From Eledone cirrhosa (lineage: Eukaryota): a stretch of DNA of 64,000 bases. The notes under the pieces are model-generated. The model was not told the DNA's origin and searched no databases. It saw only the letters and a list, made by a program, of their open reading frames with translations. Positions 1-64,000 of the stretch are shown one piece after another. The stretch is from contig OZ024745.1 in assembly GCA_964016885.1 (NCBI GenBank), forward strand, positions 92,132,001 to 92,196,000. Direction: 5' to 3'. Position numbers and translations under genes: made by a program. Within the stretch, counting starts at the first letter, position 1, and each line of letters starts with the position of its first letter.

Positions 1-51
1 AAATGAAAACTACGGTTTTGTTCTAGAATTGTATTCATCTTCTTCAATTAT

Positions 52-245
52 AATTGTTTCTACTTTTGGCACAAGGTCAACAATTACACCAGTGCATTAC
101 TGGTGCTTTATTTTATTGACCCCGTAAGGATGAAAGGCGAGTTAACCTTGGCGGGATTTGAACCTAGAACGTAAAGGGCCATAACTCTATGTTGCAAAGC
201 ATGGTGTCTGATGCTCTACCGATACTGCCAATTCACTGCATTTCC
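52..245 (-). mobile_element. tRNA-derived SINE, family A
   Basis: Reverse complement of the ~190-bp family with A-box-like TGGCAGTATCGG, B-box GAGTTCAAATCC, core CCTTTCATCCTTACGGGGTCGATAAAATAAAGTACCAG and tail GTAGAAACAATTAT. About 20 copies in the window, e.g. 10050-10260+, 22172-22353-, 32917-33120-, 37452-37641+, 52598-52779+, 57640-57830+. Confidence 0.8.
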
Positions 246-279
246 TCAATTATAATGATGACTTTTTTTTCACTTGTAG

Positions 280-516
280 TTATTTACGAGAGCACGAGCC
301 TGTGCACCAGCTATCATCTTTCTTGATGAACTGGATGCATGTTTTGGCAAACGATCTGATAGCGGTTCCGGTGACAGTTGTAGTGTAAAAGATCGTTTGT
401 TGTCCACATTACTCAATCAAATGGATGGCATTGGAGTGAAATTAGATGATGTTCAACATTCAACATCTACTGTACAACCTATTACCTCAAACACCACAAA
501 TACTGAAGCTCCTATT
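280..516 (+). CDS. SPATA5L1: SPATA5L1/AFG2B-like AAA+ ATPase, internal coding exon (D2 Walker B)
   Basis: ttgtAG acceptor, 237 nt open in phase 0, GTAAGT donor. Translates [25 protein letters not shown]...[18 protein letters not shown]...EAPI, with Walker B (IIFLDE) and the DG(I/V)G(V/L)K-plus-insertion pattern I recall from SPATA5L1. Upstream exons lie outside the window. Confidence 0.88.
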
Positions 517-609
517 GTAAGTTTTATCAATCTTTCTTAACAATTTTCATAATCCTTGCATTGGCATTCAACCTCCTAATGCATGATTCTATAACTGCTG
601 TGGCATTAA

Positions 610-817
610 CCCTTTAGCATTTACATTACTCTATATACATTTTTGTATTTTCGCAGTAAAGGCTTTATGTCACATAATATTGAATCTATGAGATTTTGAT
701 ATTATTTATTTTGAGTACAATACCATAACATCAGTATGAGCAGCTGGTTACAGCCATTTTGAGCAGAAAGAGGTGAGAGAATTCAGGTCAGTTATGGCTG
801 GTTTTAATGCTAAAGGG
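610..817. mobile_element. piggyBac-type MITE
   Basis: TTAA target duplication (606-609, 818-821) and TIR CCCTTTAGCATT...AATGCTAAAGGG. Further copies at 9143-9337 and 34267-34481. Confidence 0.85.
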
Positions 818-1594
818 TTAATTCAGAATGATTTCACACCAAATCCAGGATTTCAGTTCTTACTTATCAATAAGATAAATATGTTTTAAAAATAAGTTGC
901 TTTGTTTCTTGGTTGCTTTCTTTTTTTTATTTTTTTAGTCTACCATATTTTTCGGAATATAAGACACAACCTTATGTTGAAGAAAAAAGTTAATATTCAG
1001 CTCTACTTATATATAGTTTGTGTTTTGTATATTATTAGTATTGTATTCATATATTTGATATAGTGAGTGGAAGTAGATTTTGACAATCAAATTTAGGTAT
1101 AAAAGTGATGTGTTTATCTACCAGAATGGTATGTGAAGGCTGAGGTAGTTGCTGGCTAAAGTAGAACAAATTGTCGTGATGTCTGATAGAATTAAGGGAA
1201 TGTTGAATGTAGAACATGAGAGTAGGATTGCAACATAGAGAGCAATCTAGTTCTTGAAGATGCAGAGGAGATATAACAGTGTAAGAAGCTGAAGAAACAA
1301 TAAAAAAGATGAAGAAAAGTGTGACAGTTGTGGGAGATGTGTTAAAGGCCGCAGTGTGAAAACCCCTTTGTTATCCTCTTTCTAATGAAATGAACTGTAT
1401 TTCAATAACTTTATACCTGTGTATAAATCTATCCCTTATTTTATGTCTGTGAAACAGGCAAAATTCCAAATCCTGTGTATAAACTGAGGCAGCGAATGAT
1501 CACATTATGTTTAGATGGTACAGTTTTGAAATTCTTATGGGTGGAGAATATATTTATGAAGTTTTGATATTTAACCTTCCTACAACCATCAATA

Positions 1595-3262
1595 TATTAT
1601 TTCTGCTACAAACATCAGTGTATTATTTCTGCTACGAACAGTGTATTATTTCTGCTACAAACAGTGTATTATTTCTGCTACAAACAGTCTATTATTTCTG
1701 CTACAAACAGCGTAATATTTCTGCTACAAACAGCGTAATATTTCTGCTACAAACAGTGTATTATTTCTGCTACAAACAGTGTATTATTTCTGCTACAAAC
1801 AGCGTAATATTTCTGCTACAAACAGTGTATTATTTTTGCTACAAACATTAGTGTATTATTTCTGCTACAAACATTAGTGTATTATTTCTGCTACAAACAT
1901 TAGTGTAATATTTCTGCTACAAACATTAGTCTATTATTTCTGCTACAAACATTAATGTAATATTTATGCTACAAACATTAATGTAATATTTATGCTACAA
2001 ACATTAGTGTAATATTTATGCTACAAACATCCCTATAATATTTCTGCTACAAACTGTAATATTTCTCCTATAAACAGTGTATTATATCAGCTACAAACAG
2101 TAATATTTCTGCTACAAACAGTGTAATATTTCTGCTACCAACAGTGTAATATTTCTGCTACCAACAGTGTAATATTTCTGCTATAAACAGTGTAATATTT
2201 CAGTTACAAACAGTGTAATATTTCTGCTACAAACAGTGTAATATTTCTGCTACAAACAGTGTAATATTTCTGCTACAAGTAGTGTAATATTTCTGCTACA
2301 AGCAGTGTAATATTTCTGCTACAAGCAGTGTAATATTTCTGCTACAAACAGTGTAATATTTCTGCTACAAACAGTGTAATGCTTCTGCTACAAAGATCAG
2401 TGTAATGTTTCTGCTACAAACGGTGTAATATTTCTGCTACAAACAGTGTATTATTTCTGCTATAAACAGTATAATATTTCTGCTACAAACGGTGTAATAT
2501 TTCTGCTATAAATAGTGTAATATTTCAGCTACAAACAGTGTAATATTTCAGCTACAAACAGTGTAATATTTCAGCTACAAACAGTGTAATATTTCAGCTA
2601 CAAACAGTGTAATATTTCTGCTACAAACAGTGTATTATTTCTGTATAAACAGTATAATATTTCAGCTACAAACAGTATTATTTCTGCTACAAACAGTGTA
2701 ATATTTCTGCTACAAATGGTGTAATATTTCTGCTACAAACAGTGTGATACTTCTGCTATAAACAGTATAATATTTCTGTTACAAACAGTATAATATTTCT
2801 GCTACAAACTGTATTATTTCTGCTATAAACAGTATAATATTTCAGCTACAAACAGTATTATTTCTGCTACAAACAGTGTAATATTTCTGCTATAAACAGT
2901 GTAATATTTCTGCTACAAATGGTGTAATATTTCTGCTACAAACAGTATAATATTTCTGCTACAAACAGTGTAATATTTCTGTTACAAATGGTGTAATATT
3001 TCTGCTACAAACAGTGTGATATTTCTACTATAAACAGTATAATATTTCTACTACAAACAGTGTAATATTTCTGCTATAAACACTGTAATATTTCTGCTAC
3101 AAACATCAGTGTAATATTTCTGCTATAAATAGTGTATTATTTCTGCTATAAACAGTATAATATTTTTGCTACAAACAGTGTAATATTTCTGCTATAAACA
3201 GTGTAATATTTCTACTACAAACAGTGCAATATTTCTGCTACAACCATCATTGTATTATTTTC
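1595..3262. repeat. intronic minisatellite, ~23-bp unit AGTGTAATATTTCTGCTACAAAC (26-bp variants)
   Basis: Roughly 70 head-to-tail copies with no spacers. Explains ORF 1507-1851. Confidence 0.95.
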
Positions 3263-3387
3263 TGGTTTCTTTTGATTCTCAATGTCTTCTTTCTCACCTA
3301 TAAATGGCTGCTTTTTGTCATTTAGTCTGTAGAACTTAACATTATACAAGTTGCTAGTTTAATTATCTGGGTTTCTCATTTCTTTAG

Positions 3388-3597
<210 letters not shown>

Positions 3598-3819
3598 TGA
3601 GGGAAATTTGACAGAGAGAGACTACAGAGAAGCCCACTTTATATATCATGACTATAATCATTATTTTATGTCCACTTTCCATGTTGGGATGGTCAGTTGG
3701 ATTTACTGCTTTTTAAAATAGGGTGCAGGACTATGTCTCACTCACTTTTGGCATGGTTTCTATAACTGAATATGCCTAACACCTGTTTTACAGAGTGAAC
3801 TGGGTGCATTTTGTTGTAA

Positions 3820-3861
<42 letters not shown>

Positions 3862-4214
3862 CATCATCCTCGTTTAATATTCATTTTCCATGCTGGCATA
3901 GGTAAGATGTGTCCTGTTGAGACAACCAGGTCGGAGGACCGCGTTTTGCTCACAGAAAACTGATTTTGTCTGGGATTCTACAGTTGGATGTCCTTCCTAA
4001 TGCCGGCCATATAGTGTGTACTGGGTGTTTTTTGTCATGACACCTACATGACCACTTTACAGTGTGGGCTGGGTGCTTCTTGGACCAGATAACGTATTGT
4101 GTTCTTGTGCATTTCATTTTGGTTATTCAGTATAATTCTTATCTTTATATTTTGTCACTGATCATTTGTAAATTATTCAGCATTTAAGATAAATTTCCTT
4201 TTTCTAAATTGTAG

Positions 4215-4358
<144 letters not shown>

Positions 4359-4458
4359 TAAAATATATTTATTCACTTGAAAGAATTGTATTACTGAAGT
4401 CGATTTAATTCCTTCTCACTAAATAATCTTTTTTTTTTTTCTTCTTCTTTCCTTCTAG

Positions 4459-4632
4459 GCTGCCCTCCTTGCTGTTCAGGAAGAAGGATTTTCTGTAAAA
4501 ACTGTCACAATGCAAAATTTTCTAGATGCACTCAATAGTCGTGGTTCATCTCTCTCTGATCATTTTATACATCAATATGAAGAAATAAAGACGAGATTTG
4601 CTCGACTTACTGGGAAACATAAACATTTATAA
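4459..4632 (+). CDS. SPATA5L1: SPATA5L1/AFG2B-like, terminal coding exon
   Basis: Long polypyrimidine tract plus ctAG. AALLAVQEEGFSVKTVTMQNFLDAL...KHKHL then TAA at 4630-4632. The four exons splice in frame. Confidence 0.9.
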   Translation, partial: AALLAVQEEGFSVKTVTMQNFLDALNSRGSSLSDHFIHQYEEIKTRFARLTGKHKHL

Positions 4633-4704
4633 AAATACCATCAGTCAAAGAAGAAAGAAAACAATTCGATAAAATGTGATCATCAGGCCATGTACTTTAT
4701 GGTC

Positions 4705-4710
4705 AATAAA
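4705..4710 (+). promoter_or_regulatory. candidate polyadenylation signal of the AAA ATPase gene
   Basis: AATAAA ~70 nt after the stop codon, followed by T-rich sequence. Confidence 0.5.
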
Positions 4711-7184
4711 CTAAACATTTTTTTTTACATATTAATGCATTCGTAGATTATTTTTAACATATCATTTCTGTATTAGATTCAATAGTCTAATATATTTTTT
4801 CCATCGTACAATAGATTTTTTTTTTAATTTCTTTTTTTTAGAATTGATTTCAGTTGGTTTTTTTTTTTTATTTCTTCTTTAGAATTGATTTCAGTTGGTT
4901 TTTATTTTTTTTTTATTTTTATGCTACTGGAACATTTTACAAATGTAGCTTATATCAGAACTGATTTATATGTTTTTTTTTCTTTTTTTTTTTTTGTAGT
5001 TATTTCAATTATTTTTCCAAATGGTAAAGTTGACATAGATTGTAGTGTTGAATTTAGATACTTTATGGTATAATTATTTCAAGATTTAAAACCCTGGTGA
5101 AATGTCAGCTTTTTCTTTTGTATCCCTATGGATTAACAGTTACTGAGTTTCTTTTGATTTTTAGTAATTGTCTATTTTTTTCTAGGTTCATTGTGATTCA
5201 GTCTTTTGTAAACAATTTTTATAAAAGCTTTTGCATATAGTATTTTGCAAGTACAGTTTACATAAGCCATCTTTATACATGTTTCTTTCTGACATCTTTG
5301 TTAAATGAAGCTTTATGAACCTAATACAGTTAGCCTTGGTTCTATTGTACAAAACTGCTTGTTTTAAAGAACCTCGGTTCACAAATGCCTTTCATCACAA
5401 ACAATTTTTCCAAACATAAAGTGTCTCGGTTCACAAACACTTTTCATCACAAACAATTTTTCCAAACATAAAGTGTCTCATTTCACAAACACCTCTCATC
5501 ATGAATAAATCGATTCACAAACAATTTTTCCGAACATAAAATGTCTTGATTCACAAACAGTGTCTCTAGTAACAAACATGCAAGCTAGCAACAATGGTTG
5601 GAGTATCGGTGGGAAAGTGTCACTTGTTGTGTAATTAGTTACTATAGTGATATCTATTTGTCTTTCATATACAGTCTCTCGCTCTCACTGTATTTCTCTC
5701 TCAACATTTTGTATGGGGAAAAATGGGTTTCTGTTTATGAACATTCCAGGAACAAATATGACCATCTAAACTATAATAAAGGAAGGTCTGTGGGACTGCG
5801 TACGGTTTATTTTTTTATCTCGTTAGTAAAATAAGTTGGATTACTTTGAATAAATAATGAACGAATATTTCATAATTTATCTACTAAAATTCGTAAACAA
5901 AAATAATTTCGTAAAAATAAATAATTTAAAGTTGCACTTCCGGTATATCATTGCCACGACCACCACTTCAACTACCATATATATAGAAAGAGAGAGTGTG
6001 TGATGTCAACACTTCCGGTGGCGATCACTTAAATAAACATAATAATTTTCTGTCACTAATTTTTTCCTAATGCAGTTTATATAAAATATCGTCTCTTTTT
6101 ACTGTATCATGGATTACGTTACTGATTACATAAGACTGTAACACAGTCTTCATTCAATTTCTGTTTATATTGTCAATTATAATTTTATTTGATGTATCAT
6201 ATCTACATGTATATATACTTGCATATAATATCAATATACACACTACACATGCTAGCAGAAAACCACCCTAAGGGTGGTTTTTCTGCTAGTATATCTAATG
6301 AAATACACTCTTTCAGTTATTTCAAGAATTTTGAAAAATTTACTTCAATTATTTCATTACTAAGATAATAACATATGGTTCTTAAATATTAGTATGTTGG
6401 AAGATTTTAATTTAAATAAGGATACTTTAAAATGGGTGGGTTTTGCACCAGAGTTGGTTCGGCCAGGCTGGTAACCAAAAAAAAAAGTTATTAAATCCAT
6501 AAAATACTTGGTTTTTAAAATGCTTTGAAAACAATAAGCAGTGAATTCTATTAGAAATATGATAACGAAAGGGTTTAAAAAATGGGAGAAGGACAGATGG
6601 TGAGAGTAGTAACTTGCTAATTTGGAAGAGTCGAATCTCATGTGTTAGTGATGATATAAGAGGAAACTGCACTTTGGCTGCAAAACATCACTTTAGAAGA
6701 GCAGAATCTCATGTCTTAGTGATATGAGAGAAAACTGCACATCTGTGAGTTAATGATTGCAATTTCTTGCCAAACATGTCAAATGGCTGTCTTTTATGTA
6801 CACTCTTGGATATTTGTTGCAACAGTGACATTGCATACTGGTTCCAATGTGTTTTTCTTTTTTATTTAAATATTTTTTTTTAGCTTTGTTGAGGGTTAGG
6901 AACTGATTACCGCTGAAGTATTCCTCGATTCTAAAAGGGAATCTTAGTCTGATTTACTTTTAGTATTATAAGCAGGGAAAAGCAGACGTCAATTGATGAT
7001 GATGATATTTATATATGTATGTTATTCCGGGTTCAATCGGGAGTAACCACAGTAAGTAAGGTACTCAATACATAGCAGAGTATAAATGTTTTAATATAGA
7101 AAAGTTTCTATAAAGAAGCTTTTCTATATTAAAATATATATATGAAGTATTTCCGTAGAAAGGGTAAAGGAAGGGAGAGTGCTC

Positions 7185-7602
7185 TGTTTCAGATGTCTCT
7201 GTTGAGCTCGCCTGTCTTCGTGAAACCTTTGGTAAATGGAATAATTGTGTTGTTTATTACATAATTAAATATATCGTCACTTTACGTCCGCTTTTCCCTG
7301 CTTGCAAGGGTGGGACACATACACACACACATACATACATACAAACATACACACATATTACTAAAAGTAAATCAGACTACACACACACGTGTGTGTATGT
7401 ATATAGTCTGATTTACTTTTAATAATATATGTGTATGCATGTATGTATAGTAATATATATGTATGTATGTGTCCCACTCTTGCAAGCAGGGAAAAGCGGA
7501 TGTAAAGTGATGATATATTTAATTATGTAATAAACAACACAATTATTCCATTTACCAAAGGTTTCACGAAGACAGGCGAGCTCAACAGAGACATCTGAAA
7601 CA
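7185..7602. repeat. long fold-back palindrome (~420 bp)
   Basis: TGTTTCAGATGTCTCTGTTGAGCTCG... is mirrored at 7602 going backwards. Centre is ACACACACGTGTGTGT (~7381-7396). Confidence 0.9.
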
Positions 7603-7620
7603 TGTGTTTATATATACACA

Positions 7621-7705
7621 CAGGGTGTCCCAAAAATGTATACACATTTCAATAGCATTTATTAGAATGCTATTGAAATGTGTATACATTTTTTAAGACA
7701 CCCTG
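7621..7705. mobile_element. tiny Tc1/mariner-type hairpin MITE
   Basis: CAGGGTGTC...GACACCCTG termini; nearly fully palindromic. Confidence 0.75.
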
Positions 7706-7903
7706 TGTATATGTGATTGTTATATTGTAATGAGAGATTGTGAGGCCTAGCATTTGTAGTGAAGTGGTTTGCCCTAGAACAATGCTGCTCCAACATAGGT
7801 TATGAACTAGGATTCCTTCTGCTTTTAGAATGTGGATGTTCAGCCAAAAAGAAAGAATTATGTAGATGAACAAAATATTTGTCTCTTTTGTCTTTATTGT
7901 ACA

Positions 7904-9035
7904 CTAGCAGTAAAGCCCGGCGTTGCTCGGGGTCGCTCAGTAGCTGTGTTAAAGTTACAATGTTAAGTTTCTTTCTTGGCTTAAAAACTGTAGTGTCTAC
8001 TGTGCAGACTTGCATGTGGTGTTTTTGATTAATATTCCCTCAACCAACAATATGCCTTATGAAGTTAAGAAAACATAACGATAACCCGAATGTTATAACA
8101 AAAGAGGATGCTGGGGATAGAAACTGCACTGGTTATTTATTAACAAAGATCGAAAATGTAAACACTGCAACGCAGAGAAAAACATTAGCGTAACCAAATT
8201 ATCAGTTATGTCTGTCTGCACGCCTATATCACCTCTCTGCACGACTCTGTCTGCACGCCTATATCACCTCTCTGCACGACTCTCTGTCTGCACGCCTATA
8301 TCACCTCTCTGCACGACTGTCTGTCTGCACGCCTATATCACCTCTCTGCACGACTCTGTCTGCACGCCTATATCACCTCTCTGCACGACTCTCTGTCTGC
8401 ACGCCTATATCATCTGTCTGCACGACTGTCTGTCTGCACGCCTAACGACGAAATATTTGCTTGTTTTACGTAGTCTTTAAATAGACTTGTTTTCAAGTAA
8501 AAATATTGTTTTAAAATGCTTTTAAATGGAAATGAAGCAAAACGGGGTCGCTCAGTAGCTGTGTTAAAGTTACAATGTTAAGTTTCTTTTTTGGCTTAAA
8601 AACTGTAGTGTCTACTGTGCAGACTTGCATGTGGTGTTTTTGATTAATATTCCCTCAACCAACAATATGCCTTATGAAGTTAAGAAAACATAACGATAAC
8701 CCGAATGTTATAACAAAAGAGGATGCTGGGGATAAAAACTGCACTGGTTATTTATTAACAAAGACTGAGAAAGCCAGCGTAATTTTTTACGTAAGACGCT
8801 CAATGTAAACAGAACAAAGGGAAATAACTGATAACTTACGCTCAAAAATCGATACATTATATTCGATTTCGTCACATAGGGTGGGTCAATTTGAAATTTT
8901 TTTTTTTCCGATGTCTTCGCTAGGGCTCAATGTACAAGTATAGCAATTTCGGTGCAATTCCGTGAGAGATTCTAAGAGGAGATGTGTGCCAAAAATCGAT
9001 AGACAGACAGACAACCACAGTTTTATATATATAGA
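7904..9035 (-). mobile_element. non-autonomous Helitron
   Basis: On the minus strand: 5' TC(TATATATATAAAA), (GTCT)n, subterminal hairpin CCCGAGCAACGCCGGG and 3' CTAG, inserted between A and T with no TSD. Internal ~220-bp duplication and a ~37-41-bp minisatellite (8208-8445). Confidence 0.85.
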
Positions 9036-9142
9036 TTGTTTATGACTAGAGTAGATGAAGTACAAGATTGTTTTCTTGATATTAAAGACTATATTTTTAT
9101 CACATCTCCATTGAAAAGTGTTTATAGTGGCAGTTTATTTAA

Positions 9143-9337
9143 CTCTAGCATTTACATTATCTATATTTACTTTTGTATTTTCATGGTTAAGGCTTTATCT
9201 CACATAATATCGAATTTATGAGGTTTTGATGTTATTTATTTTGAGAACAATACTTTAGCGTCAGTATGAGTGGCCAGTTTGAACAGAAAAAGGTGAGAGA
9301 ATTCTGGCTGGATATGGCTGGTTTAAATGCTAAAGAG
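9143..9337. mobile_element. piggyBac-type MITE, diverged copy
   Basis: TTAA flanks; homologous to 610-817. Confidence 0.75.
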
Positions 9338-11220
9338 TTAAGGACTATTTTTATCATGTCTAGACAGGAAAAATGTTTGTCTAGTGTGATGTGCTTAGAT
9401 TCCATATGGGTCATGGTTTTGTGTAAAAGCTTAAGATGATGTGAAGAATGATATTTGCATAGGAGTGGTTATTGGTAGAGAGAACAGCATGTCACTAATT
9501 AATGCACAGAAGCCAGACAGTGAAAGATATTACAGGTTATATTAAAGAAAAGAAAATATGGATTGGAGAGGGCCTTATTAGCATACTGATAGTGTATTTT
9601 TAAAATCTAAAATGTCAAGGATGGATTGAGTAAGTGAACAACAGAGACAGGATCTTCTCATGACAGTCATAGTTGAAGTGTTTTGCTGATACCAAGTGAG
9701 ATGACATTGTTGTCACCTAAGTTTTGAAGGGCAACTGACCATTGTTGAGAGGTTTATGAGGTGTATTTTAGGTGTTGGCTTGGTTGTGTGCTTTAGAAGT
9801 TTACTTTAAAACCACGTTTCTTGGTTCAGTTCTACTGCATTGCACCTTGGACAAGTATCTTCTACCATAGACTATGGTGAGTGGAGGAGTTTGGTAGGTG
9901 GATATTATGGAAGCTCATTGTAATATACGCATGTGTAAGTCTTTTACCAACGTGTATATGTGGAGTTAGAGGCACTCTGCATTTCTGACAGTGTCTTGAG
10001 TCATGCCAATGTAGCATTCCTGTTGGAAACAATAACATTATATACCCAATTAGGGTGGTGGATTGGCAGAATTGATAGAGCATTTGCAGTTTAGAGTTAT
10101 GGCCCTTTGCGTTCTGAGTTCAAATCCTGCCGAGGTTAGCTTTGCCATTCATCTTTATGGGGTTGATAAAATAAAGTACCAATCACACACTGGGGTCGAT
10201 TTAATCGACTTTCCTCTTCCCTAAAAATGTTGGCCTTGTGCCTAAATCAGAAACCATTATTACTCACCCAATTGCTATATAAAATCAAATCACTTTTCCA
10301 GTAGATCTGACTATGAAAACCATATTAGTGGTTATTGGGGAGAGAGAGATACTCAAAGTGATTCTTTACAGTTTGTTTCCAATACCATTTTTTTTTTTTG
10401 TTTTTAATATATATATATATATATGTGTGTGTGGCAGCAAATAGCAAAGGAAACAGCAGATGGTTGTGGTTCCTGATTTTGGAAGGCAATTCAATAAACT
10501 GGTATTTAAGGGAAACCCCTGCCATCTATTGTACATTCCTAATAGATTATCATTTATCTAGGGTCTCGAATAATTATCTCCACTCTGCTTAATAATTTTT
10601 CAAATTTTTTCCACACTCCGGTCATTAAATTTTGATAATCCATCTCTGGCGAAATTTTTTCTTAAGTGGGAGCATTTCTGCGACAATTTTCTTTATACAT
10701 TAAAAACATTATACATGACAGGGATACATTACTAGAAATCTCATACATTATAAAATAAATAGGGTGTGTTGAGGGGTGGGGGTGTCTCAATATGTAAACT
10801 AAATGACTAATTCGAGTTTAAAATAAAATCAGGGGAGACAACCTAGAAAATTTATCGAATTTTCTATCTATTGAGACGAGAGTATTTATTTTGTACCAGT
10901 TATGTCCAAGGATGAGAAAACTTGAATAATTAGATCTAAATTTGATACCTTCATCAGTAGTTTAATTTAACAGTTCTTTAATCTTGTGAGTGGGTGGAGC
11001 ACCCGTCTATTACCTCAAAATAAATTAAGTGATTGATTTCTCAGAGTTCCTAAAGAACCTTCCTATCACCCACATTCAGAATATTTCTCATCCATCTTGT
11101 GTTACACTTTTTTTTTAAACTCAATTGTCTGATGTTTAGAAAGTGACTTTTTTTTATAGTATGTTCGAAGCAAATGTTGATCTTTGCCTCATAAAAACAT
11201 ATTGTATGCATGCATTTATG

Positions 11221-11580
11221 TACTCTTGGGTCTCGAATAACCTCCATCCCTCGCACTTATTAATTTTTTAGATTTTTTTCAACCCCCGCTCTTATTCAAA
11301 TCCCCTGTTTATTAAATTTTGCTAATCTATCTCTGGCGAAATTTAATTTTAAGTGATAGCATTCCTGTGACAACTTTCTTTAGATATTAAAAGACATTAT
11401 ACAAGACAAAAAAGTACATTGCTGGAAATTTCATATATGATAAAATAAATAGGATGGGGGGGGGGGGTCTCAATATGTATCCTAAACGACTAATCCTGGT
11501 TTTTAAAAAAAATCAAGGGAGACAACCTAGAAAAATTATCAGCCCCCTCCCCTACACTAATATTTGTAGACTCGAGTGTA
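11221..11580. mobile_element. MITE-like DNA repeat (3 copies)
   Basis: Imperfect TIR TACTCTTGGGTCTCGAATAA / TATTTGTAGACTCGAGTGTA. Related copies at ~10560-10884 and ~32070-32360. Confidence 0.55.
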
Positions 11581-11668
11581 TGTATGTATCTTTGATTCTA
11601 GTAAATCAACTGATCATGTAGATACAAAAAGTTCGGAACTCTTTTGTGTTAATACACTACTTTCATTT

Positions 11669-11903
11669 AAAGGTGTATTTTCTACAAGGTCGCTGAATAT
11701 GTTAGAAATAGCAGCCAAATCGCACTATATAATGTAATCCTAGATATATGCTTAAAAAGACATGGTGGTCATTCCGGCCATGACCATCTTGTCTTTAAGC
11801 ATATATCTAGGATTAAATTATATAGTGTCTTTTAAAGAAAATTGAATGTGATTTGTTTGCTATTTCTAACAGGTTCAGTCACAATGTAGAAAAATCCACT
11901 TTT
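11669..11903. repeat. imperfect fold-back palindrome
   Basis: Inner arms TAATCCTAGATATATGCTTAAA / TTTAAGCATATATCTAGGATTA; outer arms TGTTAGAAATAGCA / TGCTATTTCTAACA. Confidence 0.75.
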
Positions 11904-12342
11904 GTTCGTATGTATGTAAAATATTAACAATTTGGAGAAAGTAATATGATTTGGCTGTTATTTCTAAAGCGTCTAGCTACCATGAATATGATTCACCTTC
12001 AAATATATATATATATTGGCATTAAGAAGGGCATTCAGTCGTAGAAAACCAGCCAGAAACACTCCTATATGAGCGAGATGTGGTCACCCAACCCGGCCTC
12101 TAAATGGGACCCATCTAACCCATGCTAGCGTGGAAGATAGAGATTAATCGATGAAGATGATGATATGTGTGTGTATGTGTTTATGTATAAAGACCCCCTT
12201 CGGTCACAAATGACCATGGGATTTGCACCTAGAAAGTTCCCCAAGGTTTGTTTGTAGAAGAGCGCAGTCGGCCATACATACCAGCCTCCTCTCTCCACAC
12301 TACCGGTCTTGTCCAATGGAAAGGCAATGACTAATTCATCTT

Positions 12343-12800
12343 GGGATTCCTTGACCCAGCTCTTCCTTGGTGTCCCTCTTCTGTAGCCCCCTTCCACTGG
12401 GATTCCTTGACCCAGGTCTTCCTTGGTGTCCCTCTTCTGTAGCCCCCTTCCACTGGGATTCCTTGACCCAGGTCTTCCTTGGTCTCCCTCTTCTGTAGCC
12501 CCCTTCCACTGGGATTCCTTGACCCAGGTCTTCCTTGGTCTCCCTTTTCTGTAGCCCCCTTCCACTGGGATTCCTTGACCCAGGTCTTCCTTGGTCTCTC
12601 TCTTCTGTAGCCCCTTTCCACTGGGATTCCTTGACCCAGGTCTTCCTTGGTCTCCCTCTTCTGTAGCCCCCTTCCACTGGGATTCTTTGACCCAGGTCTT
12701 TCTTGGTCTCCCTCTTCTGTAGACCCCTTCCACTGGGATTCCTTGACCCAGGTCTTCTTTGGTCTTCCTCTTCTGTAGCCCTTTTCTACTGGGATTTCTT
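12343..12800 (-). repeat. 56-bp minisatellite derived from an RTE LINE ORF 3' segment
   Basis: Eight full units at 56-bp spacing. The minus strand encodes IPVEGGYRRGRPRKTW, continuous with a degraded RTE fragment at 12800-13010 (MCMDDDHWVKK). Confidence 0.9.
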
Positions 12801-13996
12801 GATACTTCTTCACCCAGTGATCATCATCCATACACATCATGTGATCATACTAGTGCAGATTTCTCTCTCTACACTATTTGATTCCTCTTATATCCAGCTT
12901 TTCTCACAATTTATCATGCACATTAGTACTGCACACCCATTGAAGCATGCTTTGGTGATATATATTTGATCAAACTAGCCAGAATAAAAGCCTAGTCATG
13001 CATACAGACAGTGAGTTAACCCTTTTGATACCAACCCTCCCAAAACCACCTGGTTTTATGAAATAAAATATCCATTTTAAATAATTGCTATTTAAATTAA
13101 AACATTCCAACAATTTCATATAGGAACCGTTTCTAAAGGTATGTTATAAATGTAATATTGACAATGCAATAATTAATAAGTTTTCCAAATTCTTCATTAA
13201 GTAGAATGCAGTGTATTTCATTAGAAATATGGAAACGAAATGGTTAATATTTATCGTTAACCATGGCCAATGAGTTGTCAAAAATAAATTAACTAAAGTA
13301 AAAATACTGTTGTTACTTTTGTTACTAAGATATTTTAATGAGAGTAGTCCCAGTCCTACCATGCTGTTACTACTGTTTGATCTAAGAAATAAGTTGTCGA
13401 AATAAGCACCAATAATTTCATGGGACAAATTCAATCAACAGCAACCATAAAATTATACTTGGTGTGATGTTTTTGATTGGCAGAATATCTAGAACGGCAG
13501 ATAATATGCATGCATGGTTCCGTAAGTCCTGTGGAGAGTTGTAGGGGCACCACATTGACATACAGCGCTTTTTTGGGTATTTTAAAATCTGGTGGAGCTC
13601 ACCTCCTCTCCAGCAGATTTCTTCCAGAGAAGGATAGAAAGAGATATAGAGGGAGAATCGACCCAGTGCTGGGCTGGTACTTTTTTATTGACCTTGAATG
13701 GTTCAAAGTTGACCTCAGCGGGGTTTGAACTTGGAGAGCCGAAATGAATACAAAGCATTCCCTCCAACGTTCTAACAACTTGGCCAATTCGCTGCCGACA
13801 GACAATGTACTTTGTAGTATTTAACTGCGACCTTCAAATCCCACAGATCGACAAAAATAGCTGGCTTTGTGTTGTGCCAATGTTAGAAATATTAATATTC
13901 ATTGTGTAAATTTGCTAGAGTACGTATCTTGAATATCAAATTCTAGTCTTGAGAATAAGTAATTATTAAACTTTTATACAGGGAATTAACCAACTA

Positions 13997-14165
13997 CAGT
14001 GAAATTCCGTTATAACAAAATTCACGGGGTATAAAAAATTTGTTGTAACGAAAAATTCTTTATAACGAGATCGACCGAAACAAATGGAACGTTAGGGATT
14101 GAAAAAAATTTTGTTATACTTAAAAATTTGTTATAATGGTATTCGGTTTAACGGAATTTTACCTG
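13997..14165. mobile_element. Tc1/pogo-type MITE
   Basis: TA flanks; TIR CAGTGAAATTCCGTTA...TAACGGAATTTTACCTG. Confidence 0.75.
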
Positions 14166-14982
14166 TAGTAGATTTAGTATCTTTTTTCACAACCAACCAA
14201 AGATCCAAACTTCTGTTTACGTAACATTGAGTGGATGACAGATAATTATTACTATCTTGTTAGAACAATTACTCTCGATAACTGGACGTAGAATAATGGC
14301 ATGTCTAGAAACAATGAAACACCCGCCGCAGAAGTAGAATAGCTGGATGGGTGGGTGTCATTTTTGGGTCTGTTACATATATTTGAGGCGGCGAATTGGC
14401 AGAGTTGTTAGATAGAATGCTTCATGATATTCGTTCCAGCTCTCTGACTTCAAATCCCGCCGATGTCAACTTTGCCTTTCATCCTTTCGAGGTCGATAAA
14501 AAAAAAAGTACCAGTCTAGTACTGGGGTCGATTCTTCCTCTATATCTCTGTCTCGTTTTTCTCTCATTCACTTTCTATGTTTCTCTGGAAGAAATCTGCT
14601 GTACTCAAGCCTGGAAAGGGATGGGCTCCACCAGGCTTAGAATGCTCAAGAAACGCCGCATGTCAATACGATTCTAGCAGGAGTTATGAGACCATACATA
14701 TATTCATATATTTGAATCTGTAGCGTTGGGACCAGGAGGAGTTGTGGCGGAAAACTGAAGGGCTGCTCCAGGTGGCACACACTCAAGTTACACCACTGTT
14801 TGAACTCAGCAATGATCACCTATACGTTTAATAACACTTATCTGACCATATCACGTGTAATTCTAAAAAAAAAAAAAAAGAAAGCAACATCTTTAACATG
14901 TTTTTATCTTTTACAGTCACAAGTTAGTTTCTTTTTATAAACATTTATATTGCTAACGTAAGTCTACATATTATTTCATCTG

Positions 14983-15838
14983 GGGCGGTGGATTGGCAGT
15001 ATCGGTAGAGGGTCGGGTGCCATGCTTTGCAGCATAGAATTACGGCCCCTTACGGTCTGAGTTCAAATCCTGCCGAGGTTAACTTTGCCTTTCATCCTTA
15101 CGGGATCGATAAAATAAAGTACCAGTAATGCACTGGGTAATTGCTGGCCTTGTGCCCAAAGTAGAAACAATTATTTCATCTGTATGTCGGAGGTTACATG
15201 AAACATTGACACACAAGTCTAACATATTATTTCTGGCATACAGTTATTGCCCTTTACGTTTTGAATTCAAATCTCGCCGAGGTTAACTTCGCCATTCATG
15301 CTTAGGTGGTCGATAAAATAAAACACCAGTTTAGCACTGGGGTCGATTTAATCAACTTTCCCCTCCCCCAAAATAATTGTTGACCTTGTGTCTAAATCAG
15401 AAACCATTATTTCTGGCAGTATCGGTAGAGCGATGGACAATATGATTTGTGGCATATAGTTACGGCCCTTTACATTATGAGTTCAAATCCCATCAAGGTT
15501 AGCTTTGCTTTCCATCCTTAGGAGTACGATAAAATAAAGTACCAGTAACACAATAGGTCGATTTAATCGACTTTCCCCTCCCCTAAAATTGTTGGCCTTG
15601 TGCCTAAATCAGAAACTATTATTATCCACTGCCAGTAATCAGTAGAGCGCTGGACACCATGCTTCGTGGCATAGAGTTATGGCTCATTACGTTCTGAGTT
15701 CCATTCCCGCCGAGGTTAGCCTTGCCTTTCATCCTTACGGAGGTCGATAAAATAAAGTACCAGTAATACACTGGGGTTGATCGATTTAATTGCCCCCTCC
15801 CTAAAGAATTGCTGGCCTTGTGCCTAAATCAGAACCCA
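14983..15838 (+). mobile_element. head-to-tail cluster of four family-A SINEs
   Basis: Copies at ~14983-15172, 15235-15410, 15414-15620 and 15632-15838, each with the B-box and the GTCGATAAAATAAAGTACCAG core. Confidence 0.8.
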
Positions 15839-16633
15839 ATTTTATGTCGGAGACAACTTCAAAATATCAATGAATCACTCGTCTAAGATTTCTAAACGGA
15901 AAGTCCTCTTAATTTTAAATTCCTGTTCACTAAAACTGTCCTTAAGGAGGTCATTGTCTTATCAATCGTTTGTCCGATCGTACATTCACTAGATTTCCTG
16001 TTTCCATAGTTTTATATGACGAACTTCCAGTACGATTCTAAAAATCTTGATAATCTCCTCTTCAAATCAAAGCTAAAGTGGGAGCATCAACGCAGTTGCT
16101 AGACCTGTTAGAAATAACAACAAAATGTTCCTCAAACTTCACACAAGGTTATGGTAAATCATTCTTCCTCGAGATGCCACGCAGTGGGATCGAGCCCAAG
16201 TCCTAACGATTGTAAAGCAAACTCCTGAACCATTCGGCTATGCTATGTCAACATACATATATATACCATAAAACACACCACACACACCACATCACACACA
16301 AATACCACACCACATCACACACACATACAAATATCACACCACATCACACACACATACCACACCTCACACACCACATCACACACATACCACACCACTACAC
16401 CACACCACACACACACACATATACTACATCACACAAACACATCACACACATACACACACCACACCACACACACATTGTATATTTGTTTCTGGTGATAATC
16501 TTAGTGCAAACTAAATCAAGCTAGAAGTTTAATGAGAATAGAGTATAAGAAACCCGGAAAGTTGTGACTTGCAGCTTAGTGTAGGAATTATAAATACAAG
16601 CACAGAAACTATGGTTTTTATAATATTATTTTT

Positions 16634-16855
16634 TCAATTCAGGAGGTCCATTATAATTATTTGTGTTGACCTTTCAGAGTCCAAAGCAGCAAGAGAAAGA
16701 TTTATGAATCGCCGCGGGAACTTTTCCCTCTGGGCGGAAGTCGAGACACATTCTCCTATGCTGGCGGTGATTGGCTGAACTGAGCCAAACAATGCAAGGA
16801 GAATGTATCCATGAGCCCTCGGAATGTAGGTCACTACAAGGATTTGAATTTGAAA
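16634..16855 (-). other. candidate terminal exon of an unidentified minus-strand gene
   Basis: Strong acceptor gtttttcttctctcatAG, non-repetitive sequence of balanced composition, phase-0 frame open for 73 codons to TGA. No recognised homology. Confidence 0.3.
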
Positions 16856-16985
16856 CTATGAGAGAAGAAAAACATTATAATAGGTAAATAGATCTTTTGT
16901 CGGTTTTGACGATGAATAAATATTCCCGTAGTTGAAGGAACAGATCTACTGACTCATTGCATTAGCATGTAGGCTACATGATGTA

Positions 16986-17316
16986 CAGGGTGGTCCGAAA
17001 GTCTTGTCACATATTGTTTTAACTTTCATTATTTTTTGTTTTAATAATATAATATATAATATCATTAATTATAATATATAATAATAATAATATAATTTTC
17101 TATTTCAGAGCTGCTACAGTTTGGAAGAGAGGCTGCTTACAAGTATATGGACACATGATCGTGTGCATTCTGGTAAGAGCATGGAGGATATGCGACATGA
17201 CTTCATGGCAAGATTCGGCAAACCAGCTCCTCCAAAGAGCACGATACTGCGATGGGAACATAAACTGTTTCTCATTACCTTCTGGTAGGGGGTGACAAGA
17301 CTTTCGGACCACTCTG
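16986..17316 (+). mobile_element. internally deleted Tc1/mariner element
   Basis: TA flanks; TIR CAGGGTGGTCCGAAAGTCTTGTCAC / GTGACAAGACTTTCGGACCACTCTG. Remnant HTH-like peptide LEERLLTSIW...FMARFGKPAPPKSTILRWEHKLF. Confidence 0.85.
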
Positions 17317-17602
17317 TAGGTCGCTGACTTCTACAGAAATAAGGACCACAAACGACATCCCAAGGTAAAATCAATATGGCACAGTTGAATTACCGGTATG
17401 ACACGTCTGACAGATTGTCACATTTTCTATCACTCACTAGGTTTGGTTCGACCTGAGGAATATAGTCAGATACTTGACTTAGATGCCATGCAGTAGGATC
17501 GAATCCAAACTTCTTAACCACTCAGCGACGTTTGCGGCCATAATGATACATATTTATATACAAACAGACGAAACAGAACTATATATATATACAATATTGT
17601 TA

Positions 17603-18685
17603 TACTTTGGGAGGGTCATGTTGCCAATAAGAAACGCATGCACCAGTTACTTTCACTCCAATTTATTATAAATTAAAAAATTTTTTCAAAAAATTTATAA
17701 ATTTCCGGTTGGTTGGTTGGTTCCACAAGCGGACGGTTGTTCATATATTGTCAAAGTTCTTTCGTCACACATTCTGTGACCTCTTCAGTGACTGGGGATT
17801 CTTTTCTTTGTTTTGTGCCTCTCCTTTGTTCTTATCTATACAGAGAGGTCTTTGAAAAGGGCATGTATTAGTAATACATACCCTTTTCAAAGACCTCCCT
17901 GTATAGATAAGAAATGCATAATCTGTAAACTAAGCCCCCATATTAACTGTAAAACTAGAAACAGTATATAGCATAAGATGTACTGAAGGACAATGTAAAG
18001 ATAAGAATATAGTGTACATAGGTGAGACAGCTCGTAGTATAGGAGAACGGTTAAATGAACACTGGCGAGAACTTCAAGATAGAAAAGAATCATCAACACT
18101 CCACCAACATGCTAAAATAGAACATAAGGGCAAATTAGAGAACATAGAAATAAAAATAAAATAAAATCTACACACAGAAAAGACGCAATGTTTAGACAAA
18201 TCACAGAGGCAATAAACATAAATGAACTCCAACCAAAATTAAATAGAAAACGAATGGAATAGCAACATCACAACTTACAATTAAGGACAAAATGAAAACA
18301 CACACACATAGAACAAACAACCAACCAGTAACATGTAAATAAACAAATAAATAAACAAATAAAAACACACACAGACACCCGGATGTAACACATGCGCAAA
18401 CTAAGCACACAACACACACAAAAACAAGATGGCGTAGGACAGAACAAAGGAGAGGCACAAAAACGAAGAAAAGAATCCCCAGTCACTGAAGAGGTCACAG
18501 AATGTGTGACGAAAGAACTTTGACAATATATAAACAACCGTCCGGTTGTGGAACCAACCAACCAACCAACCAGAAATTTATAAATTCTTAAATTTATAAC
18601 ATGACCCTCCCAAAGTATAACAATATCGGCTTCAACACACGTTTTCAGATAAAGAATCTTGCTAAACAAATTCAGAAACGAAATA
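17603..18685 (+). mobile_element. 5'-truncated Penelope-like element, family 1, with inverted partial pLTR
   Basis: GIY-YIG remnant (YIGETARSIGERLNEH), near-identical to 42496-43345. Pseudo-LTR at 18260-18685 and its inverted part at 17603-17830. Confidence 0.85.
18482..18524 (+). ncRNA. minimal type I hammerhead motif in PLE pLTR
   Basis: GTCA-CTGAAGA-G-GTCACA(GAATG)TGTGAC-GAAA-GAAC-TT-TGAC. Copies at 43106-43148 (+), 17750-17792 (-) and 41594-41636 (-). Confidence 0.65.
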
Positions 18686-18695
18686 TATATACAAA

Positions 18696-19670
18696 AGAAA
18701 TAGTGGACAGCTTCCGTTACCTGGGTGACAAAATCAGCAGTGGGGGAGGGTGCTCTGAAAGTACAGTAGCTAGAGTCAGAACTGGATGGAAAAAGTTCAG
18801 AGAGCTTATACCACTATTAGCCGCTAAAGGGTTCTCCCTACAAATGAAAGGCAGGTTGTAGGATGCCTGCATACGAACAGCAATATTGCATGGCAGTGAG
18901 ACCTGGGCATTGTGTGCAGAGGATATACGCAGACTAGAGAGGAACGAAGCTTGCATGCTCCGCTGGATGTGTAATAGTAACATACGTGAACGGCAAAGCA
19001 TAAGCGAACTAAGGAAAAAATTAGAAATAAGAGGGATCAGATGTTGTTTACTCGAGAGAAGGCTACGTTGGTATGGTCACGTGATGCGCATGAAAGACGA
19101 CAGCTGTATAACAAAGTGCAGGGCAATAAAGATAGACGGTAGCTACGGAGTAGGCAGACCCAGAAAAACCTGGGACGAGCTGATAAATTCCGACCTCACA
19201 CACTTACACCTCTCCAAGACAATGTCACTGGACCGAGACCTTTGGCGGTACTCAGTAATAGAGAAGACCCGCCTTACCTAAATACAAAGTAAAACCTACT
19301 ACAGTCAGTAGGCATCTCTAACAAAATACACCCCCGTCCCACCACCCCCACCCCATCCACACCGCCCCTTTCAATGTAAAGTTATGTTGGTGCCACAACA
19401 TCCAGGCCGAAACAAATGAGATCGTGTAGGTGTCACGACAAAAAAACACACAGTCCACGCTGTAATGTGGCTGTGTAGGCAACACGGTAAAAACCTCCCA
19501 GCCCCACACTGTAAATGTGGTTGGTGTTAGGAAGGGCATCCAGCTGTAGAAAACCCGCCAGACAGTCCTATGCGAGCAAGACAATCACTCTTGCCTCAAG
19601 TGGGAAAACCCCCGTCCAAACCCATGCAAGCGTGGAACACGGACGTTAAACGATGATGATGATGATGATG
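18696..19670 (+). mobile_element. 5'-truncated RTE-clade LINE, copy 1
   Basis: VDSFRYLGD...HGSETW...RRLRWYGHVMR...GRPRKTW, one in-frame TAG, 3' UTR and (GAT)n tail. Confidence 0.9.
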
Positions 19671-19713
19671 AATGATATTAAATAAATGGAAACTATATTT
19701 ATAAAACCATATT

Positions 19714-19774
19714 TATTCTATTATATATATTTCAAGGGTACCAAAATTTTGGTATGCTATCATCAGATAAAATA
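19714..19774 (-). ncRNA. type I hammerhead motif
   Basis: TATTTTAT-CTGATGA-(hairpin TACCAAAATTTTGGTA)-GAAA-TATATA-TA-ATAGAATA. Same family as 38043-38108. Confidence 0.65.
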
Positions 19775-19839
19775 CGAAGTGTGTTTTATAAATTTTGACA
19801 TAACCAAGGAGAGTATACCTTAATGGTTCAAGTTATCCT

Positions 19840-21069
19840 TGAATATATACAAAGACCAAAGTTCTAGTTTGTAGGAAAGAAAACAAGGCGGCGGTCCCTT
19901 CTGGGAAATGGTCGTGCTCGGTGTGTAGGAAAGGCGTAGGTAGAAACTCCATTTTGTGTCCTAAATGCAAAGTATGGGTGCATAAAAGATGTAGTGGGAT
20001 CACAGGTAAGCTAACTAAGAACATAGATTTTACATGTGGCCGGTGTTCTGGTGCAATAAGTAGCAGCAAGTGCCCACACAATACTAGCTCTTTCAATTGC
20101 GCAGAGGGTTCTATAGAAATAGTGGACAGCTTCCGTTACCTGGGCGATAAAATCAGCAGTGGGGGAGGGTGCTCTGAAAGTACTGTAGCTAGAGTCAGAA
20201 CTGGTTGGAAAAAGTTCAGAGAGCTTATACCACTATTAGCTGCTAAAGGGTTCTCCCTAAAAATGAAAGGCAGGTTGTACGATGCCTGCATACGAACAGC
20301 AATGTTGCATGGCAGTGAGACCTGGGCATTGTGTGCAGAGGATATACGCAGACTAGAGAGGAACGAAGCTTGCATGCTCCGCTGGATGTGTAACAGTAAT
20401 ATACGTGAACGGCAAAGCATAAACGAACTAAGGAAAAAATTAGAGATAAGAGGGATCAGATGTTGTTTACTCGAGAGAAGGCTACGTTGGTATGGACACG
20501 TGATGCGCATGAAAGTCGATAGCTGTATAACAAAGTGCAGGGCAATAAAGATAGACGGTAGCCACGGAATAGGCAGACCTAGAAAAACCTGGGACGAGCT
20601 GATAAACTCCGACCTCACACACTTACACCTCTCCAAGACAATGTCACTGGACCGAGACCTTTGGCGGTACTCAGTAACAGAGAAGACCCGCCTTGCCAGT
20701 AGGCATCTCTAACAAAATACACCCCGTCCCACCACCACCACCCCCACCCCATCCACACCACCCCGTCCTATGTAAAGTTATGTTGGTGCCGCGCCATCCG
20801 GGCCGAAACAAATGAGATCGTGTAGGTGTCACGACAAAAAAACACACAGTCCACGCTGTAATGTGGCCGTGTAGGCAACACGGTAAAAACCTCCCAGACC
20901 CACACTGTAAATGTGGTTGGTGTTAGGAAGGGCATCCAACTGTAGAAAACCTGCCAGACAGTCCTATGCGAGCAAGACAATCACTCTTGCCTCAAGTGGG
21001 ACTACCCCCGTCCAAACCCATGCAAGCGTGGAACACGGACGTTAAACGTTGATGATGATGATGATGATG

Positions 21070-21070
<1 letters not shown>
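19840..21070 (+). mobile_element. 5'-truncated RTE-clade LINE, copy 2, with PHD-like Cys/His finger
   Basis: ORF 19921-20712: CSVCRKGVGRNSILCPKCKVWVHKRC...FTCGRC followed by the RT C-terminal region; (GAT)n tail. Near-identical to copy 1. Confidence 0.92.
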
Positions 21071-21128
<58 letters not shown>

Positions 21129-21130
<2 letters not shown>

Positions 21131-22142
21131 GTTGTCCCCCGGTATTCGCGGGGTCTATGTTCCTTTAACACCCGTGAATATTGGACATGTTCCATAAAAA
21201 TGCCTATAAACGTCAAAATATAACGTAAAATATAAAGTGGGGCCAGGCTCCATGCCCGGCCCTCCTCCACCGGCACGCAGCTAGACAACCATAGCCTGCG
21301 AATCGGCGTTTCCCTGAGGCTCGCCTCCAGATCTGCCACCCACACCAACGTTGCTGCGGTTCCACCGTGGACTCTTTCGGCCTCCACCCGCTTTCCTGTC
21401 GCCACAGTGCCGGCCGCATTCCACGCCATGCTGCCCTCAATGAGGTCATAAAGCATGGCTTGGACGCTACAGGCTTCTCTTCTCGGCTCGAGCCGGTGGG
21501 GCTGGGTCGAGGGGACGGCAAAAGGCCAGATGGCATGACCATCTTCCCGTTCCACGGTGGCAAACCCCTCGTCTGGGATACCACTTGCACCGACACTCTG
21601 CAGCCGCAACCTGGTGCAGTCTGCGACTGACCCAGGTTCTGCTGCACGTCGGGGCCAAACTCCTCAAATATCGGTCGCTCACTGACAGGTTTGCGGTCGT
21701 TCCCCTGGCAGTGGAGACTTCTGGTGTCCTCGGCCCCAGGGCTACCTCCTTACTCACCACCATAGGCGCTGAGCTGGCCAGTCGCAGGTGTGAGCCCCGC
21801 GAGTTGGAGTGGCTTTTCCAGCGCGTCCCCCTTGCCGTCCTCCGGAGAAACACCTTCTCCATTCTGTCCGCCGGGGCTGTGGGTGGGCCCCATCGCGTAC
21901 CAATACATTAGTTAAATACCATTCTTTCATCTGATACAACAGGATAAAGACTAAAGTGTTTAAAAAGCCCGTCAAACACGATATACTGTTATTAATAATT
22001 TAGCATAAAAAATATATATTGCCACGGAAAAAGCCATTAAAAAATGGCGGAAGATATTTACGATTCCGCAAATATGCAGTGGTTTCCACAAACAATTATT
22101 AGTTAGGTTCTAAGGAAAATCCGCGATGTCGGGGGTACACTG
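21129..22142. mobile_element. pogo/Tigger-like non-autonomous element carrying a nested LINE fragment
   Basis: Imperfect TIR CAGTTGTCCCCCGGTATTCGCGG / CCGCGATGTCGGGGGTACACTG. Confidence 0.7.
21238..21905 (+). mobile_element. CRE-clade (restriction-like endonuclease) non-LTR retrotransposon 3' fragment
   Basis: GLHPLSC...RHAALNEVI...EP...GKRPDG...VWD, then K..KY...VPLAVETSG...LFQR...RN. Frameshifted and visibly GC-rich. Confidence 0.85.
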
Positions 22143-22383
22143 TATATGTATTTATATATGTATATATATAATAATTGTTTCTACTTTAGGCACAAGGCCA
22201 GCAATTACCCAGTGTATTACTGGTACTTTATTTTATCGACCCCGTAAGGATGAAAGGCAAAGTTAACCTCGGCGGGATTTGAACTCAGAATGGCAAGGGC
22301 TGTAACTCTTTACGTCAAAGCATGGCGTCTGACCCTTAACCGATACTGCCAATAATAATAATAATGGATATAATATATATATA

Positions 22384-24725
22384 TTTAACGAAGGGTATTT
22401 TTAGTTAAGTAATCGTTAAATGGATTAACATGGTTATTAGATGAATGATTATAACAGAGTTGTTAGATGAAATAACAAGAATAAATGATTTACTTTATAT
22501 ATAAAGGTTTACTTCACTTGAGTCAAAAAGAACAATAATCAATTTACCACGAGTTGCAAAGGTTGACAATGTTATTTTTATTGTTGATGTGAAAACAGCG
22601 AGCGACCAGATAAACTTTGTTGGTGGTTAAAGTGTGTTGCAGTACGTGGTAGTAGTTCTCGTCGTGAGTCTGGGACCATAGTGAGAGAGAGAGAGAGTGT
22701 AATGGTCTGTAATTGATTGTAGACCACTGTAGCCTGTACATAGCGGTGAATCTTTCACATAGCTGGTCTGTAGTAGTAGGGCTCCGATCACTCTGTATTT
22801 CTGTAGACCACTGGGGCCTGAAGGTAGCGGTGAATATTTACGTAGCTTGTTGTAGGCGTAATGCTCCGATGTCTCTGTATAAACGTGGGATGATACAGGC
22901 TTTATATACCTGTCGCTTTCTGTCTCCCACCTTGAGGGGATAGCCCACGCATGAACCTGCTCACACCAAAAGGGTGGTGACCTAGAGTTTGACCTTTAGG
23001 TGTCATCCAAGGTTCAAGGCGTGAACAGATTTCACTACATTAGTTCCCTACCCAGATCGATGCAGGAGCAGCGATTGATTATAAAAGGGGTAGCGAAATC
23101 TGATTCTAGAAGTGTGTCCCAAAACACACAAAATGTGGGTACTGCGCCCGCATTTCGAGTAGAGAAATTTGGAGAGAGAAAAAAAAAATTGTATCACTGT
23201 GTATGCATGTGTGTGTGTAACATTTAAAAGAAACTGTAAATATATGTATTTCGTGGTGTTGTGTATGGATGGCTGAACGTTGGGGTTATGGTTTCGGATT
23301 ACGATATGATAACACAGGACTATTTCTCTCGATGTATCATCATACGTAAGATTCTCTTCCAGTGAGTCGAGGTTTACGCTATGACATGAGTGTGTGTAAT
23401 TTTGAGTTGCGTGCTTGAGTGAGTTCAAGCAAGTAGTAACCGTGGGTTGATTATCATGTGTTTAATAGCTGTTGCCGTACCTCGACCCGTTGTATCTCGA
23501 TGTATTATCATACGTAAGATGCTTTTCCAGTGAGTCGAGTTTTATGCTATGACATGAGTGTGTGCAATTTTGAGTTGCGTGCTTTAGTGAGTCCAAGCTT
23601 GTAGTACCTGTGGATGAGTTTCTCACGTGTTTAATAGCTGTTGCCGTACCTCGACCAGTTGAAAAGTGATCTCGCTGAGACCCAACCGAATCCAGAATAT
23701 ACCATAGACAAAAACATGTTGGTGTGACAAAGAAAATGATGTGTGTATGATGCAAAAGGTGTTATTCATACAGGCATATAATACAGTAAAACGACTAAAA
23801 ACAATAAAAATGACATTCATATATAACCTGTAAAAAAAAAATATATATATATATTTATATAATTGTTCTTTACAAAAAGTTCAGTTTTGTCTTCTTTATG
23901 TGATCGTTTTCTTGCTAGGAAGCTAGTAGTATTGTTTGTTGTTGTTGTTTTTGGAGATTACGAAGCAAGTGGTGAAGTGTTTGGTAATGAGTTCAAGCGA
24001 AGTTACTGTAAATATTCCGTAGAATGGAAGTTTGGTGAGAGAAAGTTGTTGATATATCAAAAAGGTCGCGTGTGGTTTTCTTTTTTTTTTTTTCTAAATC
24101 ACATCGGGTTCACCAATTTAACGAAGGGTATTTTTAAAGAAATTATTAAACGGGTTAACATGATTGTTGGATGTAATAACAAGATAAAAGATTTACTTTA
24201 TATATAAAGGTTTACTTCACTTGAGTCAAAAAGAAGAATAATCAATTTACCACGAGTTGCAAAGGTTGACAATGTTATTTTTATTGTTGATGTGAAAACA
24301 GCGAGCGACCAGATAAACTTTGTTGGTGGTTAAAGTTTGTTGCAGTCCGTGGTAGTAGTTCTCGTCGTGAGTCTGGGACCATATTGAGAGAGAGTCTGTA
24401 ATTGATTGTAGACCACTGTAGCCTGTACATAGCGGTGAATCTTTCACATAGCTGGTCTGTAGTAGTAGGGCTCCAATCACTCTGTATTTCTGAAGACCAC
24501 TGGGGCCTGAAGGTAGCGGTGAATATTTACGTAGCTTGTTGTAGGCGTAATGCTCCGATGTCTCTGTATAAACGTGGGATGATACAGGCTTTATATACCT
24601 GTCGCTTTCTGTCTCCCACCTTGAGGGGATAGCCCACGCATGAACCTGCTCACACCAAAAGGGTGGCGACCTAGAGTTTGACCTTTAGGTGTCATCCATG
24701 GTTCAAGGCGTGGACAGATTTCGCT

Positions 24726-24728
<3 letters not shown>
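22384..24728 (-). mobile_element. non-autonomous LTR retrotransposon (two LTRs, PBS-Trp, PPT, no pol)
   Basis: Direct repeats 22384-23039 and 24117-24728 begin TGTAG on the minus strand. PBS 24096-24115 matches the tRNA-Trp 3' end at 18/20. Purine tract GGGTAGGGAACTAA abuts the 3' LTR. Confidence 0.85.
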
Positions 24729-24765
<37 letters not shown>

Positions 24766-24920
24766 CTTTAGGTTTGTTGGTTCACCACTGGTCAATCTTG
24801 GTGTAATATTGTGGAGAGTACTCAACGTAGTGCAGTTCACCCGTCTTCGTTTGTGTAGTTGGTGGTGCGAATACGGAGTTAATTATCAATAAAAATAACA
24901 GGAGGCTGGACTGGTGTAAA

Positions 24921-25546
24921 TCTATGTATATAAAACCGGATGTCTATGTGTGTGTGTGTGAGTTTAAATCCCTAAAACTCGAGAAGTACCCAGCCGACTT
25001 TTTTCAAATTTTACATGTGTATTACTTATGTTTCAGGGAGTGTTATGCACATACAAAATTCAACTTTTTGATCCCCTGGGGCCCGCATTAGGTGAAAAAC
25101 TGCGTTTTTTAGGGGTTTTTGAGGCGTAACGTCAGACTGATTTCCTTGAAATTGTAACTATGTATTAGTTAGTCTCTTCTTCATACAGTGAACAAAGAAA
25201 ATCCAACTTTTTATGGCCTAGGGCCCGCATTAGGTGAAAAACTTCATTTTTTCAGCTGTTTAGGGCTTTTTTGAGGCGTTACGCCTAGCCGATTTTCCCG
25301 AAATTTCAGGGTATATTATGCACATAAAAAAACTTCAGTTTCTTGATCCCCTAGGGCCCGCATTAGGTGAAAACCTGCATTTTTCCTGCTTCATCGAAGA
25401 AAATCTTAAAGATTATTCAGCCATCAGAGTATTCGGCTTATTTTCTTTATATATTGTCCAGGCATGTAGTTTTTCCACGATTTAGTCTGTTAGCGGCCTG
25501 CGTTCAAAAATACCTTATCCCGTGCAACGCCGGGTACCACTCCTAG
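24921..25546 (+). mobile_element. non-autonomous Helitron
   Basis: A|TCTATGTATATAAAA...hairpin CCCGTGCAACGCCGGG...CTAG|T. Three internal GGGCCCGCATTAGGTGAAAA repeats. Confidence 0.85.
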
Positions 25547-26067
25547 TAATAATAATAATGGATTATTTATATATATATATATATATTTGGTCAGTTTGTA
25601 TTAGTGAATCCGTTATTGTTTCTCAGTTGTATTGAGCAAGTAATACTTATGTATGCACGGTTAAGCACTCAACGTAAGTTACTTTCGAAGCTGCGATGTA
25701 ATCACGCAGGTTCATGCACGACGGAGTTTCGGTATAATAATGAAAAATAAGGTAGTATGCTGGAGTCTTATCTCATTTTATGATGTTGTTTCTTCAGTAG
25801 CGGGTTGACGTATGTCAACCCGGTGCTGAAGGAGCAATACCAAAACACTCGCCCGACGTATATCACGGTATAAATAAAGTATTACTTAACAGCTGTTTGA
25901 TAAGGTCGTATCTATTGCATAATTGATATAATCGAAATGTATATAGCAGCAATAATGTAATTAATAAAATGATGTAACATTCCAACAAACTACCTTATTC
26001 TTCATTATATATATATACTTCCATATACTGACTGCACTGATTATGTTGTTATTTCTGTTTACCTTTT

Positions 26068-26098
<31 letters not shown>

Positions 26099-26899
26099 GT
26101 GTGTGGGTAGTATGTGAAATACTGCTGTTGGTACCAAATCAACCACTCTATGCACATGCAGAGTGTATATAAAAGAAAAAAAAACGAAACTTCCTCGTTT
26201 TTTCTATTACATATACTCACACCCACACATGTATGTGTGAGTGTATATGAGAAGGTTATGTATATGTATGTGCAACTTCTTATATATATATACTTTGAAT
26301 ATTTTTTACAATGTTTTCTTATGTTCCTCTCTTTTAGTGTATTTTATGCATGTATTCTGGTGCTTCTCAATGAACCTGCACGATTATGTATGTGATACAC
26401 ACGGAGAAAAATCTTAATTATACTCCCTTTTTCTAACATACACACACACATACATACACACACAGACAGACAATCGGTCATTGTTCCTATATACACACAA
26501 TTCCAGATGGACTTCACGAACATAGGAATGTTTCACAATTCACACCCATAATTTCGACTCCATCTTGTATCGTCTGCTTGTTACAAAAATCTTATTTTAC
26601 TTCTATTTATTTTTCTTGACTTACATTTTAAAAAAGAATTTCTTTCATTTTATATTTTCACACTTTCAAATCTTCTTTTTTAATTTTTAATTTTTATCAT
26701 GTTTTACGCGCCTCATTACCAAAATTAGACTTGTATAGTAACAAACAGTAAGATTATATTAAAAATAGTTTAAAACCAACGCATATATAGACATGTGTAA
26801 ATTTGCACGTACATATATAGTGTACCCAGTGTAGACGGTAAACACACAAGAGATGTAGTGGGGTCTTCATATATACCAGATGGACAGGATTACTCAACA

Positions 26900-27070
26900 G
26901 TAAGAGTATTCAAAACAATTAACTCTCAAATGTTCAGATGGTTCACTGGAGGTGATAGAAAGCTTCTGCTGTCGAGGTGACTCCATTAGTAGTAGAGATG
27001 GATTTACTGAAAGTGTTGTAGCCAGAGTAAGACAAAGATGGACGATGTTCAGGGAGCTTTTTTCAAATCT
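26900..27070 (+). mobile_element. degraded RTE LINE fragment
   Basis: Translates CSDGSLEVIESFCCRGDSISSRDGFTESVVARVR, homologous to the 20100-20220 region. Confidence 0.65.
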
Positions 27071-27181
27071 CAGCCCATGATTTAGGCGAGATTGGCCACC
27101 ATGATCATAACTTGTAGTTCGTTGGTCTAGCGCCCCACGACATTTCTTTAAGTGCCGAGCTGTCTGACACACGCACGCACG

Positions 27182-27279
<98 letters not shown>

Positions 27280-27912
27280 CCTACCAACCTATAATTCTAC
27301 GTAACAGTTTCCAACAAAGACACTTTTTTGTTCTGGCAAGCAGAACTTCCGTTGCAAACGCTAGTCGCCCAAGTGGATATTATTTATGAAATGATCGCCT
27401 GCTCACTACAGACGACAGGGAGGAAAGGTCATATCTCACTTAATTAGGAGACAGATTGAGAATTTTATGATATATAGCATGTCTGAGGAATTTAAAACCT
27501 GGTGGGGCCCATCACTCTCCAGGTCTGAATACAACTGATTTCTTCCAGAGAAAAAGAGAGGGCCAGCAATTCGGGGGAAGAGGAAGTTGGTTAAATCAAC
27601 CCCAGTACTTGACTGCTACTTTATTTTATTAATCCCGGAATGATGAAATATAAAGTAGACCCTGGTGAGATTTGAACCCAGAAGGTAAAGAATCGGAACC
27701 AGAACTGTTTTATAAAGGTTTCTGATTTAGACAGAAGACCAGTAATATTTTAGGGGAAGGGGAAGTCGATTTAATCGATTACATTATTGGACTGCTTATT
27801 GTTTCAACGTCCTCAGAAAAATGAAAAAGCAAATTTACCTACGGCAGGATATGTATATAAAACTTGCGTCTTATTTTTGCTTAAAAACCGAGCGAACTTT
27901 TTGGTCAACCCA

Positions 27913-28410
27913 AAATCTGTCCACACCTTGACCCCTGGGTGACATTTAACGGTCAAATTCTGGGTTACCTCTTTTTTTGGCGTAAACAAGTCTATGCGTG
28001 GGCGATCCCTCGAGGGGACAAAGGAAACGACAGATATAAATAACCTGTCTTAGACCAAGCAAGAAGGCAGTTCGAAGCAGTTCCTGATAGAGTAAAGATG
28101 TAAAACATTTGCTTTCTACAGACCCCCTTGGGGTCTACAGACTATCTCTCTCTCCCCTGGTCTTACAGACTCTCACTTTCTGTTGTCACTGAACTTTGAT
28201 TACTACTTTGCTGCTACTACTAACGAACGGTATCTTACCACTCTCTATTTCAACATAACGAAATAACAGCAAAAACATCAACTTTTATGATTTGTAGTAA
28301 TCTTATTCTTTGTTCCTTTAAACACCGAAGTGAAGTAAATTTTATATCTAAAAGAAACCATCTATTTTGTCGTGTTATTTCACCTCTAACAACACTTACT
28401 AACTTCGCTT
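27913..28410 (+). mobile_element. diverged solo LTR related to the 22384-24728 element
   Basis: AAATCTGTCCACACCTTGA...GGTCAAA...ATGCGTGGGC...CGACAG aligns with the first ~140 nt of that LTR. The 3' boundary is approximate. Confidence 0.6.
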
Positions 28411-28862
28411 AGCTGTAATACTATGATTATATCGAGAGTGGCAATAAGTGATACTATGATTATATCGGGAGTGGCAATAAGTGGAGGAAGATGTAGAAAT
28501 GTTTTCTAGTAAATTAGACTCACTGTTGCATAGATATATAATAAATGACTTTTTAAATAGAGATTATTCTATTAAGCAAAAGTTGTTAAAATCTCTTTTC
28601 CTTTAGATACATAAAGCAGCGTTCTTGCTCCTATCAAAATTCTGAATAAGAAAACAAAAAGAGCTTTGAATTTCTTTCAAACAACATGGCTTTTCTTTCT
28701 AGTTGACTGTAACGATAAAGAAGGAAGTGAGCTTGTAACTTATTTTTTAGAAACATAAATAAATTAAAAAAATGATAAATTGAGAGTCGCAGATGGTCGA
28801 GTTAATAGAATGTTGGGCAATCGGTTTTATATCGATGGTTTGTATCCAAAAGTGGGCTTTAT

Positions 28863-31800
28863 ATGTATATAGACGACGTACTCGTTGCTAGCACATCTCC
28901 AGAGGAACATGTTAAACACCTTCGTTTATTATTTCAACGTTTTAAGAAGTACCAAGTTCGCATTAACCCCGCGAAGTGTATATTTGGTGCGTCTTCGCTA
29001 GTTTTTCTAGGACACATCATTAGTCCTAAAGGCATATCACCTCCACCGGATAAATTGAAAACTCTCCAGGAATTACCTCCTCCTACATCATTACGTCAAT
29101 TCTTGGGACTGCTAAATTATTACCATGGTTTTATTCCACATTGTGCGGAGCGCATAGCACCTCTTTCTGAACTGTTGCGGAACCGAAGAAAGAAACACGA
29201 GTCTATTTCTTTAGACCCTGCTCAACTCGAAGCTTATTCCAGAGTGAAACAGGAATTAGCTGATGTCACCCTGCTTGCACATCCTGTGCCTGATGCCCAG
29301 TTTTCACTGGTCGTTGATGCATCAGGCACAGCAATAGGTGCAGTTTTGCAACAGTACCACAACCAGAAGATTCAACCACTTGCATATTTCTCAAAACAGC
29401 TGAAACCCGATACAGTACTTTCGGCAGAGAACTGTTAGCAATGTACTTGGCAATCAAACACTTCCAGCATTCGTTGGAAGGACGCCAGTTTAGGATTTTC
29501 ACGGACCATCGTCCTTTGACATTTGCTCTCAAAGCGAATCCCGAAAGATACTCGCCACGTGAAACTCGACATTTAGATTATGTATCACAATTCACTAGTG
29601 ATATACGCCATATTCCTGGATCACAGAATTTAGCGGCAGATGCATTATCTCGTTTACTTATCAACTCACTATCGACAAAAATTGATATTGATCTACGTTT
29701 GCTCGCTGCTCACCAGCCTGCTTTGGACGATTTGAATTTATCTGCAACCGAATTTGCGACGTGCAAATTTAAACAATTATCTGTACACAATTCTGACAAG
29801 CATCCTGTGTGACATATCGACTGATTCATCTCGACCCTTCGTTCCGGAACTTCATCGGTGAACAGTTTTCGACACGTTACACAACCTCTCACACCTGGAA
29901 TCCATTCATCAGTGAAACTCATTACGGCTAGATTCTTTTGGCCAAATATGAGACGAGATATCACTGCATGGTCTCGTTCCTGCATACTTTGCCAAAAGTC
30001 TAAGGTGCACAAACACATTCAAGCACCTCTGGGCACATTCAACGCCCCTGATGCCCGCTTTGACCATATTCATATCGACCTAGTTGGACCTTGGCCGGTA
30101 AGTCATGGATATACATACCTTCTTACGTGTATCGACTTGTAGTAAGACGCCTTTACGCCCCCTCGCGGATAATGGACCAGGCCTAGTTGTCTCCCCCTGG
30201 TTGAGAACACCCTAGGTAAGCAGACGGGATACACGCCACAGAAAACAGCCTCTGTACCACGAAACGATAAACAGCCATCGGGAACAGCAAACACCACAAT
30301 ACCTTTGTAATTGTAATACTTCCCATCACCACATCTGGATCACGTATATATTTGGTATGTTTCATTTGTAATATAATAAACACATATAAACAAAATAAAC
30401 ATCACCATTATTTACATTTGTTGAATATAACTCTCGTTGTGGTTATTGTCTTGTTTACGCACACACCCACTCACTTGTTATAATTCTCACTTACAAAAAT
30501 GGTAAATAGACGAGGGACCTTCCCTCACGTCTATGTCGATAAACAATCCAACTAGGATACCTTATTTTACCACAGACTGTTTTACACGTTGACCTGAAGC
30601 CATTCCTCTCGAAGAGATTTCAGCAGAATCGGTAACACGAGCTCTGATGTCTGGCTGGATTTCGCGATACGGTGTCCCTTCCACGCTCACCACTGACCGT
30701 GGCGGACAATTTGAATCACATCTCTTCCATGAACTTTCTAAAATCTTATGGATACATCGTATTAGACCTACTAGTTACCATCCGGCGTCAAATGGCATGA
30801 TAGAACGCTTTCATCGATAATTAAAAGCAGCATTGCGTGCTTATCCCGACCAGCAAAAATGGAGTGAATATCTATCAATTGTTCTCCTTGGCTGTCGCGC
30901 GGCGGTCAGGGAGGATCTCGGATATTCCCTAGCGGAATTGCTGTACGGAACACCTTTATCCTTGCCGGGACAGATGTTAGTCCTAGTCGACGCATCGCGG
31001 GAAGATCCTACGTTATATATTAACCGTTTGCGATCATATTTCAATGATCTTCCGCCTATGGGAACACGTCAACACACGATTAAATCTTCGGTTCCTAAAA
31101 ACATTACTTCTTGGACTCACGTTTTTCTACGTAAAGACTCAGTGAAAGGACCCTACCGTGTCCTGGCAAAAACAGACAAACTTTTTACCATAGACGTTTG
31201 TGGTAGGAAACAGTTTCTGTAGATAGGATTAAACAGGCCTTTACAGACGCTCCCCCAGTTGAACCCCATACACCCCCCCCCCCCCCCCACATTCAATACA
31301 TTGCATGTTGAACCTTCACAAGCATACTCACCCACAACATCACACACACCTTCATTACCTTCACCCACATGTGTTACGACGACTCGTAGTGGTCGTAGAG
31401 TGCATTGGCCTCACAGATTGTGTAAAACAATCTATATATGAACTGTGATATTGTTCAAACTTTTGACTCTTATGTAAACAGTTACTTTTGCTTGTTCAAT
31501 TATGTTATGTTTCATTTCTCTTGGTTGTATTCATGTATGTATCTTTTCTCGGTGTACCCGATGATTGTTTATTGTTTGATGTCATGTAGACATATTGCAT
31601 ATTTAACACTACTCATGTATTGATATCGATCTTCGATCTAAACGGAGGGTACTGTAGTGAACAGAATTAAATGTATTTTCCTTTGGCGTAAGAATGGTGT
31701 CACAGAGGTAAATTGGCTGAAGTGGAGCCAATTAAGGCACTCAGCGGATCGAGACAAGTTGCTGGACTACTTGGACCAGAGACAAAGTTGGCTGACAGAG

Positions 31801-32059
31801 TAGAGAGACAGAGTTGACTGAACGACCTAGTAGCATCAAGACGTCCGACATTTGATATGCCACATTCTTTCACATCTCCACTGGAATATGCAGCCAACAC
31901 GATATGAAGACTTGCTCAACCTTCTCTTGTTATTTCGATTCCATATTTGTACAACAAATAAAAGGGAATTTTTGTTATAATGGATTATGTCGTTTTTGTC
32001 ATTGCCTTCTGAATCGGTAACTATATTAATATCTCCAGCGACACGTAATCCACGTTATA
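28863..32059 (+). mobile_element. 5'-truncated Ty3/Gypsy retrotransposon (CsRn1-like): RT-RNaseH-integrase relic plus 3' LTR
   Basis: YIDD; DASGTAIGAVLQQ; FTDHRPL; NLAADALSR; integrase zinc-finger remnant (CILC); HIDLVGP; TTDRGGQFES; NGMIERFHR; TRSGRRV. Frameshifts and stops present. PPT-like AAACGGAGGG, then LTR TGTAGTGAA from 31653 to ~32059. Confidence 0.92.
30138..30574. mobile_element. solo LTR inserted into the Gypsy integrase
   Basis: TGTAGTAA...TTACCACA termini with perfect 4-bp TSD GACT (30134-30137, 30575-30578). Excision restores LLTCIDCFTR*PEAIPL. Confidence 0.92.
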
Positions 32060-33204
32060 TATATACAGTATATGGTCTCGAATAATGCCCCCCCCCCCCC
32101 CCTGCGCTTATTAAATTTTACTAATCTATCTTTGGCGAAATTTTATTTTAAGGGAAGCATTCCTGCGATAATTAATTTTCTTTATACATTAAAAAAACAT
32201 TACACATGACAAAAAAAGTACATTACTAGAAATCCTATATGTTATAAAATAAATAGGCTGGGTTGGGGTCTCAACTTAAACGACTAATTCTGGTTTTTTT
32301 TAAAAACCAACGGAGACATCCAAGAAAAACTACCCCCCCCCCCCCCCCATCGCTTATTCCACAGAACGTTAAGAATTAAATACCTTTCTTGTTAATGCGG
32401 TACAGTACGATAAGAGTTAAGCACCTTTCTTACTAATGCGGTACAGAACGTTAAGAGTTAAACACTTTTTTTCCTATGTGGTTTTAGAGACATCGTAGGA
32501 AGGTGGTTTCAAATTTGAATGTGACAGAGGGTGACCTTCCCTCCACGACGACAAGCGTCGATCATCTAACTTTTCTCTATCTGACATATTCCTTATTAAC
32601 ATCTTCGCCAACAGAAATAAATGAACAATCAGTGTAATAATGTGAGAATATACTGGTGAGACATTCCCAAGGCTATAAATATTTTGTTCGTGACAGATGT
32701 CGAAATTATCATTTTTAAGATGTTAATTTATTTTTTGTGAAGTTCTGGTGTTAATGATGTGGTGAGACATTCAGTAGAAGCCGCTTATAGTGATCACTTT
32801 GAGACGAAGCCATTTCGATAAAAATAACCGGTTGATAAACATTAGGCAAATAAAGATTTTGGGGTTCATCGATTACGATAACACTAACCGGCTGATAACA
32901 TTATCCATTGTTATAATGATTTCTAATTTAGGCACAAGACCAACAATTTTAGGAGAGGGGGGAAAGTCGATTAAATCGACCCATTGTGTTACTGGTACTT
33001 TATTTTATCGACCCTGTAAAGCTAACCTCGGCGGAATTTGAACTCAGCACCTAAAGGGCCGTAACTACATGCCATAAAGCAGGGTGTCCGACGCTCTACC
33101 GATTACTGCCAAAACACCGTCCTATATCCATGATTATAATAAGCAGCTTCCACGAGGTATTTGAGTATTTATTTATAGAAGAGAACATTATGTCACTACC
33201 AAGG

Positions 33205-33520
33205 TGTGTGGCTTAGTGGCTAGGGTGTTCGGCTCACAATCGTAAGGTCGTGAGTTCGATTACCGGTTGCAGGTTGTGTCCTTGAGCAAGATACTTTATT
33301 TCGTATTGCTCCAGTTCACTCAGCTGACAAAAACGAGTTGTACCTCAGAGCCATCTTTGTCTCTCGCTTTGTCTTGCTGAATCTCCCTGAGAACTACGTT
33401 AACGTTGTATGTGTCTGTATCTGTGGAATGCTCAGTCACTTACATGTTAATTCTGCGAGCAGGCTGTTCCGTTGTTCGAACAACTGGAGCACGTCTCGTC
33501 GAAAGCGACGGAGGACCAAC
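33205..33520 (+). mobile_element. tRNA-derived SINE, family B
   Basis: A-box TGGCTTAGTGG, B-box GAGTTCGATTACC, core TTGTGTCCTTGAGCAAGA. Related copies at ~35667-35950 and ~60880-60998. Confidence 0.75.
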
Positions 33521-33725
33521 CCGTGTCGCTACCATAGTAATTCGAAGGATTACATTTCACAGCAGTACTTGAAATGAACCAAAATTTAATTTAAATGGAT
33601 TTTCTTTTAGACAAACATTACAACCTATTCATTAACAAAACCCGACGCGCCATGTAACCATGTAACCCTTATTTGTATCAAGTTAAACTATTCTAAATCC
33701 TATAAGTATTAGTCAATAATTATAA

Positions 33726-34033
33726 TAGGGGCGTGTAACAGGCGGCCTGCGGGCCACAATCCATCCCGTCAGAGTGGTCCACGATGACCGTTTTTAATTT
33801 TTACCGTGTAGGCTTATTTAGAATTTTTTTTTTGTAACCATAATACAATTTTCTACATTAATAAAACTAAATTATATTTTATTTGTCTTTATTGTTTAAG
33901 AATGTATTCACAATGTTTTTATGACTCAATTCACTGGTTTTTATTAGATTACATATTTTTGATAGTGACTGGTCCTATTAGTTGTTCCAATGTTCAAAAG
34001 TGGCCAGTCAATGGAATATGTTGCACACCTATA
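33726..34033. mobile_element. hAT-like MITE
   Basis: Degenerate TIR TAGGGGCGTGTAAC / GTTGCACACCTATA with subterminal GCGGCCTGCGGGCC. Confidence 0.55.
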
Positions 34034-34266
34034 ACATTACAACGTCTCGATGAAATTTAATGATTTTAGCTCTCTTAAACACATTGTGATGACAAAGGGT
34101 TATATATCAATTGTATCACAATAGCTTTGGTCAGAATTTATATTATATTTTATAATAGCTATGTATGTATGTATAATAGCTATGTATGTATGAAGTAGAA
34201 GAGCAGAGAGCCGAGACCAATATGTGGGGCGCCGTCGTGAAATACGACGTGTCTTAAGAACTTTAA

Positions 34267-34481
34267 CCCTTTAGCATTTAAACCGGTCATATCCGGCTAG
34301 AATTCTATCATTTCTTTCTGTCCAAACCAGTTGTAACCAGTCACTCATGTTAAGGTATTGTTCTCAAAATAAATAATATCAAAATCGCATAGATTCGATA
34401 TTATGTGAGTTAATTATGTAAGATAAAGCCTTTACCACAAAAATACAATAGTAAATATAGAGTAATGTAAATGCTAAAGGG
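34267..34481. mobile_element. piggyBac-type MITE, opposite orientation
   Basis: TTAA TSD; TIR CCCTTTAGCATTTA / TAAATGCTAAAGGG. Confidence 0.85.
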
Positions 34482-34549
34482 TTAAACCTGGTGGAGTTCG
34501 TTTCCTTCTCCATGTCTAAACAGCAGATTTTTTAAAAAGGAGAGGATAG

Positions 34550-34614
<65 letters not shown>

Positions 34615-35049
34615 ATCAACCCCCAGTACTGGACTGGTTCTTCTTTTATCGACTTCGAAGGGATGAATATCAAAGTCGACCTCGGTGGGATATGAAGTAG
34701 AAGAACAGAGAGTGGAGGAGACCAACACTGCAAAGCAGTGTATCCGACCTTCTAATAACCTGTAATTAATAGGGCAAGCCTTGTCACTTACTGTATCACG
34801 CCGAATCTCCCTGAGAATTACAAAAAGGGTACACGTGTCTGTGGAATGCTCAGTCACTTACACATTAATTTTATTAGTTGGTCGAATAACTGGAACACTT
34901 ATTCCAGCTATTTGCACTACCATATATTTCGGTTTCTATTAATTCCCTAGGGAATTGGTTGACCAAATGCTTTGCTTAATTGTTTTATTTATTAAAACAA
35001 AATGTTTATCCTTTCTCTTAGACTTCAATTATTTTTATGGTTTACATAC

Positions 35050-35289
35050 AATGTCCGTGGTCACAAGTACGAAAATACACTCTTCACAAGTGCAATGTGT
35101 CCGAACACAGAAGAACCGAACTCCCACCGACATCGCCCCCATCTCTCTCCCCATCCCCATCTCTCTGTATGGTGAGCAAATGGGGTCCCACGTACTGGCC
35201 GTTCCATAGCCCCGGCGGACAGAATGGAGAAGGCGTTTCCCCGGAGGATGGTAAGGGAGATGCGCTGGAAGAGCTATTATCATCGTAAC
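35050..35289 (-). other. candidate exon of an unidentified minus-strand gene
   Basis: Acceptor ctttgttttgtAG, donor GTATGT, 240 nt, GC-elevated unique sequence. Phase-0 frame fully open. Phase-1 frame gives YDDNSSSSASPLPSSGETPSPFCPPGLWNGQYVGPHLLTIQRDG...L*. Confidence 0.45.
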
Positions 35290-36107
35290 CTACAAAACAA
35301 AGGTGTAGAATGTAATCACTCTGGAGATGATGGAGTGATGATACAGCTTCTGTAGATTAATGGAAAGATAATTAGTGATATAATCTTGAGAAAACTCTGA
35401 AACATTTCTAAAGTAGTCCCAGCAGGTTTTAATGCAGATGTTATTTTCTCTTCACTGATTACAGAATTAATCATTAGATGGAAGCAGCTGGAGAGCTTAC
35501 TTAAGTAGTATTGAAACTAATGAAGGTTTGATATAAAATGAGAGAAAAGCAGTAGGGATAACTGTTGGAATAAATGGTCACTGTGATGATAGACTCTTGT
35601 GATGTCCTCCGAAATATATAAGGGCGTAAAATCATTACGAATTTATCAATTGCATTAAATATTGGAAGCGCGTAGCTTAGTGGTAAGTGTTGAACTTACG
35701 ATCATTATCTCGTAGCTTCAATTCCTGGGCTGGGTTGTGTGTTGTGTTCTTGAGCAAAACACTACATTTCACTTCATTTCATGTTGCTCCAGTATACTCA
35801 GCTGAAAATTAGTACCAGCAATAGCTGGGAGTTTAACCCTGCGATGAACTAGCGTCCTGTCCAGGGGAAAGTGTTGTATTCTCAGCTGCTTCACGCCACG
35901 GAACCGGGATAAGCACTGGCTTAACAAACCTTCTGACTCGAGACAGATTTTAGACTTTGATTAAATATTAGATTTATTTATTAAACAAATCTTATAATAG
36001 TCCTTCTTGGGGAGAGAACAACGAGATCTGCCGATAAAGAAATGACTTATTATTATCACACACACTCTTATATATATATTATTTATATATATTATTTATA
36101 TACACCA

Positions 36108-36300
36108 GGGCGGTGGATTGGCAGTATCGGTAGAGGGTCGGACGCCATGCTTTGACGTATAGAGTTACGGCCCTTGCCATTCTGAGTTCAAATCCCGCCG
36201 AGGTTAACTTTGCCTTTCATCCTTACGGAGTCGATAAACTAAAGTACCAGTAATGCACTGGTGTAATTGCTGGCCCTGTGCCAAATGTAGAAACAATTAT
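36108..36300 (+). mobile_element. tRNA-derived SINE, family A (well-preserved copy)
   Basis: GGCGGTGGATTGGCAGTATCGG...GAGTTCAAATCCCGCC...GTAGAAACAATTAT. Confidence 0.85.
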
Positions 36301-36394
36301 TTATATACATTATATAAATATATATTATTTATAACATACATATATATTATATATATATAATATATATGAATAAAAATTAGAAAGAGAAGCCAGG

Positions 36395-36483
36395 ACTATC
36401 CATCATCAGTGATCTACTAGCCATCATAGGTATTTCTTCTCATTAAAGATCAGATACCTCAGGCTAGCACGAACAATAACTAA
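36395..36483 (-). ncRNA. permuted, k-turn-containing hammerhead-like RNA, copy A'
   Basis: CTAGC-C-TGA-GGTAT-C-TGATCT-TTAA-TGAGA-A-GAAA-TACC-TAT-GA-TG-GCTAG-T-AGATCA-CTGATGA-T on the minus strand. Confidence 0.7.
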
Positions 36484-36666
36484 AATAAGTTATTGGGATA
36501 AAAAGAATTGTTTTGAGAAAGAGAGACAGGTAAACAAACAAAAATGGTTGAGGCAACGTAAAGAGAGGAAAAATGAGAAAATCAAGTCAGTGATTCATGT
36601 GAACATAAGAACTTGCCTATCATTGACGAGAAGACGAAAGACATCTTTTTATCCCAATAACTTATT

Positions 36667-36755
36667 TTAGTTATTGTTCGCGCTAGCCTGAGGTATCTGA
36701 TCTTTAATGTGAAGAAATACCTATGATTGCTAGTAGATCACTGATGATGGATAGT
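36667..36755 (+). ncRNA. permuted, k-turn-containing hammerhead-like RNA, copy A
   Basis: Inverted duplicate of A'. Intact core; predicted AUC cleavage after 36697. Confidence 0.7.
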
Positions 36756-37248
36756 CCTGGCTTCTCTTTCTAATTTTTATTCATATGTATCACATTTGCA
36801 ACAACACAGCACCTCATTTTTCATTCCTATATATATATATATATTCTTCTCCCCATGTTTTTCATATATATTTACCTAAACTGCGATTATCTGTTTCTCT
36901 CTTTCTCTCTTACTGCTCCCTCGTTCTCTCTGTTTCTCTTACCTTCTTTCGTCCCCTCTGCCAGTTAACACTTTCTCTCGACTGACCTCTTCCTCGCACT
37001 CCCACTCCCTCACTCTCTGTTTCTCCCCTTCTCACTTCCTCCCGTTCGCTAGGAGTGGGATTCTATCTTTCTCACATCCCATTCACAGCGAAAGGTCTGT
37101 TTTCTGAGCGCTCATGAAATTCACCCAGTTTATGCTGATCGGATAACCATGTTGCTTGTTTTTCTTCCCATCTTCGGTTAGCTTTTCCTTCTATGTTGTT
37201 TACTTGTCTCACTCGCTTTACGCGACTCACTTGGCCCAATAGCTTATT

Positions 37249-37337
37249 TTAGTTATTGCTCGCACCAACCTGAGGTATATGATTTTTAATGCGATGAAAT
37301 ACCAATGATCGTTGGGAAATCACTGATGAGGGACTAA
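37249..37337 (+). ncRNA. permuted, k-turn-containing hammerhead-like RNA, copy B
   Basis: TCGCA-CCAAC-C-TGA-GGTAT-A-TGATTT-TTAA-TGCGA-T-GAAA-TACC-AAT-GA-TC-GTTGG-G-AAATCA-CTGATGA-G. Predicted AUA cleavage after 37279. Confidence 0.7.
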
Positions 37338-37389
37338 TTTTATAATATGTAATCCATGTGCAACCATGCAGTATTCTTCTCCCCATGTT

Positions 37390-37436
<47 letters not shown>

Positions 37437-37817
37437 CACTATATTATATGCAGGTGGATTGGCAGTATCGGTAGAGGGTCGGACGCCATGCTTTGACGCA
37501 TAGAGTTACGGCCCTTGCCATTCTGAGTTCAAATCCCGCTGAGGTTAACTTTGCCTTTCATCCTTACGGGGTCGATAAAATAAAGTACCAGTAATGCACT
37601 GGCTAATTGCTGGCCTTGTGCCAAAAGTAGAAACAATTATATATATTATTTATACGCATTCTATACGGGGGTTTCTCGGGTACCTTCATAAATAAAGAGA
37701 AAGATAGACAGAAAGAGCTAGTGGTTGTGAGAGAGTAGATTGAAAGAGAGACATATATATGAATCTCGGATTCAATCGGGGGTAAGTTACTCAATACATT
37801 AGTAGAGTGTAAACATC

Positions 37818-37936
37818 ATGTTTAATATAGAAATTACTTCTACATGACTAGAACTGTTTCATTCAAAAGAAATCATCAGGTTTCTTTTGAAGGAAACAGT
37901 TCTAGTCCTGTAGAAAGCATTTCTATATTAAACATG
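37818..37936. repeat. ~120-bp palindrome containing a hammerhead core remnant
   Basis: Arms CATGTTTAATATAGAAA...GACTAGAACTGTTTC and their reverse complement. Minus strand reads CTGATGA...GAAACAGTTC. Confidence 0.7.
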
Positions 37937-37976
<40 letters not shown>

Positions 37977-38042
37977 TTTAAATGGAAGTTGATCAATATT
38001 TTATGGTACGTCAAATTTATTTATAAAACTGCTTATATATTG

Positions 38043-38108
38043 TATTTTATCTGAAGAAGGCATGCCATATTTTTAATATGGTATCCCTGAAATATGTATA
38101 ATGAAATA
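38043..38108 (+). ncRNA. type I hammerhead motif
   Basis: TATTTTAT-CTGAAGA-AGG(CATGCCATAT...ATATGGTATC)CCT-GAAA-TATGTA-TA-ATGAAATA. Confidence 0.72.
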
Positions 38109-38148
38109 AATATGGTTTTATAAATATAGTTTCCATTTGTTTAATATC

Positions 38149-38185
<37 letters not shown>

Positions 38186-38858
38186 CGAAACATAAGTCAA
38201 TTGCATGAACTCATAATCCTTTATTTACTGGTATATATATTTCGATGATAGCCATTGAATGGCTATGACCTCATAAGGCAGTTAGTCAGTTTTTAGATAT
38301 GCCAGCTCTGTGTTTATTGTGTTGATGGTATATATATGAGCGGAACAAGTAAACATTAAACAATCTTTTAAATAAATTAAAATACGATTTAAATATTTAC
38401 CTCTTCTAGTGCCATGACCGACGGTTTCGCTTATCAAAAGATTGGAAATTCAGAGAATTTCCAATGGAAAGATATAGCTCTTCAGATAGCTTTTCCAAAT
38501 CTACTAGACATAAGTCCATATAGATGTATATATATCACCCTCTGCCCAGTGAATGAATCAAGCCGTTAAAATGACCCACACACTTAGTGGACCGTTAGAA
38601 AAAGCGGGAATTATAGACTCGCTGATATTTCATGCTGCTAGAAATAGCAGCATGATACAGCATTTTTTTCTCTACATTAATGAGAATTCAGATAAATGAT
38701 ATAGATATCCCAGTAGGTACTAGGTACCCACGGAAATATATATGGTGTCTATAATAGTGGTTGTTCTATGGTACTAATTTGAGATACCAGAACTGTAAAT
38801 ATCGGAACAAGTAAACATATATATATATATAGTAATAATAATAAATTTGAAGACTATA

Positions 38859-38902
<44 letters not shown>

Positions 38903-39003
38903 TTTAAAATTGGAATGAGAATAAGAAGAAAGCAAGAAGGGGGGGGGGCAGTTTTCTTCATCAGTTGTCTACTGGGGGTCTCAGATATTTCAACGCTTTA
39001 AAG

Positions 39004-39053
<50 letters not shown>

Positions 39054-40024
39054 CCAGTGAGTGTGTGCGTTTGCTCGTTTTTTTCCCTTAGCCTCCTACA
39101 ACCACCTAAAAATAGTTCTCCATTCCCTGGGTAATCCCAAACATTTTGCCTAATGAGATTGTCTTGTTTCCCCTTTGAAATATCGTTCGGTGACACCGTT
39201 TGATCAGATTACTGTTGTGTGAAGTGTAATGCACTCTTATTAAACGGTTTCAAATTTAACATTTGTCTGCCGAAGCGGACGACCTCCGTTGACGTCTGGC
39301 ACGATTCACTGAGTCACTTCTACGAATCATCCTCGTTAAACCCAATATTTTCCATCCATCACACATATCCGCTTTGTTCTCAATAATTTTTGTCACTTGT
39401 AATGTGCACGAGGGCCCATGCGTGCGTGCGTACGTGTGTGTGTGCGTGCGTGCGTACGCGTGTGTGTGCGTGCGTACGCGTGTGTGTATGTGTGTGTGTG
39501 AAGGGGAGCGGTACAGCGAGGAGGGGTGATATTATGTCAACCTGTTTCTTTTTTGTTGCCAACGAAGCGTCACCGTTTTTATTTTTATTATTATTTTGGG
39601 TTTTCTTTTTTTTATCGGTCTGCTTCACTCTAAATTGTTCCCATTACCGTCAATTCTTCACTTATACCCAACTAAACCCAATTCTGAGGACGAATAAATA
39701 TTAATATTTTATCAAACTTATCCGACCGCTTATAAACAGTCGTTATTATCATAATTAATAGAGCGGTGGATTGGCAGTATCGGTAGGGAGTCGGACGCCA
39801 TGCTTTCCAGCATAGTTACGTCCCTTTACGGTCTGAGTTCAAATCCCGCCGAGGTTCACTTTGCCTTTCATCCTTACGAGGTCGAGAAAATAGAGTACCA
39901 GTAATGTACTGCGTAATTGCTGGCCTTGTTCCAAAAAAGTAGAAACAGTTATCATAATTAATGACAAATGCTGGAAAAAAAATTTGGTTTTTAATATACA
40001 TTCTTTTTTTGTATTTTAGAAATT

Positions 40025-40082
<58 letters not shown>

Positions 40083-40475
40083 ATATATATATATATAATA
40101 ATTGTTTCTACTTTTGGCACAAGGCCAGCAATTTCCCAGTGTATTACTGGTACTTTATTTTATCGACCCCGTAAGGATGAATGACAAAGTTAACCTCGGC
40201 GGGATTTGAACTCAGAATGGCAAGGGCCGTAACGTCAAAGCATGGCGTCCGACCCTCTACCGATACTGCCAATTCACCGCCATTATATATATAATAATAT
40301 TATATATATATTCACCGCCATATATATATATATAATAATAAGGAGTTAACGGACCCAGCATATTTATCAATGCCAGGACCGGTTGTACTCAATAGGCAAT
40401 GTAGAATACATTCCCAGAGTATACACTTAGTTATTCGCTTCAATACAACACACGTAAAACGAGTGCCTATAATGG

Positions 40476-40590
40476 TACCCGGACTCGAGTTTCGGCCGCA
40501 CTTCATGCAGCAGTAAGGTGCACTGCACCTTCCGTCTGCATATATTATGCAACAATGCATAATCGGCTTATGCGGCTTCATCAGCGGGTA
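40476..40590 (-). ncRNA. type I hammerhead ribozyme with branched, extended stem II
   Basis: TACCCG-CTGATGA-AGCCGCA...TGCGGCC-GAAA-CTCGAG-TC-CGGGTA. Perfect 6-bp stem I, GUC site and palindromic stem III. Confidence 0.88.
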
Positions 40591-41111
40591 TCGCCTAATC
40601 AATAACCAATCGATCGACAGAATCCAAACCCCAGCCCATGCCGGTCATGACTGTTTGTGACGGCCGACACAGTAAAGTAATTAGCAACTGGAATCCGATA
40701 CAATTCTGTCCCCCGACCAGCCACCGATTTACAAACTTTACGTGATGGCGGGAGAATAGAAAACAAATATTTTCGTTCCCGTCAAAAGACTCAGCCAACG
40801 TGTCTCACACACAAATTATTAAGAGGTGAAAGGATGGTTATTAGAAATAGCAGTCTAACATCGATGTATAATAGAATGGTAGCATTCGGCTCATGTCTCC
40901 AAGTCCCATGGCTAGAGGAAAGCGTTATAGCAACAATGGTAGTGCCAAGAACCTTTAACGGACTTTAAATGCGATTATCCATTATAGAGCGATATAGTAG
41001 CGAGCGGAAATGTGGCAGCCGCGTGCGTAAAAACCAGTCTAATTCACAACTTAAAAGAGTGAGAGATAAAATTATAGCAGGAAATTAGAGCGCATATCAA
41101 AACAAAAACAC

Positions 41112-41211
<100 letters not shown>

Positions 41212-41359
41212 AAAAAAAGATGAAATCGAAAATGCAACTGGAGTCTAATTTAAAAATATATATATATATTTATTCGGTTCCTCTACCGGTTTCGCAGTTC
41301 TTCTGCTTTTCAAAACTAGTGTTGAGATGGAGGGTCTGTGGTTTTTCTCACCTCTATAC

Positions 41360-41435
<76 letters not shown>

Positions 41436-41444
41436 GTATATATG

Positions 41445-43340
41445 TTGTTATGGTTTGTGAGGGTCATGTTGCCAATAAGAAACACACGCACCAGTTGCTT
41501 TCACTCCAATTTATTATAAATTAAATTTATAAATTTAAGAATTTATAAATTTCCGGTTGGTTGGTTCCATAACCGGACGGTTGTTCATATATTGTCAAAG
41601 TTCTTTCGTCACACATTCTGTGACCTCTTCAGTGACTGGGGATTCTTTTCTTTGTTTTTGTGCCTCTCCTTTGTTCTGTCCTACGCCATCTTGTTTTTGT
41701 GTGTGTTGCGTGCTTAGTTTGCGCATGTGTTACATCCGGGTGTCTGTGTGTGTTTATATTTGTTTATTTATTTATTTATTTACATGTTACTGGTTGGTTG
41801 TTTGTTCTATGTGTGTGTGTGTGTGTGTGTGTTATCATGTTGTCCTTAATTGTAAGTTGTGATGTTGCTATTCCATTCATGTTTTCTATTTAAGTTTGGT
41901 TATAGACTACCCAAGCAAACACCCCAACCATCGATTACCTGTACTAGACACAGAGCTCTGGTTATAAACCATTAATAACAAAAAACAAATCCTCCATTCC
42001 CATTATGCCAAACCCATGACTTCCAAATATCTGATCCACCGAAACTCAGCTGTTTCGGATCACACCAAAATCAACATACTGATTGCGGATTTGGTACGGG
42101 TGATAAGAAACGTGTCCCGCATGTGCAACCCCAAAGAACTAGAGAGACACATACAACACTTCATCCACCGTATGTAGTTCTCTGGTTACAATCAGAGAGA
42201 TAAAATCAGAGTATATAGAGGAGCCAGAACCAAATGGGAAAAAAATGGTAAATAATGATACAAATGGGACATGCCCCTTGTATAGGAGAAAATTTTGGAA
42301 TAGAATAGAAAGAATTAGGAATAAGGTTAATAGAATAAACTCATGGTATGATAGCAATAAATACCAGAGTGTAATGTTCATCAATACTATCCCTAGAGGT
42401 GAATTAGCTTACAAATTTAGAAGGGCCCTAGATAAACATAAACTTAATATTAAGATAGTAGAAAGACCAGGTACCTCCATAAAAACACTTATTAGCAATA
42501 CATACCCTTTTCAAAGACCTCCCTGTATAGATAAGAAATGCATAATCTGTAAACTAAGCCCCCATATTAACTGTAAAACTAGAAATGTAGTATATAGCAT
42601 AAGATGTACTGAAGGACAATGTAAAGATAAGAATATAGTGCACATAGGTGAGACAGCTCGTAGTATAGGAGAACAGTTAAATGAACACTGGCGAGAACTT
42701 CAAGATAAAAAAGAATCATCAATACTCCACTAACATGCAAAAATAGAACATAAGGGCAAATTAGAGAACATAGAAATAAAAATAGAATCTACACACAGAA
42801 AAGACGCAATGTTTAGACAAATCACAGAGGCAATAAACATAAATGAACTCCAACCAAAATTAAATAGAAAACATGAATGGAATAGCAACATCACAACTTA
42901 CAATTAAGGACAAAATGATAACACACACACACATAGAACAAACAACCAACCAGTAACATGTAAATAAACAAATAAATAAACAAATATAAACACATACAGA
43001 CACCCGGATGTAACACATGCGCAAACTAAGCACGCAACACACACAAGAACAAGATGGCGTAAAACAGAACAAAGGAGAGGCACAAAAACAAAGAAAAGAA
43101 TCCCAGTCACTGAAGAGGTCACAGAATGTGTGACGAAAGAACTTTGACAATATATGAACAACCGTCCGGTTATGGAACCAACCAACCGGAAATTTATAAA
43201 TTTAATTTATAATAAATTGGAGTGAAAGCAACTGGTGCGTGTGTTTCTTATTGGCAACATGACTCTCCCAAAGCATAACAATATCGGTTTCAACACACGT
43301 TTTCGGATAAAGAATCTTGCTAAACAAATTCAGAAACGAA

Positions 43341-43345
<5 letters not shown>
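41445..43345 (+). mobile_element. Penelope-like element, family 1 (RT thumb/linker + GIY-YIG), with inverted 5' pLTR
   Basis: DYPSKHPNHRLPVLD...M*FSGY; C-x4-C-x2-C...CKTRNVVYSIRC...HIGETARS...EH. pLTR ~42870-43345 and inverted copy 41445-41900. Flanked by (TA)n; stops present. Confidence 0.9.
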
Positions 43346-43371
<26 letters not shown>

Positions 43372-43401
43372 CGTGTGTGTAGATATATATATATGTATAT
43401 A

Positions 43402-43490
<89 letters not shown>

Positions 43491-43491
<1 letters not shown>

Positions 43492-43784
43492 AGAACAAAA
43501 GATGGTTAAAAGAGTTCCATGTATTTTATTATGTGCATTTCAAAAACAAATATCATCATGCAATAATATTTGTGTTTTCATCAGATAAAACATGAAGACA
43601 TGATATGAAGGTTAAAAAACACTTGTGGATAGTTCAGTTTTAAATCAACATAAGTGTTTTTTAACCTTCATATCATGTCTTCATGTTTTATCTGATGAAA
43701 ACACAAATATTATTGCATGATGATATTTGTTTTTGAAATGCGCATAATAAAATACATGGAACTCTTTTAACCATCTTTTGTTCT
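43491..43784. repeat. palindromic pair of family-2 PLE pLTRs
   Basis: Arms 43491-43625 and 43652-43784 are inverted copies of the 47030-47195 terminal repeat. Confidence 0.88.
43684..43754 (+). ncRNA. type I hammerhead ribozyme
   Basis: TGTTTTAT-CTGATGA-AAAC-ACAAATATTAT...ATGATATTTGT-TTTT-GAAA-TGCGCA-TA-ATAAAATA. Mirror copy at 43522-43592 (-). Confidence 0.82.
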
Positions 43785-43795
43785 TATATATTATG

Positions 43796-43915
43796 TATAC
43801 TCCAGTCCTACAAACTGTAGATTGCTTATTATCCGATATCTGCATTGCTTTATTGTACTACAATAAAACTCACCTCCTACATTATATATATATGTATATA
43901 TATATATATATAAAT

Positions 43916-43988
<73 letters not shown>

Positions 43989-44070
43989 GGAGGTGAGTTT
44001 TATTGTAGCACAATAAAGCAATGCAAATATCGGATAAGTAGCACTCTACAGTTTGTAGGACTAGAGTATA
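43796..44070. repeat. ~85-bp inverted repeat flanking a (TA)n tract
   Basis: AGTCCTACAAACTGTAGA...CTCACCTCCTACA [(TA)n] TGTAGGAGGTGAG...TCTACAGTTTGTAGGACT. Confidence 0.85.
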
Positions 44071-44164
44071 AATAATTGTTTCTACTTTAGGCACAAGGCC
44101 AGCAATTACCCAGTGCATTACTGGTACTTTATTTTATCGACCCCGTATCGACTAGAGTATAAAT

Positions 44165-47100
44165 AATATAACATCAAAAGATGGTTAAAAGAGTTCCAAA
44201 TATTTTATTATGCGCATTTCCAAAATAAATACCACAGGTTCGTTCTAATTGCTCTATTTCTAGCTTAAATTTATTGTTTGGTACATCTGAAGTAATTGGC
44301 TGTTTCAACAACCTGAATAAGAAAAACAAACAAAAATTTATTCAATTTGATATTGCCAGCTACTATTCTTCTATTTCGCCTTCACTTCTCAACAATGCTC
44401 TATCTTTCGCATTTAAATATTCTGACATCACCACAGATGAACTTTACATCATTCTCACCGCAAGAAAAACTATCTTAGAATTCAACAATGAATATTGGAC
44501 TAGAGCCGATACTTCCAACAACTTTGATATCACAATGGGTGCTTCCGATTCATCGCAATTGACTGATTTGATTGGTATTTTTATTTTGAATTCTTTAAAT
44601 CGGAAAATTCCTCAACTTCGCGGTGGAATTTATCATAACGATGGACTTTTTACTATCTTAAACTGCAATTTAGTTAACCTTAATATTATTAAGAACAATA
44701 TACGTGATCTCTTTAAGCAACATAACCTTAAAATTGAATTTGATAACAACGTCAAACTAGCTAACTTCTTGGATATATCCCTTAATCTTGACACTGGCCT
44801 ATATTACCTTTACCATAAAAACAATGAGAATCTAAATTATGTTAATTTTAAATCTAACCACCCCACTAACATTAAAAATGCTATAGTCAGTAATATTGGA
44901 AAAAGAATCTCAAACCTATCCTCTAATAAAGATATCTTCGATGCTAACGCCAATTACTATAATAATGCGCTTTCTAAAGCCGGTTATCCTGATAAAATTA
45001 AATACAGTAAAGAAACCAATCCTAGAAGGTCTTACAGTAAAATAATTAATTATGAACATTCCAATAACTTAAATAAAAGACCTAGATACAAAAATATAAT
45101 CTGGTATAATGCTCCTTTCTCTATTTCTATTAATAATAATATTCCTAAACTATTCTTTAGGGCCTTAGATAAATGCTTCCCTCCCTTACATATCTATAGT
45201 AAAATCTTTAACAAACATATAATAAAATGTTCTTATTCCACCTCTTCCAACATCTCTAACATTATCTCTAAACACATCAATAAAATATTAAATAATAAAT
45301 CACATCCTTCCAACACTGAGCGTCATAATAATAGCAGTAGTACTCCTGACGTCATTGTTAACTCTAGGCTAGATTCTGTAAACTTAATACGACGTCAAAC
45401 GTAACTTTGTATTCAATCTAAATCAGGAAACTATTATTCCTATCGTAAATAACTTCTCCAATCCAATTCCTTCTATAAATAACACTAGGTCACTTGTTAA
45501 TAACTCTGTTAATTTCTCTAATCGTAATTGTAATTGCCCTGTTAGAACCAAATGTCCTCTTAATAACCATTGTCTTGATAAAAACTTAGTCTATGAATGT
45601 AAGGTTATAACTGATACCAATTCCTTTACCTATTTCGGTTCCACCTCCACTTCCTTCAAAGCTAGATTTTATAATCACAATTCTTCTTTTAGATACCAAC
45701 TTAAAAGAACTAACACGACACTCTCGGAACTCATATGGTCCTTAAAAGACAAAAATATTAACTATAATATCTCTTGGAGGAAGGTTTGTTCTGCCTTTCC
45801 TTACCTGAATTCTTCCCTATCCAGAACATGTAATCTCTGCCTAGCCGAGAAATTTACCATTATATCTAATTTCAATTCTATAATAAATAGACGCACGGAT
45901 TTATTTTCTCTCTGCTTGCATAAATTCCACAGAACATTCCATAAAGTATACAGCTAATATCTCAATACCTTACTAGTTTAAAATCCTTTTTCTCAAAGGC
46001 TTATATATCTTTTACAAATATACCCATCTTTCTACCTTATTTCAATATTATATATTATATAATACAATTTACTCATTTTATATCATTCCTCTTTATCATT
46101 TTCCTTTCTTCCTTTTTTCTTTTTAATTTCTAACCTCTAATCTGTACTTTTTCTTCCCAATTCTTATTATTACTCACCACAACATTATCCATTCTTCCAT
46201 CTTTCCTCATATCATTGGCCATAAAAATTATTTTTTTAATACATTATAGTATTACCATTAGATGTCCTTCGTAAACATATAATTTTTTGACGTTAGATTT
46301 TTTTCTTCCTTAAATTTTTCTTATCTCCTCCATCCTTTCATGCTCGTTTTAAACTACTACTTAATTTGACTTTTACATATTACAATACATAAAAACAAAC
46401 TTAAATCCTAACTAATTTCTTTTAATATATTATATTATTACCATTAGAAAATATTTCGTAAACATATATACTTTTTGATGTTAGATATTTTCTTCCTTAA
46501 ACATTCTTTTCTTCTTTCCTTCCGCGCTCATTTTAAACAAACTATTTACGTACACATATTACATTACATAAAAACAAACTTAAACCCTAACTAATTCCTC
46601 TAAATTCATAACTCATTCATTCTTCTCCTTCTTTTAACATTATATCCTTAATAACATTACTATTTTTATTTTAATAATACATATTAATAAATTCTTTTCC
46701 TTGCACATATTATTAAACCCTTCAATATACAAACCTTAATTTAACACTATTCTTAATTCCTTTTTCTTCATGCATAAACCTCATTAACTTTTAATTTCAA
46801 AATCTTTTAAATTATCTATTATCTTCCAACGGCTTTTTAATTTCTCTCTGTGAGACAATATATATTTTTTTCTCAGTTGTAAAGGCTAACTCTCTCTCTC
46901 TATCACCCATCTCTCCTCCTCTCTCATCCTTCCTTCTTATACTCCGCCCCCATCATCTCTTCCTCTTCCTTACTCCCCCCCCCTCACTTTTTCCCAATCT
47001 CATGCATCAATCTTAATTTATTTTTCATATGTTGATTTAAAACTTCACTATTCACAAGTGTTTTTTAAGCTTCATATCATGTCTCCCTATTTTATCTGAT

Positions 47101-47188
47101 GAGAACGCAGATATCATCCCATGATGATATTTGTTTTTGAAATGCGCATAATAAAATACTTGGAACTCTTTTAACCATCTTTTGATCT

Positions 47189-47195
<7 letters not shown>
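44165..47195 (+). mobile_element. Penelope-like element, family 2 (Hydra-like clade), 5'-truncated
   Basis: RT FIQFDIASYYSSI, FDITMG, GIYHNDG (degenerate YxDD), NFLDISL (44274-45404). GIY-YIG region CNC..CPL..C..NLVY..YFGST..FKARFYNH..CNLCLAEK ends at TAA 45957. Long AT-rich 3' UTR, hammerhead-bearing terminal repeat, short inverted copy at 44165-44230. Confidence 0.88.
47088..47158 (+). ncRNA. type I hammerhead ribozyme in PLE 3' pLTR
   Basis: TATTTTAT-CTGATGA-GAAC-GCAGATATCAT...ATGATATTTGT-TTTT-GAAA-TGCGCA-TA-ATAAAATA. Perfect 8-bp stem I. Confidence 0.85.
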
Positions 47196-47229
<34 letters not shown>

Positions 47230-47232
<3 letters not shown>

Positions 47233-50200
47233 CCTGGGTATAACATTAAACTACATCCAGTGGCAAGGCTCTAGTTCGGGAGTTCAGGAGTGTGGGGAAT
47301 GTGGAGTTACCCCTTAGTTGTCTTAACTCCCAGGTCTGCTCTGGCCCGGAGTAGTAGTACCTGTTAGGGCCCCATTTATGGGTTAAATAACTACCTTATT
47401 CGAGTGGCGCCGGTAAGGTATTGTCAGCCATTGAAAAGAAATATGGAGAGTCGATCTAACAGTACTAGTGTTAGAGCCCCTAATTTCACTGTCAAGGAGC
47501 AGTCTGGTCGTTATGACTCTGCTGGCTTAGAGCCACAGAGAGGGCCAGTGGATGATGGATCAGCTGTCTCTGAGACAAATATAAAGAATGCAGTTTTGTC
47601 CTGCAAAAGAGCCATCAAAATGGGCACTTTGAATGTGAGGACTATTCGGACGCTGGAGAAGAGAGAGGAGTTGGGACATCTGTTCGAGGAGAGTGGTATA
47701 CAGATACTTGCGATCCAAGAACACAGGATCCTACACGATGAGCCCGTGAGGAGTGTGATGATTGGGAAGAGGAGCCAGCTCATCACCACATCGGCAGTGA
47801 AGAACATGACCAATGCTGCAGTGGGAGGAGTGGGTTTTGTTTTCAGCACAAAAAAACAGTTTATTGGTGAGGGAAATAATGCCTGTCTCCCCGCGAGTGT
47901 TGAGGGTGACCTTCAATGGAAACCCAAGACTGACATTCATCTCAGCCTATAGTCCAACCGAGGGAGACAGTGATGTGAGTGCGGAAGAGTTCCATGAGGA
48001 GGTGTGTAGAGCTGTCAACACCACTCAAGCACACAACATCCTGCTTGTTTTGGGGGACTTCAAGGCACATCTGAGTAAGGATGGCAGTGAAGATCCTTAC
48101 TGGTACTTCCATAACAACACCAACCGAAATGGAAGACTACTGAGAGACACCCTGCTGGAGGCGAACTTGATAGCGACCAACCTAAGGTTTAGGAAGAATC
48201 CGGGGAAGATGTGGACCTACATCTCAGATATGCACCTGTCCAAGTCCCAGATTGATTTCATTCTGGTGAGGAAAAAGTGGCGGAATAGTGTTCTGTACAC
48301 ATAACCATACAACTATTGCAGTACACTGGGTAGTGACCACCGGCTTGTTATGAGTGAGGTCCGGGTGAGCTTAAGAAAGAGCAAGGCTCATCCCCGGAGA
48401 GCAATCTATGACTGGGGAGCTTTCAAGGAAGATGATAAGCTACAGGAGAGGTTCACAGTGGAAGTGAGGAACAGGTTCAGTGCTCTGTGTGGAGAGACTG
48501 AGGAGAGTGTGATGAGGAGGTACGGGCACTTCACCAATGCAGTGGCGGAAGCAAGTGAAACCCTGGTGCCGAGGAAAAAGAACAAAAGGAAGCACGTCAG
48601 CTCTGCAAACCCAAAAGTGTGTGCAGCCAGAGAACACCTGAAAGCTGTCAAGGACCAATTCTATGCTGATCCTACGGAGGAGAGGATGGAGACTGTGGAG
48701 GTGATGAGGGAAGAACTCTGTACCGCTTACACTGAGGCCAGAGAGGAGGCACTGATAGAGAAGATCAGAAGTGTGAAGAGAGCGGTTGACAGATCTGGAT
48801 GTAAGGAGAGCTGGATGATCATCAACGAGATCACAGGGAGGAAGAGAGGTGTTCGAATCAGATCCAAGGAACGGGGCCCGAGGATAGGAAGAGGAAATGG
48901 CTAGACCATTTTAGGACCCTACTAGGAGAGCCACCCTCCACAGCCAAGAGCACTGGGGAGATCAGGCGGCTGTTTGAGGAACTGGATGTTGAGACAGAGC
49001 CCTTCACCAGAGAGGAGCTTCAGAGAGCCTAGAAGAGGATCAAGGAGAGCAAGGCTCATGGAGAAGATGGAGTGGCATCAGAGGTGATGAAGAGGTGTGA
49101 TTTTGATGATATCATCCTGGGGTTCTGTAACCAGGCACTGGAGAAAGGAGTTGCCCCGAATCAGTGGAGGATCAGTAACATCGTCCCAGTGCCAAATAAT
49201 GGAGATCTCTCTAACACCAACAGCTACAGGGGGATCTCACTGACGTTACTTGTGGCAAAGACCCTCAACAGGATGATTCTTAACAGGATCCAGCCTGAGA
49301 TGGAGAAGAAGCTCAGGGATAACCAGAACGGCTTCAGAGAGGGAAGATCAACCACCAGTCACATCCTGATGCTGAGGAGGATATTAGAGGGAGCTAGAGC
49401 AAAGTGCCTTCCTGCGGTCATGGTTTTCATTGACTTTAGGAAGGCCTTTGATTCTGTGGACCGTCACTGCCTGATGAAGATCTTACAGGCTTATGGAATC
49501 CCCAAGAAGATAGTGGACCTGATATCACTGCTCTACACCAACACCAAAGCCCAAGTCATTACACCTGATGGGATGACAGAGTTCTTTGAGATACTGGCTG
49601 GAGTGCTCCAGGGAGATACATTAGCTCCCTACCTTTTTATCATCGTAGTGGACTATTGTATGCGCCTTGCACTGGAGAAACACCAGGACTCTGGCTTTAC
49701 TGTAGCACCGGCTCAGAGCAGGAGAGTTAAGGCGAAAAAGGTATCAGATGCTGAATTTGCCGACGACATAGTTTTGGTGACAAATACAGTGAAGGAGGCA
49801 GAGGATTTGATGTAGGAGGTTGAGACTGTGTCGATGAGTGTGGGGCTGAGAATGAATGAGACTAAAACAAAATATCTGGTAGAGAATGTTGAAAAGCCAG
49901 AGGGGATCATTAATGTAGGCGGGAAGCCGCTAGAATTGGTTGAGGACTTCCTGTATTTGGGAGCAAAGATTGGGAATACGGAAGATGATGTGGTTGAGAG
50001 GAAGAGCAAAGCCTGGGCGGCATGCCACAGCTTGAGATCGGTGTGGAAGTCGGACCTTCGTAAAGACCTGAAAATCCGCCTCTTCATTGCTGTAGTGGAG
50101 TCTGTGCTGCTGTACGGGTCTGAGACTTGGACCCTGACCAAGAAACTCACTCAGATGGTGGATGGGTGCTACACGAGAATGCTGAGGATGGCTTTGAACA

Positions 50201-50466
50201 TTAATCAGTATACACTGAGGATGAAAAGCTGTATGGGAGCCTCCCAAAAGTCAGCTCAAAAGAGACACAGAGGAGACTGAGGTTAGCTGGACATGCTCAC
50301 CGACATCCAGAGTTGACATTGCACTCAGTGGTCCTGTGGGAGCCCCTACATGGACACACTGGAAGAGGAAGATCAAGGTTAATGTATGCAGGACATGGCA
50401 GCGATAATGAGGGACAGAGACCGCTGGAGAGAACTCGTCCATGGATCTCGGGAATTTTACCCGCCC
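47230..50466 (+). mobile_element. near full-length, inactivated RTE-clade LINE (APE + RT)
   Basis: APE motifs GTLNVRT, AIQEHR, SAYSPT, LGDF, QIDFIL, SDH. RT motifs YRGISL, QNGFR, FIDFRKAFDSV, GVLQGDTLAP, FADD, FLYLG, YGSETW. Several frameshifts and TAA/TAG stops. Confidence 0.93.
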
Positions 50467-50625
<159 letters not shown>

Positions 50626-50766
50626 ATAATAATAAATTAAATTTGAAGACTAAAATCCAAAGAGGGCTCGATAAGGATAAATATATATTAAATATATAAG
50701 AACCGTAGAGCAAATATTTATTTGTTTCAGAAGATCCCGTTAATGGCTTTGAACATTAATCTGTTA

Positions 50767-50824
<58 letters not shown>

Positions 50825-50926
50825 CAGGCTCCTTATGTTTAAGTTGCTTATATATCCTTAGGAACGATATTTTATCGACCCGTCAGTGATATGTATAAGA
50901 TATTCTCTCTCTCCCTCCCTCTCTCT

Positions 50927-50993
<67 letters not shown>

Positions 50994-51001
50994 GGAAAAG
51001 T

Positions 51002-51110
51002 AACCCCGACGGCTGAGCTCCGGCTGTTTCGACAGCTAGATCCGAACGCTTGATCCAAACTACCGTTCGACTGTAGCTGTCGAAACGACCGGAGCTCAGC
51101 CGTCGGGGTT
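51002..51110. repeat. GC-rich long hairpin
   Basis: AACCCCGACGGCTGAGCTCCGG (22-bp perfect arm) and GTTTCGACAGCTA pair with their reverse complements. Confidence 0.85.
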
Positions 51111-51196
51111 CTGACTCTTTTCCTATTACCCACTCTACTACCCTAAGTATTGTTTGTGCGTTATGGTCCGCCTGGTTTCGTACCACACCCTCTTTG

Positions 51197-51251
<55 letters not shown>

Positions 51252-51540
51252 CTGGTTCGCCTTTTTTCTCTCTCTCGTCTACGATTTCACACAACTTATG
51301 TTCACCGAATTCACAGACTAGATTCCTTCTTCCCCCCGTTAGACCTGTACGGAATTCCTTCCTTGCTCACATTCCAACCAGGTTTGATGGTCTTTATTCT
51401 CTCTCGTTCACGATTTCACCGAACTAATATTCATGGAAATTTAGGACTTGACTCGTTCTTCCTCACTTTTCGTTGCTTCACCATCTTTGTTTGTTTACAC
51501 TCTCGTGTCCCCTTTATTTAGGTGTCCCAACGACTTTTTT

Positions 51541-51629
51541 TTAGCCGTTACTCGCACCAACCGGAGGTATATGGTCTTTAAAGCGATGAAATACCAATGA
51601 TGGTTGGAAGATCACTGATCAAGGACTAA
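51541..51629 (+). ncRNA. permuted, k-turn-containing hammerhead-like RNA, copy C (core mutated)
   Basis: Same architecture as copies A and B but the core reads CTGATCA. Confidence 0.62.
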
Positions 51630-51682
51630 CTTTATTCATATGTAACCCATTTGCAACCACGCAGCACGTTTATTCTGATATT

Positions 51683-51726
<44 letters not shown>

Positions 51727-52812
51727 ATCGGAGAAAGCTAATAGCGATATTCCGGCCAAATCCCAACTCACTCAACAAACATTAGGAAATAAGTGAGTAT
51801 ATTCCTAATTAAACGTTCGGGGTGCTAACTAATTGTATTGTGTGGAAAATTGGCTGTATTATTTCATATGAGATATATCAAATATATATATATATTCAGA
51901 TCACCACCATCATCGCACAGCCACGTCCATTGAAACCATTGTCGCTACCGGCACCATTACTAGAGCTTCTTTGGCCAACGTCTTCAACACCACCATTACA
52001 ACCACCACATCATCACCATCTCTCGTACCAAAACCCTCCCCCACCACCATCACCATCACGACTCTTGTCCTCAATACCGTTAACAGTATTAACAAAACAA
52101 TAAACACATTTCTGTCTATGAACTGTCTTAACTGTTTCACTTTATTTACCATACATCATTCAAAATATTTGTTAAATATCCCTCTCCCAACCTCGTTATT
52201 TAATGGCGGTTGTTATAATCTCTACTTCTTTCTCCCCGGGACATTTCTCTTACAAGACACACAGCCATTGTTTGTTTGTTTATTTGATTGTTTGTTTATG
52301 TAATTCTTTACATTGAGTCACACCTTTAATAGCTGGTTGCTTTGTGACACTTTCTGACAGACAATAAGACCTCTGCCTCCACATGGTGCCAGACGGAAGG
52401 ACTGTACTCCAGATAAAGGGAAATAAACAGAGAAATAAACAAATAAACAAATAAAAAATTAACAAATAAATAAAGAAATCAAGTTTATTTGGGGATATTG
52501 GAATAAGCTGTGAATAATTTAATATCCTCCACCACATGAAGAAGCATGAATGTCTCGGAACCACCATAAGCTGAACACTGCACTACATATATTGTAAGGG
52601 CGGTGGATTGGCAGTATCGGTGGAGGGTCAGATGCCATGCTTTCCAGCATGGAGTTATGTCCCTTTACAGTCCGAGTTCAAATCCCGCCGAGGTTAACTT
52701 TGCCTTTCATCCTTACGGGGTCGATAAAATAAAGTACCAGCAATGCACTGGGTAATTGCTGGCCTTGTGCCAAAAGTATATTATTGTATATTACAATTAT
52801 ATTGTAATATAC

Positions 52813-55800
52813 AACACTAGATTACACTACACCACAGTACACCACACCACAGCACATTATACTACACTACAATACACTACACCACACTACACCACACTAC
52901 ACCACACTTCACTATACTACACTATACTACACTACACTACCTCACACTACATCACATCACATCACAGCTCAACATTGCACGACATTACATCGTAATATAC
53001 AATACTAGATTATATTACACCACAGTACACTCGCTACACCACACTACACCACACTACACCACACCACACTACACTACACTTCACTATACTACACTACACC
53101 ACACTACACCACACCACACTACACTTCACTATACTACACTACACCACACTACACCACACCACACCACACTACACTTCACTATACTACACTACACCATACC
53201 ACACCGCACTACACTACACCACACTACACTATACAACACCAGACTACAGTACACCACACTACACTATACAACACCACACTACACCACACTACACTACACC
53301 ACAAGCTCAACACCGCACCACATTACATTGTAATATACAAGACTAGATTACATTACACTACACCACACTACACCACACCACACCGCACCACACGACACTA
53401 CACTACACCATACCACATCACACCACACCACAATACACCACACCACATTACACCTCACCACACTACACCACGCCACACTACACCATACCACACTACATCA
53501 CACCACACCGCACCTCACCACACGACACTCATTAGACTACACCGCACTACCCTACACTACACCACACCTCACCACACTACACTGCACCACACCACATACA
53601 CTACACCACACCACACTACACCACACCACACTACACCGCCCCACACTCCACTACACTACACCATACCATACCACACCACAATACACCACATTACACCTCA
53701 CCACACTACACCTCACCACACTACACCACGCCACACTACACCATACCACACTACACCACAGCACACTGCACTACACCATACCACACCACACCACACTACA
53801 CCGTACCACACTACACCACATCACACTACACCATACCACACAACACCACAGCACACTACACTACACCACCCCACATACCGCCATACTACACCACACCACA
53901 CTACACTACACCACACTACACTGCCCCACACCACACCACACCAAACTACACCACACCACATCACGCTACGCCACTCTAAACCCCACCCCACCAGACCACA
54001 CCACATCACACTACACCACACTACACCACACTACACCACACCACACCATACCACGCCACTCTAAACCCCACCACACCACACTACACCACACCTCACCACA
54101 CCACACTACACCACACCACACCACGCCACACCACTCTAAACCCCACCACACCACACTACACCACACCTCACCACACCACACTACACCACACCACACCACA
54201 CCACGCCACACCACTCTAAACCCCACCCCACCCCACCACACTACACCACACTACACCACACCGCACCACGCCACGCCACTCTAAACCCCACCACACTACA
54301 CCACACCACACCACACCATACCACGCCACTCTAAACCCCACCACACCCCACCGCATCACACCATACCACGCCACGCCACTCTAAACCCCACACTACACCA
54401 CACTACACAAAACCACACCACACCATACCACGCCACTCTAAACCCCATCCCACCACACTACACTATATCACACCACGCCATGCCACTCTAAACCCCACCC
54501 CACCACATCACACTACACCACACCACACCACACTACACCACACAACACCACACCATACCACACCACGCCACTCTAAACCCCACCACACCACACTACACCA
54601 CACCTCACCACACCACACCACACTACACCACACCATACCACGCCACTCTAAACCCCACCACACCACACTACACCACACCACGCCACGCCACTCTAAACCC
54701 CCACCACACTACACCACACCACATCACACCATACCACGCCACGCCACTCTAAACCCCACCCCACCACACTACGCTATACCACACCACACCCCACCACGCC
54801 ACTCTAAACCCCACCCCACCACTCTACACTATACCACACCACACAACGCCACGCCACTCTAAACCCCACCCCACCACACCATACCACACCACGCCACTCT
54901 AAACCCCACCCCACCACACTACACTATACCACACCACACCACACCACACCACGCCACGCCACTCTAAACCCCACCACGCCATACCATACCACACCACGCC
55001 ACTCTAAACCCCACCCCACCACACTACACTATACCACACCACACCACGCCACGCCACTCTAAACCCCACCCCACCACACCATACCACACCACGCCACTCT
55101 AAACTCCACCCCACCACACTACACTATACCACACCACACCACGCCACGCCACTCTAAACCCCACCCCACCACACTATACCACACCACGCCACTCTAAACC
55201 CCACCACACCACACTACACTATATCACACCACACCACGCCACGCCACTCTAAACCCCACCCCACCACACCATACCACACCACGCCACTCTAAACCCCACC
55301 ACACCATACCACGCCACGCCACTCTAAACACCACCACACCACACTACACTATACCACACCACACCACACCACACCACGCCACGCCACTCTAAACCCCACC
55401 CCACCATACCACACCACGCCACTCTAAACCCCACCACACCACACTACATTATACAACACCACGCCACTCTAAACCCCACCACACCACACCATACCACGCC
55501 ACGCCACTCTAAACTCCACCACACCACACTACACCACACCACGCCACGCCACTCTAAACCCCCACCACACTACACCACACCACACCACACCACACCACAC
55601 CACATCACACCATACCACGCCACGCCACTCTAAACCCCACCCCACCACACTACACTATACCACACCACACCACGCCACTCTAAACCCCACCCCACCACTC
55701 TACACTATACCACACCACACCACACCACACCACACCACATCACACCATACCACACCACGCCACTCTAAACCCCACCCCACCACACTACACTATACCACAC

Positions 55801-57496
55801 CACACCACACCACGCCACGCCACTCTAAACCCCACCACACCATACCACGCCACGTCACTCTAAACCCCACCACACCACACTACACTATACCACACCACAC
55901 CACACCACGCCACGCCACTCTAAACCCCACCCCACCACACCATACCACACCACGCCACTCTAAACCCCACCCCACCACACTACACTATACCACACCACAC
56001 CACACCACGCCACGCCACTCTAAACCCCACCCCACCACACCATACCACACCACGCCACTCTAAACCCCACCACACCATACCACGCCACACCACTCTAAAC
56101 ACAACCACACCACACTACACTATACCACACCACACTACACCACGCCACGCCACTCTAAACCCCACCCCACCACACCATACCACACCACGCCACTCTAAAC
56201 CCCACCCCACCACACTTCACTATACCACACCACACCACGCCACGCCACTCTAAACCCCACCCCACCACACCATACCACGCCACACCACTCTAAACACCAC
56301 CACACCACACTACACTATACCACACCACGCCACGCCACTCTAAACCCCACCCACCACACCATACCACACCACGCCACTCTAAACCCCACCACACCATACC
56401 ACACCACGCCACTCTAAACCCCACCCCACCACACTACAGTATACCATACCACACCACACCACGCCACTCTAAACCCCACCCCACCATACCACACCACGCC
56501 ACTCTAAACCCCACCACACCACACTACACTATACCACACCACGCCACTCTAAACCCCACCAAACCACACCATCTACACCACACCACACCATCTACACCAC
56601 ACCACACCATACCACACCACACCACTCTAAACCCCACCACACCACACTACACTATACCACACTACACCACACCACACCACACTACACCACACCACACCAT
56701 ACCACACCACACCACTCTAAACCCCACCACACCACACTACACTATACCATACTACACCACACCACACCACACTACACCACACCACACCATACCACGCCAC
56801 ACCACTCTAAACCCCACCACACCACACCACACTACACCACACCACACCATACCACACCACGCCACTCTAAACCCCACCACACCCCACCACACTACACCAC
56901 ACCACACCATACCACACCACGCCACTCTAAACCCCACCACACCACACCACACTACACCACACCACACCATACCACACCACGCCACTCTAAACCCCACCAC
57001 ACCACACCACACTACACCACACCACACCACACTACACCACACTACACCACACCACACTACACCACACCATACCATGCCACACCACGCCACTCTAAACCCC
57101 ACCACACCACACCACACTACACCACACCATACCACACCACGCCACTCTAAACCCCACCCCACCACACTACACTATACCACACTACACCACACCACACCAT
57201 ACCACACCACGCCACTCTAAACCCCACCACACCACACTACACCACACCACACCATACCACACCACACCACTCTAAACCCCAGCACACCACACTACACTAT
57301 ACCACACTACACCATACCACACCACGCCACTCTAAACCCCACCACACTACACTATACCACACCACACCATACCACACCACGCCACTCTAAACCCCACCAC
57401 ACCACACTACACTATACCACACTACACCACACCACACCATACCACACCACACCACTCTAAACCCCACGACACCACACTACACTATACCACACTACA
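52813..57496. repeat. 4.7-kb complex (ACACC/ACACT)n satellite with periodic CCACTCTAAACCCC motif
   Basis: Pentamer-based array. From ~53970 onward each ~30-60-bp unit carries CCACTCTAAACCCC. Confidence 0.95.
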
Positions 57497-58036
57497 ATTC
57501 TGCCAACGTTTACTACATTCGATTACATTGAATTAACTTCTGTATTGAAACCCAGTTGGAGTCGATTTGGTTTTCCATTGTTCCGAGGTCGATAAAATAA
57601 TTATCTTCAATATAGATCTTGAAACGTTATAAATATAAAGGGCGGCGGCTTGGCAATATCGGTAGAGAGTCGGACGGCATGCTTTCCAGCATAGTTACGG
57701 CCCTTGCCGTTCTGAGTTCAAATCCCGCCGAGGTTAACTTTGCCTTTCATCCTTACGAGGTCGATAAAATAAAGTACCAGTTATGCACTGGGGTAATTGC
57801 TGGCCTTGTGCCAAAAGTAGAAACAATTATAAATATAAAGGAAAATCAATTATATAGACGTCAGTACTTGACTGGTACTTTATTTAATCAACCTCGAAAG
57901 GATGACAGGCAAATTTGACTTCGGCGGGATTTGACCTAAAGGTCTGTCATTAAATACTGCAACGCATGTTGTCCGACGCTCTACCGATTCTGCAAATACA
58001 CCGCCCTGGCAAACAGACATCGTAATATTTAAAGTG

Positions 58037-58445
58037 TGTTACCCAATCAGGCAATACAGTTAGGGGCCCCGAGAGAAATTCTATAAGAAATAAAATTGCA
58101 TTGAGGCTTTGAGGAATTAGGAGTTCCTTTCAAAATAAAAGGGGGCTGAAAGGCTTTCTGTGGAAAGAGGGTACTCAGATATTACGGAGGCCTTCCTTGG
58201 CTATCTGGGCCTGAACATGTATAGTAACCGAACTCCTTTCTTATAGGCTCTGAATGCAGTAGAGTTTCCTGAAAGGCAGCTCATCAGTCAAACCAATAAA
58301 CCGCATGACGTCATAGGGAGCTGAAAGGGACTACCTTCTCAGCCAGACAATATAGGAAGGTGGATGTAGGGTAGGGTTTCTGCAGCTATATATTAATCAA
58401 CAGTCCAATAAAGTAAGAGGCCATTTAGCTATATAGTACATAACA
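58037..58445 (+). mobile_element. candidate solo LTR
   Basis: TGTTA...TAACA termini, internal TATA-like TATATATT and AATAAA. No clear TSD. Confidence 0.45.
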
Positions 58446-58704
58446 TACATACAAACACATACACACATACATACATACAGACTCATACACAGACACACAC
58501 TGACACACACATGCACACATACACATATACACAGTCACATACACACATACACACATACACAGACATACACACACATACAGACACATACACACATATACAC
58601 GCTAACACACATACACAGATATACACACATACCCATATACACAGTCACATACACATATACACACACATACGCAGACACTACTGACAAGTACAATGTCCCC
58701 TATA

Positions 58705-58898
58705 CATCACCACCACCACCACCACTACCACAACCACCACTACCATAACCACCACCATCACCACCATAATCACCACCACCACAATCACCACCACCACCGT
58801 AACCACAACCTCCACCAGCACCAGCACCACCACCACCACCAGCACCACCACCACTACCACCACTACCACCGCTATCACCACCACCACCACTACCACCC
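58705..58898. repeat. (CAC)n-type trinucleotide microsatellite
   Basis: Source of the poly-His, poly-Val and poly-Gly ORFs. Confidence 0.9.
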
Positions 58899-61314
58899 CT
58901 TGCAACAGAGTTGACTTCGCTAGGGATCCCTAAGGGCAGCAGATTAAGTCTCCCTCCCCTGCCAAGTAGGCCACAGTTGGATTTGAACTGAGAATACAAA
59001 CATCCAGAACAAACACCGCAAGGTATCTCCTCCGATGCTCCTTGGGCTAGTATGATAGTTTATGGACACCGAACTGGCGGAAGGCATAGTCGACCTCGGC
59101 TGAATTTGAGCTCAGATAATAACAGACCTGTCAACTCTCCTCGAACGACGGGGTGATCTCCCACCCACTTTGGGGTGGGTGAGATATGTCTTCTCTTGTG
59201 AAAATGGCTATAGCTTTCATTATGTAAAACCTCCCCATTTTGCCTCATTTCTCCTCCTTTTGTGGCACTTTCTTTTTCATGATACTCCCCGTTTGGGTTG
59301 TTAGAGGTTGGCATGTCTGGAATAGTGAGTCGGAATAAATACCGCAAGGCATTTTGTTTTATGCTCTAACAACTTATAAGAATAAGTTAACACTATCAAT
59401 TCCTTGCTTAGAGTACGTACGACTCTCTTGAGTGAATTATCTTAAACATGAACATTAGCAAATATCTTTATGTTGATTTTAACTTGCTTGGTTTGTGAAG
59501 AAATTTTCGAAATATTCGTACATCTAATGAATATGATATTTATTTAATAAGATTCTCATTTGTTTATTCTAGATATTACTAATATCAAATGGAATATTTT
59601 AAATGTAGCTTTCTGTGAATGAACTCAATTAAATTTTTGTAATTACCATTTCAGATTCACTTATCAAATCTGATCATTTCTCTTTAAGTAATTTTTTGGG
59701 GCCATTTTACTTTACTAAAAATTGTCAAAATAATTTCTTCGTAAATTTTCATAAATTTTGTTATTAAAATTTATTCATTTTTTAAATATCTAGAATTCAT
59801 TTGACAAATTCCAATTCCGATTATTTTTTATTAACTTTTTTTGAAGAATTTTTCATTATGTAGTTGAATCATAATTTCTTATGTGTTGTATTGGATTAAG
59901 AAAATTGAAGTGGCCTGCCAAGCAACTTAATACTACACACATGTCCTACAAATTATACAAATGATTCAAGAGGAATCCCATTAGACTCATCATCATCGTG
60001 CGACTTCTGTAACAGACAGCCACAATATCTATTCATTGTAGCTTTCATAGTCAGTTGTAGTCCCATAATAGAGGGTGCCGAGGATTGGTATGCCTGAGCT
60101 GGGAAGTGGGGTGAACTCCTGCTGGCCTACAAAATGGCTCAAATAAGTTGTGTTTATCACCGGTGCTGAGGGTCGGTATACCTGAGCTGGGCGGTGGGGT
60201 GAATTTCTGATGGCCTACAAAATGGCTCAAAAAGGTTGTGTTAATCACCTCTGCTGGTCAAACTCCCTTCCAGCACTATAACAGATACAATGCTTGGACT
60301 GCACTATCCTAAAGTGCAGCATATACTTGCGGCTGGACACTACTTGTGAAACCAATCGCCCGAAGAAACTCCAGCGGGATTTGAACTCTGAGTGCAGAGA
60401 GCCGGAACAAATAATGCAAGATATTCTATCCGACACCCTAACGAATCTAATCTACAATTTCACTACTTTAAATAGACTAAACAAAATAAATTCCATTGAT
60501 TAAAGCATAATAAAAGTTGTAATAGACTAAACAAAACTAAGTGATCTAGAACAGCTACGAAAGGATATTTTTGTAAACGAAAGACAAATTTAGAGTAGAA
60601 TTTCTTAAGACGTTTATGAAAGTACATTAAATCACGTTGAACTTGAAAATAAAAAAAAATATCGCGTTTGGTTTATAGATAAGAATTTTTTGTAAGTTTG
60701 GAATGTTTAATGATTAAAAAAAAAGAAATTCTGGTAATGGGGGAATTAACTATAACTGTGTCGTTTTTCTTTTCTAGTACTATCGTGGACGAATATTTTC
60801 TAAAATTTCATTGTAAATTTGTAACGGGAATTGATGAATACTCCTTAAACCTTTCTTTTTAAAGAAATATAGCATGTTATATTGCTAGACCAGGTACATG
60901 GGCTTGCAATCGGGAGGTTGTGAATTCGGTTCTCGGACCGGGCGATGTGTTGTGTCCTTGAACAAGACACTTTATTTCACGTTGCTTCAGTTTACTCAAT
61001 TGTATATATATATATAGGGTATATATAATGTATATGTATATTTGTTGTAATGTCGCTGGTGCCAAGCTGTATCGGCCATTGCCTTTCCCTTGGACATCAT
61101 ATATATAATATATATATAGGGTATATATAACATATGTGTATATATGTTGTGATGTCGCTGGTGCCAAGCTGTATCGACCATTGGCTTTCCCTTGGACAAC
61201 ATCGGTGGCGTGGAGAGGGGAGACAGGTATGCATGAACGTCTGTACACACTCTGATTGACCTCATATTTTTTTCTGGTTACCTTTACGCTCACCTGCCCA
61301 TATTATGCCAAAAA

Positions 61315-61819
61315 GATAACACTGAGCCAAGGGTCAACGTCACTATCAATATCTCCTGATCGTGGCCCAACGATAACACTGAGCCAAGGATCAACGTCAC
61401 TATCAATATCCATGATCGTGGCCCAATGATAACACTGAGCCAAGGATCAACGTCACCATGAATATCTCTTGATCGTGGCCCAACGATAACACTGAGCCAA
61501 GGATCAACGTCATTATCAATATCTCCTGATCGTGGCCCAACGATATCACTGAGCCAAGGATCAACGTCACTATCAATACCCCTGATCGTGGCCCAACGAT
61601 AACACTGAGCCAAGGATCAACGTCACTATCAATATCCCTGATCGTGGCCCAATGATAACACTGAGCCAAGGATCAACGTCACTATGAATATCTCTTGATC
61701 GTGGCCCAACGATAACACTGAGCCAAGGATCAACGTCACTATCAATATCCCTGATCGTGGCCCAATGATAACACTGAGCCAAGGATCAACGTCACTATCA
61801 ATATATTTGATCGTGGCCC
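61315..61819. repeat. minisatellite, 55-57-bp unit, ~9 copies
   Basis: GATAACACTGAGCCAAGGATCAACGTCACTATCAATATC...TGATCGTGGCCCAA(C/T) repeated with no spacers. Confidence 0.93.
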
Positions 61820-62210
61820 TTTTATTTCATCGCCCCATATACAGGAGCGATGGAAGCTTTTTTTTTAATTGGGGTGGGATTTGGTTAATTTAGTTGTGGT
61901 GATTAGTTTAGCTGTTATCAAATATCAACCAAGATATAAAAAACTTCGGTATGCGATAAACATAACATGCTCATAACTTGTAGCGTATATCCAAATGATA
62001 TAACGAGACACCAGCATGTAGATAATTGTGTGAAACACCAACTCCGCCTGTGATCTCGCCTCCTAGGTTTTAAGGACCAGACAGATACTCGCATATGCCT
62101 TGCCTTGGTCGATGGAAAACACGAAGTTCCATATACCCTCAAGGCTTCTAACTTCTGCTTTGAGGGTACATGGAAACCTTCTCCCCCGATTTTTGGCAAG
62201 ACAGAAGTCA

Positions 62211-62211
62211 C

Positions 62212-62267
<56 letters not shown>

Positions 62268-62480
62268 CCGTCATCATCGTCGTCGTCATCATCATCATCA
62301 TCATCATCCAGTTTTTGATTATGCAAAACAGAATTAATCCCTAAGTAGGGGTGGATCACGCTTGACAGTGGCCCTTAGTGTCTTGCTCCATGTGTTTCTG
62401 TCCACCGGTCTCACTTGGGCCAGACGAAGCCTAGCTTGATTCCGACAGACATCCTCCATTCAAGTCCTTTTTGGTCTTTC
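62211..62480 (-). mobile_element. RTE-like LINE 3' stub with (GAT)n tail
   Basis: Minus strand RPKRT*MEDV...DRNTW followed by (GAT)n. Confidence 0.6.
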
Positions 62481-63193
62481 TGCCTCCTGGATCGATATTT
62501 CATCACTTTGCTTATATGATAACTCAACTTCTAGTTAGTTTTGGTATGTAATTCACCTCCTAGCTAGTTTTTCAATATTCATTTATTATGGCGAAATAAT
62601 GAGTCTTGTTACTTTGTAGTTCCATCTGCGCACTCACAGGATCACCAGACGGGCCGCTGACATTCCGATCTTACGAAGGAGCACGGGGTCCAAGTACGCC
62701 TGGGGTCTCGACGGCGACCGGTACGAATAAGAAGCGGCCAGACATGTATTTCAAAAGCAAGAAGACATTGTGTTTTTTTCACGTCCCACTCCAGCATTTA
62801 TTTCTTTGTTAGAGTTGACTCATCTCCTACACCTATCTCTGGCTCGTAACACCAGCAAGTTGTTATTGACTTTGTTGTTACTTGTGTTATAGTGCGACAG
62901 TCTGTGCTTATAAATATGCTTGTGTGTAGAATTGTCATTTTCTGTGTAGTTTTTTAAAGTGTAAATGTATGTATGATCATGCTTGTTTAAATATCTTTCT
63001 TTTCTTTCTGTGTGTCATTCTGTAAACTTCTGTGTTATTGTTTTTACGCAGAGGTGATTAGTGCTACTGTAATTGTGGTACCCTCCAGTGCTGCACCGCC
63101 ACAAGAAGAAGAAGAAGAAGAAGAAGAAGAAGAAGAAGAAGAAGAAGAAGAAGAAGAAGAAGAAGAAGAAGAAGAAACAGGCAAAGAATAAAC

Positions 63194-63194
<1 letters not shown>

Positions 63195-63230
<36 letters not shown>

Positions 63231-64000
63231 TTTCATTTATTGGCCACAAGGGCCGACATATAGGGGACAATACAAAAGACTGGGACAGTGGGGTTTTACA
63301 GAAAAATCGAGTAAACAATATGAATAACAATAACAAAGTAACAATAACAAAGTAACAATAAAGTAACAAGAAAATGACAACAAGGAAAAATTCCCCAATA
63401 GGGGGGATGACCACCTAGGGTTCGCTCAGGTACCCCACCGGTCTTGAACGACCCGACGCTTCGAGAGCACCCTGGAAGGGCACCCCTCTCCTCCTCAAAT
63501 TTACCCACCTACAGCCGCATGACCAGAGTAGACCCACTCACACGGGCCATTCTCGCCACATTCACCCACCTTTCAGCAAATGTACTGGGAGGCATCACTT
63601 CTCTCTCCACCCCACCTTCCTTTCCAAGTGAAACTTGAAAAAGTTGATGAGGGATTGTCCTTTCAACCTCGTTCACCATACAACCTCTTTCGCTACTGCC
63701 ACAAGACAGAGGAAAATTGCCTGCCCTTCCTGGCCAAAAGAAGGCGGCGGGTCGATCTTCACTACGAACTCGGCCGATAGCCGGATCCGTTCTACGCGCG
63801 ACAACAGCTGTTCAACATAACTCCACAAGTCAGTAATGCACGGACACTGGACGAGTGCGTGCAGAACGGTTTCGTCGCTCTGCGCGCATCTCGGGCAGGT
63901 CCGTCTGACAGCACTTCCGTGCCTGTAGAGTTTATCTCGAACCGGTAGTGCCCCCCGGTAGCACTGCCAAGCGAGGGATTTTTGGAAATTATCCATCGTC
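63195..64000 (-). mobile_element. 3' end of an L1/Tx1-clade LINE
   Basis: zf-RVT-like RGALPVRDKL...CPRCAQSDETVLHALVQC, then AATAAA and an (ATT)n tail. Runs off the window edge. Confidence 0.85.

Follow-up and report, generated by a model that had tools for sequence, protein, structure and literature searches.

The window analysed here, a 64,000-nt stretch of the Eledone cirrhosa genome, contains four copies of a motif in which the conserved letters of a hammerhead ribozyme occur in permuted order, at 36692 (+), 37274 (+), 51566 (+) and 36458 (-). This raises the question of what kind of element carries the motif, how that element is copied, and whether the motif itself is catalytic. The analysis identifies the carrier as an abundant, non-autonomous, retrozyme-like element of the Penelope-like (PLE) type, and the motif as a rewired hammerhead that departs from type I, having its blocks in S-G-C order and a split stem II.

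Three of the four motifs lie in a single cluster, which was originally described as a tandem of one unit, A and B, preceded by an inverted duplicate, A'. The inverted pair withstands closer inspection: its arms (36355-36513 and 36637-36795) are 97% identical over 147 nt. A' itself is longer than first noted (36355..36642, minus strand), and is a 5'-truncated family-A copy that ends at the inner 3' end without a tail, is 91.5% identical to a family-A monomer from another locus (L082), and has its predicted cut between 36453 and 36452. The adjoining A copy (36643..36827, plus strand) is likewise 5'-truncated, but it possesses the tail, and A' and A are read as a single head-to-head insertion event of family A with a tail on A only. 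Behind A lies a (TA)n run (36828..36843), the inferred target of a subsequent insertion from family B. This insertion comprises a 29-nt stub (36842..36870, +), which forms a pLTR-like partial tandem with the full, non-coding and pyrimidine-rich unit of 530 nt that follows it (36871..37400, +), and its 3' end meets a further (TA)n run (37394..37429). The 29-nt tail is present twice (36842-36870 and 37372-37400), and a B dimer aligns to 36842-37404 without a break at 97% identity.

The tandem reading of A and B does not survive this dissection. The two are separate families that are 75-80% identical, and in patches only; A copies elsewhere end in their own tail followed by (TA)n, and the 29-mer with which A seemed to end is the stub of B. 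Although 582 nt do separate the cut predicted for A (after 36697) from that predicted for B (after 37279), B was inserted into the (TA)n behind a family-A insertion, and this interval is therefore a chimaera of two families rather than a monomer. The family units are not of about 580 nt but of about 530, 570 and 637 nt, and the RNA junction proposed in the initial annotation, joining 37279 to 36698, does not hold for the families. The cluster is flanked by two copies, on the same strand, of a SINE-like repeat of about 180 nt (36106-36290 and 37452-37640), and more copies occur elsewhere in the window.

The fourth motif belongs to copy C (51249..51691, +), which is situated between (TA)n runs. 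B and C have the motif, the tail, pyrimidine-rich leaders and terminal (TA)n in common, as initially described, but C is not a complete unit: it is a 5'-truncated member of family C (443 of 637 nt), and the core of its motif (51525-51626, +) reads CTGATCA, a G8 change that is predicted to render it inactive. Family C also contains an internal duplication of 65 nt (75% identity; 51269-51333 and 51398-51462), which partly accounts for its longer monomer. Other repeats in the window include a long array of 5-nt-based repeats with a strong C/A skew at about 52900-57500, as well as, at 47368-50699 (+), 19843-20712 (+) and 28809-29812 (+), what we take from their motifs to be broken LINE-like frames and an RT/RNase H fragment like that of an LTR retrotransposon.

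In A, the motif spans 36651..36752 (+), with an AUC cleavage triplet and an intact CTGATGA core. In B, it spans 37233..37334 (+), and its upstream part consists of helix a' (37233-36), a hairpin (37238-57) and a stem II strand (37260-63). These are followed by stem III (37274-78), whose extension contains a predicted k-turn, stem I (37280-85/37317-22), the core blocks GAAA (37296-99) and CTGATGA (37323-29), and helix a (37331-34). From 5' to 3', the cleavage block therefore precedes the GAAA block, which in turn precedes the CUGAUGA block, and this S-G-C order sets the motif apart from the type I hammerheads of non-LTR retrozymes. Copy C excepted, the conserved CUGAnGA, GAAA and UH elements of the core are all present.

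The principal departure lies in stem II. The bases following CUGAUGA pair, as helix a, with a strand some 40 nt upstream of the cut, and this upstream strand leads through the hairpin to supply the partner of the GCGA that precedes GAAA. In families A-C, direct contact between the CUGAUGA and GAAA blocks is confined to a single pair (A-U, U-A or G-U), and stem II thus lacks the uninterrupted multi-pair C-block/G-block pairing of type-SGC hammerheads; the motif instead adds a four-way junction at stem II and the predicted k-turn. The letters of the stem III extension fit what we take to be the standard k-turn consensus, with a 3-nt bulge and tandem GA, and such a turn would be expected to fold the end of the extension back beside stem I across a 1-nt linker. 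Rfam detects no hammerhead in the window, where 69 sub-threshold matches are nearly all microsatellite hairpins, or in five further loci, and nested minimum-free-energy folding misses the pseudoknotted core. No tRNA was found in the window.

A genome-wide search with the unit, the check put forward in the initial annotation, returned thousands of candidate copies: at first look, 4271 for the B unit, 3972 for the C unit and 2935 for the A segment, with the best full-length copies among the 40 scored for each query being 91-98% identical. Across the 3.0 Gb searched, a pattern for the S-G-C motif gives 7,733 exact matches against 0 for the reversed control, and a pattern leaving out families A-C gives 135 further matches, again against 0, which fall mostly into families D and E. 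These latter families (loci L426-L455, for example L454:1448-1572, and L516-L527) are non-coding and have the same S-G-C fold with different stems. Family D, in which stem II is complete and G-C, is perhaps the most promising choice for assaying cleavage, and family E is older, its copies being about 67-90% identical to one another. In true tandems, the cut-to-cut monomer measures 568 nt in A, 529-531 nt in B and 634-679 nt in C-type copies. Matches to the motif in metagenomes (80 of 117 stretches) and viral contigs (53) were rejected as chance occurrences, none of these 133 pairing at all five tested positions of stem I, as compared with 28 of 30 loci from the animal's own genome.

Helix pairing is maintained as the copies diverge. 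In an alignment of 14 copies, whose relatedness can inflate measures of covariation, pairing is seen in 96.2% of cells, and both sides change in 14 of the 32 pairs; neither value is reached in any of 500 shuffles, and controls slid along the same alignment pair at 26-50%. One of five measures, that of further pair types, is not above the shuffles (417/500). Among 119 distinct ungapped copies, 94-98% show pairing in stem I, which covaries, and the core-adjoining pair on the stem II side, which occurs as three types, pairs in 85% of the same copies and fails in 15%. Among the 14 aligned copies, the 4-bp helix below that pair shows no double-sided change, and helix a has one in 3 of 13 rows. In families A-C stem III does not vary, being fixed by the search pattern, yet by eye it has another sequence, still paired, in families D and E, which display the same layout as A-C with other stem sequences.

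How the elements are copied can be read from the ends of their insertions. The first 30 pattern matches on one contig (C1) represent 25 distinct insertions, a sample in which an intact motif was required and in which ends at the cut are invisible. Seven of the 25 are longer than one unit, 5' ends vary between copies, and an adjacent inverted copy was flagged in two; arrays reach up to four units. In contrast to the 5' ends, the 3' ends form two groups, near +72 or at +112 to +135 from the cut, and run into (TA)n. The families combine the attributes of a retrozyme, namely a non-coding repeat with one hammerhead motif per unit that occurs in tandems, with those of PLEs and Naiads: 5' truncation, partial tandems, inverted 5' copies, an optional tail and (TA)n targets. 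With its two alternative 3' ends, this anatomy bears out the proposal that the unit is a non-autonomous, PLE-style retroelement with a permuted hammerhead.

Given the inverted pair and the abundance of copies, a MITE, another DNA transposon or a satellite could also be considered, with A' and A as terminal inverted repeats. Yet the 5' ends and inversion points differ from copy to copy and only the 3' ends are constant, an inverted partner is absent from most copies, and no fixed terminal inverted repeat was seen, target-site duplications being unreadable in (TA)n. Variable 5' truncation largely refutes this explanation, which is considered highly improbable. Far better supported is the reading that these short families (monomers of the three lengths given above) move as RNA by means of a PLE reverse transcriptase acting in trans, and that their S-G-C core would cleave itself; this is held with good confidence.

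Evidence bearing on cleavage comes from the predicted scissile bond. Sixteen copies carry an insertion exactly at this bond, and in seven of them the insertion is non-duplicative and at least 2 nt long. These seven scars are mostly purine-rich, and every insert is different. Four of the seven come after a C, that of the AUC triplet, and no insert consists of TA repeats; TA slippage fails to explain the scars because of these four. At 12 neighbouring downstream junctions, examined with a more lenient pattern, 45 insertions were found, nearly all of which are homopolymer slips or tandem duplications, with only three non-duplicative cases of at least 2 nt and six of any length. Binomial tests for seven scars at the one pre-specified junction among 13, with control counts of 1, 2, 4 and 6, give a weakest p of 1.8e-5, a value to be read in light of the small numbers, the origin of the hypothesis in two of the seven cases, and the position of all control junctions downstream of the cut. 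The scars suggest cleavage and rejoining, and would constitute new genomic evidence for both. Most simply, they would stem from RNA that is cut at the predicted bond, in some cases tailed, and joined again either ahead of reverse transcription or in its course; ligation into a circle and template jumping by the reverse transcriptase are both compatible with them.

The 5' breaks of copies are less distinctive. Divergence immediately 5' of the cut is seen in no more than 59 A-like copies, and the 30 of these that were inspected include many internal deletions, insertions and inversions. With a wider pattern, 100 of 148 matches were read by eye, giving some 9-13 breaks at +1, with as many as 11 at +10, counts that come from a pattern which is off by one base and admits substitutions. 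The breaks at the cut site are a local peak only, no higher than at +6 to +12.

In a second alternative, the motif is a folded protein-binding signal inherited from Naiads that is catalytically weak or dead in families A-C, copying proceeds from uncut read-through transcripts, and the scars are footprints of DNA repair or of an endonuclease. Thousands of copies cross the cut bond seamlessly, against the 59 A-like copies that diverge just upstream of it; the stem II junction is imperfect; and the bond lies within TATA or TATC, near the AT-rich target that the endonuclease prefers. Furthermore, insertion by a PLE in vitro does not need cleavage, the ribozyme being dispensable there (PMC11167929). 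Against it stand the position of four of the seven scars behind a C, the lack of TA repeats among them, and the catalytic letters, which are fixed across families A-E despite the turnover of stem sequence. This alternative is judged unlikely, and catalysis by the motif probable.

If the RNA is cut and rejoined, the product could be a covalent circle. In its strictest form, this possibility holds that monomers are ligated by an RtcB-like activity into abundant circles, and that rolling-circle reverse transcription of these gives rise to the partial tandems. Arrays of up to four units would be expected from such a process, scars at the cut bond require rejoining of some kind, and the metazoan type I retrozymes provide a precedent, as far as the accessible account of them goes (PMC7229834). 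The arrays themselves give a divided answer. Units of one B array are 99.1-99.4% identical to one another, as compared with a mean of 94.5% between loci, but this is the only one of three multi-unit B arrays to be nearly identical internally, and the other two, at 95-96%, are no closer than unrelated loci. On average, identity is only slightly higher within than between arrays, at 0.969 versus 0.947 for B and 0.973 versus 0.969 for C. The U/C-rich B monomer folds weakly (z -1.7). Tailed 3' ends are poor substrates for RtcB, and the scars consequently fit template jumping equally well.

The fixed 3' ends, similarly, are no proof of a circle, because the Poseidon PLE has been shown in vitro to initiate at two internal sites, with uncut RNA as the main template (PMC11167929), and internal initiation on uncut multimers would explain them without one. 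The two 3' ends bracketing the AC-rich tail that the copies share (37345..37371, + in B) match this two-site initiation, and by analogy with Poseidon the tail is inferred to be the region in which reverse transcription would start. A covalent circle is a tentative proposal, and copying chiefly through abundant circles is put at slightly less than an even chance.

The enzyme that moves the elements was sought in the same genome. Although the initial annotation anticipated copies attached to their own RT/GIY-YIG ORF, none was found; the ORF lists of the family loci showed no shared ORF on inspection, no ORF lies upstream of 12 family-E loci, and no autonomous element bearing the S-G-C motif was encountered in the genome. 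A strict pattern for the Naiad RT motif, whose strictness may miss Naiads, gave 0 matches genome-wide, and this pattern together with the checks of the family loci yielded no Naiad ORF. Motif pairs 2.9 kb apart were considered as a pLTR-ORF-pLTR arrangement and rejected, as they enclose an antisense Neptune-like fragment. At three loci (L103, L116 and L117), antisense fragments of Neptune-like PLEs lie directly 5' of truncated retrozyme copies, possibly as a result of template switches between RNAs.

Two young PLE families were also rejected as carriers of the motif, having ordinary type I-like hammerheads and other 3' ends. One young family is represented by 137 scored matches at 96-100% identity, with ORFs of 1226-1240 aa; it ends in (TA)n, is found at L528:3729-7406 (-) and L529:952-4671, and has left a 3' fragment in the window (42143-42733). 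It is abundant, carries its type I-like hammerhead at the 3' end and has a GIY-YIG-like C-terminus, and Pfam finds nothing in the element. The other is a Neptune-like family; clade names are assigned here from sequence motifs, Pfam barely recognizing either family. The window itself includes two overlapping frames at 44229-45957 (+) that are without a Pfam match, and which we take to be PLE-like, the first resembling an RT and the second a GIY-YIG domain. The most likely helper would be one of the young, (TA)n-associated PLEs.

Naiads are described, in the portions of the publication consulted, as having (TA)n targets, partial tandems, inverted 5' copies, an optional tail and 5' truncation, and as lacking canonical hammerheads, with eight of them, including Naiad_Ovul, marked as having a 'half core' (PMC8557442). 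In the excerpts of its supplement, visual comparison finds the fold of the present motif again at the 3' ends of Naiad_Obim and Naiad_Ovul, with an identical hairpin loop and the letters of the k-turn, and their stem II is fully G-C and formed from the upstream strand; in three related records and another one, the S-G-C order is present but the k-turn is missing. Within the limits of these excerpts, the most likely source of the motif fold is the 3' end of Naiads.

Together, these observations suggest a mechanism for the preferred reading, that of a non-autonomous element with a self-cleaving motif. A PLE-like reverse transcriptase supplied in trans would move the element RNA, tandem transcripts of which would be cut to unit length at the S-G-C hammerhead. 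The cut ends would mostly be rejoined seamlessly, or the RNA left uncut, and would occasionally be tailed and then rejoined, by circle ligation or template jumping, to leave scars. From a nick in (TA)n, reverse transcription would begin at an internal site some 70 or 120 nt 3' of the cut, and its variable stopping points would produce partial tandems and inverted 5' copies. In its most far-reaching form, the proposal is that the ribozyme missing from Naiads is a new hammerhead architecture, with S-G-C order, a core split by a four-way junction and a stem III bent by a k-turn that possibly binds Snu13/15.5K; that it is active here and drives young, pyrimidine-rich, circular retrozymes; and that the scars record its processing. 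This combination is advanced as a conjecture, judged slightly less likely than not.

An S-G-C hammerhead with extra helices in an animal genome would widen the known space of the fold and illustrate why standard descriptors miss such motifs. If the proposal is correct, the reported absence of hammerheads from Naiads is explained, and a second, independent fold becomes available in which the role of the ribozyme in PLEs can be tested. Counting scars, moreover, is a simple assay of in vivo cleavage that needs only a genome and could be used on any ribozyme-bearing repeat.

Three known systems offer a comparison. The type-SGC hammerheads (HRIMA-1 and variants) come from metatranscriptomes and, in the available text of their description, are absent from genomes of known organisms save for one type-GCS candidate (Eckert et al. 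2023, PMC10085705); a literature search, conducted mostly outside subscription journals, likewise returned no description of the S-G-C fold in an animal genome. According to that text, they share with the present motif the S-G-C order, the CUGAnGA, GAAA and UH elements, a short linker connecting stem I with the stem II strand, and mutually crossing stems. Here, by contrast, there are thousands of genomic copies in an animal, the upstream strand provides most of stem II through a four-way junction, and stem III has an extension with a predicted k-turn.

Naiads, as far as the consulted portions describe them (Craig et al. 2021, PMC8557442), resemble the present elements in the insertion traits listed above, from (TA)n targets and 5' truncation to partial tandems, the inverted 5' copy and the optional tail. 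Unlike Naiads, however, the elements described here are non-coding and only 0.5-0.65 kb long, and families A-C lack the complete G-C stem II that adjoins GAAA in the Naiad motifs as published. Finally, metazoan non-LTR retrozymes possess type I hammerheads and produce RNAs of 170-400 nt that, in the accessible parts of the reports, have been shown to be circular (Cervera and de la Pena 2020, PMC7229834; Li et al. 2026, 10.64898/2026.07.22.740005). They too are non-coding repeats, arranged in tandem or dispersed, in which each unit has one hammerhead, and have been proposed to be non-autonomous derivatives of PLEs, but the units of 530-640 nt in this genome are weakly folded and occur mostly as truncated monomers.
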